DNA of 64,000 nt from assembly GCA_001244265.2 (NCBI GenBank), contig CDLV01000006.1:2356001-2420000 (forward strand). The letters are read 5' to 3'. This document shows, piece by piece, positions 1-64,000 of the stretch. Numbering within the stretch: the stretch's first letter is position 1; each line of letters starts with the position of its first letter. Below the pieces are notes generated by a model, which saw only the letters and a list, made by a program, of their open reading frames with translations, was not told the DNA's origin and ran no database searches. The stretch comes from Microbotryum violaceum (taxonomy: Eukaryota). The position numbers and the translations under genes were made by a program.

Positions 1-341
1 TGGCCCGCCTGACGCGCCAATGTACGCTCGCTCGATTAGTGATCGCCAATCTGTCTCGCGCGCACGCGGTGGGCGTGCGGGGCGTGAGCGAAAGGTGAAC
101 CACTCCGAGGATCTGGGGAGCTTCCTTCCATGGACTAGGAAACACGGATCTGACGCGTAGGAGCGGCAGATAGAAAATGACGAGAGTGATATTCAAAAAG
201 ACATGCTTGGAATGCGAAACGAAACAAGCTATGCTAAGTGAGAAGTGCAAAAGGTTGAAGAGGAAACTGAATGGTTAAAAATGCCGAAAAGACGATACTG
301 ATTCGATTCGGGATCCAAGAAGACTGCTTCCAAACACTCTA

Positions 342-3300
342 TCATGAATCGGGCTGCTCCCTCGTCGACATGAGGAACGAAGCAGGGACTTGGATCGTAT
401 CCGAGAAGACACGTTTGTGCGACATGCGTCGTTCCAAAGGGGTCTGCAAATTCCCAAACGAAAGTCGCTTGCCCGCACCGAGACTCGTACCGGTCGATAG
501 CTCATCCTCGGGTAGTGAATCCATCATGGGTAAGTTGGTCTCGGTCGCTGGCGAGTGTGACGCCGTTAGGTCGGTCGAAAGCCCGTCGGAGAAGACGAAT
601 CGACTAAGGATGCCTTTCAACCTGCTCGCTGAATCCGAGCGGGGCAACGTCGGCTTGGAGAATGTAGGTAATCCGATCGGCTTCGTCGTCGTCGTAGGTG
701 ACACTCGAGCCCCGTCCGAGTCCACTGACAGAACTTGAGGGCGATCGTTCGTGCGGTTCGAGCCAGGAAGGGGGAGGACGAAAGAGGTTTGTGGTTGAGG
801 TGAGAAGATCTCGCGTCCTGCCTCGGGCGTCAAGGTCTCGTCGAATGTCCCGTCAATGTGAATCGCCTCTGTTAATCGACCCAGGCTGCTCGAGTTCTGA
901 TCATCAATCTCCTGCTGGATCGCCATGGGCGGTCGTGCAGAAGCGAATGTCTCATTGCTTCCGAGAGGCAAAACGGTTGTCTTCGCCGATGTCTGGGCAA
1001 CGATTTGCGAGTCGATCGTCTCCGGTGTCGAGAGGTGTGATCCCGACGTCAAAGAACCATGACTCGAAATTGGGGTTTTGGGACTACTCGTACTCTCGAC
1101 CTGCTTCGAGGTCCAGGGTGCCAACTTGGCCTCGGCCACGGCGCGCTCCTCCGCATAGTCAGGGAACGGTGGCTCTTCCTCTTCGTCCCTCACGCCCGCG
1201 TCGCCCCGTAATGCACGCTCATATCCCACGAGTTGGAAGACGAGACCCAGATTTGGTCCAACCCATTCCGACTTTTCCTTGACGAAAGAGTAGGTATCGT
1301 GCATGCCCGTACACCCAGCGAGTTCGGGAAGGTGTCGACCTTCCTCGAGCGCCCGAGCCGCTTCCCGCATGCAGTACGCGATGACGACCGTCGCACTACG
1401 CGATACGCCGCATTGGCAATGCACCAGCACTCGGCCCTTGCCGCCGTCGGTAGCTCGAGCTCGATCAAGGAAGTCGAAGGCGTCTTGGAACTTGCGTGCC
1501 TCCACCAGGTCGGACTCGTCGTGACCCCACTGCGATGCACGAACAGGTCACGTCAGCTCAAAGCCCTTGGTAATAGCGCGCACATACATACCCGAGACCT
1601 ACCTTGAGCCATAGATAATCAATCTCGGGTCGACCTGATGTCGGATTCGCGGGAAACTTGATCGACCCATCGGGCGCCGCATCGATGTCCATCTGCGACT
1701 TTCGACGCAATCGCGGTGAGCCACGACGCAAGGAGGGTGACGTGGCTGGTGTGAGAAGGCCAAGAGGTGTGGCAGCGACAGAGGGGTCGACGAATGGTGT
1801 CGGGAGATCGGCATTGGGTGGGGAGACGGTGGAAGCGGTAAAGATGGATTGAAGATTAGGCGTCGACACCGTCGGTCGAACAAAGCCTGGCCGAGCGGGG
1901 AGGCTCGGTTCGGGAACGACGATCACGCCCTGGGTCTTTGTCCGCCGGTGGGACGACTTGCTACGGGCAGGCTGGGGCGCATCTACTCCTGTGGTCGAAG
2001 TCGAAGCGCGGGGTGTCGTCTCCTCACTCGGCGTCCGAGACAAAGAGAAGGTCGGTGGCGGCAACAATGCTCTCTCCTCGTCAACGAACTTGACCGAAGC
2101 GCCCGAGCTCCGTCGCTCGAGGGGTGGCGCGACCAGCGCGGCATCCTCGACCCATGGACAATCGACCTCTTTCGCGACGTTCAAGACAAATCCAAAGCCC
2201 CACTTGGCCAAGACGGCCGGATCGCGCGCGTTCTGCTCACTCCCCAAATAGATACCTGGCACGATTTCACGAGGGCCGAGGGCGTAGGGGTACTCCTCTC
2301 CTGGCTCGTCACCATTGACGCCTCTCCGTTCCGTGTCGTTCTTCCTCAGAAGCTGTACAGTCGAAATCGATGACGGAGAAGAGGTCGAGGTATTGGCGCT
2401 CTGACCTACCGAGACCGACAACGAAGACGATGAAGGAACACTCCCAATACCCTTGGGCACAATGAACAGAGGTTTCGGGCCCGAAGCCGCCCCCGGTCCA
2501 CCGAGTTGAAGTCGAGGGATCGACGTCCTGCGCTTCATATTCCGCCCTCCTCGCATTTGTTCTCGCATCTCGTCGGCCTGCTGCTTCATCGCCAGTCGAT
2601 CGGCGAGCATCAACCGACCGATCGTCCGATCCTCCTGCTCCGCGCCTTCGGGGCCAATAAAGGACTGCAACGATACGCCTGGGGTCGGAGGTAAAGACCG
2701 TGTTTCGGCCTCGTCATCTTCAGAGGCTTCGGGGAGAGATAGAGGCCCGAATGTGACGGTCTCAAGTGGGCTGAGCGGTGAGAGTGCTCCCGATGCGGCT
2801 GTTGAAGATGCGCCGGGGACGAGGAGCGAAAGCCGCTTCTTGTTGAGCATCCGCCTCGCGGCAAGCCCCCCCCCAGGGCTCGGTGGCCCAGGAGGCAATG
2901 AGAAACTTTTCGGTACAGCGATAGAGGTCGACTCGGCAGGGGTTCCACGCGTAGGAAGCGAGACGGTGGGTTCGATCGGATCCGCGCCGATAGCCGGCGA
3001 AGCGGGTTGAACGAACAGGCTCGGCGCAGCGTCATCGTTCATCGCATTGGGTTGGAACGCATTTCCGATGACTCGATGTCGTGTTCTGAAAGCTGCTAAT
3101 CCAAGATCGAGGGCCAACGGAGCACGCGGTGATGTCGACGCCGATGATAATGCTATCCGGCTGGGAGAAGTTGGCGCGCTGAGCCTGGATCCGGACAAAG
3201 GCGAGTTCTTGAGCGTCGGCGAGGCGTGTCGCTCCGGACTACCGCCATTGGTGTCGATCGCTCCGACGCGAGGGGAGAGCGAAGGAGGGGTGGTGGGGGC

Positions 3301-3789
3301 GAATGTTGTTCTCGTAGGAGAGCTTGTGGGTGTGCGCCGCGACATGGTCGAACTCGGTGCGGTGGTGGCAGCGGCGTTGAGGGTCGTCACGGGAAAACGA
3401 GGCAGGACGCGTAGAGCCGGAGGCGTGTTGGTAGAGACCTGGGTGCGATGCGCGGGATGAGCATACAGTATAATGATGATGATGAACAAGTCTGTCAGCC
3501 AACATGAAACGTTCGGACAAATCTCGGAACAAAGGGCGCGGGGAAGGCCACTGACCTGAGTTCGTTTGGTGATGTTCTGCGGTGACGAGGGTTGACTCGG
3601 AGGCGCTCGACGCTTGTTGCACAGTAGATTGGGTGGAGGTGGGCTCGGCAGAGGTCTGGGTCCCGCACTTGATGCTAAGTTGTCGAGCAAGGCTGCCGAA
3701 TCCGTGATCGAGCTCGGGATCGGGGTTGAGAGGCTACACGTCGAGGACGGCGGTATGTGTGTCGCGTACCTCGATGGCGCAGAGTGCAT
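342..3789 (-). CDS. Dual-specificity protein phosphatase, Msg5/Pmp1/Rok1-like MAPK phosphatase (spliced)
   Basis: Catalytic motif VLVHCQCGVSRSATVVIAY in ORF 342-1505. N-terminal half of the DSP domain (YPYALGPREIVPGIYLGSE...FVLNVAKEV) and a docking-like KKRLSLLV in ORF 1558-3789. The two are joined by a GT-AG intron (WLK|WGHDESDL). Start codon uncertain. Confidence 0.85.
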
Positions 3790-4411
3790 ACAGGACGAGA
3801 CCCGCGAGCTGTCAAATCGAGGAAATCGAGTGCCCGAGGAGTTGGTCCGAGCCGAGGTGGCGCTGAGGCGATGTGGGATGGCGTCGGTGTCGTCGTCGTC
3901 GTCGTCGCGCGGACGAGGTCGTGCACGCGCTCGATAAATAGGAGAGAAACCGAAAGCAAGCCCCGTACGACGTTCTTGACGGTCCGAGTGTCAATTACCG
4001 AAGGACTCGGTCAGAACGCTCCACCAAGACGTGTTCGCCCGGATCGGATCCACTCGAGTTGTCGTGCTAGAACGGCGGCGATGATTGCTGCTTATTCAGG
4101 AACGCGACGTCAGCTCGACCGACTCGGTGTGGCACGCCTCCAGCTGGTAGGGAGGGGGACCTGTGACGACTCGGCTTTGTCCAAGCACGCTTGAACGCAC
4201 GACCAGCCAAGCACACGCGATTCCTTTTTGTTTGTCCCAAGAGGAGACGAGTTTTTCCGTTGTAGAAGGGCGGCGATCGTGGCTTGCACACGAGCTCGAG
4301 CGAGCCAGCGGTGGGGTGGAGATGGAGCGAACGAGCAACGACTGGTCGCGTCAGCAGAGCCTCAAGCCGCGCCCAGCAAGCATCCGCATATCCGCCAGCA
4401 AGGCCCTGGGC

Positions 4412-4779
4412 TATGAGGAGCAGCGCAGTGAGCAAACGAAGATGCCGAGTAGAAGAGGATAGGGAACGTTCGAAATGTATTACACTAACCTATGAGGAGC
4501 AGCGCAGTGAGCAAACGAAGATGCCGAGTAGAAGAGGATAGGGAACGTTCGAAAATGTATTACGCTAACCTATGAGGAGCAGCGCAGTGAGCAAACGAAG
4601 ATGCCGAGTAGAAGAGGATAGGGAACGTTAAGGGAAAAGAGAGGGAGAGCCGCGCTAGTCGCTGCCTCGGGTAATCTAAGTCAGAATCTAAAGAGGTCCG
4701 AGCGCGCCCGAGTTCCCATCCCCCAATCTCCGTATGCTGGGGTTGAGAGCGCCCCTGCAATGTAGTGTACACGATGATA
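4412..4779 (-). repeat. 3' LTR: 209-bp core (4571-4779) plus two extra tandem 79/80-bp units (4412-4570)
   Basis: The core matches 8931-9139. The terminal 59 bp recur at 4412-4470 and 4491-4549, separated by near-identical 20/21-bp linkers. Confidence 0.95.
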
Positions 4780-4780
4780 A

Positions 4781-4791
4781 CCCCCCTCGCT
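4781..4791 (-). other. Polypurine tract of the retrotransposon
   Basis: Minus-strand AGCGAGGGGGG lies between the RNase H stop (4793-4795) and the 3' LTR. Confidence 0.85.
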
Positions 4792-4792
4792 G

Positions 4793-7700
4793 TCAGGCTC
4801 CAGGCATTCGGAGGCCTAGACTTTCGCGGTGCCGTACAAAGAGCTTGGGGTCAAGGGCCTTGGTGAGGATGTCGGAGACCATGTCGGCTGTGGCAATGTA
4901 TTCAACCTTGATCTCACCCTTTTTGACCATCTCCCGCACAAAGTGCTCCCGGATGCGAACGTGACGAGTGCCTGAAAACGATGTCGGGTTGCGTGTCAAT
5001 GAATTCGCGCCTTGATTGTCGCCGTAGATCAAGGTGGGTCCCGAGTTCGGAATGCCGAGTTCCTCCAAGAGCTGCTGAAGGTGAATAGCCTCTTTGGAAG
5101 ACTGGGAGAGGGCAATGTACTCAGCGTCGGTGGTAGAATCAGCGACGCGGGACGACCGTTTCGAGCACCAGGAGATCGTTGCACCAGCCAGAAAATATGC
5201 ATAGCCCATCGTCGACTTGGACGTCCGAACGCATGCACCCCAATTCGAGTCGGAGTAGCCGTAGAGCGGACCGGGAGTAGGCGTGTAACGAAGACCGTAC
5301 GAGCTGTTCCTCGAATGTAGCGCAGAACGTGTTTGATCGCGGTCCAGTGCGTCGGTCCGGGCTCCTTGGCAAATCGTGCGAGATAGCTGACAGCGTAGGC
5401 AAGATCGGGACGAGTGCCGAGCGCGGCGTACATCAGGGAGCCGATTGCCTGAAGATAGCGAGTTCGCTCCTGGTCAGAAGGTGTCGATTGATCGAGCTCG
5501 AGGAGGAGATTCTTCTGCATCGGTGTGCTGGCGGGCTTGGCAAGAGCGAGGTCAAAAAGTTCGAGCACGTCCTGTAGGTAGCGCTCCTGAGAGAGGGTAA
5601 TGGAGCCGTCATCGCTACGTTTGAGTTGAATGCCAAGGACGTATTCCGCGTCGCCAAGTCGCTTGATTCCGTACATGTCCTCGAGTGTGGACAGAACCCG
5701 TGCGATCTCGTCGTCCGAGGGGCCAATGAGGAGCAAGTCGTCGACATAGAGCGCGATGTAGTGCCAATCGTTGCCGTGTCGCTTCGTGTAGACGCAGAGA
5801 TCCGAGACCGTGGGCTTGTAGCCGACAGAACGGAGGGTCGAGTCGATCTCGTCGTTCCAGATGCGTCCAGCCTGCTTGAGCCCGTAGATGGATCGTTTGA
5901 GCTTGAGAATCTTACCCGGCAAGTCGATGCCTTGCGGTGGTCGCATGTAGAGAGGCTGGTCGAGCTTGCCGTGCAGATAGGCCTTGTTGACGTCAGCTTG
6001 TTTGATCTTGTAGCCGCACAAGACGGCGATCGCGACGAGGGCTCGGATCGATGTAAAGCGAACAACGGGAGAATAACGCTCCTGAAAATCGAGGCCCGGG
6101 CGTTGAGTGCTGCCGTCAGCGACGAGACGAACCTTCCGCGATTTGACGTTGCCGAACTGATCACGCTTGGTGCGAAAGACGAAGTGGGAGCGTAGCAGCT
6201 TGGCACCGTCGGGCAGGGCGGCTTGGTCGAGAATGAAGTAGACCTTGTACTGGTTCAGCAGCGACGTAAACTCGTCGATGGCTTCGGTTTGCCACTCCGC
6301 GGCGTGTGGAGATCGCATCGCTTGGTGCCAGTGGGCCGGGTCGGCGTCGCGAGAAGGGAGCATGTCGAGTGGGGCTTCGGGTGAGGCGTTGTGGGCGGCG
6401 TAGAAGTTGGAGGTGTGACAGGAACGGCTAGTACCGAAGCTGGCGCCAGGACGGGGTGCAGCACGGTCGTAGGGGCGAGTGAGGGCGGTTCGGGCTCGCA
6501 GACTTGTCGCGCGGCGGCAGGGAACTCGGTCTCCACGAACGTGACGTTGCGACTGATGCGAAGACGCTGGGTGTCAGGATCGTATAATCGATACGCTTTG
6601 GCATGTTGGTCATAACCCACAAAGATCAGTGGGATCCCCTTTGGTTCTAGTTTGGTGCGTTCATGCTGTGGGACGGTGGCCCAGGCGCGGCAGCCGAACG
6701 TGCGCAGTCGTGAGAGGTCTTGGGGAATGCCGTGCCAGATCGCACCTGGTACACCGCCGTCGATCCCTGCGTGTGGCGTGAGGTTCTTGCAGTCGAGATA
6801 GTACTGCGTCGCTTCTTCCCAGAGGTGGGCCGGGAGACCGGAGTCGTGGAGCAGAGCCAAGACGCCCTCTACGATCGATCGATTAAGTCGCTCGGCGCGC
6901 CCGTTCTGTTCGGGCGTGTACGGCACCGACTTGTCGCGACGAATCCCTTGCTCGGCGCAAAACTTGTTGAAAGCAGTGTACTCGCCACCGTTGTCGGAAC
7001 GCAGTGTTTTGATCGTGGCCCCGGAGGCGTTCTCGACTTCGGCCTTCCAGCGCTGAAAGGCAACCAGTGCGTCGCTTTTGCGAAGGAGTGGGAAGGCCCA
7101 AGCTTTGCGCGAGAAGTCGTCGATGAAGGTGATCAGGTAGCGTCGGCCGCTCACGGAGGGCTCAGGGAAGATGAGTAGGTCCGAGTGAACCAGCCCGAGG
7201 GGAAGTGCAGCGTGAGACTCGGACATAGGGAAAGGTAGCTTGTGCGCCTTGGAAGCCATGCATGCATCACATTTGAAATCATTGCAATCATCGTCGCTAT
7301 AAGTCCACTCAATACTCTTCACCTGATCGCTTTTGGCCAGCTTCCTGAGGGTGGGAAGAGAGCAGTGACCAAGGCGGCGGTGAAGGGTCAGCAGTGAGAC
7401 CTTGGGGGTACGAGCGGCGATGAGAGCGGTGTGCGTACATAGATGGGCATCCAAGTGGAAGAGTCGGTCGGATTTGGCCGAACCCGTGCAGACGCGCTTA
7501 CCCCCCTGTCCAGCGAGACTCGTCCGTCTTCGGTGAATGAAGCCGTGATGCCGTCGTTGATGAGCGCGAATACGGAGATGAGATTCGCGGGACAGCCCGG
7601 AACGAAGAAGACGTTGGACAGGCGAATGCGATTGCCTGTTGAAGCGACGAGCTCGATAACACCCGTGCGGTGCGAAGAAAGCGCCCCCCCCTACGCCGCC

Positions 7701-8817
7701 AATCTGCACACGAGGAGTGTTGTGCAGCTCGACGAAGGCAGTTGAGTCGTTGACCATGTGGTGACTGGCGGCAGAGTCGAGGAGGAGGCTAGGCGAGTCC
7801 GACGTGACCGAGAGGAAAGAAGTAGCCGCGAAGGAGACGCTGGGGGCCGTCTCCGAGATCTCGCCGGGGTCGTCCGAGGCAACAGCGAGGCGAGCTTGAG
7901 CGGGCGGCTTGGCGTTCGCATTCTGCTTGGAGCGATTGGGCCGGGGCCTGGAGAAGAATCGCTTCTTTGCATCCTCATCGGTGCATCACGGAGCCAGTGC
8001 AGGGGGCCAGTCTTGCAAGCGGGGCACGGGCCGGGTGGGGTCCCCGACTTGTCCGAGTTCGAGACATACGCGGAAGGGCGTTTGTCGATAATGTTGTGCG
8101 CTGCAACACGCATCGATTTCATCGTCTCCTCGAGGGAAGGAAGCCTGTCCTTTCCCTGGTGCAGTTGAAGGAATGTCTCGCGCCAAGGATCGAGACCGTC
8201 GTTGAAGTTGGTACTGAAGAGGCGGGTGGCGACAAGCACTTGTTCAATGTCGAGGTTCCCTGACGAATCTCTCTGGCGAGATCGAGATCGTGGTTGAGGT
8301 GCTTGTCAAAATCGTCCTTGGAGGAAAGCGGAATCTGGGGCATCGATCAGAATCGCTGGATGAGTTTGGCGTACGCCTGGGCGTCCCGAGGCGAGTAGCG
8401 CTCCTTCAGAGTGATGTAGACTTGAGAGGGGGTGTCGTCTTCTTGGTAGACGTCTTGAATGGATGGGTGCAGCGAGTTGAAGAGGACGCTTCGTACGTAG
8501 TCCTTCCACTGGTCCTGAGTTGCGATGGACCATTCAGCGGGGAAGTTTCCCGTCTGTAGATACGAGAAGATGGGTGTGGGCACTAATGCTTTTAGTGCGC
8601 GATGCCACCGCGGGTAGGCTGCTTCGTCCTTCAGTCGGTTGACCGCCTCGAACGTGATCGACGTGGCAGCGGGGACACGCGGGACGGAGGCGGTCTTGGT
8701 GGTGGTGTCAGGGGGTGAGGACGAGGAAGAGCGGTTGTCACGACCATGAACGTCGAGGACTTGTTGGATAAGAGCCTTGATTTCCTCTGCAGTGGGTGCA
8801 GCAGAAGACGGCGACAT
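4793..8817 (-). pseudogene. Copia gag-pol polyprotein with a nonsense codon and several frameshifts
   Basis: Gag zinc knuckle [14 protein letters not shown](C). Protease [10 protein letters not shown]. Integrase LHRRLGH...[42 protein letters not shown] and YVDDLL. RNase [13 protein letters not shown]. Split over at least 6 ORFs, with TGA at 8347-8349. Confidence 0.95.
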
Positions 8818-8918
8818 GACGGCGCGGGCCAGCGGGGTTGGCCGGGTGGGTGAACGCTCGCGGTGGAAGGCGGTGAAGCTCGTCGAAGCTTGCGTGCTCT
8901 GAGCTGGTAGGTCGGTTG

Positions 8919-8930
8919 GGGCTCATAACC
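8919..8930 (-). other. Primer-binding site complementary to the anticodon arm of initiator tRNA-Met (Hemivirus, copia/Ty5-type half-tRNA priming)
   Basis: GGTTATGAGCCC follows the 5' LTR directly. Its complement GGGCUCAUAACC is the conserved tRNA-iMet anticodon stem-loop. Confidence 0.9.
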
Positions 8931-9139
8931 TATGAGGAGCAGCGCAGTGAGCAAACGAAGATGCCGAGTAGAAGAGGATAGGGAACGTTAAGGGAAAAGA
9001 GAGGGAGAGCCGCGCTAGTCGCTGCCTCGGGTAATCTAAGTCAGAATCTAAAGAGGTCCGAGCGCGCCCGAGTTCCCATCCCCCAATCTCCGTATGCTGG
9101 GGTTGAGAGCGCCCCTGCAATGTAGTGTACACGATGACA
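8931..9139 (-). repeat. 5' LTR (209 bp, TG...TA termini)
   Basis: Direct repeat of 4571-4779 with a single difference (9138 C vs 4778 T). Bounded by the TSD and the PBS. Confidence 0.97.
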
Positions 9140-9432
9140 TGGGCCAGGGGGGCCTCCTGCTGGCACTAACGACGCATGCACGTTGGCGCTAACGATCCAG
9201 GCTTACTCGATTAGGAGGCAGGGAGCCCACTTCGCTTCAGCGCGAGCTTATGGGCCACTGCAGCTTATCGAGGCAGTTCAAGTGTTGCACAACAATTGAA
9301 TAAATCGTCAAGAAGAAGGGAGACGATACCATGTCTATGACAGCTTCTAGCTGGCGGCGCACTTGTATGCTGATAAGAGAGACCCCTCACCCTGGGCCAC
9401 CTCTCAAGGGCACCACATCACTTCGTTCGTGA

Positions 9433-12353
9433 TTAGGCCATCTTGCCCTCGACCTTCTTCTCCAAACTTTCGACCGTCCTCTGCAACTCAGCGACCATCT
9501 TGATCAGATCCCTCAAAAGTCTGTCGTTCGAACCCGACTCCCTCGCAGGATCAAAAGTCGACGTCGCCCCGGGGAAAGGCATGGTATTGACCCTCATAGG
9601 CGTCGCATGCGCCGGAAGTCCGACTCCACTATGTCGTCGATGACGAGGATTTGCCAAGGTCGTCGAAGGTGGTCCTTCAACGGAATACGACATCATTCTC
9701 GCCAAAGGGGAATCGTATCGATTCGAAGCCGAAGTCGAGAGGGCCGACCCACCCGAAGTCGCTGAATCGAGCGCTCCTTCATCGGCCAAACTCGGCCTTT
9801 GACCTCGGCCTGAGGTCCCATAGGCGTTCAGGGGTAGACGTTCCTTGGTCGTCGAGCCATGGCGCTTGCGAGGCGACGCGGGAGGGGAAGATGAAGGAGG
9901 GGATTCGGTGAAGCGTACTTCAGTTCTCCGACCCTCCGTGCCGAGGACCACAGGGGTCGACCGAGCCGCGCGGCTCTCGTCCTCTTCTTCGGTTGGTGGA
10001 GTCGGGGCGCTCGACGATGCAACTCGACTTAGGGGGCGTCCGAGGGACCCGGAAGCTCGTGAACTCAGTCGTGGTCGGTCGTTCGCTCCATTGTTGCTCA
10101 AGCTGGCACGGTAATCGACGGCATCCTCTTCATCGCCCGGTAACGGCTCGTTGAGATCCTCGTCGTCCTCGACACCGTCAGGTGTGTACTCGAACACGGC
10201 CGCGCACTCCCAGTGCGCACCTTCGAGCAGAGAGATCTTCTCGCTCCATTTGGCTGGTAATGCACGCATGAAGCTCCCGCGGACTTCGTTCAGCGATCGG
10301 CGTAGCGGAGAGTTCGGCAGTGATTGACGCTCGTAGAATGCGATCGCGAGGAGGATGGGGAAAGAAGCGATACGTGTCGATGCAACATCTATAGTATCAC
10401 CACCAATATGTCAAGGAGGCCGAGGGGCAAAGAAGACTCAGATCTTTCAAAACTGACTGATTTTGTGGAACCACCGGGGATTTGTCACGTGCGATACGGG
10501 CCACATGATGAGCAAAGCAATGAGGTTGAGAGGTGGAACGTCTGCGAAGATGACGAAACTAATCAGTCTTTTACCTCTAGATCCAAGTGCAGATAATGTT
10601 TCGCTCACAATCGAAGAGAGAGTCGGCTTTGACACCTTCAAAGGTCAAGACCGCTTTTCGGAACATATCTTCAGCAGCCTGTAGACGACGCCATGCCACG
10701 AGTTGAATTAGACATTGTCTTAAGCATACCTGAAGTACTTCCGGGAGAAGACCTACAGCATCCGCAGCGATACTGGCGTACGTCCCAGACAGGATCGCCA
10801 CGAGCAACGAGACGAGCAGCGTGTTGCTCAAAGCGGCATAAATGACGATGATGACGGGACCCAAAATTGGATGAAACGTCGGTGAAGCATCAAGTCCAGA
10901 CCCATCGAGACCGAACCAAATGAAGATGAGCCATTCGGCAATACGAGCGATCGAATAAGCGCCGTCGCAGAGGTGGTTGAGGGCAAAGACGAAGCCGAGG
11001 AAACAAAAGACGGCGATGCCAAGCAGCCAAGCAAAGTCCGCGAGCATGGCGCGCAGACTGAGGATCAGGAGGTTGTTGGAGATGGAAGCGAACGCGAGCC
11101 TGCAGAGCGTGCGGATGATTCATCAGCAGTTGGCGTGATGAATGACTGTACGACCTCTTCGATGCTTGCCTGGGAAACATGAGGCAAGCCGCCGCGGAGA
11201 GCACAGCATAGGCTTGATCGCTAGCCCATGCCTCCTCGGTGAGGATGCTTCGAATCCGAAAGCCGAATGCAATGGCGTAAATTGGAATCCCCATCAAGTC
11301 GAGTCCGTTCGTGAGCCCAGCGGCGTAGATAGAGAAGCCGTGCTCGGCGACCGACGCGAGTTTGTCGAGCGAAAAGCCGAGAGCGTACAGGAAAAACCAC
11401 TTCTCGTGGATCGACAGCTTGGAAACGGGGATAGTCTCGTGACGGTTTTGCCTGTCCATGATGACGGCGATGAAGGATACAAACAAGACGACAAAGGCGG
11501 AAAAGTCGATCAAGGAGCGGTACTTGGGCACCCTCAGGCGATAGTGGTCCAGCACGGGAGCCTTGTCGAGGTTGTACAAGCTGATTTTTTGCACCTTCCA
11601 TCGATCGGGGAGGATGTCGATAAAACTCGAAGAGCTATAGGTGACACGGCCTTCCCAGATGGACGATATAACGCGCTGCGTCGCCTGACTCTTGATGAAG
11701 TTGCGCGCCTTGCCAAGGATCGCGAGTTCGAGCGCGGTCGTCTTGCCCACGCCTTCCACGACGTGGGCTTTGACGAAGCCTTCCTTTTGCTTGACTCGTT
11801 CCATGACCTAGTGCATATTCGACGAGCTATGATTAGTACCACCATGGGTTGTCACAGTCGTAAGCGTTCCCTTTCTCACCTCGGCCGAAGCCCCCTGAAA
11901 AGCGTGCAATCCACCGACGAGAGATTTCGACATGGCTAGCAACGAGTCGTTGCCCGGTTTGTCGCTACCTGCTTCTGCTTTCTGTCCCTCACGACGCAGT
12001 GCCCTGATGGCGAGCGTCTCGCACATGTTGGCGCGGGTAATGTTGAGCGACGAAGAAGCCAGTGCGGAATCGCGTTCGCGCAGGAACTGCAGCCGACAGA
12101 GCAGGAGGACGTAGACGAGCGCCGGGGTGTCGGCGTTGCGGACGAGCAGCTGGTCAAGCGGATCGGTGAACTCGAACATGACGTAGGCGGTGCGCATATA
12201 CTCTTCCGTCATGGGGAAATTGATGTAGTCGTCCACGAGGTTGTACGCATAGTGGATCATCTCGTACACGTTTAGCTGCGACAAGGACGGCTCCGTCTTG
12301 GCGGCGATCTTGCCCAGCAGCGGAGTCGTGTCGGATAAACCCATGTCGGGCAT
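9433..12353 (-). CDS. Yvc1/TRPY-like cation channel (multi-exon, includes a GC-AG intron at 11100-11169)
   Basis: ALELAI...A..FI.S...QRVISSIWEGRV, LDHYRLRVPKYR, several TM helices, pore-region WFGLDGSG and NTLLVSLLVAILS, and a C-terminal coiled coil. Confidence 0.8.
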
Positions 12354-12584
12354 CCTTGCGGGTACTTTACACCCCTCCCAGCCGTGACGATGGGTCTTGC
12401 ACGATACGCTACCTCAGGAAGAAGCCAGAGGAGGAGTACGGGAGAGAGCAGAGGCTACAAGGTACCCAGAGCGTAGCCGACTGAATGAATACTATGGACT
12501 GAAGTGACGCGAGGACGAGGTGAGGCGTGCGCGAGGTCCAAGCTCTCAACTTGCGACCGACCACGCCGGCTGCTCCTCCCAACG

Positions 12585-12752
12585 CACGCTGAGCAAAGGG
12601 ACGGCAGTCTTTAATCCTCAGCTGCGATTACCGAGTGGGGATGAGGAGAAAGCGTATGATGCGGGATCGGAAGTGAGGTCCTTGCGTGACGCGTGGGAAC
12701 GGTTCGCTCAGGTACAGGCCGATGCATCGCTCATTAGGGATTGGTCGTTGGG
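12585..12752 (+). pseudogene. Dispersed fragment homologous to the FUSC/ArAE transporter gene (33710-33883, opposite strand)
   Basis: Hand alignment gives about 85% nt identity with one 6-bp in-frame gap. Peptide SGDEEKAYDAGSEVRSLRDAWERFAQVQADA vs SGDEEKGYDAGSEVGFLRAAWEHFAQVQADA. Confidence 0.9.
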
Positions 12753-13231
12753 CGTAGTGACTGATGCGGCCCGGAAAAAATGAAAAGGCTACAGCTCCCG
12801 CTTATCGACATATATCGTGTTCCCGTGGCGTACATACACTTTTTAGTCCTGTAGAGCATAACAGAGCCAGCAGAGACGCCCATAAAGGCCTTACGTCACC
12901 TGTAACACTCTGTCTGCCTCGGGGCGTATTTTCGGCCATGCGCTCAGGCACTCATGGGCTCGGCTTCAGATATTGAGATCGGCAACTCTCAAACGCTATC
13001 GAAAGCTTTTATGGGATTCCGCTTTTGCTTAAGGGCTCTTTGAGCTCTACAGCAGATAAGCTTAAATCGAAGTGGTTAACGTGCAACTGATCACTACTTT
13101 ATTGTCCAAAAATATAGTCAATAGGACTCTAAGGGTTCAATTCTTACTACTGGCCGATACTATGTATGTACATCATCCAGGTTCATGAAATTTTTCTATT
13201 GCCAGATTCGAGTTGTTGCCTTTTTTTCATT

Positions 13232-13249
13232 AAAAAAAAAAAAAAAAAA
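13232..13249 (+). repeat. Poly(A)18 tract closing an AT-rich island upstream of MTO1
   Basis: 18 consecutive A residues, preceded by T7-CATT. Confidence 0.95.
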
Positions 13250-13372
13250 GGTTCGTTACAAGAGTCGTTAAAGTAGAGGATCCTCTGCTTCCGTTGACGT
13301 TGGCGGAGTCGATCTGCGCCTGCGAGCTCCCCATCCTCTCCCTCGCGCTCGGATCAGAGTGACAGCACGATC

Positions 13373-15776
13373 ATGTCACTCCAATCGACACGAGCTTCGA
13401 TCAGGTCACTCCTATACAATCTACCACCTCGATTAGGCAGTTCAAGCACGTACAGGACCTTCGCAACCGTGGTCGAAGGAACCTCGAGCTCGGTTGCGAC
13501 CGACGGCTCGACCTCATCGCCACCGGCGTACGAGACGCTTGTGATCGGAGGAGGTCATGCAGGGTGTGAAGCAGCCGCAGCATCGGCAAGAGCTGGAGCG
13601 AGGACCCTTTTGCTCACCCAACGTCTCGATATGATCGGCGAGATGAGCTGTAATCCCAGCTTCGGAGGTCGGTTGTCGCCTGGAGTCGGGTCTGCCCGCG
13701 TGAATGGCGCTGATGAGTATCTGTTCATCTCGATCAGGCATCGGGAAAGGGACACTGGTCAGAGAAATAGATGCTCTTGATGGCCTGTGCGCCAAAGTCT
13801 GTGGTCAGTAACCCATCGGCTGTGCCGCGACTCCTTGTCGAGGGCAGCTCTGACCACGTGGTCACCCCGGCCGAACAGACGTTGCTGGAATACAATTCCA
13901 CGTTTTGAATCGGTCCAAAGGGCCAGCTGTGCATGTGTGTACTCCCAAGGTCCTCCTTGCAGACAGGTCGCAACTCACCTGTCGGTCTTCTCCACAGGGT
14001 CCTCGAGCTCAAATCGATCGAAAACTGTACAAGCGCGAAATGCAGGCCGTGCTCTCCAAGTACCCAAATCTGACAATACGCTCCGCCAATGTCAAGGACG
14101 TCGTACTCTCGAGCCCTCTTGATGGACAGACGGAGCGGAAAGTTGTCGGGCTGAGAGTTGGTGAGCTTGCCAACCCAAGGCACCACTATGAAAGACGTAC
14201 TGATTCTGATTCTCTGCTCTTTGCTTCTTTGCTGTTCAGATCAGGGCGAAGTGATCCCTTGCAAGTCGATAGTGATCTCAACGGGAACCTTCCTTGGAGG
14301 TGAGACCCACATCGGATTGGAGATAACACCCTTCGGCCGAATAAACGAACCCGCTGCGCATTCGCTCTCCCGCTCGCTCAAAGGAGCCGGCTTTGAATTG
14401 GCTCGCCTAAAGACAGGGACTCCACCTCGCCTCAGAAAGGACACGATCAACTATGATGGTTTACTGCAACAAACTGGCGATCGACCGGCGAATCCTTTCA
14501 GTTTCATGACCGATCGAGTCGCGAATGAGGACAACCAGGTGTCCTGTTATCAAACGGCGACGAATGCGAAAACGCACGAGATCGTTTCCAAAAACCTACA
14601 TACATCGATCCACATTCGGGAAACGATCAAAGGGCCGCGATACTGTCCTTCGATCGAGTCGAAGGTGATTCGATTTGGCGACAAGCTGTCACATACCGTT
14701 TGGCTCGAGCCGGAGGGCTACGACTCGAACTTGATCTACCCGAATGGAATCTCAGTCACGCTACCAGCCGAGACGCAGCTCGAAATGCTGCGCTCGATCC
14801 GTGGGCTGGAGAACGTCGAAATGACGCAACCTGGGTACGGTGTCGAATACGACCACGTCGATCCTAGGGAGCTGGATCATACGCTCGAGACGAAGCGGAT
14901 TAGGGGCTTGTTCTTGGCTGGCCAGATCAACGGTACGACGGGGTACGAAGAAGCGGCGGCTCAGGGGGTCTTAGCGGGGATCAATGCGGGTCTATCAGCT
15001 TTGGGTAAGGATATGATGATCCTGTCGAGGGCGGATGGGTTCATCGGCGTTTTGGTCGACGATCTGGTCACCAAGGGTGTCAATGAGCCTTGTGAGTTGC
15101 GCTTGGAGATTGCATTTGCGATAAATCATTTGGCTGACGCACCGGGGTTCCATTCTTAGACCGCATGTTCACCTCCCGATCCGAGTATCGTGTTTCGCTC
15201 CGATCCGACAATGCAGATTTGCGCCTCACCGAATTGGCGAGCAAGTTCGGCGTCATTTCCGAGGCCCGTCGGAGCCATCTCGAATCGACCCGATCCACGC
15301 TCCACGCTGGAATCGCCATGATGGAGAATTTCATTCTTCCTCCCGAGTACTGGAATATTCGAGGCTTCGACGTCCGAAGGGATGGCATCCGTCGCTCGGC
15401 GTTCGACTTGCTGCATTATAAGGGGGTCGATGTGACTCGCTTGGAAGGGGTGGTACCGGGATTGGACGGGCTCGACCCCAAGCTGAAGGAGCGGATTTAC
15501 ATTGAAGGTCTGTACAAGCAACATATCCTACGACAACAACACGAAGTCTCGCTCTTTCAAAGGGACGAGAACCTCGTCATCGACCCCTCAGTTGATTACG
15601 CGACGATGCCAGGGATGTCAACCGAGGTTCGACAGCGGCTCGATCAGCATCGTCCCAAGACCCTTGGGCAGGCGAAACGACTTGAAGGGGTTACACCGGC
15701 GAGTTTGGTTGGTCTGATGAAGTGGGTTAGGAAGTCCCATAAGGGCGCCAATGTCGCCCCTGTTGAGGGATTGTAA
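13373..15776 (+). CDS. MTO1: Mitochondrial tRNA U34 modification enzyme Mto1 (GidA/MnmG family), spliced
   Basis: [79 protein letters not shown]. The N-terminus resembles a mitochondrial presequence. Confidence 0.96.
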
Positions 15777-16122
15777 TGCCTCGATTTATCTTGTCGTGGT
15801 GATGGAGAAATACGGGATTCACTGCAAAGCATTGGTTGTCTCTATGGAAAGGCCTCTCGAAAAAAGGGAGAGAATAAGGACGGGATGGGCGCGTTGAGCC
15901 AATAAGATATGGTCACAGAAGAAAGGATGAGCGATGCAGGGTCGTCCTCGGGACTCTTGCGAGGAGGGTGGGAGCAGAAGAAACGGCGTCGAGCGAACGA
16001 AGCTACACAAAACAGACGAACCAATCCATCAACTAGAGATATCATCCCTTGATGCCAGAGGCTAATCTGTGGAAGACATAAAATAACAGCCTTACATAGA
16101 AAGCGGATAGCGTTGCGTCGTC

Positions 16123-18580
16123 TCAATCGTGGGGGAGTTGTTCAGGGTGCTCGTGCTCGAGCGAAGGCGTTTGTGGATCCGTCATCGTGGATCGAACAGA
16201 GGAGCTTGGCGTCGAGATCGGGGGAACTTGTTGGGCCAAGGAAGGGAGGGGAGCACCATGTGTTCTTTGACGCCATGCTTCGAGGAAAGAAGGTCGTCGG
16301 TTGAGGTTGGGGAGATCGGATGGCGCAGGAGGGGCAGCAGGAGGGACCCCTTGAAAGTATTGGGGCGGGATCATCTGGGTGATCGGCGGAAGATATTGCA
16401 GCTGCCGATGCTCCATGAATTGCTGGGACGGAATCGTGAGCGAGCCACGTCGTGATCCATAGTCCGAAGAGGCTCGAGGAGTCATCATCATCGTCGATGG
16501 GGGGCTGAAATGAGGCGTTGAGGAAGGTCGGGTTGTCAGGGGCGGAGAGGGTGGCATCATCGGAGGTCCACTTGGGTGCTGAAGCGCTGACACGAAGGAT
16601 GACAGACCCATAGGGGAACGGTTGCTTCGGTCCGGCCACTCGTTACCAAGCGAGGCTGAAGTCATATGGACGCGGCGGTATTATGCTATGAGCGGTGCTG
16701 ATGGCCGATTAAAGGGACCGGTGTCGCAAGCCCTGCACTCACCTCGACGTAAACCCATAAGACCAGCGGCGGCTTCGCGCTCTGGGTGGGCAGATACCGA
16801 TCTCGAACCTGATCGTTTTCGACTCTTCTGCATTCTTTGAGACTGGTATCAGAAAGGGAGCATCCACCTCAGCAGGCAGCAGGCCGTCCTACTGCGCGAT
16901 TCGCCCGCCCACCGCTGTGATCGCGGTCAACTTACCGATGCAATCGAGGCTGCAATGGTTTGTTCAGTCCTTTCCCTTGTCGCTCGAATTCTCTCCATCG
17001 TTCCTTCCGGTAGGTCGAAATTCTCGGGGGCAATCTGTGGAGTAACGGAGAAAGTGGCCACGTTTGTCAGCTCATCGGTTTGACATTAGCCGGCCGGCTG
17101 GCAGACTGTCGTGTTGGACCCTACCTTGAAACGTTCGGCCCCGATGGCCCGAAGTTCATGCCAGATCTCGACATCACCACTGACGGGACCGAAACCTATG
17201 AGAGTGACCCGAGTGAGCACGTCTGCTATGGCCCAACGGTCGAGGTGATGCGTGCCGAACGCGTCACTCACCTTCACTCGCCCGCTCCTTGGCCCGCTTG
17301 GCTGCGCATAGACCACAGCCATTACACAACATTCTCGATCCAGCAGGTCCTGTTGGTCCATTCCGGTTGCAGACCACCCAAGATCAGTTCCAGAGCTGGA
17401 CGTGCCGTGCCGATCGCCGGTGAACTCACCTCGACGCCATTCGGCCGTGTCCTGCACGGAGCAGACGGCGCACATGTCTGGCGGCGTCTTGCCACGCTTC
17501 CGACGATCCTCAACGTCGTCATCTTCATTCATTGACTGGCTTTCCAACGTCAAGCTACCCACCCCCTCCAACGCGTCGTAGCGCGCCTGCAGAGCCGTGG
17601 TTCGGTTTGGATGCGTGGGGGAGCACAGCGGTGCGGAGGCGCGCGAGCCACGCAGGGAACAAAGGCACAGGGGTCAAAGGATTAAGCGAGGGGTGGGAAG
17701 GGACAAAGCGCGGTTTTTTGGGACAGCATCAGCACAAAGCAAAGTGATTGACCAAGATTCGAATGTCCCAACACTTCATGTGTCACACTGCCACACTATC
17801 AGGGTGACGCCGGCTTCGCGGCCAAAGGAACAGGTGCGGAGGGTGAACGTGCGGGATGACAGGGACCCCCGTGGAGAGGGGTGGGCGACAGCCGGCCGGG
17901 AGCGCTGCTCGCGGAAACGCCGAGGCGCCGAGGCTCCGCACGGTCGCGCACCGCTCAGGACTCACGTTATCTCTAGATGGTGGAGGGGATTGCGGCGCCG
18001 GTCCTGGACGATCATATGGACCGGAGCGCGTACCTGTTCCGTTGAGTGACATGCGACGACCTTGATTTGGGCTGCGCGAACCGTCAGAACAACACCCAAA
18101 GGGAGGTATCCGAAAGCGGGATCAGCGAGTGGTCGTGACTTGGCGATAGCGCCGCGCAAAGGGAGGAAAAGCTCCAGGGACCAACACAGAGGAGTGCCGA
18201 CGATCAAGCACAGCAGAAGTCGGTGGCGAAGAGCCCGGTGTTGAATAGGGGAGACCATCTCCAGGGGGCCGAGTCGGGAAGTGAGGATGCGATCTCTGAT
18301 CCCCGGGAACGGACAGGTTGCAGGTCGCCGCACCTGTATAATGCTGCTGCCGCTCGTGTTGCTGGCCGTGGTGGTAATGTTGTCGGCGTTCCTGTTGATG
18401 ATGATCGAGCGCCAGATGAGACGTTGGCGCGCTGTCGGGTGATTGATCCGAGCGGTTCAGGTGATGTCCCTCGACGGGTCGATAGCCTGGACCGATGCCG
18501 GAGCGCCCGGCGTGACTGTGACTGTGCCCGTTCTCGAGCGAACTGGCGCGGTTCGTTCTGGCGCGGGGAGAATGACCCAT
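16123..18580 (-). CDS. GATA zinc-finger transcription factor (C-X2-C-X18-C-X2-C), multi-exon
   Basis: Removing an 80-nt GT-AG intron (17350-17429) gives CAVCSVQDTAEWRRGPAGSRMLCNGCGLCAAKRAK, flanked by low-complexity P/S/Q/H regions. Outer boundaries approximate. Confidence 0.85.
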
Positions 18581-19432
18581 TGAAGCGACGAGCTAGCAGA
18601 GGAGGCGCTCCTATCGAACTATAACACCAATGACAGCAGTCGAAGGCAAAAGGGAGATTCCGTTGTCTGATTGAAAGAAGGAGATACGGGGTTGGGTGGT
18701 GGGTTTGGGAAGATGGGGCAAGGTGCTGTGCGGCGAATGCGAGTTGAGAGGAGGCTTTGAACTTTACCGAGGGGCTAAGGAAGTTGCAGGAACAAACAAA
18801 AAAAAAGATAAACGACCTAAAAAGTCAGGATCGCCGGTCGCGAGCGGGAAGCCGATGGGTACCTTGAAGCCGGTGTCAACCTCCGGTCGTGGGAGGGCTA
18901 TGGGAAGCACTTCCGCGGTTGAACTCACGAGTGAGATTATGCGGGCCGAAGGCGTACCTAGAGGAGTCAGTGGTGTCGTTCGGTGTGGACGGAGGAAGAC
19001 TTAGGAGAGTCGGCGACGACCAGATGCGGGAGTTACGATGGAGTCGTCGGTCAAACCCGGCGGCAAGGGATGGAGGCGTTGCAACAGGGTCGATTTCTCG
19101 CACCGCTCGGGTGCATAGTGCCGAACACGAAGTTAGGTACATTTCCTAGATGGCGGCCGCTAGCGGCGACGCTCCGAGTTATGCACGGCCCCGCTGGGCC
19201 TTGGCGCCTCCTGAGCCTGAAGCGGACTAGCCCCTGTCGGAATTATAGCCGAGGTGCGAGGCGTAGCGCATCGATCTTGAGCCGAGCCGTGGGGTGTGGT
19301 GACACCGCTCTCAATCACAACTTTACAAGGCGTGGAGCAATCGCCAAACCAGCGGGACAGGTAGTATTCAGCGAGATAAAATAAGACGGACGTGAAAGAA
19401 ACCGGGGGGGCTTTGGGAGTAGCAAAGTTCTA

Positions 19433-19467
19433 GAGTAGCAGAGTAGCAGAGTAGCAGAGTAGCAGAG
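19433..19467. repeat. (GAGTAGCA)n octamer tandem repeat, about 4.4 copies
   Basis: Visible directly, just downstream of the GYP2 stop. Confidence 0.9.
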
Positions 19468-19510
19468 CGTATCTAGAGTCTGATTCTAGACCATGCGGTA
19501 CCTATCATCG

Positions 19511-22500
19511 TCACAGCAAACTTTGACCGCCCTCTTGAAGTAGATCTGTGCGCGCAATCAAAGAGTTCGGCTTGTGTACTTGTGCGGTGCACCCGGTCGG
19601 AAATGGCGTCGAGATCGGTTTCGCTCGGCCATTCCTCTTCCTCCCTAGTCACACTCACCTTCGCGTGCGGCTGTCGGTTTCTGTTGATCTCCGTCAAGCA
19701 TTTGATCGACCTGATTCATCAAATCGCCATCCAAATCGCCTGCGCCCAAATCGGCGTCCTCTTCTCCCTCATTGTCGATAACGAACTGATCGTCGGCGAA
19801 CTGGGTCCGTTCTTCCGCAACTTGCCGGGCCAGATCTTGTACGTCGATTTCGCGCGTTGGGGCACCGACTTTGGTGGAGGCGGGTTCATTGGCCCATGGG
19901 TTCATGACCGGTGGATATGCGGGCATACGCATTGCGGCCGCCGAGAGAGGATTGACGGCAGGAGCTGATTCGACCGCGGCGACGGGCGTAGGGTTCCTGG
20001 CGGACGCAGGCTTGGTCGACGTCGAGAAGAGCGAGTCACGTGCTGTCGGTTCAATTGCGGCCGCTGCTGCATCGAGCTTGCCGATGCTAGGTCCTGTAGT
20101 TTGCGATATACATGATGAGAAGACTCTGCACTCTCGAAAGCAGGGTGACAAACGCTTACTCTGCTCAACCGTCTGGATATCAAGCCGCTTGCCGACCTCA
20201 TCAGCGATGCGGTTGATTCGTTCCTGAATCATTTCGACGACAGTCAGTCTCCACGCTCCCCTACCGATTGTTCTCTCAAGAGGAATTAACGCACCTTATT
20301 CTCATCCGTCATCACAGCACTAATAATACCACCCCACCAACCCCCTACAGCACCCTTCGCTTGCTTCGGTTGATCCTCCGCCAAAAGAATCTCCAACCTC
20401 CAACTGGCCGTGAGGTCACTTTCGAAAAAGTCCTCGAGCAAAGGGTCCGCAAGCACACACATACGGAACGTCGCGAGTGCCAAAGCGGGTTTTTGTGGAT
20501 CGTCATTCTCGGCTGAAGGGGGTCGGGTTCGACCCGTGTGTGGATCGGGAGCGGTTTCATGGGCTGAGGATTCGGCGAATTCGAATAGGTTTTGGATGAG
20601 GTTGCTTACACTGCCGAGGTAGCGATCGCCGGGCTCGTTGCGGAACATGTACTGTGGGAGCCAAAAAGGCATCAGCCGACGACTCTAGCTGCGGACCAGC
20701 AGCGCTACTGACCAGTAAACTCTCCGAGACCTGCAATGCCTCATCCCTCGTCAAGTGCCCATCCCGATCTCCATCATGGATCGAAAATAACCACGCCAGG
20801 TTCATCATCAAATCATTGAACAGGATCGAATCCAGACCCGTCACCACATCCTGAAACGACAACCCCTGCGCACCCGTTTCGTCCCAATTGTGAAAGATCC
20901 GATCGACGAGCGCATGGTCGACCGGCTCGCGTTCCACATGTTCGTGAAAACCGTTTTTGACGACTTTCTCGTCCCTAGCCCAGGAGGCGATGTCGCCCAA
21001 AAAAGTACCGAACGCTTCTCGGTCGATGCGCGGTTCCGGTTTTTCGCCATCTTGCTTCTCCGCCACCGAGCCTTCTTCGGCTGATGGCCCCGAGGTCCCT
21101 CTCGACCGTTGCGAAGGGGTTTTGAGGGATCCACCAGAGCTGGAGTACCCTCGTTTCCGAGACCTTTCCGTCGACCTCAGGAGCGCAAGTTGGAAATGAT
21201 CATATGCGAGACCGAGCTGTTCTTTGCTCAGTCGCCCCGTGGAGCGCAAGTTTCGAATTGCCGACCTCTTGGCGAACGTCTCGATCGAGACGACGACCTC
21301 GGAACGGAACCGCTTGCGTTCACTCGCGATCGTTTCGTCGGTGATGGACGCGAACTCGCGGAACGCAACGACGACTACGAATACGGGCGCTCGCATGGTC
21401 AGCACGAATGGTCAGCACGTACACTCTTCAGTTTCCCAGCATGCTCACACAGTTCCTGGAACTTGGTGATTTGCCGCATCTTTGGATCACGCGATTCGGG
21501 GTGGACCGAATCACCAAGCGTAGCAAAGTACGACTTGAGAACGCTGTTCAAACCACAACACATGATCCATCAGCTTGAGTTTAAGCAATTTCAACGTTCC
21601 CGAACTCACTTGATAAAAGCCCCATCATCACTTGTCTGCAACAACTCCTCCCCATTGACCTTGAGGATCGCCAACCCGACTTGAAACAAGACTTTTGGCC
21701 CCATGAGGAAGAAACAGTCGATGATTCGGAAGGCAAACACCATCGGAAGGGACGAGATGTAGAGGGAGAGGAACCACGGTAGACTCGCGACGGAAAGTTG
21801 GACGTCAGCTTCGGAGAAATGGTCGTGGATCATGGGGAGGCATTTTTGAACGAGATGCTCGAATACGCGTTGGTCGAGTACAGTGCCGTACATGGACGGA
21901 CTGGAGGAAAAATGCAATGTCAAGTCAGGACTTTGATCCAGGCGACATAGCTGGTGTTTGCAGACTTACGAGTAGTATCCCGGTAGTAACCGGTCGCATA
22001 ACACGGTCAACGTCCAAAAGCATTGCTCCTCGGACATGTAGATCAAAAAAGACGCAGCGATGAGGTTCATTGCCTAAGAAGGAGCGCATACATATTAGCT
22101 CACGTTTCAGGCTAGGGAGTAGCACGCCGTCACTGACCTGGCAGTACCCCACACTCGGATTGCTCCACGAATACGCCGTCAACACCCTCCGCATCGCGTC
22201 GATGCCCGCTTTGTCCTGGTACGCCGCATACTCGGGTAATCTAAGACCACACACCTCTCGTCAGTACGCATTCACGCCAATCTCGCGTGCCTTACTCGTG
22301 AAGACTACTCACGACCGATGCAAATCCTTCTCGATATCATCCGTGCTAGCCGATCTCCGCCCTTCGTTATCTTCAAGGATCTTATCATAGACTCCAGGGT
22401 TGTGCAAGCGCATGTACATGGACCCGCATGTGAGTTCCCATATCTCGCCTCGAAGTCGATTCGGAAGACCGACGAGGACGAGGCGGGTGAAGGATGGGTA

Positions 22501-23811
22501 GCGCACGAGGGTCAGGTTGCGTCCATGGTCTGTCGCGAGCGAGAACGGTCGAAAGAAATTAGTTTGCGAGTCGCTAAGCCAGGATGCGACATGACTCACG
22601 CGTCAAGTACTCCTTCCACAGCTTCATCTTTGATTTCTCGCGCAGCCTACGGATGAGACGATTAGTGCTAGTTAGGTTCACTCTGGTACGAAACTGACCA
22701 GACTCGTGACTCACTTTCGAGGATCTCCCGGAAACTTGAAGACGAGACCTCTGTGAGGCGACCAGGGGAGTGTCCTAGAATTCAGTCTTCCGAGCCACTC
22801 TTCTTGGGCCCCGCGTATGGCGGACTCACAAGCCGCCATGGAAACCATGGCCCGTTCCAGCCTCGATCGTATACTCTTTGACTTCCTTCTGCTTGCCTTT
22901 GAAGTCGTTGGCTTCGGAATCGCCTTCGCCGAACGAGATCAACTGCCCAACCTCGGGTTCGGCTTTCTCCGAGGCGCCTTTCCCATCCGCGTCGGCGTCG
23001 TCCTGTCCCGAAACTGGGTTGAGGTAATGTTCGGAAAAGAAGGTGCGGGAAAAAGGTGACAAGGCTTTCATCATCGGTAAAGAAGCCTTGAGACGTCTTC
23101 GCAACGTGGCGCAGAAGGCATCGTTCGTCGGTCGGAGCGAGTTCAGTTGGATCACGATGCGGAGGTGGTGCAGCAGGGTGAGGGACAGGGCGAATGCGCC
23201 GGCGGAAGTGCCGTCTTGGCCTGGGGCGAGCTTCTCGACGCGTCGCACGGTCGCGAGGGGTAAGGTGAAACGACAGGATCGTCGGTCGAGCGAGGTGAAG
23301 GCGAGAAACGAGGTAGACAGGTAGAGCTTTCCCGACTGGTGCGATACGAGAAAGGAAGCGGACGGGTCGCAGCGGAGACCGAATACAGCATCAGTATCGA
23401 GCAAACTCTGCTTCCAAGCTCGAGTCGCCGAGTCCTGGGTCTGCGTGCCAAGCCCTACGCCAGACACGGTTCCCGACCGATGACGACGACGACCGCCGTC
23501 GGTCACCCAAGCAGCGAGTTGATCCGAGAACTGACATAGGCTTCCTCCTTCCCCTGCATGGTCAACACCGCATGGACCTCCCCCAATGGTTCCTCCTCCT
23601 CGGGTAGCCCGAACGCTTCCCGGAACAGCGCCTGGAGAGCGATGTGCGGACGTTTGCGGAAGGTGGGTTTGTCGAATATCGCCGTCGCGTCGGAGGTTCG
23701 ATGACCCTGTCAGCTAGCGCTTAACATGTCCGGACAGCCTTTGGGTCCTGTACTAACATCTTTGGTCGGCTCGGTGAAGTAGGTCCTGCGCTGTTGCACA
23801 CGAAGGCTCAT
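19511..23811 (-). CDS. GYP2: Rab GTPase-activating protein with GRAM, TBC and EF-hand domains (Gyp2/Mdr1)
   Basis: GRAM-like [62 protein letters not shown] and [10 protein letters not shown]-hand [13 protein letters not shown]. Last exon inferred ([12 protein letters not shown]). Confidence 0.92.
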
Positions 23812-23901
23812 CTCGACCCGGGTTCAGCTCCCAGCTGCTCCAAGTGGGGGTGAAGGGAAGGCGAGGGGCAAGACCGACCAGCGCGGTCTCGGTGTCGAAC
23901 G

Positions 23902-23995
23902 CCGAGTACCGAGTACCGAGGACCGAGTACCGAGTACCGAGGACCGAGTACCGAGTACCGAGGACCGAGTACCGAGGACCGAGTACCGAGTACCG
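23902..23995. repeat. 13 copies of heptamer CCGAG(T/G)A with a partial 21-bp higher-order period
   Basis: The variable base runs T,T,G,T,T,G,T,T,G,T,G,T,T. Lies 90-185 bp upstream of the GYP2 ATG. Confidence 0.95.
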
Positions 23996-24342
23996 TGTGA
24001 CCTGAGCGGAGCGTATCCTGCGGCCGAGGCGCTACGGTCTAGTGAGTCGTGCTGCCCAGGGCTATGCGACACTAGAATGGGCGGTGGGTGGTGGCAAGAT
24101 CGAGGCCACGTCTATCGAGGCCACGTTTTGCCAGGCCGAGTTCGACCGGCATTAGAGAGCATTAGAGCTCATTAGGGCCTCCTTTGACTGGGTCTGCGCG
24201 CTTCACCTGGCACTATTTTCCAGGGGAATTTATCCAGGATCCGGACACTGACATTGGGCTTTCTTCATTTCTTTCACACTAAATACAAATTTACCAACAA
24301 AAATGTCAAAGCACCCACCAAAATCTCACCTAGTCCGTCGGA

Positions 24343-25751
<1,409 letters not shown>

Positions 25752-26332
25752 GATGATGATCGAGACGAGAAGCTTCTTTCACGAGCGAGCGAGCGAGCGG
25801 TTTCGGTGAATGGGAGCGACGGTGTGCGGTGTATGATGGGGAGAGATGCGAGGGGCTTGTCCGAGTTTAACTTTTGAAATATAGTTGGTGCAAGTTGACG
25901 GGTGAGAGGTGGAGGAAACGGTGTGTCTTGGATGTAAGTTGCAGAGGGATAAGGAGGAAGCAACGGCGAGCCGAGGCGGAGCTTGAGTCGGAAGCCAAGC
26001 GCGGCAGTCCAGGACACGGCACCGGTCAATACCCGGACCGGAGGCACGACAACCATGCAGGTTTTTGGGGCTTTTTGCTGGGGCGCCTCGAAGGTCGCGT
26101 TAATATTGCGCTCCGTCGCACATTCTTCCTCGTCCCTTCCGCAACTTCTCACACGCCTTTGGAACCTACCTTTTGCCATGCAAACTTCAAGTCTCGACGA
26201 AGATCTGTCACAGCTCCGTAAGCCTGCTCCTAAAGAGGCCAACAACCCATCACAACCACTGCACCTCACTCCTGGGAGTCCGCGTACCTCGACGACACCG
26301 CGCAGCGCAGAGCGTTCAGAAACCGTTCGCCA

Positions 26333-26727
26333 AAGCCCGTGCTCAGCCTCGTATAGGTCTCTAAGCCGAGAACTCTCTACGACCCAAGCCCGTGTCTCAA
26401 CATGGAATCACTTTATCAGCAAAGCATCAATCCGCGCTCGAAGATGCTGTTGGACGTGGGCCCAAGTACGAGCGAGCTGGCGTGGACTTACGCTCCGAAA
26501 CGTAATCTGACCATTTAGCCGCCCCCCTACCTGATGATCGGGTGATTCATTCTAAGTTTCGAAAGCGCCCGTGAACTTTGAAGCCTCACCAGCATCTTCG
26601 AGCGGGGGGTTGAGACGGCAGCGCTATTTCCATATTTTGCTGACAAAGTGATTCCATGCTGAGACTGCGCGCTTGGCTCGTAGAGGGTTCTCCGCATAGA
26701 GACTTGTGAGAAGCTGAGCACGGGCTT
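26333..26727. mobile_element. Foldback/MITE-like element with long degenerate inverted arms
   Basis: 26333-26452 is the imperfect reverse complement of 26587-26727. Shared blocks are AAGCCCGTGCTCAGC, CATGGAATCACTTT and GCTCGAAGATGCTG. The spacer is about 135 bp. Confidence 0.7.
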
Positions 26728-26884
26728 CGCGTCGCCAGCCGAGGTACGCGCAAAACTATCGCATTTTTGGCTGTTGTTCAGCAGGTCATCTCTCGACCTT
26801 CCTGAAGACTGGGTGGATCATGTGCGATTTGAGTTCTCGAGCTCGATCGCTCGAAGGTCCCACCACAGCCTAGCGTAATTAGTG

Positions 26885-27021
26885 CACCTCTGGCTATATA
26901 CATAAGCACGCTAAAAAGTGGCGCGCGCGGCGCGCCTTCGACCCTCGCTTCCGCGCGGCGTAGCCATACATGTTGCCCGCCTGCAACCCGGGTTGCTGGA
27001 TGGCCCCAGGACTAGGGCAAC
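26885..27021 (+). repeat. Left TIR (137 bp)
   Basis: CACCTCTGGCTATATACATAAG... is the reverse complement of 31079-31215. Confidence 0.95.
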
Positions 27022-27329
27022 TTGCTAATGAGATTGGCCTATTATTAGGGAGTACTTGTGCAATCGCCCAAGAGCTGTCTCTTCTAGCCTCCCCCCGCTC
27101 AGCGCAAAATCAGACCCGCCTCAGTTCTAACACGAGCACCAACTATTGTAACACACAGTAACACATTCTCGAATCAATCTACGGCATATGTATCAGACAA
27201 TGGACAGGCATAAATGGAATCGCTTCAAGTTCTGACCTGACAGGCTACTTCGAGGGACATCCTGACTATAAGCCCCGAGGCCTTCGTTCGGACGCTCGAA
27301 TCCGCACCAACATCCCCGGAACCCGGCAC

Positions 27330-28643
<1,314 letters not shown>

Positions 28644-28930
28644 TCAATTCACCAGTTAGGCAATGACCGTCTCGAGTTTTCCGTGAGCGTGTGTAGCCAT
28701 CTAGCTTGTATGTTATGTCAATGGAGATCCTGCATTGCAACCATGATTCACCCCGAGGGTACAACGCACTCCGAAGGCGGAAATTCTTGTTCAATTTTTA
28801 ACCTTAGGGCAGGGCGTAGATACACTACAACAGAGTCCCGCGCCTCCGGAAATGAGGAAGCGGTATGCGACGACATGCTTCATCAATTCTAGGACACTCT
28901 TAACAAGCACTGTACAACCGGCGTGGCGAT

Positions 28931-29513
28931 GTGTACCCGCCGGAGGTACACACGACGGGTGCCCTCTCCAGCTGTGTACCCCTGGGGTTCCACGGCTCAG
29001 GCGCGGTCCGTCGCCGCCGACGGCCTTGCTGACTGCACTACAACAAACTTCCACGCCCCCGTTCAAAGCTCAGGATGTGTCTGGGGTTACGTAATGGAAT
29101 AACCTCTTGCGACGAGACCGACGAAAAATTTGTTTGCTACATCCGACTTGCACTCTGAAAAACCCGCAAGGCCAACGCACTTCCCTAGCTGAATTCTTCG
29201 TTCGAATCAGCTTCCGAGCAGAGCAGAGCGAAACTGCACTACAACGAACTTCCACGCACCCGCTCAAAGCCCAGGATGTGTCTGAAGTTACCGAAAGGAT
29301 TCACCTCCCGCCGTTGGAGACTCGTATATGTTATTATACAGTGATCTGCCACCGGTGACCGACTTTGCACCCCGGGGGTACACAAGGCGCAAGCGGGAAG
29401 CGCCTGTGTACTCCCGGGGGCACGCAGGACTGGTCCACTCTTCCGCTGTGTACTCCCGGTAATGATCACACCCCGCGCGCCGACTCTGTGTATGTGTACC
29501 CCGGGAGTACACA
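28931..29513. repeat. Cluster of about 6 palindromic motifs (TGTGTAC-CCCGGG-GTACACA-like) and a 59-bp direct repeat pair
   Basis: Palindromes near 28931, 28974, 29366, 29405, 29447 (half site) and 29493. Direct repeats at 29032-29090 and 29233-29291 are 53/59 identical. Confidence 0.85.
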
Positions 29514-29535
29514 GCCCCTACAAGGTCCTTGGCCG

Positions 29536-29853
29536 ATGGACCGATATCCCTGCTCACTCGACTACATAAACTATCACGTCAACGGAGTAGGTATGCGGTG
29601 ACGTATTTCATTGATTTTTGCTGACATGTTATCGCAAGCACTGTACAACGGAGCGCCGTTGGACGCGTCTGGACCCATGCTTTGGGGTGCTGTTGGAACA
29701 GAACAACTACAGCAACACCAATCCTCACCGCCCCCCGCCCCCTCTGGCAACGTTCCCAAACCTGAACCTGCAGATGTCAGCACCGATGCGCACCAAAATT
29801 TAGTCTTTAACTTAGCAGAACCTTCAAGCTTGTCACGTACTGCAGTTCGGTGA
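29536..29853 (+). CDS. Small spliced orphan gene or gene remnant inside the TIR element
   Basis: ATG at 29536. Intron 29591-29638 (GTATGC...CTGAC...AAG) joins frames to give MDRYPCSLDYINYHVNGVALYNGAPL... A second donor GTGAGT at 29850 has a downstream CTGAC but no clear acceptor. Confidence 0.4.
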
Positions 29854-30039
29854 GTGTGGCGGTGGCGACCGGCTCGTGGGATCGTGGTCGTCAACACGTC
29901 AACGCCTGATTAAGGCTGACATTCATTTTACTTTTGTGCACTGGCGTACATTTCCATCATGTGCGATATGGGCCGCATACAAAAAGCAAAGTCCTTCAAT
30001 AACAAATAATCTACAGTCAACAAATACGCCAAACCATCC

Positions 30040-30787
30040 CTAGCTAGCCCATGGGCTCGTCGAGAATCTCGAGGTCGTCCGAGTCTTCAACGCTTGCCAG
30101 CCCGACTCTCCGTCGCCCTCCCCGAGCTCAGCATCATCTTCTTCCTCGACCTCGTGCTCCGATCGTGAACCAAAAACTTCTTTCACTCGTCTTTCATACA
30201 CATCATCGCGGTCTCGCTCGGCATGCTCCGCGGCTGGATCGGGGGTCAGGCCAAGTTCCCTTCGGAATGCGTCGAGGTCGATGGTTGTGTGGCGCACGTC
30301 CACGGCAGAAGGACCTGATGAGCGGCGGCTCGACTCAGTGACGAGGCTCTGTATTTGAGTATTATTCAGCGTCGAAAGGCGGCGACCGAAATGACGTGGA
30401 CTACCGCGCGACCGGCGCAACACCTGTTTCGCCCGTCCGGCGAAAACTCCTCCGATCAAACCGAATGCCGTGGGCCGAGATTCATGAACTGCGGGTAAAC
30501 GGGTAAACGCATTCTGAACCAGACAACCGAGAGATCATCGCATTCGGCGAGCCGATCCAGACGCTCTTTGACCAAAATCTGCCGGCGTTGAAGCACATAC
30601 CACACCGCAGTGCCAACCTCGCCCGCGGGTGGAAGCGGCAAACGCTGACGCGTTGCTGGGAGCAGACAGGAGAGGCAACACATCGTATGGTCGGTGGGCT
30701 TCGATTCAAGATATACGACAGAAAGCGTGAGGGAACAGAAAGTAGTAAGACCAGGACCGTGATCGATAGCGGCGCGTCAAGCGGCAA
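30040..30787 (-). pseudogene. Possible inward-facing cargo ORF(s): a Cys-rich segment followed by an acidic segment
   Basis: ORFs 30482-30787 and 30040-30459 (EHEVEEEDDAELGEGDGE). No family recognised. Confidence 0.3.
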
Positions 30788-31078
30788 TGCTGTTGCTCGC
30801 TCGCGCTCAGGCTCGCTACGGCCGGTCTACCAGCGTGGTGAGACGGCACGTGACTTAACCACGTCCCTCAATGCTACCTTATCCCCACTGCTAATGAGGT
30901 AATGATGTAATGATGTTCTAATCGAGCTTCTTCTCGCTACTAATCTAAAGAAGAAATTGACGATGAGTTTTCCGAATATGCTTTATTACACAATGTCAGC
31001 ATTTATAAGATTGGATTACACCGATACGAGCTCGCACGTACATGAGATGAACGTGTTGAAGGCCACACCAGCCTCCGT

Positions 31079-31215
31079 GTTGCGCTAGTCCTCGCGCCAT
31101 CCAGCAACCCGGGTTACAGGCGGGCAACATGTATGGCTACGCCGCGCGGAAGCGAGGGTCGGAGGCGCGCTGCGCGCGCCACTTTTTAGCGTGCTTATGT
31201 ATATAGCCAGAGGTG
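31079..31215 (-). repeat. Right TIR (137 bp)
   Basis: Ends ...GTATATAGCCAGAGGTG; reverse complement of the left TIR. Confidence 0.95.
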
Positions 31216-31548
31216 GTTATGTTTTGTTTTTGTCCAGATCTGGCAGAAGCGATTATGATTATGTCTCTGGCACGTGTGTTCTCGGTTTATTTATTTTTGT
31301 CCATAGTCCTCTTTTGGTCGTAGACTTTTTGGAGGCCACGCGCCCCTGATTGGTCACCGAGCAGCATCCCGTACGGAATTTTACCCCAGCCACGTCCCGA
31401 AAATTGGTTCGCCGGGCCCACGACTTTACGCATTACGTTCAACCGATCTGACATCGCAGGCTAGAAGAATGTTCTAGTACAACACTGAACGACAAAGATA
31501 ACCTATGCTATATGATCTGATCAAAGAGGATACACTAAACTGAAATAC

Positions 31549-34500
31549 TCAAAGTACTCCATCGGATATCATGTGGGGGTCGTCGAAGAGCTCCCCGAGA
31601 TACTGCTCCAGGTTTTCAAGCTCGGACGAGACCGACCCGAGCGAGACGAGGTAGAACCTATTCAAAAGGCAAGCGGTTGGACACGAGTAATCAGAACGGG
31701 TGCCCACAACGAGCTTCGGCATGTGTGAAACATGTAGCGACTCACCAGTACCTGAGAAATCCAGGTCGTTTGAGCTCGGCCTCGCCTCGCGGCAATTGAC
31801 TAGACCGATGAGCAGTCGATGATCAGCTTTCACACGACGCGACAGTATACTCAGATCCTATAAAGAATAAACTGACCTTAGACGACGGGATAAAACGAGT
31901 GCATCGTTCTCGAACGACGCCCAGGTCGGCTTGGAAGAAGGGACGTCACGCGCCAATGGGGTCTTGCACATCACTGTGAAGCGTCCACAACCCAGTCAGC
32001 TCCACACCACCATCTCAATTACCCCGAGAACAAGCCATCAAACTCACGCGACGTCGCCGCAAGATGGAACAACACCCTCGCCAACCTCTGCGAATGCAGC
32101 CGATAAGGGAACAACACACTCGCGAAATCTTTATGCACCGTCTCGTTAAACCCTCTGGTCCCGACCGCCGTTCGAGCCTCCCTCAATCGATCCAGAATAA
32201 TTTGGTGCGAGTTGATGATCTTGAGCAAGACGCCGGCTTTAAAGGGGAGGCCAAAGGTAGGCTCGACTTTGGCGTACCCGAACGTCGTTGGAAGCTTCAA
32301 GAGCGCGGATTGGATCGCGATTTCTTGTTGGACTAACTCGTCGGCGATTTGATCCAATGCTTCGGGTGAAGGCATGGGTGCATCATCGGCGGGTGCGACG
32401 ACGTTGATCAGAGTCTGCAAAAGCGTATTGTACCGCGCGAGCGATGAGGTGATGGTCGCGATCTCCTTTCGAAGCTGTCGTCGAGCTGGAGACCTCCAGA
32501 AGAAGAGTTGCAAGATCGCCGAAATACCGATCGAGATGCCCATTGAGCCAATGAGGTGGGCGAAGCGAAGCGGCGGAGCTTCGTAGGGCTGTCTGAGCGT
32601 CGCCATCGCCACTGGGTTCTCGTTGTAGAGGTATTCGAGAATGACGACGTTGCCGCTACCGACCATCATCAGTAACGAGGCGGTATAGTACTGCGGGCTC
32701 CCGTAGAAGATGAAGGATGAGAAGGCGGCCCAAACAGCGATCGCTGCCGCGAGACCATAAGGGTTGTAAACGTGTCCTCCAGCGTTGTGAAAAATCTCGA
32801 GCACGATCAAGCCGTACAGAGCACCGACCCCCGTGCCCGCAAGCTGCAGGGCCCAAGTCCAGGTCGTTTGGCCCAAGGTGGGTGAGATGGCGACGATGAC
32901 GGTGATGAGTGACGATGTCATGCCATATTTGAGAAAAAGGTTCGTTTGAAGGGACGGCGTGAGGATGAAGACTGTGTACAACGAGGCACCGATGGCGACT
33001 TTGAAGGCGTCTATACGGCGTGCAGGGATTATTCAGTCTCATTCTGGCCCATCAAATTGAGGTTCATACCATTTGAAGAGCAACTTACAAAGCGATCGAT
33101 CACCCCTCAACCACCTTTCGAACCAGACGAAACGCTGTGTAAGGGTGACCTTTGGCGCTGTATAAGGGTCGCCTTTCAGTGTCGCCAGAGCTTCAGGTAA
33201 CGTCATCCCGTTCGGCCTTTGCCATGGCGCCAATAGTTTCTGCCGCAGGGTGTTAAAAATGTAAGGTCGGATCCGTTTCTTGCGATTGGTTGTGACGAGC
33301 GAATGAAGTGAGCACAATTCATCGGTCAGTTGCCTAGCGTGAGGACGCCGGGCATCAGCTCTCGACTTGTGCATAATCTCAACGGGAGTAGAAGTGAACT
33401 AACCCGAAGCCAAAAAGGATCGAATACGACTTGGTCAACGCCGCCGAGATGGCCACCTCTTCCGGAGGTGCAGAGTCTTTGCGCCCTCTCGAGGATCCGG
33501 CAAAGCTGCTCATGGGTACGGCGTGTCGTATGCGTCTCAGGGACGTCTCGGCGACGAGCGAGCTTGTCCAAGCTTTGGGGAGTCGATCCGCGTACCTATC
33601 GTACACACTCACGTGAGTCTGAAGCCCCCTCAATAGGATCCGAAGATGCTCAACTCACATCATCTGTAATCCCGGCATCCCTTCCTCGATCCTCAAAACA
33701 TCCTCGATACCCAATGACCCATCCTTGATGAGCGATATCAACGCATCGGCCTGCACCTGAGCAAAGTGTTCCCACGCGGCACGCAAGAACCCCACTTCCG
33801 ATCCCGCATCATACCCTTTCTCCTCATCCCCACTCAGCGTTCGTCGTTTGGGGTCAAAGACCGTCGTCCGTTTGCTCAGCGTGTGGCGCAGGTCGGCGGC
33901 GGCTTGGGCTTGTTCCTCCGGTGTGGTGGGATCGTTCGTCGTGGGCGCATTGGACACGCTCGATTCTTTCGATGCGTGTTGTTGCCTAACTTCAGACCGT
34001 TGTACCTCTCTCCTCAACTTGTCCCCGATGCTCATCAATTGCTCGATCGTCTCCTTGCGTGATAAAGGCGCGCCCGCCACAGGCTCTGCCGCACCTGTTC
34101 TTGGCTGCGTCGCGGGTGGTGGCAGTGTCGGTTCTTGATTGGCGCGAGAATGCATGTGCCATCGTTCCCTCATCTCTTGCCCGTGCACATCTTCTTCGCC
34201 AGTATGTTTCCTCTGCTGTTGTTTTTTATCATTCCCTAGCAACTGATCAACGATAGAAGCGATGACCAAATCGATGCCTCTTCGAAACGCCTTGAACGTC
34301 GCCGCCGATTCACTCCTCGCCAACAAGTGACGCTTGACATTGATCCCTTCCGGATCGAGTTCGTCAATCAGATCCAGCGCCGAGGAGGACGTGATCAAGG
34401 CCTGTTGCAAGCCTTGCACTTTGGCGATCATGTCCTGCCAATCGACGAGACGGAATTGGGAATGAAGGCGAACTTCGTAAGCCGTTTCTTCGAGGCGCGA

Positions 34501-35525
34501 AGCGAGGGCGAGGTAGTCGGACCTGATCGTTTGCACGAGCACGGAACGGACTTGTTCCTCATCAGCCTCGATCTCTTTCGAGTAGGCCTTGCAGGTCAAA
34601 TGGGCGAGGGAGGATATGTGTTGCAGCGATGCGATGAGCAAGGTGTTGAGTTCGGCCGAGGACTGGGTCGGATAGACGAAAAAGTTGACGGCGAGGGAGA
34701 TGACGAGACCGTAGCCGTAGGCTTGGAAGTAGGCGAGCAACCAAGATGATTCGAATGCCAGTCGACCGGATTGTTTTGCGAGCTCGATGGGAGAGTAGAT
34801 GCCGTTGAAGGCGAAGAGTACGCCGTACTGTGCAGGGAATAGTGGGATGTCAGCGTTCAAAGGCTCGAGTCTCGAGTCTCGGGAGGTGGGGTGACAATTC
34901 TTCGCAGAGAGGGCACTCACGAGGAAGAAGGATATGTACTTTGGACCGAGCGCACGAACGAGCGCGACGAGATAGACCCATAGTGCGAACACAAAACCCT
35001 GGGCAAGGGGAGCAGAGCCTATCGAGCAAGAAGCCCGTGGTCAGCTGGCCAAATATACCGAGCCGAACCTGTTTTGAAGCCGAGTCGGGTACTCACAGAG
35101 CGTGGCCAGGATAACAAAGACGACGACGCCACCGAAGAGACCGAGAGCTGACCAAATAAAGTTGTGTACAAAGCCGCCTACGGTCTTGCCCGGATAAGCC
35201 GCCACAACGGCGAGGACCATCTACGGAGTGCATCACAAGTAGACAATCAGCCTCGGCGAGTGCGCGCCAACTGACACTAGACCAACTGCGCAGCTCCGAG
35301 TTCTTCCGGGGCACAAGCAAAATGTACCGAGCTAAGGCACGATCCGGCATGAGGATTGAGATTCGCGAATGGACGCGAAAAAACGAGGGCAAAGGTGAGC
35401 GTCAGAGCAATTGTGGCCTTGAGCACGGATACGAGCAGCCACCGCGAGTTCGGCGCATGCTGTCGACCGAGCCATCGACCGAGCCGACTGGGACTGCCAG
35501 TGGTACGACCGGCTTGCTGGACCAT
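31549..35525 (-). CDS. FUSC-like / aromatic-acid-exporter (ArAE) family membrane protein, multi-exon
   Basis: Two hydrophobic helix bundles (LKATIALTLTFALVF...ISLAVNFFVYP; ITVIVAISPTLGQT...GTGVGALYG...LQLFFWRSPARRQLR), each followed by a long helical soluble region. This duplicated architecture is typical of the family. Confidence 0.75.
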
Positions 35526-35735
35526 ACATTCGCCGGCGGGCGCTCGACCGAGATTCGAGAGGAGCAGCCGTGGTACTTGGTCGGCGTAAGCCGGTCGATC
35601 CTCGGCTCGGCGGTCGACTCGATCAACTGGCGCTTGTCGGCGCAATTCGCATTAGTAATAACTCGGTCAAGACGATCGCTTGCCTCGGATTAGACCCTAT
35701 TAGACCAGCCGCTAATTTCACCCCCACTCGTCAGT

Positions 35736-35767
<32 letters not shown>
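35736..35767. repeat. (GTCCTC)5 microsatellite in the divergent transporter/DBP5 intergenic region
   Basis: Visible directly. Confidence 0.9.
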
Positions 35768-35834
35768 TGGGACAGGTCAGGTCGCTCCTCTTCCCCTGCA
35801 TCTGCATCGCCGACCTCTTTCGCACACACACAGC

Positions 35835-38212
35835 ATGGCATCAGGTCAGTGACGGAAGCGGGCCCCAACTGAGATGATCCCAGTGCTCACCAGCTGGCTG
35901 TGTTGTTCAACAGACGCTGTGGCCTCACTCTCATCTCGGCTGGGCAAGCTGGACCCGACCGCGAACAGTGTCGACGCCGCGTCGTCCCCGCCAGCTGCTC
36001 CTGCCACACCCCAAGTGGACGAACAAGACACTGCCCCGACTGTAACCCAAGGTGATCAGGAAACTGCACCCGAGCCCGCTCCCGTACCCAAAGGTTCGTT
36101 CGTTCGGCTGACTCGACCCGCGATGAGCAGCCATACCCCTGCTGGAACCCCTGAGAGCTCACTCGGAGCCATATCCCTGCTGAAACCCCCGAGAACTCAC
36201 TCGATCGGTACACCATCCCCCCTTGCCAGCTTCTCAACTGCTTGAAAATTTGCAACACGAGGTTCAAGTGAGCCGCTTGCACTCTCACCGCATCCTGCTG
36301 CTCCTCTTCCCTCCCAAGCTCACCCATCTCAACTCCTCTTCGTCGCTGCCGTCCAGGTCACGCTCGCCGATCAACAGCAGGACCCAAACTCGCCTCTCTT
36401 TTCGGCCAAGACATTCGAGGATCTCAACCTGTGCGTCGTTCAGAAGGGCAACGCGAGCTAGGCAGCAGCGCCTCTGACGGTGAATCCGGGATGACTTGAT
36501 TTTCCCCCCACTAGCCACCCGAACTTGCTCAAAGGGGTGTACAAGCTGGGTTTCCAAAAACCTTCCAAGATCCAGGAGCGTGCTCTGCCTCTTCTACTGC
36601 AGAACCCGTCAGTTTGGATCCTCTTTCCGTATCGTGTTCAGGCTGACCCGTGTAGTCCACCATCTCCAGTCCTCGCAACATGATCGGTCAATCCCAGTCT
36701 GGAACGGGCAAGACCGCCGCCTTTGCCTTGACCATGCTCTCTCGCATCGACATGGAGCTCAAGAAACCTCAGGTTAGACTCTATGCTACTTTGAGTCTCG
36801 CCGTGACAACGGACCCCTGACGTTCCGTCGGGTCATCACCCTCCAGGCGATCTGCCTCTCCCCTGCGCGCGAATTGGCGCTGCAAACCTTGACGGTCGTA
36901 CAACGCATGGGAGAATACACCCCCGTCGAGTGCTTCGCCGCCGTCAAGGACTCGTTCGATCGCAGAATGCCCCCCATTCAGGCTCAAGTCATTGTTGGCA
37001 CACCGGGGACAATTATGGACGTGCGTTTCAACGTTTCATGGGTGAAAAGACGTCTGTGGGAATGCCGCTGATGCTGTGATCGATGGTCTCATAATTTCAG
37101 GCTATCCGACATCGGATCTTGGACTGTATCGAGATCAAGGTGTTTGTCTTGGACGAGGCCGACAACTTGTTGGATCTTGGGTCCATGGCCGATCAGAGTT
37201 CGAGTGTCAAAAAGTGGGTCAGGTTCCGACATGTGCGATTGTTGCGATACAAGAGCTGATCATAAACGGAGTTTCTGGGAACCTTCACAGTGCCGTGATC
37301 AAATCTGCACGTACACCGCCGCAACTTGTACTCTTTTCTGCAACCTTTACCGACACGATCCGAACGTTCGCCGTTCGCTTTGCACCGAATGCGAACGAAA
37401 TCCGCCTCAAACAGGAGGAAGTCGCCTTGGATGCGATCAAGCAGTTCTTCATGGGTCAGTCGATTCTCCAACGGCTTTAGAAACCCCACGCGTTGACGGT
37501 AATATCTTTCCCGTGGTTAAGACTGCCGAGACGAGCAGCACAAGTACGAAGTCCTGGTCGAGTTGTACAACTTGTTGACGATCGGGCAGAGCATCATCTT
37601 TGTCGCCGTGAGTGGAAACCCCAGGACTCTTCCATGTGCACCTTTGAATACCTTGCTCAATCGATCGCCCAATTTTTTCCGCTCACAGCGTCGAGACACC
37701 TCGGACGAGATCTCACGACGAATGACGGCCGAGGGGCACGCCGTCGCATCTTTGACCGGTCAACTGACGCCCGAGGAACGCGACGCGGTGATGGAATCCT
37801 TCCGAGATGGCAAGACCAAAGTCCTCATGGCGACGAACGTGATCGCGCGTGGCTTGGACGTGATGCAAGTCAACATGGTCGTCAACTACGACTTGCCCGT
37901 CGATGGTCAGGGGAGACCTGAACCGCAGACTTACATTCATCGCATTGGGAGGACGGGGAGGTTCGGTCGACAAGGCGTCAGCATCAATTTCGTGCATGAC
38001 CGGAAGAGCTTCAAGATTATGGAGGACATCAGGAACGCGGTCGGAAAACCGATTGTGAGAGTTGACACCAGCGATTTCGAACAGATGGAAAAGGTCAGTT
38101 TGCTGCAGCCGAGGGTCACATGAGCGAGTTTTTGGATACGTTCGCTGATGAAGGCTTTTCTGCTGGCTTTTGGCGTGATGGGTAGACTTTGAAAGCGGCT
38201 TTGAAGGCTTGA
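35835..38212 (+). CDS. DBP5: DEAD-box RNA helicase Dbp5/DDX19 (mRNA export), multi-exon
   Basis: [86 protein letters not shown]. Confidence 0.96.
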
Positions 38213-38637
38213 AAGGTGATTCTGAATACCCAGATAAGATGTCCTGATGCAACGATATGATTTCTTAGAAGCCCCTACTAGGCTAAGCATAGCCATCGGC
38301 CTATTCCGCGGCGGGACAAATGTGACCCCGGCCGAACGAGACGGGGCGCTCAAAGAAATGGCAACAAATCACTGTCATGTGATCTGGCTGAGGCCAGTTC
38401 GAAGATATGAATGTGAATGCGCTGCACCTCGAAAGGGAGCGTTCGGCCGGCGCATTCTACCCCGAGGGGGGGGGGGGACATCGCCAGGGGAAGAAGAAAG
38501 CTCGAGCATCCCTTTGTCTCGCTCGTGCCGGCCGTGTGAAAGAGTCGGTGTTCGCGGTCAACTTGTGCGCGAGCACTCGACGGTTGCTCTCCTCTCAATT
38601 TCTCCAACAGCTCATCGAACCCCGGCCCAGAATTACG

Positions 38638-40084
38638 ATGAGTCTCGAAATGTCGGCTGCGAATGACTTGCATAGACGACCGAATGCAGGACCTGATCCG
38701 GACATGAGCCCCGAGCCTTTGTCCGCGGAGCCCCCCACCGGCCTCACCTCTTCACCGCACGAATCGACCTCGACCTCGAACGGCGAGACCCACGGCGAGA
38801 CCCACGGCGAGACCCACCTCAAACACCACCCCAGCCACCGTGTCGGCCCTTCCTTCCCACTCACCTCGTTCGAATCGACCCCTCACAACGTCGCCTGTTT
38901 CGCGTTCTGTCTCGGTGCCGTATGGTCCGTAGGCTTCACACGACTAGTCATCTATTGGCTCCATCCGACCGAACGATCCTGGTCATTGTGGTTCACGCTC
39001 GATTCGACGCATTTGCCCGCTCAGAGCCTGTTGAGCGCATGTACGAGTCCCATGTTGGCGCTTTATCTGAGCTGTTGGGCCATGTTCCATCTGCTCGAAT
39101 TCGTCGTCACGTCCATGTACAACCCGGGCAAGCTCTCCGTTTCTTGTCAGTCCAAACCCCCACTTTGGGCTGTCCGCATCCGCAACGGGGTCCGCTCGGC
39201 ATACGGCTCGCTCAACGTAACTAAGGGTGGTCCTGACATTCATAGCCTTCCTCTTGAACAATGGGTCACCTTACCACGTCGCCCACGCTTTTGGGATCCT
39301 CGAGCACATCTTGGAAGAAGCGTACCTACCCCCCAAATGGCGAGCATTCAAACACCTCGGATGGATCATGGTCGCTGGTGCGTCACACATGCACTTCAAG
39401 CAGGAAGATGTTCTAGTTCGCTGCTAACCTCTTGTACTGATGTGGTCTGCACATAGGGTGGGTGCTCCTCATGGGAGGTCAGATTCTGCGCTCGTTCGCG
39501 ATGATCTCGGCAGCGCAAAACTTTTCCCATGTGTACGTCGTCATTTTCGTCCAGATCTAAATAAGTATCTCCTTTTCCAGGTGAGGCGTAGAGCGCTGAT
39601 GCTCTGACCTATCTCACTGATTCGTCCAAACAGCATCCAAATCAAGAAGCGAGATGACCATTCACTCGTCGAGACCGGGATCTACGCCTGGTCCCGACAC
39701 CCTTCGTACGCCGGGTTCTGTTGGTGGGCTTTGGGGACTCAGGTCGGTCCTCTATCGGTGAAAAGATCAGACTCTCGGGTTCCAAATTAAACCCGACTAT
39801 CCTCTTCCCTGGGTCTTCCCTAGATCATGCTCGCAAACCCGATAGCGACGCTGGCGTTCACCCACGTTTTGCTCTCGTTCTTTGCCGCCCGTATAGAGGG
39901 TAAGTTTACGCCATCATACTTGGGCAAAGGTCTTCGACTTCTCTTCGATCGTCAGAAGAAGCTGACTTTACCACCCGGATTAACCGGACCTTTAGCCGAG
40001 GAGAAATATCTGGTCAAATTCTTTGGCGACGACTATATCTCGTACCGCAAGCGCGTCCCGACGAGGATCATCTTCATATCATAG
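38638..40084 (+). CDS. STE14: Isoprenylcysteine carboxyl methyltransferase, multi-exon
   Basis: FHLLEF...YNP, FLLNNG, GQILRSFAMISAAQNFSH, LVETGIYAWSRHPSYAGF, RIE.EEKYLVKFFGDDYISYRKRVPT. Confidence 0.94.
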
Positions 40085-40802
40085 AGAAGACGAGAACATG
40101 CAATGCAACTGATCAGCCGGTGACTAAGATGATTCGCATGGGAACGGTCGGAGTGAAGCTTTCACGGGGGTTTGAGAGTGCTGACACTGAGCTGAGCGGT
40201 GACTCGATGAGGCTGAGCCAAAAACACAATGTCGAGGCCAATGCGGAGGCGGGGCTGCAAGTCAGGTGACCTCGAGGTTTCCGAGGACTTTTCGATCGGA
40301 CACGAAGTTGATCGATTTTCCAGTAGTATGATTGAGCAGGCAGTACCATGAAGAGACTCGGTTAATTTTGAAACTCTTTAAAATGAATCCAAGCGATGTT
40401 GAAAAGGATTGAGAGTCGTGGTCAGTCTGAATGAAAACAGACGGCTCTAGCCGGTCATTTCACACGCCTGAGCAGGCCAGCATGCACGTCGGTCGTCATC
40501 AGTATTAGCCCACTCGCCTCCATGTCCCTTTGAGCCGCTCACTGCCCCGTCAACACACGCTCCTCCTTTCCAAGGGGTCATCACAGGCACTACCATTGCG
40601 TGTGTCTCTGTGTGTGACTCGATCGAAGCTCGGCACTACCGTCTGGATCCGGGCACCTGAGCAACCCCAGCGCGTGCGGACGAGGACACGAACGGGCGTG
40701 TTTCGCACCGCCTTCAGCTGCCGCGCCTCGATTCGATTCGCCGTCGGTCGGTCAGTGTCGGTGACCGGTGGACGGGTGAACGACAGGTGACGAGTTTCCG
40801 AG

Positions 40803-43800
40803 ATGACGGTCATAGTAACGACGACGACGCATCCTTCGACAAGAATGGGTAGACGTTCAAGAATCCTATCCATTCGACTATGGCTCGCCCTCGCCTCGCT
40901 TGGGATGATGGCCTCGCTTCCCACGATTGTGTCAAGCTCCGGGCTGTTGAAGTACACGCCCTCGTCGTGCCTTCCCAAGGATACCCTCGCCGCTCCCGAC
41001 TCGCAGCAACTCAAGATGACGGCCCTCTACGCCCAGTTCGACCAGGGCCAGACCTTTGCGGGACAAAAGGCAAATGGGTACAACCTCGGCGCGACGGGCC
41101 AGTACCTCGTCTTCGACAAGGATGGCGCTCGCTACACCTCCACCACGGGCACGCTCCTGCGCGTCGTGCTCGTCGGCACCACCCAGGCTCTAGCTCAGGG
41201 GTACTCCAACACGACCACGTACCTCTCCACCGTCGACATCGATGCCAACGTCCTCTCGTTCCCCATCTATTCAAATCAATCGGCTCTCTGTTCCGGCATC
41301 AGGACCTCCGCAGGGGCCAATTCGACGACGGGGTCGGGGTGCCCCTATCAAGGCGACATCGCCCTCGGATTTAGCATCGTGCTCGGTGACTCGTACGCCG
41401 CGACGACCATCACCTCCAAGCTCATCGTCCTCGACCCAAGCGTACCGGCCAAGCATTTGGCCTGTTACGACCTCGAATTTACGCCCTTCTACCCCAAGTA
41501 TTTCGTCTACCCTTTGGTGTTGTACTGTGGGTTTGCGCAAAGCTTTTCCTTTCTCCCCTGCGTCGGGTGAACCACGCCACACCCTCTCCTATCCCCTTGT
41601 TTCAAATCTGTCTAACTCTTGCTTGCACTCACATTTCTCTTCTTATGGATAGTCGTAATCGCCCTCTTGTCACTGTACCTCGTCCTCTATGTGATCGCAC
41701 GCCTCAACGCCGCCTACACAGCCTGGCTCCAGGACAACGAAACCCACCTGGCCTCTTCTCTGACGCTCAAGATCTCGTCCCATACCGGCACCTTGTCGCG
41801 ACGCAAAATGTGGGGGGCGATCTGGTTCAACGCTTGGGCTGGGCGAGAGGTCGTGGCGAGTGGGAGTCTGAGAAGGTTCGGGACGGCCGAGTTGAGGGAG
41901 GTGTTGGTGACGATTCAGTGGGCTTCGCTCGTTGGGACCATCGCCGTGAACTGGCCGGGATTTGCGTGTGAGCACTTGATTCGGTCTTACACCTGTTAGC
42001 CATTTTGACGAACGCTGAGGATCCCAGGGTTCCACAGACCCAATCTTTGCGCAAACCGCTTGGACAACACTCGTCTACAACTCGACCCTTCCCTTCACCT
42101 CACTGCCGCCTTCAATTCTCCCCAACAACATCGAGAAGCCTCCACTGTTCTCGACCCAGATGCGGGACTTGAACTCGCCCCTGTACTTGGACGACTCGCT
42201 ACCGAACGTGTTGCTTGATGTTGAGGGCTCGCCCCAGGGGCTTGCCCGATGGGCCAGAGCGATTGGTGTTCGGCCCGAGGACATCTGGAGCATCTGCGCC
42301 TTTACCTTCTTCATCATCTGCGCCGCCATCGTCGGTGCCCATTTTTTATTTTTTTTATTCGACACCGCGATCGATACCTTCTTGCCTTCGCGATACAGTA
42401 AGCGAAGGGTCATGAGGGACGGATTGCCGGCCTTAACGAAGGATCGGGAGGCGCGCGAAGGCGAGCAGCACCACTACAACGATTTGGGTCACGAGTACGG
42501 ACACGTCCGTGGGAACTCGTCGTCGAACCGACCTCGCTCGGCCATGTCGGCGCGAGAACCATCGAGTCGCTCGAGTCGACACCCGCTCGTCGCCGATGCG
42601 GATGTCGTCGGTGACGAAGTCTTCTTGCGCGACGAGGAGATGACCCGACCGGAGGACGTCGTCCCTTCGTGGCGACTTCATCTCGCCCTCTTGCACGGCA
42701 ACATTGTGCGGGCCGTTATGTTCTTCCATCTACCCTTGTCGATATTCTCGGTCTATGTGCTCGCGCATCGATCCGAGATTGAATCGTCGAAGACCTACAG
42801 TCTCGCCGGGGCCACCTTTGCGATCGTTTGCTTCATCTTCCCGCTTGTCTTACTTGCACGGATATATTACAGCGATTTGAGGACGCTTTACACCAGCTTA
42901 ACGCATCTTCTCGAGTTGGGATCGTTGTACAACGCCTATGCCGACGAATGCACGCTGTTTGCTGGGATGCGGCTGGGGACGAACATAGTTTTGGCGATCG
43001 TAATTGGCGCGGTGCAAGGGGTTGGAACGGCTCAAGCTGTACGTCTCGTTTCCCATGGGCTAAGTTTCTACCCATGCTCACATTGAGTCTCACTCTTGCT
43101 CCTGTAGGCCGTAGTCCTCGCGGTCGAAGTCGCCGACACCCTCGTCACTTCCCTTTGGCTACCGTGGGGCGATAACGCAGCCATGGGACCCTTGGCGTTC
43201 CTTCTTTCACTTGCTCGTGTAGTTATCGCCGTCCTGCTTGTCGTCATCTCACCGACGGTAGCGGTCAGTGTTCAAGCCCGGTCTTGGATCACCTACATCA
43301 TCTTCCTCGTCCAAGCGATTGTGGGTCTCATGCTACTCTGGGTCTTGGTCTTCAAATTTTTCGAGTTGGTCGTTCGTCTCGTCGGGCGGGTGCCCTTCGA
43401 CGAGTCTCGCAGTCCGAGGGCGGGTGGACTCTTTGGTACATTGAGGAAATGGGACAGGGGAGCTGCAGGAGGGGGACCGACGGCCAGGGGGCGTCGGAAG
43501 AAGCGTAAGGGGTCCGAGAGGCGAGCCGCGGCGCGCGAAGCGGCTACAGGAGAGCGTCGACGACCTGAGCGACGTGAATCACCTCGCGATAATCGACGAT
43601 TGAATCGCCAATCGATGGAGACGAGGAGCGTACTTGCCGCCAATCGAGCGAGCCATCGAGGAAGGAGGTACGACGACGATGCGGCGTACATCATGTCGCC
43701 AATGTCATCCGGACCATGGTCGCAAACGGGGTCGACGCATTCGAGCGAAGTGATTAAACCGGGAGCCTATTCGAATAAGGGAGGACCGGTGTTGAGATCC

Positions 43801-44715
43801 GGACCGAATTGGGGCGAGGCGACGGTCGTTCCTGCGACGAACGCAAGCGTCATGTCCGTTCCGACGGCGTCGAGTGGTTTCCAACGTGTTGGAGGAGGTC
43901 GAGCGACGTACACGAACCCTTACCAACTCGCAACCGTAGAATCGGACAACTCGAACCAGTATCCACCTTATCCGTCCTCGTCGGCCGACGTTTACTCCGT
44001 CAAAGCTCCTGGAAACCCGAGACGCTTGTCGCAATCCGCCGTAATCGAGATGGCTTCGGCGACGGCATTATCGAATGAGGAGGAGGTTCTGAGCAGTACG
44101 AGCACCATTACGGGTAACGGCAGCAATCGACAAGCGAGGAGGAGTTCGGCACCTCTTGTGCTACCACCGAGTTCATCGACGTTGCTCTCCAACGCGGTGC
44201 CGAGGTACGATGCCCCGTCGCCGGACAATACGAGACAAGGGCAACGTCGATCTTCGGAACCGATTTCGTCCAGTGGGACACCGGCAAAGAAGACTGGGGG
44301 CACTGATTTGTTCGGTCGGTTCAGGAGGACGCAACCGAGACCTTCGACGTCGGATTACTCGGATGATTCGGACGATTTCACCGATGACGAAGAGGATGAG
44401 GTCGAGGTCAGCAGGGGCAAGCGACCGGCGGGAGGATTGAAGGGGTTGTTTGCGACTCGATTCGCAAAGAAGGCGGATCAAGGGAAGAAGCAGCAAGGGG
44501 TTGAAAGGCACCAGGTGGAAGAGGTGGAGCAACTCGCGCCGGCGGTCGCGCCGGAACAAGCTGGGTTCAGCGTCGTGCGCAAACCTCGACCAAGACCTCC
44601 CGTAACGACCGCGCCTACACCTACGACCAAATCGGAATCTATTGAAGCTAGCGAAAGGACGACGAGCTCTGACTCGGCCTCCAAGGACGCCGACGAGATC
44701 AACAGACCAACATAA
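40803..44715 (+). CDS. TRP-domain membrane protein (Flc/Pkd2-like): signal peptide, lumenal domain, multi-TM region, disordered tail
   Basis: Signal-like N-terminus and a Cys-containing lumenal domain (GCPY, LACY). QWASLVGTIAVNWPGF, GLARWARAIGV, LGSLYNAY, and several TM helices. Confidence 0.7.
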
Positions 44716-44906
44716 TTTTATTCAGATGATGCGTTTCACGAGGAATACATGGACGACAAATTATGAACTCTCTTTCGCTCTCTCTTCTGTGCCACTTCTC
44801 CCTATTGAGCAGTGGGATACACGCTTAGTGCAGTTTCTAGCCTCTTTCTTCTCTTTTTGTCAGTTTGCAACATCATGAACTCCGCATACAAGCTACACGA
44901 TCTTTT

Positions 44907-46371
44907 TTACCCCAAGGAGATGACGACCTTGCCCTGGGCCTTGCCGGTCAACAAGTCGAGGAAAGCCTCTCCGTCGTCGATACCCTTAACGACGTGCTCG
45001 CGAACTCTGTTATAGGAAGGAAAGTGCCGTCCAATGATCGGTAAGTTGCAACAACCCCTCAGGTGAATATTATGTCCAACTCACTTGATGGTACCATCGG
45101 CAATCAACTTGGGCATCTCCTTGAAGAACTCAGTCATGTCCTTGCCCGAGATGATAAATCCCTCCCAACGAAGCTGCTTGACGACAATTTGCATGTAGTT
45201 CTTCAAAGGGTGAATACCACTCGAGTAAGCTGAGATGCCTCCGCACGCGATGATGCGACCAAAGGTGTTGCAGGTCGCCAGCGCGAGGTCGAGTTGCTCG
45301 CCTCCGACGTTGTCGTAGAAGATGTCGCATGGGTGCTCGCGCATCACCTTTTCGACGGCATCGGCACCATCCTTGTAGTTGACAACCACGTCGGCACCGA
45401 GGCTCTTGCAGAATTCGAGCTGTAGATGTGAAAATAAGAGATCATGATCAGCGACTACGATTCCGCGCCAGGAGAGAAGAGTGTTGTGGGAATGAAGTGC
45501 TACCTTGGCAGCGTCACCGCATGATGCAACGACCTGTGAGTGAATAAGGAACGAAGGCAGGTGTCAGCTGGTGCAAGATCTCGGGGTCAGCATCCGGAAG
45601 CTGAGCAGTCTGCCTCACCTTTAGGCCCTCTCGCTTGGCGAGCTGGAGCACGATTTGCCCAACAGCTCCGGCGGCCGCGGTGATGTAGATCGTCTCGCCC
45701 TTCTTGGGCTTACCGATGTTGTAGAACGACCAGTAAGCCGTTTGACCTAGGTAAAATCACAAGAATTAGATCGAGATTCAAGAACCTCGCCTGAGCCGAG
45801 AAAAGAATTGTCTCCGACTTACCGGACATGCCGGCACCACCGACGAGCTGAGTCCAGGGAAGACCCTCCTTGTTTTCAATGACCTTGCAGTAGCCGAGCA
45901 TCTGCTTGGGGACGACAGCGTAGGTCGAGAACTCGGTCATGCCGTAGACGGCATCGCCGACCTTAAAGTTGTCGCTCTCCGAGCGGAGTACTTCTCCGAC
46001 GGCGTAACCGCTGAGGGGAGCATTGGGCGTGAAGGGGGGGATGTAAGACGACGTGTCGGCTGCCCTCATACGTCCCTTCATATAAGGGTCTATTATGCGG
46101 TTCAAATTTCGACACGGGCGATCTTTCGTCAGCTTGAGCTGCTCAACCTCGAGGGCGCACTCGCGCAACAGCCCAACCTGGGCTGTGCAGTGGTGTTGCA
46201 CGACTCGGACTGACCCAGAGAAAGAGCTTTCTGCTTCAGCAGGAGACCACCGTTGAGAGGGACAGTGTCGAGTTCGATCTCGGAAACGACCTTCTTGGTC
46301 GTCTCGCCGGGAACGGGGTACCCTTGCGGGATTTTGAGGTACTGCAACGTTGTGTTTTGTGTGGGGGCCAT
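44907..46371 (-). CDS. Zinc-independent NADPH-dependent alkenal/one reductase (prostaglandin reductase-like MDR family)
   Basis: PQGYPVPGE, DPYMKGRMR, GGAGMSG, ETIYITAAAGAVGQIV, DIFYDNVGGEQLD, GRIIACGGISAY. Confidence 0.92.
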
Positions 46372-46810
46372 GATTGCGGAGACACTAGAGCGATCGGAGA
46401 AGTCTGTACGAAAGAGGGTCGAGTTGACGTGACGTGGGTGGGACGAAAGATCTCTTTAGTTTATTGGGAGGAAGCAGATAAGGACACGTCGGACTACTTT
46501 CGGGTTGAGATACATGGACGACAAAATTGGACGACCCCTCGCGGCGCTGAATCCCGGCCGAGCCCTGCCTCGCTTGCCCGTCGGAGATAGCCCGAAGAGC
46601 TTGGTCATCCCCCACCGGCCACCGGGTACAGGCCCAATTCCGGCCCGAGCGCTACGTCGGGGGCCGAGATTGGTAATCCTCTGAAACGGGTGCGTAGATT
46701 AGACAGGAGCCAAGAACGCGTATCTTGAAATGGTTTATGCAAGAGGCTACATCTCAAAGTGTACTGCTCCGCACTCTAAGCCCCCAAGCAGAACGTGCGC
46801 GCAGCGCAAC

Positions 46811-48375
46811 TCAGAGATCCTTACCCTCCCATTGCTGCATCACCTTATCCAGCTGCGCAATGATTTCTTGCTTCCTCTCTTGTCCACACCAGCTGTTTTC
46901 GGCACCGTCGACAATGATTTGCCTTCATTTCTGCTTCTGAAAATTGAATGCGTCCTGGACGGCGACATAGTTGTCCAACAAGTAGCCTGTGTTCGAAGGG
47001 CGAGAAGTGAGCGAACGGGTAAAGGCCAGCAAATCCGTCCGACGTACCTCCGAAGTATGCGGGATCGTCCGAGTTGATGGAGAACTTTACACCGGCTTCC
47101 ATCAGCTTCGGGATGGGAGATTCCGACACCGCGCTCATCACTCTCAGTCGACTGCGAGTTCAAGAAATCGGAACAAATGTCAGTCTTTGGAAAAAGAATG
47201 ACAACCCTCCGAAAATTGGACTCACACGTTGGAAAGCGGGCAAAGCTGGTCGAAGGCAGCGGAAGAAGAGTTTGCACATCAGACCGGGTGTGCTCGAGAT
47301 GTTGGTTTTGGGAGACTGCTCACCGTCAAGAAGGCGTTCTCTTTTGCCAACATTTTCAAGACTTCCGGGTCGTCGCTAGATCGCACACCATGATCGATGC
47401 GCTTGATACCGAGCTGCTCGACCGTGGTCCTCACATACTGTGCCGGTCCTTCCTCACCCGAGTGCATCGTCAAATTCTTCACACCAAGGTCGCGGGCGCG
47501 TTGGTACACCAAAGCATATTTTTCAGCTGTGAGAGTTATGAAACGAGGTTTGGTCAGTCTCAAAGAGCTTTGCAGGGCTTGCCTCGAAGAGTGATCGCGT
47601 CAACTCACGCGGGTTTCCGTTCTCGGTCGAATCACATCCCAGCCCGTGTACCTGTCCCTTTCGACGTATTGAATCACATCCTCGACCGTTTTCAAAACCG
47701 AGTCGACGGAGAGATGCCGCACAAAGCAGGCGATCAGCTTAGACGTGATGCCGTACTTCTCCTGAGCCTGAATCGAAGCGAAAACGTTGCCCGATCAGTT
47801 CCGGTCAGCATTTACGATAAGACGCTGAGGTATAATTCAGGAAATGAGCTCACCTTGATCAAACCTTTGTTGAGACCATTCACGACCGTCGAAGAAGCAA
47901 TACCACGGCCGGTGTGGGCTTGAGGATCGTAGAAGATTTCGCAGTGGACTGTGCCGTCGGCGTACGATCGCTCGATGTAAGCATCCACAAGTTCTTCAAA
48001 GTCCTGCTCAGTAATGAGCGAGGCCATGGCTTCGTTGTAAAAGTAAAGGAAGTCGTCGAGCGAGGCGAAGTTCTTGTAGCGTTCATCGCAGGCCTCGACC
48101 GAGGGGAAGTTGGTAGGGTCGAGGGTGATCTTGTTCCTTGCAGCGAGCTTGAATAAGAGTGTTGGCTCGAGGGAGCCCTCGATATGCATGTGATGCTCGC
48201 ACTGTGGTCCAGATTTGTGCGACATGTGAGATTGTCAGTGGTGATGGCCAGAATGAGGGTATGCTCTCGCGATTCGGCGATTCGGCGGCGAGAACGTAAT
48301 CGACCAGAAGGCACGGGACGGTGGACTGACCTTGGGGAGCGCCTTCAAGAAAGCTTTGGCGTTGTCGGAGCACAT
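46811..48375 (-). CDS. AAH1: Adenine deaminase Aah1-like (adenosine deaminase family), with an in-frame TGA at 46925-46927
   Basis: LPKCEHHMHIEGSLEP, EIFYDPQAHT.RG, HSGEEGP, RIDHG, CPLSN, SINSDDPAYFGGYLLDNY. The frame continues 37 codons past the internal TGA. Confidence 0.9.
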
Positions 48376-49110
48376 AATATCGTCTGTTTCCAGCTGATGT
48401 TGAAGAGGCGCAGATAATCTATGCGTTGGAGTTGGTCAAGCGGCGGAGGAGGAAAGCCCAGGATTTGTTCGCACGATAGCGCGCTCGGTGCGAAGTCGGC
48501 CTCCGAACGGGCGAGTCCCGGCCGAGTGCCGTAAAGCTGCATCCATGGGGCTATTTTGGGATCGCTACTCCTATGACTTCGACATCCGCGGACGCTAATA
48601 GTTCGTTGAATGGGGGAGCGGAACTCGATCTGAAGTTGCTCCAGTGTCTGCCACGGCTCCTATCTTGCCATTTCGGTCACGAGTTTGGCGACCGCAAGCA
48701 GAGGCAGACTTACACGAGCCGAATTCTCCTTCTCCGAACGCTCCATCTTGATTTTCAGTGGACTTGGACGTATACCTAGGCTGCACGTGCGCCAGGATGA
48801 TAAGCTTGTGGGACCGTTGCGCCTGATCACCGAGGACTCGGGCAAAAGTCTCTTCTCGTAGCAGTTTGTGACGAAGCGAGTGAAGACAATACGTTAGCTT
48901 TCTGATAAGAAATTCTAACTTGGCCAAGAAAATAAAACACGTTTTCCTGGAAATTTATGGATGCTGCCACACGAGACCTGGCTCCTCGATCGGAAGCCGT
49001 GCACGGCCCCTTTGACCCAAAGCTTCTAGACTCGCGCGAGGGAACCTGCAGGCGGGATGCCGTCACTTGCTCGCTCACCTTCATTCCTCCCTTTCGCTGC
49101 ATCTCAGACC

Positions 49111-50567
49111 ATGAGTGCAGAAGGGGACGAGTACTACGCGACTTTCAACCGCTGTGAGAATGTCTCCTTCCTTGAAGATGCGGAGCATGCTCCACCTCTG
49201 CCCTCATCCTTTCGCTTTGCCCCCACACCTCATCAAGATTCCAACCCCACATCCATCACGACGTTCTCGTCGCCTGCTCCAAGCCAAGGAGACGAGTTTG
49301 ATGATGTCATCCACCTGTGGTCCGACTTCAACATCACTCAGTCGCCTCTCGAGCATGGACTTGGCACTGCCCCGCTTCGAATTGACAGTACTCGCAGGTC
49401 GAGCCACGCTCGAACAGCGAGCGCATCGCTCCCCAGGTGCGTTTCGGTGCCGATCTTTTCCAGGCCAGGTGAGCTTCTCGCGTATCTTGATATTTCCCAT
49501 GTATCGCTTCTGATCAACGAAGTATCTTACTTCGATGACTGGCAGCTTCCTTTCATGCGCAACCTGCTCGACGCCCATTGTCGCTCGCTTTTCCCTCCCA
49601 GCCCCGCATGCCTCAGAGGGGTGGCACGATCAAGACGGAGACAGTCCCGCTCAAAGTCCGAGTCACCAATTTCTTACGAGTAGCTCGAGATCGCACGATT
49701 GGTGGCATATCGAAACGCAAGCCAAAACGATCGCTGATCGCCACGTCGAGGCGAAAGAAAGAGACGTTTGACATGGTGGAAGCGCGCCAAGCCAGGTTGT
49801 CAGAGCCTGAACGTAAGTGATCCACAGGCCGCTGCTAGGTCATTGAGGAAATGGGACTGATTCAAATTCGAACCTGGTCAGTCATGCATCGAGTTAGGGC
49901 ACCTCGATCAATTCGACGTCAGCCTGCCCCCAGTCTTGACGAGCCCATGTGGGACTCGTTGAAATCGGTCGACTCGAGAATCCGTCCTCGCTGTTCCACT
50001 TCGATGGGCGAGCCGAAGCTTGCTGTACCCAATCTGTCTCGACACCGCTCATTGCCCACCCTGTTCGAAAATTTCACGATTCGAACCCAAGAAAAATCCG
50101 AAACCTCCAGCTTCGTTACCCTTCGTCGTCATCAATCTTCCTTCTTCAGCCCATCGACCGCTCCTGAGTCGGCGAAATCATTCACCTCCGGTCGAGCTCC
50201 TCTCAGGGAACGCAACATGGAAGGTTTTCCGCCCAGCCGCTATTATTTACCTTCGCGCAAGATGTCACCTTTGCCCCTGAGTGAAGTGGTGGAAGAAGTG
50301 CCCAAGTTCGACTCTTCGATCGGAGACCCCCCTCTGGGAATTGATTGGTGCGACGAAGATGGCTCGGGCGACGAAGGTACGGCTGGGGAAGGAACAGTAG
50401 GAGAAGAATTCCTCTTCGATTCGTGGGAGGAGCGCCTGCTTGAATGCTACCAGCGGGATAGTCTGCCTACGCCTGAAAAGAAGAAGCGGGCTTGGGCTCG
50501 AGCGGTTGATTTAGGCTCCGACGACGAGGACAGTACTACAGGCAACTCGATGGGCTCCTTGGAGTGA
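49111..50567 (+). CDS. Hypothetical protein (low complexity, probably spliced)
   Basis: Co-oriented ORFs 49057-49683 and 49851-50567 with protein-like composition. No family recognised. Confidence 0.45.
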
Positions 50568-50656
50568 GGTTTCGTTTAACAGCCGTCGACGTAGAGTGAG
50601 ATTACAAAGTGTTCATATGTTCGATTTCAGGTGATCAATGTATATATTTCATCAGT

Positions 50657-52773
50657 TCACTTGGACGAGATCTTCTTGATTTGCTTGACTGCCTTGCCAT
50701 CCCAATCGCCAACCGCGAGTCCGAGAATGCCTCGAACGACACCCGAGACGAGATCGGGACGATGAACGGTGGCCGACACGACCGTGCCCGTCGACAAAGC
50801 GAAGAGCGCCCTCTCTCCCCATTTGGCGAGCCAGACACCCATCGGCCCATTCTGTACGACTTGGGGTACGATCGAATCGTGAACGGTGTACAAGGCGCGA
50901 GGGGCGCAGTAAAGAGCCATTTCACGCCGGCGTCGCTTGTTCTCAATCAGGACCGAGAGGCCACAGAGGAAGCAGCCCAAGCCGGTGCACCAGCCGCCGT
51001 CCATGGCCTGCTGAGAAATGAAGGGGAAGAGCATCGGTAGACGAGTTCGCATGAGGCAGACGCTGGCATATATACTGGCGACGAAGGTGGCCAAGAACGC
51101 GGAACTACGACTTGCGGCGAGGAGGATGCGGATGATGGAGGCGACCGGTTGGCGGGCCAAGGGGCCAAAGCCAAAGAGAAGGGATGGGACAAGATGCACA
51201 GGAAGGTAGATCTTGAAACAGTCGGAGAAGGCCAAGAGCCAGCGCTTGATCGCGTTGGCTTCGCACGTGCCTTTGCCGACCCTTCCGTGAATGACGCTGC
51301 AGTCGAGTCGCGTGATGTTGTCCGGGATGACTCGTCTGCAAGAGAAAGCAACGGGGTCAGCTATGATCTGGGAGAGGAGCTCGTTGCGTGGAGATGCTGC
51401 AGGACTAACTCAGCCGAGATACCACTGTAGGTAGCAATACCTTTGCACGTCTTGACGACTTCTGTGCTCGACGATTTGCCGTACACGTACTCCCCTTTTC
51501 GAGCGCATTGCAAGAGGCGCTGCCAGCCAAAGTCGGACTGCTCAGCGGAGAGCTCTAATGTACAGGTCATCTGATGCGTGGCAAGCTCACCAACAGTCGA
51601 ACATCGAGTCGAGCCAAACGCAAGATCCAGAGATTGTAAGCCTTGGGTAATCGGTGGGGCAAGTAGAAGAAGCACCTGTGAGATCCCAACAGAGACAGTA
51701 GTCAACGTGAGGATGGGCAGACATTTATGGAGTCCGAGTCGCAGACAAACCCACCACATGATGCGCCAGCACGACGCCCAGAACAGCAAAGTATCGGCAT
51801 GCATCGCCACGAAGCGAGAGGCAAGTCCGAAGCGATCCGGTCGCGTGGTCAACCCCGTCTTCTCGTACGCGGACCGAACGAGAGTATCGGCGGCTCGAAC
51901 GAATAAGAACAGTGTCAAATCGAGCGTCGACGATTCCTTTTGGCGAGAAGGTACAATAGGTGGGAGCGGAGTCGAGAGGTTCGTCCTGAGTGGTGGGAGA
52001 GGATCGTTAAGGGCGGTGTAAGGTGAGAAGCCGAGGTTCGGAATCCGTGCCCCCTGTTCTTTGACGCTGGTGTTCGGAGCGGCCCCAGCGGCAGTCGCCA
52101 CTGGACCCGACGCCGAGGTCGACGTGGAAGTTTTACTTGGACGCGATTGAAGCAATGAGATGGACACAAACGAAGCGATCGTGCCGGAGATGAGTGTTGA
52201 TAAGATCTTGATCCTACGTGCATGCATTGGGTCCTGCAAGACTTGCTCCGTCGTAATCGACCTCGACTGAGACACGCCGCTCTGCCCTCCTGCACGCTCG
52301 GACCGATCGCGATCGTCTTCACCTGGCAAGATGTTGCGCGTCCTACGCGGCCGGATCGTGCTCAGCGCCGAGACGTAGGCTGACGCGACGAGTCTTTCGA
52401 TCTTGTCCTCGCCCCATTTGGCACCTCCGATTGAGACGCCGAACGCGAGCGCAAGACTATTGTAGTGAGTCGCACACACGATCGCGTCCCACACTTGTCG
52501 AGCGACGCGTGAAACGGAGCGCGGTTTCTTGCCCGTGACCAGCGGCACGAGGATGCGCAATAACGACGGCAGAATGGACGCCGTGAAGCCGATTGCATAC
52601 GCACGAGCGAAGGAAAGAGCCGAGGGATCGAGATGTTGCGACACCGACTTGGATCGCGATCTCCGGCTAGAGCTCGCTGGCGCCGGCGCCGGCGTGGCGG
52701 ATGGTGGTGTCGCGCCGCCGGACCCCGAGCTCGAGCCCGCTTCTGCTGATGCAGTATTCAAGGACAGCGACAT
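50657..52773 (-). CDS. TMEM135/PMP52-like peroxisomal membrane protein
   Basis: TLDLTLFLFVRA, FKIYLPVHLVP, RSSAFLATFV, SVLIENKRRRREMALYCAPRAL. Confidence 0.8.
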
Positions 52774-53197
52774 CCCTCGGTCTCCTTCACGTGGTCCTAA
52801 CAACGCGGTTGTGGCTCGAGACCTTGGGGCAGGGTGGGGACTCGAAGAGCAAGATGGCCTTTGAGCTGGAGTGGAGGAAGAAAAGATCCTGAAGTGGAAA
52901 CCTAGAAAAGCTCGTGAAAGACGCCGCCGCTCCCGGTCGATCCTCGGACCGTGCCAAGGGCGATGTCAAGAAAAAGCAGGACACGATCCCTCGTTGGACT
53001 AAAATGTCGATACCAATGTAAAGAAAAATAGCTTCAGAAATATTAGAGGTGATCCTGGTGCGAACCAATTTTGCACTGACCTTGCACCGGAGCGCTCGCT
53101 GAATATCAGTCGCAGCAGACACAATTTCAATCTTGCATGTCTAGCCAGAACGCGATCTCGAACATAGGCAACGTATTAATTGCAACCGTGCACGAAA

Positions 53198-54994
53198 CTA
53201 CTCTCCCTTGCCTGCCTTCTTCGCCTCCTTCTTGGCCTTTTTTGCCGCTTTCTCATCCCCTGTCTTCTTGCTCTTCTTCTTGGGGCGAATTTCCTCTGTC
53301 ACGACAGCGGCTCCTCCCTCAATACCCACGGCCTCAGCACTTGTGTCCATCACGTCCGGGTTGGGCTGGGGTGTGTTGAGGCCCTCGTCATTCTCCTTCT
53401 CCTCCAATTCTCTCCGTCGCTTCTTGTCTTTCTTCTCCTTCTTCTCCTTCTTGATGCGCTCCTTCTCCGTCTGCTCGGTCGTCTCCTTTTGTTCCTCCGT
53501 CTTTTGAGCGGTCATAGTAGTCGGCTCAAAGGTCGACATCAGACTGGTCGTGCTCGCCTTGGCGAAACTGGGGAACGTCATCGTCGATGTTACAGGGGCG
53601 GGTGCAGTGGTCTTGAAAGTCGACGGCAAAGTCGATGTCGATGCAATCAAAGTCGATCCAAGTCCACCCGTTGAACTAGGCATGAACGATCTCGAAGGTG
53701 CTTTGGGCCATTCACCGGAATCCGTTGGGCCATTTACCTTCAACGGCTCGCTTCTCGACCCTGCGAGTTGACTCGCCGGCGTCGAGGAGGAAGGAAGCGT
53801 ACCGATACCGGAGATACCGTTCGATGGGAGCATGGAAGGGGTTGATGTGCCTGAGGCGGACGGAGAAGGTGTGGGCGCAATTCCGAGAATTTCGGCCATG
53901 GCGGCGGCGTTCGAGGCGGACGCCATTCGTTTGGCGCGGAGATGCTTTGATCGAGCGCTGCGGGTGAAGAGTGTAAGTCGGATATGAGCTCGGTAATCAA
54001 GGTCAGCGCACAACGTCTGATAGAAAGTTACTCACGCCATGCGCGGATTGTTCAAGATAGTTGTACTTGTGGTAGTCGTGGTCATGGTGCTCGTGGCCGC
54101 TCCCGACGAAGAATCGACGACTGTAACGGACGATTCGACCTGCACGCTGGTCGGCTCCTCCGATGGCGCTTCTCCCGCTGCTTGACGCTTCTTGTCCTTC
54201 TTGGCCAGCTTCTTTCGCTCCTTCAATAACTTTTTCTTCTCCTTCCTCTCCCTCTTCTCCCTCTTGCGCTTGGTCGTGTCGTCCTCATCCTCATCTCGGG
54301 CAGGCTCCTCCTCACTCGCCGAGGTCGAGGCCGATGCGGCGGCAGCTTCAGCCTTGGCCTTGTTCAACCTCTCGAGTAACCTCCCAAATTCTCCTCCCGT
54401 CTTGGGCGCAGTGGCGTTGCTCGTTTCCCCTTCATTCTCCGTCGAAGTCGAAGCCGTGACGAAGCCCATACTGCCGAGACCCCCACCCAGCGAACGAACG
54501 ACCGTCGCCGCGCCTCGTTGTGCTCCGATACCCATCTGATCGTCCTTAGCGAGAGGAATGGCAGAGATCTTTTTCGAAAAGGTAGATCCTCCATTTGAGG
54601 CCATGAGCTGCTGCGATTCGGCATTACCCAGTCCCGGTGAGGAGGGGGTCCATCCCATCGAGGCTAGGAGTCGAAATCCAGGGGCCGAGGTGTCTGTCGT
54701 TTGCGAAAATGCGGAAAAGACGAATTCAGTTTGAGCCCGACAGGTATCCACTCTCTTTCACTACACTTACCATTTGCCCATCGTGTATTGCGAGGATCTG
54801 GAGAAGCCGAGTGAGAGTCAGGAAGCGAGCAATTAAGCGACAGGTGGTCCAAAAAACATCAAACTAATTCGAATATTACCATCAGGGATCCTCTGCTTCG
54901 CTTTCGCTCCAGAAAGTCCCACTGCAGAAAGATGATGTTCTCAGCAGTCAGCGACTAGCCGATTCCGAGTCCGTCTGAGCCCCAGCTCCGCACT
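53198..54994 (-). CDS. PXR1: G-patch protein Pxr1/PinX1 (rRNA processing)
   Basis: (M)GLSGAKAKQRIPDDPRNTRWAND, G-patch GFRLLASMGW...GLG...KDDQMGIG, KKE-rich tracts, and KRMAS...MAEILGI. The ATG appears to be split by an intron; the 5' coordinate depends on which donor is used. Confidence 0.85.
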
Positions 54995-55451
54995 TCGCAA
55001 CGGAGTGGCCCGGTGATCGGATGCCAGCTCGCGTCGGCTGCGAAGCGGATGTTGCTTGCTGGCGAAGAAGTTGACTAGTGTATGGTGGGGGAGTAGCTTT
55101 ACTTTTGCTCCAAGATGTCGTTCCAGAGAGATTGTCTAGAGATGGGTGAATTCGCTCGCAAGTTGTGCCGAAGGATGCAGATTGTGGGTAGTGGAGCGCT
55201 GCTACTAGAGGGCACCGGTGCCGTGTGGCCGACGGTCACGCGCTCGCGTGAAGTGAGACGCTTGCTTGGAGTCAGAACTTCAGAGCGTCAGAGAGCCCCA
55301 GGCGGGGCTGGCGCTGGCCGTGGGCCTGGCAGTCGTCGCTGGCTGGCTGGCGCGCCAGCGGGCGCAGAATGGCGCAGGCGTGCGGCGTGAGGAAAACGAG
55401 CCTAGGGCGCCCACACCGCTTCTGCTCCCGACGATACACTCGATCCAAAAG

Positions 55452-57327
55452 ATGGCCCAAGTTCGAAGTGCCAACCCTTTCGCTCTCCTCGGTGGTCAGT
55501 CATCCTCTCCTATGTGGTCCTTCTGTGCAGCATTCGTCTGCGTTGCCAGAGATCCGAAGCCGCCCTTTCCCTTCCTCCGCTTCTCGAAAGTGGGTTCACG
55601 CGACCTCCTGGCGGGCGGTGCGGCCCCACCGACGGAGGTGTCGACCTCTCCATACCAGCTCGCCCAACTTTCAAGCGACACAGACACCTATCCACCACAC
55701 TACGCCGTGATTTTGAATGACCTGAGCTGACCTTGTGGTTGTATCTGTTTTGTGTGTATGCCTCTTTCGACAGACGACGGCGAGGATTCCGCTCCCGTCG
55801 CTGCTCCCAAGGCCGCACCCGCCGCTGCGCCCGCCGCTCAAAAGCCCATCGTCGGTGCTCGCCAGCCGCAGAAGAAGGAAAAGAACCAAGCCGACAAGCG
55901 CGTCATCAACCCCGATGCCCCTGCCGCCCCTGGAGACTTGAAGGAGGAGCGTGGTGAGTCTCGCGTGACCGTAGCAGCTCTCCCACCATTCTCCCATCAG
56001 CGGGTCCCTCCCCCCTTTCCTTTGCGTGCTTCGGCTCGTCAGCCGCGCCTGGGCCTTGCGACGACGTTCTCGAACAGGTGATGCACCGCGCCGAATCCGT
56101 CACCTCTGCATTCTTTCCACCCTAGTTGCAACATCCCAGAATTATTGTTTAAAGATCGTGTCACTGACTAGGACTTTTGGTCACCCTTGATCTCTCATTT
56201 CGCGCATTCCGCTTTTTTCCCCTCCCCTCCTGGAAACTCTCGACGCTAATTTCGCCCAAACGATACATACAACCTACTCGACGTATCGTTCTGTCTTCTA
56301 ATCGGCTCTCGTCGACGCTTTGGACTACACAGCTGCCTCGTTCGGTGCCCGCGGACGTGGTGGTCGCGGAGGGCGAGGACGTGGTGCTGGCAACCCCCGA
56401 TCCAACGCCGGTACCTACCTCGGAGGTGACCGCCCGCGTCGTGAGAACGGCGGTGGACGTGTTTTCGACAGACAGTCTCAGACCGGTCACAGGTCAGTTC
56501 AACCCCACATGTTTGCTGTCAAGGCGCCGGTGCCAGATGCAGCCCCAGCAGCATCACAATGAGCCGAGGTGTAACAGGTGGCTGATGGGAGAATCAACAA
56601 CGTTTTTCTACATTGCTTTTGTACAGGGACTCTGACAAGGCCGAGGCCCAGGGATGGGGTGCCGAGGAGGGCCAGCAAGAGCTCGAGGCCGAGAAGCTCG
56701 GCGAGGCCGATGCTCAAGCCGATGGCGCCGCCACGCCCGCCGCCGTTGACGGTGCTTCGACCCCGGTCGTCTCTGCCGCCCCCGTCGAGGAGGAGGACAA
56801 CTCGCAGACCTACGAGGAGTACCTCGCCGCCCAGGCCGAGCGCAAGCTCAACATCGCGCTTCCTGAGGCTCGCAAGATCGAGGACGCCGATGAGATCAAG
56901 GGTGTGAAGGCCGTCAAGAAGGGCGAGCAAGAGGAGGAGGAGTTCCTCGCCCAACAGAAGGTGCGTTTTTTTGGGACTTAACGGAAGGGATGGATGAAGG
57001 TGATGAAGGTTGGGAACTGCTACTCACTATGGCGATGCTTTGGGAATCGAGTAGAAGGAGGCCAAGGCCCCCAAGGAGAAGAAGACCAAGACTTTCCTCG
57101 AGGTTGAGTTCCGTCACCAGCCGCCGCGCCGCGATGGCGAGGACGGTGCCCGTGGTGGCCGGGGTGGCCGAGGACGCGGTGAAGGCCGTGGACGCGGTCG
57201 TGGTGAGGGTCGCGGTGGAGGACGTGGTCGTGGTGGCCGAGGCGGCAACGCCAACGGTGCTGCCCAAAACGGCTCGAGTAACGCTGGCGTCAACCTTGAC
57301 GACAACACCGCCTTCCCTAACCTGTAA
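55452..57327 (+). CDS. STM1: Stm1/SERBP1-like ribosome-binding RGG protein (HABP4/PAI-RBP1 family), 5 exons
   Basis: SANPFALL, RVFDRQSQTG.RDS.K...GWG, TYEEYLA, RGG tracts and C-terminal NLDDNTAFPNL. Confidence 0.85.
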
Positions 57328-58143
57328 ATGCGGAGTGCAACAAACACACTTGGGCCAGCGAATCGCGAATCGTTTACTCGACTTCTGCGGTTCTTAAATC
57401 TCCATCACACCGAAATACCACCCCAAAACACCTTCACTTCTTCCACCCCGCCCTTAACCCCACCCGAACCACCCTCAAAAGAAGATTCGACTTTTTAGTT
57501 CACCTTGACGGGCGATCACCACGACGACGACGACGGATGGCTTGACTCGTAGCCTCTGTTTCCCCTCTATTTTCAAAGATGCGGTCCCCTCTCCTGATTG
57601 CTCTCATTCTCCCCTTTTGTCGTCAACAATCCGTCGATTCTTCCTTCCACCTCCACCAACCCCTTATTCTCGCAATAACATTTCTTTTTCGCGTTTCCCC
57701 CCTCTTCTTCGCTTCTCGCAACTCGAACTGTTTTTTGTCGATTTCACCCCCTCCTCCCCTCCCTGACCATCCTCGGCGGCTCTCTCGTGTCTTGTTAGAT
57801 TGTCGTCCCAGTTTCGTTTGCCTTCTCTCTCTTCCTTCCACTTTCTACTACTACTGAAAAACCTACAAGGATTCTGGCAAATCGAACGACCATTAGAAAG
57901 CGGCAGCTTTGAGAGTTTGGTGAGTTGAGAGGGAGCTGCTGCACTCGCTTGTATTTGTGCATCCGTTGTGGAGCTCGGCGCGCTCGGACAACTCTCGGAC
58001 ACAGGTGACAGATTGGGCCGGCTGAGACGCGCTTCCCGCGCTGTTCGCTTGTTCCTGCAACAACCACCTACCACCATCAAGCAAGCGAAGCACGATCAGG
58101 AAGCCCTCTTCAAAGCTCTCGTTTCACCTTCCCGTCCTCGACC

Positions 58144-58505
58144 ATGTCCTCCCTCAGATCACAATTATCCGAGATCAAACAAGGGCAGATCCAGAACCTC
58201 TCGCAACAACTGGCGACGTTGGCGCAACAGACGGCCAAGTTGGAACACTTGACGGTTGCGACGGCCGAGCAAGCGAGTTACCTGAGGTTGTTGGGCGCTT
58301 ACCATGCGGCTTGGTCAGTCTTGGAAGGGTGGGAAGGGGCTGCCATTTCGTCGTGAAGGGTTGGGTCGGGGGTTGGTTGAATCTGATGACGGGCGGCTCT
58401 CTCTAAACGGTGGTGTGTAGGTTCATGAGTGCTGCCAGAATCATGACGTCCGAGGACGATGCATCGCAAGCACCACCAACGCAAACACCGACGGCCGAAG
58501 CATAA
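58144..58505 (+). CDS. HSK3: DASH/Dam1 complex subunit Hsk3-like, 2 exons (intron 58314-58420)
   Basis: The spliced product QIQNLSQQLATLAQQTAKLEHLTVATAEQASYLRLLGAYHAAWFMSAARIM matches the Hsk3 pattern (L..QLA.L......LE.L...T..QA...R.LG..H...FMAA). Confidence 0.8.
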
Positions 58506-58885
58506 GGAGTACTTGACGGGAGGATGGACGGTGGTGGATCAGCACGCGTCGAGGCGCGACTGCTGGACGGGCAGGCAGGCAAAGAGAGGCGGGGCAAAGA
58601 GAGGAGGGTGTTTGAACTTGTCTTGAGTACTATTGTTGTAAATGTACGTTTCCGTCCCCACGATTGCTACTTTGGACGTGGACATCATCTCGTACAGCAC
58701 CCGGATGACTGCCGAATCGGGCCGCCGCAGTTGCTCTTCTCCGTCCTGCCTGTTAGGATCGCCGAGCAGCGTGTCAGCGCGGTCTAGCGCGGTGGCGCGG
58801 TGGCGTGGTAGCGTGGTAGCGTGTCAGACTCAGCCTGCCCGAGCCGGGGGCATTCGACCCTACTCCGGTCGATCCGATCCGTACC

Positions 58886-61800
58886 ATGGTCACAGCCGCA
58901 GGCTCATCACCCTCGACCTCTCGGCTCACATCGCCTGTTCGGTCACCCACGGCGGCGAGCGTTCGCTCCACTACGGTGGTTCAGCGCGAGCTCGGACCGC
59001 CTCGTGTTCCTGCTCAAGCTGCTGTTGCTGGGGCAGACGAACGACTTGGGCGACCACTGGCCTTTGGTGAGCCTGGGCCAGAAGTGACTTGTTCGACATC
59101 ACAAGTCACGGAGGCCCAGGTCGGGCGAGTCGGTCAAGTCGAGCAGGCCGCCCCTCATGTTCCTTCTGCCCCGCCCCCTGCGCCCACATTTGCACCTACT
59201 TCGGCCCTAGATCCCGCATCCATAGTATCAACTTCAACATCCGTTATACCCGCCACATTGCACCCTCCGTCCGCAACTCAAGCCGATGGGTCTTCCGAGG
59301 CCAGCAGCAGCCGTCGAGAAAGGTCCAAGGGTTCAGCTTCGAGAGCACCGAGGATCGTCCCGCTTCCAATCCGAAATGGACGTAGCGAACCAGGCGGGAG
59401 GTTGGTGTTGGACAAGTTCACAGTGTATGAAACGAACTTGGTATGTCTTGGATCGACCTCTTCGCGGATTCCGAGCTCATCAAACGCCAGGTCGACGAGG
59501 TTTGCTGACCGGCATCTCATGTTTGGGGAGCGGGCAGAAAATCTACATCATCGCGTGCAACCAGTCCGACTCGAGGTATCGCGTTCTCAAGATTGATCGA
59601 GCAACATCTTCACCATCAATGACGGCAGCACCCATCGCGTTCTCATCAGCGCTGAACCCGATCTTGACGACAAATTCGACAGCCACAACCACGAACGAAG
59701 ATTCGTCCGAGCCATCGGCAGCGGATCCTTCGAAGAAGGGCAAAGCGGCACGAATGACGGAAGAAGCGAAAGAAGGACTCGTCATTACCGAAGACGAAAC
59801 CATCTACTCCCGCGACGAGATTGAGTTGCTCAAAGAGACCTTGAGCGCCGGCAATGCGGGAGGGTTGCGCAAAGTCGACGGCACCTTTTACGGCATCGTT
59901 GGCTTCATCCGGTTCACCGATCCTTATTACATCGTCCTCATCAAAAGACGGCAACATGTCGCGCTCATTGGAGGGCATTACATCTATCATTGCGAGGAAG
60001 TCGTTCTGAGACCCATCACTTCGAGCGCGGTGACGACTCGAAGCACCGAAGAGGCTCGACGGATCCATGCGTTCCAAGGCGTCGACCTTTCTAAGAACTT
60101 CTACTTCTCCTACACCTACGACGTTACGCATACGCTGCAACACAACTTGACTCGATCTGGAGGGCCTTCTTTGAATGTTGATGGTGGGGGAAGGAATGAC
60201 CCGCTGACGACGTACAACGGCAAGTGGGTGTGGAATCGCTTCTTGCTAACGCCGGCGTTCGCGCACCTCAAGCAGGATAGCCCTTGGGTCTTGCCTTTGA
60301 TTCACGGCTTTGTGGACCAAGCCAGTGAGGATCCAGCCCGCAAAATATATGGTAGATAGCTGAAACTGATATGCGCTGCCTCCATCAGAACTGTCGGTGT
60401 TCGGGCGGACGATCTACATCACCCTCATCGCACGTCGATCGAGGCACTTCGCCGGAGCCCGTTTCCTCAAGCGCGGCGCCAACGAACAAGGCTACGTCGC
60501 GAACGATGTTGAGACTGAGCAGATTGTCTCGGATGCCTTGACGACTTCGTTCCACTCCCCTTCCGCGGCAACGCATCAGCATCCTGCAACGGGTGAAAGT
60601 CATCAGAATCGGAGGCCCAATCCGAGGTTCACAAGTTTCGTCCAGGTCCGAGGGAGTATTCCTCTATTCTGGAGTCAAGAAAGCACCAATATGAGCCCGA
60701 AGCCACCGATTGAATGCGAGTGTCTTGAAGTCGGAGCGACCGAAGTACATCACCATGCTGAACCTGCTGTGTTCTCCTGCAGTGACGATCGTCGACCCGT
60801 ACTTTACTGCTGCCGCTCTCCACTTTGACGACCTATTGGGTCGGTATGGAGGTCCGATCACCATTCTGAATCTGATCAAGGTGAGTAGCGAATGACTAGC
60901 GAGAACTCTAACTACGTGACTGAACCCGGAACCCGGAACCTGTCCTATACCCCAACTCAGCAAAAAGAACGCACCCCTCGCGAGTCGAAGCTTCTACCCG
61001 AGTTCAAGCAATGCATCGACTACCTCAACCAGTTCCTCCCGGATGAGCACAATATTGAGTACATTGCTTGGGACCTTGCGGCTGCGAACAAGCGACGGGA
61101 CAAAGATGTGATCGGCGTGCTCGAGGACATCGCGGAGGAATCGCTGGCCAAGACCAAGTTCTTCCACACCGGCCCCGAACCGACATGGTTCAAGATCCAC
61201 CCGGACGCTTCGCATTCCATGGAATATCGCTCGACTCCTCTGTTACAATCCGGTGTGGTCCGAACGAACTGCATCGATTGCCTTGATCGGACAAATGCGG
61301 CTCAGTTCGTCATTGCCAAAGCTGCGCTGGGCCATCAGTTGCACGCCCTAGGCATCATCGACTATCCTCGCGTCCCTTTCGAGAGCGATGCGGTGAACAT
61401 GATCATGGAGATGTTTCACGATCACGGAGATACGGTCGCGTTACAATACGGTGGATCCCATCTTGTCAATACTATGGAGACGTATCGCGGCATTGCGCAA
61501 TGGACCAGTCACTCGAGGGACATCGTCAACAATCTTCGCCGGTATTACACCAACTCTTTCGTTGATGCGGATAAGCAAGCAGCGATCGACGTCTTTCTCG
61601 GGATCGAGGCACCCGTAGCTCATCAACCTCCACTTTCGTATTCGCAAACCAAGAACAGGCGCTCGTACCGCAATTGGTACACGCCCGAGCACCTCAAGGC
61701 GTCCCTCACGCCAAGCGAGGCCGAACGACGCCTCAAAGCCACGGTCGAAGACGATGACGCGTCAGGTTCAGCAAACTATTGGCAGGCCTTCTATCGTCCT

Positions 61801-62676
61801 CAGTTGTTGACGCAATTTGACAAGCACTTTGCTGTCATCATGAACTCGACGTCGAGGTACCTCAAAGCTGCGGCGCTCATCTCGGATGGGCCTGACGCAA
61901 GCCCTTTCGTGGCTAGGCATGCTCTGAATGTGGCTCAGCATCGGTCAGTCAGACTGCATTACTTCATCGACGAGTTATGGGCTAATCCCTTGCACCAACT
62001 GTATGATTCGCTCAGACTCCAAAACCCCTCAAAGCTGCCGCGGCCTCGGAGTGGCACGCGTGGAGCCGGGGTTGGCGGTTCACGCCCCGCTTCGTCGCTG
62101 CGCTCCCGCATTGAGGCACAGCGCATTGATGAAGCATCCTCCACGACGGGAACGACTCGGACCAGGAACTCATCGACCCAAGCTCAGAGTCATGGACAGC
62201 GTTCGTCCTCTTCCCTCGGGGTGGTTGCCGTGCCCTCCCACGTCGCGGCTGTGCCTTCGGTCGTCGGCCCCGGTGGCGCCGTCGCGCCGGTGACAGAGGC
62301 CCTCGTCCATCGACTGCTCGAGCCACGCGTTGAGCCCATCGAAGCGCGAGAATACACCTCGTGGGTCGAACAGTTCCAACACCTCTCGCTGGCCCAAGAG
62401 TTGAGCGATAAGGACGCGCGCCTCTACGAAGAGCACGCCGGCCTCGCCGGTCAGCCCTTGTCCGCGGTCTTGACCAGCAGCATGGGCCATGATCCGCGCT
62501 TCGAGCAATGGAGGGAGGATGATAGAGGAGGTGGGGGTGGTGGTAGTGATGATCGGGACGAATTGGGTTCGTGGATGGACAATCAAGGTGTTAGATTGAG
62601 GGTTGACTCGGCGAACGTGCTCCTGTATGAGGACATGGTGAGGCGCAGTCGCCCCGTCGCAATGATGGCCGGATAG
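58886..62676 (+). CDS. FIG4: Sac-domain PI(3,5)P2 5-phosphatase Fig4
   Basis: [64 protein letters not shown], catalytic [12 protein letters not shown], and [13 protein letters not shown]. Confidence 0.96.
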
Positions 62677-63504
62677 GGGCTATCCGCGCTGTGAACCGAG
62701 CTAAGTGTGGAGAAACCAGTGAAGCGCGTGATGAAATTCCTTCGAGGGGCCGAGCGCGTATGCGCCGCTAATTTAGTGTGGGCTCGGCGAGCGGAGTGTC
62801 ACGCTGGAAGCAATTTTTTTCTTCTTCTTTTTTCTTTTTCCCCTTTCCGTAGTTGCTATATGGTGTAGTTGACTGAAGGCGCAGAGAGTGTATTCGCAAA
62901 CCGGATGTTCCTCCTAAGAGAGAGTGCATACATTGAGGACCAGATTTGGACCACCTTGGGGCACTGGGCTTAGCTGGAGCTCGAGAGAACGAGGCGTGGC
63001 CCGCGAGCGAGCGGCCCGAGGCAGAGAGAGAGGGTCGTAGGTCGTCCTCTTGATCCTTTGACCTCGTGCTGGTCGACCGGGCGCACACACCTAGTCTGTA
63101 CTACCCTTTTCACGGACGTGTTGGTCCCTAAGCTAGTCGACGGAGCTATCTGTGAGTCCGTACACGACCCCGTGGTCTCGCGACGGCGTGTGCAGGGCAC
63201 CAGCTGACGAGGGTCGATCGCTTTTCAGCGCTGGCAGCTCAGACGACGACACGAGCTCGCGGCGATTGAGCTCGTCGTGCATCCCGGCCCGACAAAGTTA
63301 CGCAGCTTCCTTGGTTTCCAAAGGGTCCGAAAGACCACTTAAAGGCCGACTAGGTGCGTCGTCCTTACTTTTCGACTTGAGTGGCTCTGCCCCGGCGGCT
63401 GTGATTGAACGATCTTCGTCGCAGCTCGTTTGCTTCGTGCCCGTGCTCGTGCCGTCGTAGCTGACTTATGTTCGTGCTTGGACAGACTCGGCATCCAGAC
63501 CGAG

Positions 63505-64000
63505 ATGGACTCGGGTCATTATGCGCTACTTCCTCCGCTCGAACAAGGTCTTGCACCGTTCTTAGCCTCGCTGCAGCCGGGCCCGGGCCCAGGCACTCAC
63601 ACCCACCACGCCCACACCCACGCCGGCCCAGATAGCAGCACCTCCGCTGGCGCCGCCCGAGCTCACGACGGCGGCGCACACCCTACTACGATGCGCGCCT
63701 CGACGAGGACAAGCTCGAGGTTGCAACCGTTGATACAACACTCGACTCCGCATTACGACTATTCCGACTGGATCAACTCGCACGGCCACTACGACGCGCT
63801 CGATGGCGCGACCGACGTTCTGATCCACCCCGCACCACCCCCGTCCTCCGAGTCGGCGCTCGCGGCCAGCCCTTCGTTTGCGCCTTACAATCCAACCAAA
63901 TTTGCGCTCGACCCAGCAGCAGCAGCAGCTGCCTCGGGCAGTCACCATAACCAGCACACCAATCTGCGAGCATCGCGTCGGTTGAGCAATGTACCCGGGT
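63505..64000 (+). CDS. Partial gene: low-complexity N-terminal region running off the window end
   Basis: Open frame from ATG 63505 (MDSGHYALLPPLEQG...) to the end of the window. It is preceded by a CTGAC...CAG intron 3' end at 63461-63485. Confidence 0.55.
   Translation, partial: MDSGHYALLPPLEQGLAPFLASLQPGPGPGTHTHHAHTHAGPDSSTSAGAARAHDGGAHPTTMRASTRTSSRLQPLIQHSTPHYDYSDWINSHGHYDALDGATDVLIHPAPPPSSESALAASPSFAPYNPTKFALDPAAAAAASGSHHNQHTNLRASRRLSNVPG

Follow-up and report, generated by a model that had tools for sequence, protein, structure and literature searches.

A Ty1/copia element whose long terminal repeats differ by intron-shaped repeat units

The locus and its Ty1/copia element

The DNA analysed here, referred to as the window, is a stretch of 64,000 nt (G000:C4:2356001-2420000) from a 33.2-Mb, 20-contig eukaryotic assembly, within which the genome searches were made. 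At 9139-4412, on the minus strand, it contains a Ty1/copia element with a 209-nt 5' LTR and a 368-nt 3' LTR. In element order, its features are:

9140..9144, minus strand: 5' target site duplication (TSD) GCCCA, from sequence reading
8931..9139, minus strand: 5' LTR, 209 nt, TG...TA ends, without an extra unit
8931..8989, minus strand: segment A, 59 nt, putative R(-U5); the RNA probably starts at its first base
8902..8930, minus strand: primer binding site (PBS) next to the LTR, able to pair with the 5' half of mature host tRNA-Met(CAT)
7345..7438, minus strand: internal GT-AG intron of 94 nt, covering the beginning of the GAG-pre-integrase domain, joined in run X16
6255..7985, minus strand: open frame with GAG-pre-integrase, integrase core and SH3-like domains
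5029..6573, minus strand: open frame with RVT_2 reverse transcriptase (E 4.7e-54)
4781..4788, minus strand: polypurine tract (PPT)
4412..4779, minus strand: whole 3' LTR, 368 nt
4571..4779, minus strand: core of the 3' LTR, U3 plus the first copy of A (4629-4571), 1 difference from the 5' LTR
4550..4570, minus strand: linker 1, 21 nt, with GGTTA like the PBS start, donor-like GTTAGC and AATACA
4491..4549, minus strand: second copy of A
4471..4490, minus strand: linker 2, 20 nt, with donor-like GTTAGT followed by TGTAATACA
4412..4470, minus strand: third copy of A, the end of the integrated element
4407..4411, minus strand: 3' TSD GCCCA, the first G of which completes the outer AG

The element has two LTRs, a 5-bp TSD, a PPT and a tRNA-Met PBS, and its integrase lies upstream of RVT_2, which is the copia order; the gag-pol frame of this copy is interrupted and falls into several pieces. 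The PBS matches host tRNA-Met(CAT), which has initiator features, at 26 positions over a 29-column alignment. The host gene (C12:29062-29153) carries a 19-nt intron, and the PBS fits the mature 5' half. Complementarity to the anticodon stem-loop of initiator tRNA-Met identifies a half-tRNA-primed element of the copia/Ty5 type. Canonical TG...CA termini and equal LTRs are absent: all tabulated copies of this family, here called family A, end in TG...TA, and the LTRs measure 209 and 368 nt. These atypical ends and unequal LTRs do not overturn Ty1/copia membership.

Downstream of the copia element, a reading frame with a dual-specificity phosphatase domain lies at 342-1547 (minus strand). The window also holds a probable DNA transposon marked by 137-nt inverted repeats (26885-27021 and 31079-31215; 96% complementary, 4057 nt apart), a short MITE-like element with 60+30-nt inverted arms (26333-26727), a 7-nt tandem array of about 13 copies (23873-24005) and a 141-nt inverted repeat pair (12585-12725 and 33743-33883; 84% complementary, 21 kb apart).

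Reverse transcription is described as yielding identical LTRs (PMC6894440). Read in LTR phase, the 3' end of this element is A(4629-4571)-linker(4570-4550)-A(4549-4491)-linker(4490-4471)-A(4470-4412), and thus contains two extra units, each a linker plus a copy of the last 59 nt (A) of the short LTR. A preliminary description of the locus had read the same bases as two intron-shaped units of host-like size, absent from the 5' LTR and enclosed by the TSD, and on all these points it was borne out. The units span 4569-4490 (80 nt, GTTAGC...GCTCAC...CATAG) and 4489-4411 (79 nt, GTTAGT...GCTCAC...CATAG), and the outer one takes its last G, at 4411, from the start of the TSD GCCCA (4411-4407; other copy at 9144-9140). 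The 5' LTR (9139-8931) has 1 difference from the first 209 nt of the 3' LTR and runs from CATA into the PBS as GGTTATGAGCCCC. The linker occurs twice in the window, both times in the 3' LTR (0.00 expected from 100 shuffles), and the TSD sits outside both extra units. At 79-80 nt, the units match the median of 80 nt found in a host sample of 15 hand-read introns from three actin-family genes (62-105 nt).

Distribution of units in family A

Searched against the assembly, A gave 80 matches and the LTR start 42, and all multi-copy clusters of family A were inspected. No unit is found in the eight PBS-flanked (5') LTRs (seven tabulated plus L184), while units are present in three of the eight PPT-flanked LTRs (one, two and three units) and in 13 of 27 solo or other LTRs (one to four units). 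The contrast between 5' LTRs and 3' or solo LTRs is 0/8 versus 15/34 (Fisher p=0.035); against PPT-flanked 3' LTRs alone it gives p=0.2, the numbers being small. For the count of 15/34, L002/L003 were entered once, as were six passenger copies of one old insertion, and L014 is included among the 15 with a tRNA copy as its linker, unlike the others. L002 and L003 (G000:C1:2000413 and 1906567) represent one insertion with a shared 3' flank and three units, seen once as a TSD-flanked solo LTR and once as the 3' portion of an element. An exact-match pattern for a GT[TG]AG[CT] unit of 53-83 nt ending directly at the PBS, which other donors would escape, found none assembly-wide; its single match belongs to another family, and there the unit is LTR-internal. 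Longer LTR pairs could collapse to solos faster, which may hide unit-bearing 5' LTRs. The long LTR form postulated in the preliminary description therefore does exist, with units that are real, heritable and intron-shaped, and the tabulation makes 5'-short/3'-long the family-A pattern.

Ten of the 13 unit-bearing solo or other LTRs fall among the 21 with a matching TSD, and the TSD always lies beyond the outermost unit; this holds for the 10 solo LTRs (one to four units) and for two full elements. Both of these TSD-matched, unit-bearing full elements, the window element and L026/L012, are short-5'/long-3'. Because the TSD lies beyond the outermost unit, the units were present on the integrating DNA. 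The window element and the solo LTR L004 have the same linker-1/linker-2 variants, which indicates that the two-unit state is transmitted. All units restart at the same base, the first base of A.

These observations also bear on the possibility that the assembly has misrepresented a tandem repeat. The two linkers differ by a homopolymer base, as might be expected of such an artefact, but they also differ by a substitution, and the extra T of linker 1 is found again in L004 (in linker 1 only) and in one contig of run X18. In addition, units occur at 15 independent family-A insertions with TSDs, and the same build is seen in three other families. An artefact is very unlikely, because units recur across family A and the two-unit state is common to the window and L004.

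Some copies have changed since insertion. An old family-A insertion has been multiplied as a passenger of another repeat; six of these copies keep one unit, and L066 has lost it although its flank has no AG acceptor. A partial deletion lies inside the unit of L098, and adjacent units of L005 have a variant in common. These cases favour a rival reading in which a tandem repeat at the LTR end is altered after insertion by slippage, unequal exchange or ectopic conversion, and the family-A polarity is a small-sample or solo-formation effect. We consider this reading unlikely: it leaves unexplained both the contrast of 0/8 versus 15/34 and the identical start points of the units.

The linker in other families

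The linker core has 43 matches in the genome (control 5), and a degenerate form has 105 (control 0). In families B and C, whose LTRs have TG...CA ends and whose RT identity to family A is ~34-38%, GGTTAGTTG(T/A)AATACAT is flanked on each side by a copy of an unrelated segment of 78-80 nt that ends in ATAG; another 46-75 nt of LTR comes after the second copy. Between A and B, no LTR similarity of note was seen apart from the linker (20/22 positions). An AG/GTTAGT donor (the slash marks the junction) is conserved in four families with otherwise unalignable LTRs, and the A copies are homogenised within families and different between them. The fourth family, at L213 (G000:C3:2995656-2995747), has the build A-AG/GTTAGT-linker-A-short U5-PBS, and its linker is without AATACA.

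Two candidate sources of the linker were rejected: the tRNA-Met intron, where the match stops at GGT, and another host RNA, for which the four non-unit GTAATACATTT matches examined equal the control level of 5. ARAGORN found nothing at L189, L190 and L035, and Rfam nothing at L189, L190 and L012. L189 (G000:C13:307315) is a non-LTR site at which the family-A linker is seemingly broken by 10 bases, possibly by chance.

In family C, 83 of 92 PBS junctions were retrieved in 82 loci, and 63 non-duplicate elements with both LTRs were parsed; one duplicate and one unparsed TSD-matched element were excluded, and the rest were missing one LTR. Among the 39 TSD-matched elements, unit counts (5',3') are (0,0) in 17, (1,1) in nine, (1,0) in eight, (2,0) in two and (0,1) in three. 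A third of these intact insertions (13/39) thus have unequal LTRs, 10 of them 5'-long and three 3'-long (p=0.09), and 19/39 have a unit-bearing 5' LTR. Family B, read by eye at 18 loci, has such 5' LTRs as well; its TSD-matched elements are three (0,0), one (0,1) and one (1,1). Since family C leans 5'-long, the 5'-short/3'-long arrangement is a family-A trait and not a rule.

TSDs are unmatched in 24 of the 63 family-C elements, and post-insertion exchange is therefore common and able to create discordance. Alteration after insertion is further favoured by four of the 13 discordant elements, which have 4-5 U3 substitutions, and by the finding that U3 is no more concordant than U5. On the other side, discordant elements are not significantly older (Mann-Whitney p=0.19-0.25), and a 20-nt linker common to families at ~34% RT identity is left unexplained. 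Seven of the 13 discordant elements have no U3 substitutions, and four are otherwise substitution-free in both U3 and U5. A two-template signature confined to R-U5 was considered and is not supported (within/between-element divergence 0.55 in U3, 0.39 in U5).

Only 7/75 family-C PBSs are of the tRNA type, which argues that the 5' junction in this family mostly follows the RNA template. The elements with a tRNA-type PBS are concordant in 3/3 cases versus 14/36 (p=0.07), a small sample. Across the family-C loci L099-L180, U5 is identical in 9/9 TSD-matched elements with units in both LTRs versus 7/17 unit-less ones (p=0.004).

RNA-like sequencing runs

Contigs of three runs guessed to be RNA (X15, X16 and X18) and of DNA run X2 were compared with the single-unit family-A element L181. 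Run X15 looks like DNA, with a flat depth of ~8-12 and an LTR depth of ~117. In X16, one contig (depth 327, 29 letters on the short side) contains a 94-nt GT..AG joint equal to window 7438-7345; among the matches listed, this joint is not in X15, X18 or X2. The same intron ends are present in three other family-A copies. Because X16 shows a joint that X2 lacks, family-A RNA appears to be handled by the spliceosome at this internal intron, which likely serves a subgenomic gag RNA as in EVD and BARE1. The short A-to-PBS joint has a depth of 1981 in X16 and is found in DNA too (X2, 339). At this LTR/PBS joint (L181:4359>1), X16 has C at PBS position 6, and the genome, X15 and X2 have T.

Run X18 has 3'-biased cover, with LTR depth equal to internal depth, and its bins without cover carry no weight alone. 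A 110-nt contig of this run (depth 14.2, beside 13 for U3 and 12.6 for RT) starts with the first base of A, crosses the linker and stops 30 nt inside the following A copy. If this run, whose organism label differs, is RNA as guessed, the contig would represent RNA running through the unspliced linker at the 3' end. Neither a tail on this contig nor a poly(A) site was seen, and contigs cannot show ends.

Intron-like features of the unit

A true intron is a second rival reading. Here the unit would be a 5' leader intron, short spliced strong-stop DNA would rebuild the long LTR on a downstream A, and unequal LTRs would be spliced/unspliced hybrids. The unit has a GT donor, a YAG acceptor and a length at the host median (80 nt, n=15), although its outer acceptor depends on a TSD base. 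GTTAGT is compatible with the GTNAGT host donors. The conservation of AG/GTTAGT in four families, with 20/22 linker positions shared by A and B despite 34-38% RT identity, favours this reading, as do the homogenised A copies, the unit-bearing 5' LTRs of families B and C, the internal intron spliced in X16 and the four discordant family-C elements otherwise free of U3 and U5 substitutions.

Several of the intron-like features have other explanations, however. A CA or TA end followed by GGTTATG makes AG/GT at the LTR/PBS border in all four families checked, so the zero-length AG/GT junction is built in wherever such an LTR end meets this PBS. In the small hand-read host sample, the CTCAC motif is the branch pick in 0/15 introns, its distance to the end of AG (19 nt) lies below the host range of 21-47 nt, and TAG is the end of 1/15. 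A G from the TSD follows the LTR end in 6/15 unit-bearing and 7/19 unit-less family-A LTRs (by eye; p=1), so there is no enrichment of G after the outer unit in this set, and the outer acceptor G is chance. The conserved donor would be equally explained by U1 binding without splicing, as reported for foamy viruses in PMC3694450. Together with the family-A 5' LTRs, none of which bears a unit (0/8, and none genome-wide by pattern), and the loss in L066 without an acceptor, these points make a self-regenerating LTR intron rather unlikely in our judgement.

The preliminary description had gone further and proposed a chimeric origin of the window copy, from spliced as well as unspliced templates. 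This part is unsupported. No family-A 5' LTR has units that could mark an unspliced parent, the same progeny comes without splicing from an element that is already short-5'/long-3', and family C has the opposite polarity; the frequency of G after the outer unit and the L066 loss also weigh against it. The earlier interpretation is thus partly supported overall, and a spliced chimera is not needed for the window copy. Spliced and repeat-deleted products are identical in sequence, and splicing of the repeat units is possible; the 5'-LTR units of B and C may be spliced even if the asymmetry of the window copy needed no splicing. An assignment of the short LTRs to A1 or A2 parentage was discarded: the apparent 8:1 excess of A1 mostly reflects the variable last linker base, the first position being linker. 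The RNA structure of the unit is not significant either (z = -1.5 to -1.7).

Products of aberrant strand transfer

Directly after the LTR end, copies of 22-33 nt of the mature tRNA-Met 5' half are found at L014:1708, L079, L120, L154, L156, L160 and L193, with long copies at six loci. Plus-strand synthesis thus sometimes runs over most of the primer, and the resulting copy becomes integrated. At L014 the order is LTR, tRNA-half copy and second A; at L079 a gag piece is joined to A at its first base, followed by the tRNA copy. In another copia family, L186 (G000:C1:861200-862300) has 88 nt duplicated exactly, from the LTR end across the PBS into the leader. These three loci are fresh products of aberrant RT jumping. 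From L079, and from the common starting point of the units, we infer that the RNA begins with the first base of A. The scrambled family-C 5' end at L193 (G000:C5:131700-133300) combines several repeats of LTR end and PBS with a linker unit and an inverted stretch of LTR, and reflects either multiple aberrant jumps or an assembly knot.

A proposed strand-transfer model for the unit

The reading that we favour, at about even chances, is that the unit consists of a linker resembling a donor and poly(A) module plus a copy of R at the RNA 3' end, and is gained and lost by out-of-register strand transfers. It builds on the observed layout, heritability and polarity of the units, on the copying of the primer and on the linker in an RNA-like run; the RNA start site, the poly(A) role and the jump registers are putative. 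Family-A RNA would begin with A, at its first base; where a copy has units, the RNA would extend past a linker and end inside the next copy of A. The linker would hold a 5' splice-site motif followed by UGUA/AAUACA, which we take to be a poly(A)-like motif. A search of the open-licence literature for basidiomycete poly(A) signals found nothing. Minus-strand strong-stop DNA, a copy of A, could then land on any copy of A at the RNA 3' end, giving 3' LTRs with 0 to n units, and out-of-register re-jumps would add units. Integrase would cut at the outermost A. The 5' LTR would be completed in the inner register, in which, on the minus strand, A with GGTTA corresponds to A with the PBS; alternatively, it would shed the unit by direct-repeat deletion. 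The short-5'/long-3' state would then perpetuate itself in family A without splicing.

Strand transfer is favoured by the TSD outside the units, the state shared with L004, the contrast of 0/8 versus 15/34, the aberrant jumps, the X18 contig and the seven U3-clean discordant elements out of 13. Counting against it, the two LTRs of an element resemble each other no more closely in U3 than in U5, family C leans 5'-long, ectopic exchange is common and the family-A numbers are small.

A broader life-cycle reading, possible but on balance doubtful, would apply to a whole lineage of fungal copia elements. A donor and poly(A) module would be retained at the 3' LTR, shed from the 5' LTR and rebuilt in each round of reverse transcription, with shedding by splicing in some families and by strand-transfer register in family A. 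If true, it would solve the 5'/3' polyadenylation problem by differing LTRs, and the unit would be a natural intron surviving RNA passage.

Implications and comparison with known systems

In the open-licence literature, we found no description of copia LTRs in which an R repeat is modular, carries a donor and occurs in unequal numbers. The 5'/3' unit tabulation, the primer-copy products and the linker in RNA-like contigs are new here. LTR identity underlies LTR dating and LTR-pair finders, which have been used for these fungi (PMC10502011); the available text of that Microbotryum transposable element paper assumes LTR identity at insertion and does not contain the word 'intron'. LTRs of differing length are found here in a third of the intact family-C insertions and in both TSD-matched, unit-bearing full elements of family A. 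In a half-tRNA-primed element, unit count is also a built-in marker of template and register for each strand transfer. Were the unit spliced as well, a retroelement would here be maintaining a natural intron, and intron birth at an LTR/PBS proto-splice site would have a present-day example.

In the Rogers model, introns are said to be born by tandem duplication across AG/GT. Duplication across the LTR-end/PBS proto-splice site similarly gives an intron-shaped unit, with L014 and L186 as fresh cases; unlike in that model, the linker is not a copy of the present PBS and leader beyond GGTTA. The Ty1 PBS is reportedly not inherited from the tRNA (Lauermann and Boeke 1994, by its title), and the PBS is mostly not tRNA-inherited here either.

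Drosophila copia and yeast Ty5 are described as Ty1/copia elements primed by half of tRNA-iMet (PMC5371799). The window element resembles them in its anticodon stem-loop PBS adjoining the LTR and in its copia domain order, but differs in its TG...TA ends, its variable linker+R tandem and the unequal LTRs of its relatives in family C. Copia gag introns are reported in Arabidopsis EVD and barley BARE1 (PMC5580714), and are similar to the 94-nt, frame-shifting GT-AG intron downstream of gag/protease, which is partly spliced (in X16 among four runs). The EVD and BARE1 introns are internal; the available text of that account includes neither LTR units nor the word 'fungal'.

Precise deletion between direct repeats by retroviral RT is documented well (PMC3187697), and losing one repeat plus the spacer would give exactly the short LTR seen here. 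Such deletion alone leaves the persistence of the units, their growth to four and the cross-family linker unexplained. Donor followed by TGTAATACA suggests a U1/poly(A) module like that of foamy viruses, although the fourth family is without AATACA. In the foamy-virus LTR (PMC3694450), a donor lies directly upstream of the poly(A) signal within R, like the motif pair of the linker. The two foamy LTRs do not differ, and their control works through U1 and RNA structure, whereas here the motif pair is present or absent and its poly(A) role is putative.

Unequal LTRs are also reported for HIV-1 proviruses, as deletions in 26/88 (about 30%), explained by template switching between co-packaged RNAs (PMC9278108). 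As described there, the HIV-1 change is a defective 3' deletion; here, in contrast, it is a precise, modular and heritable unit, gained at the 3' end in family A.
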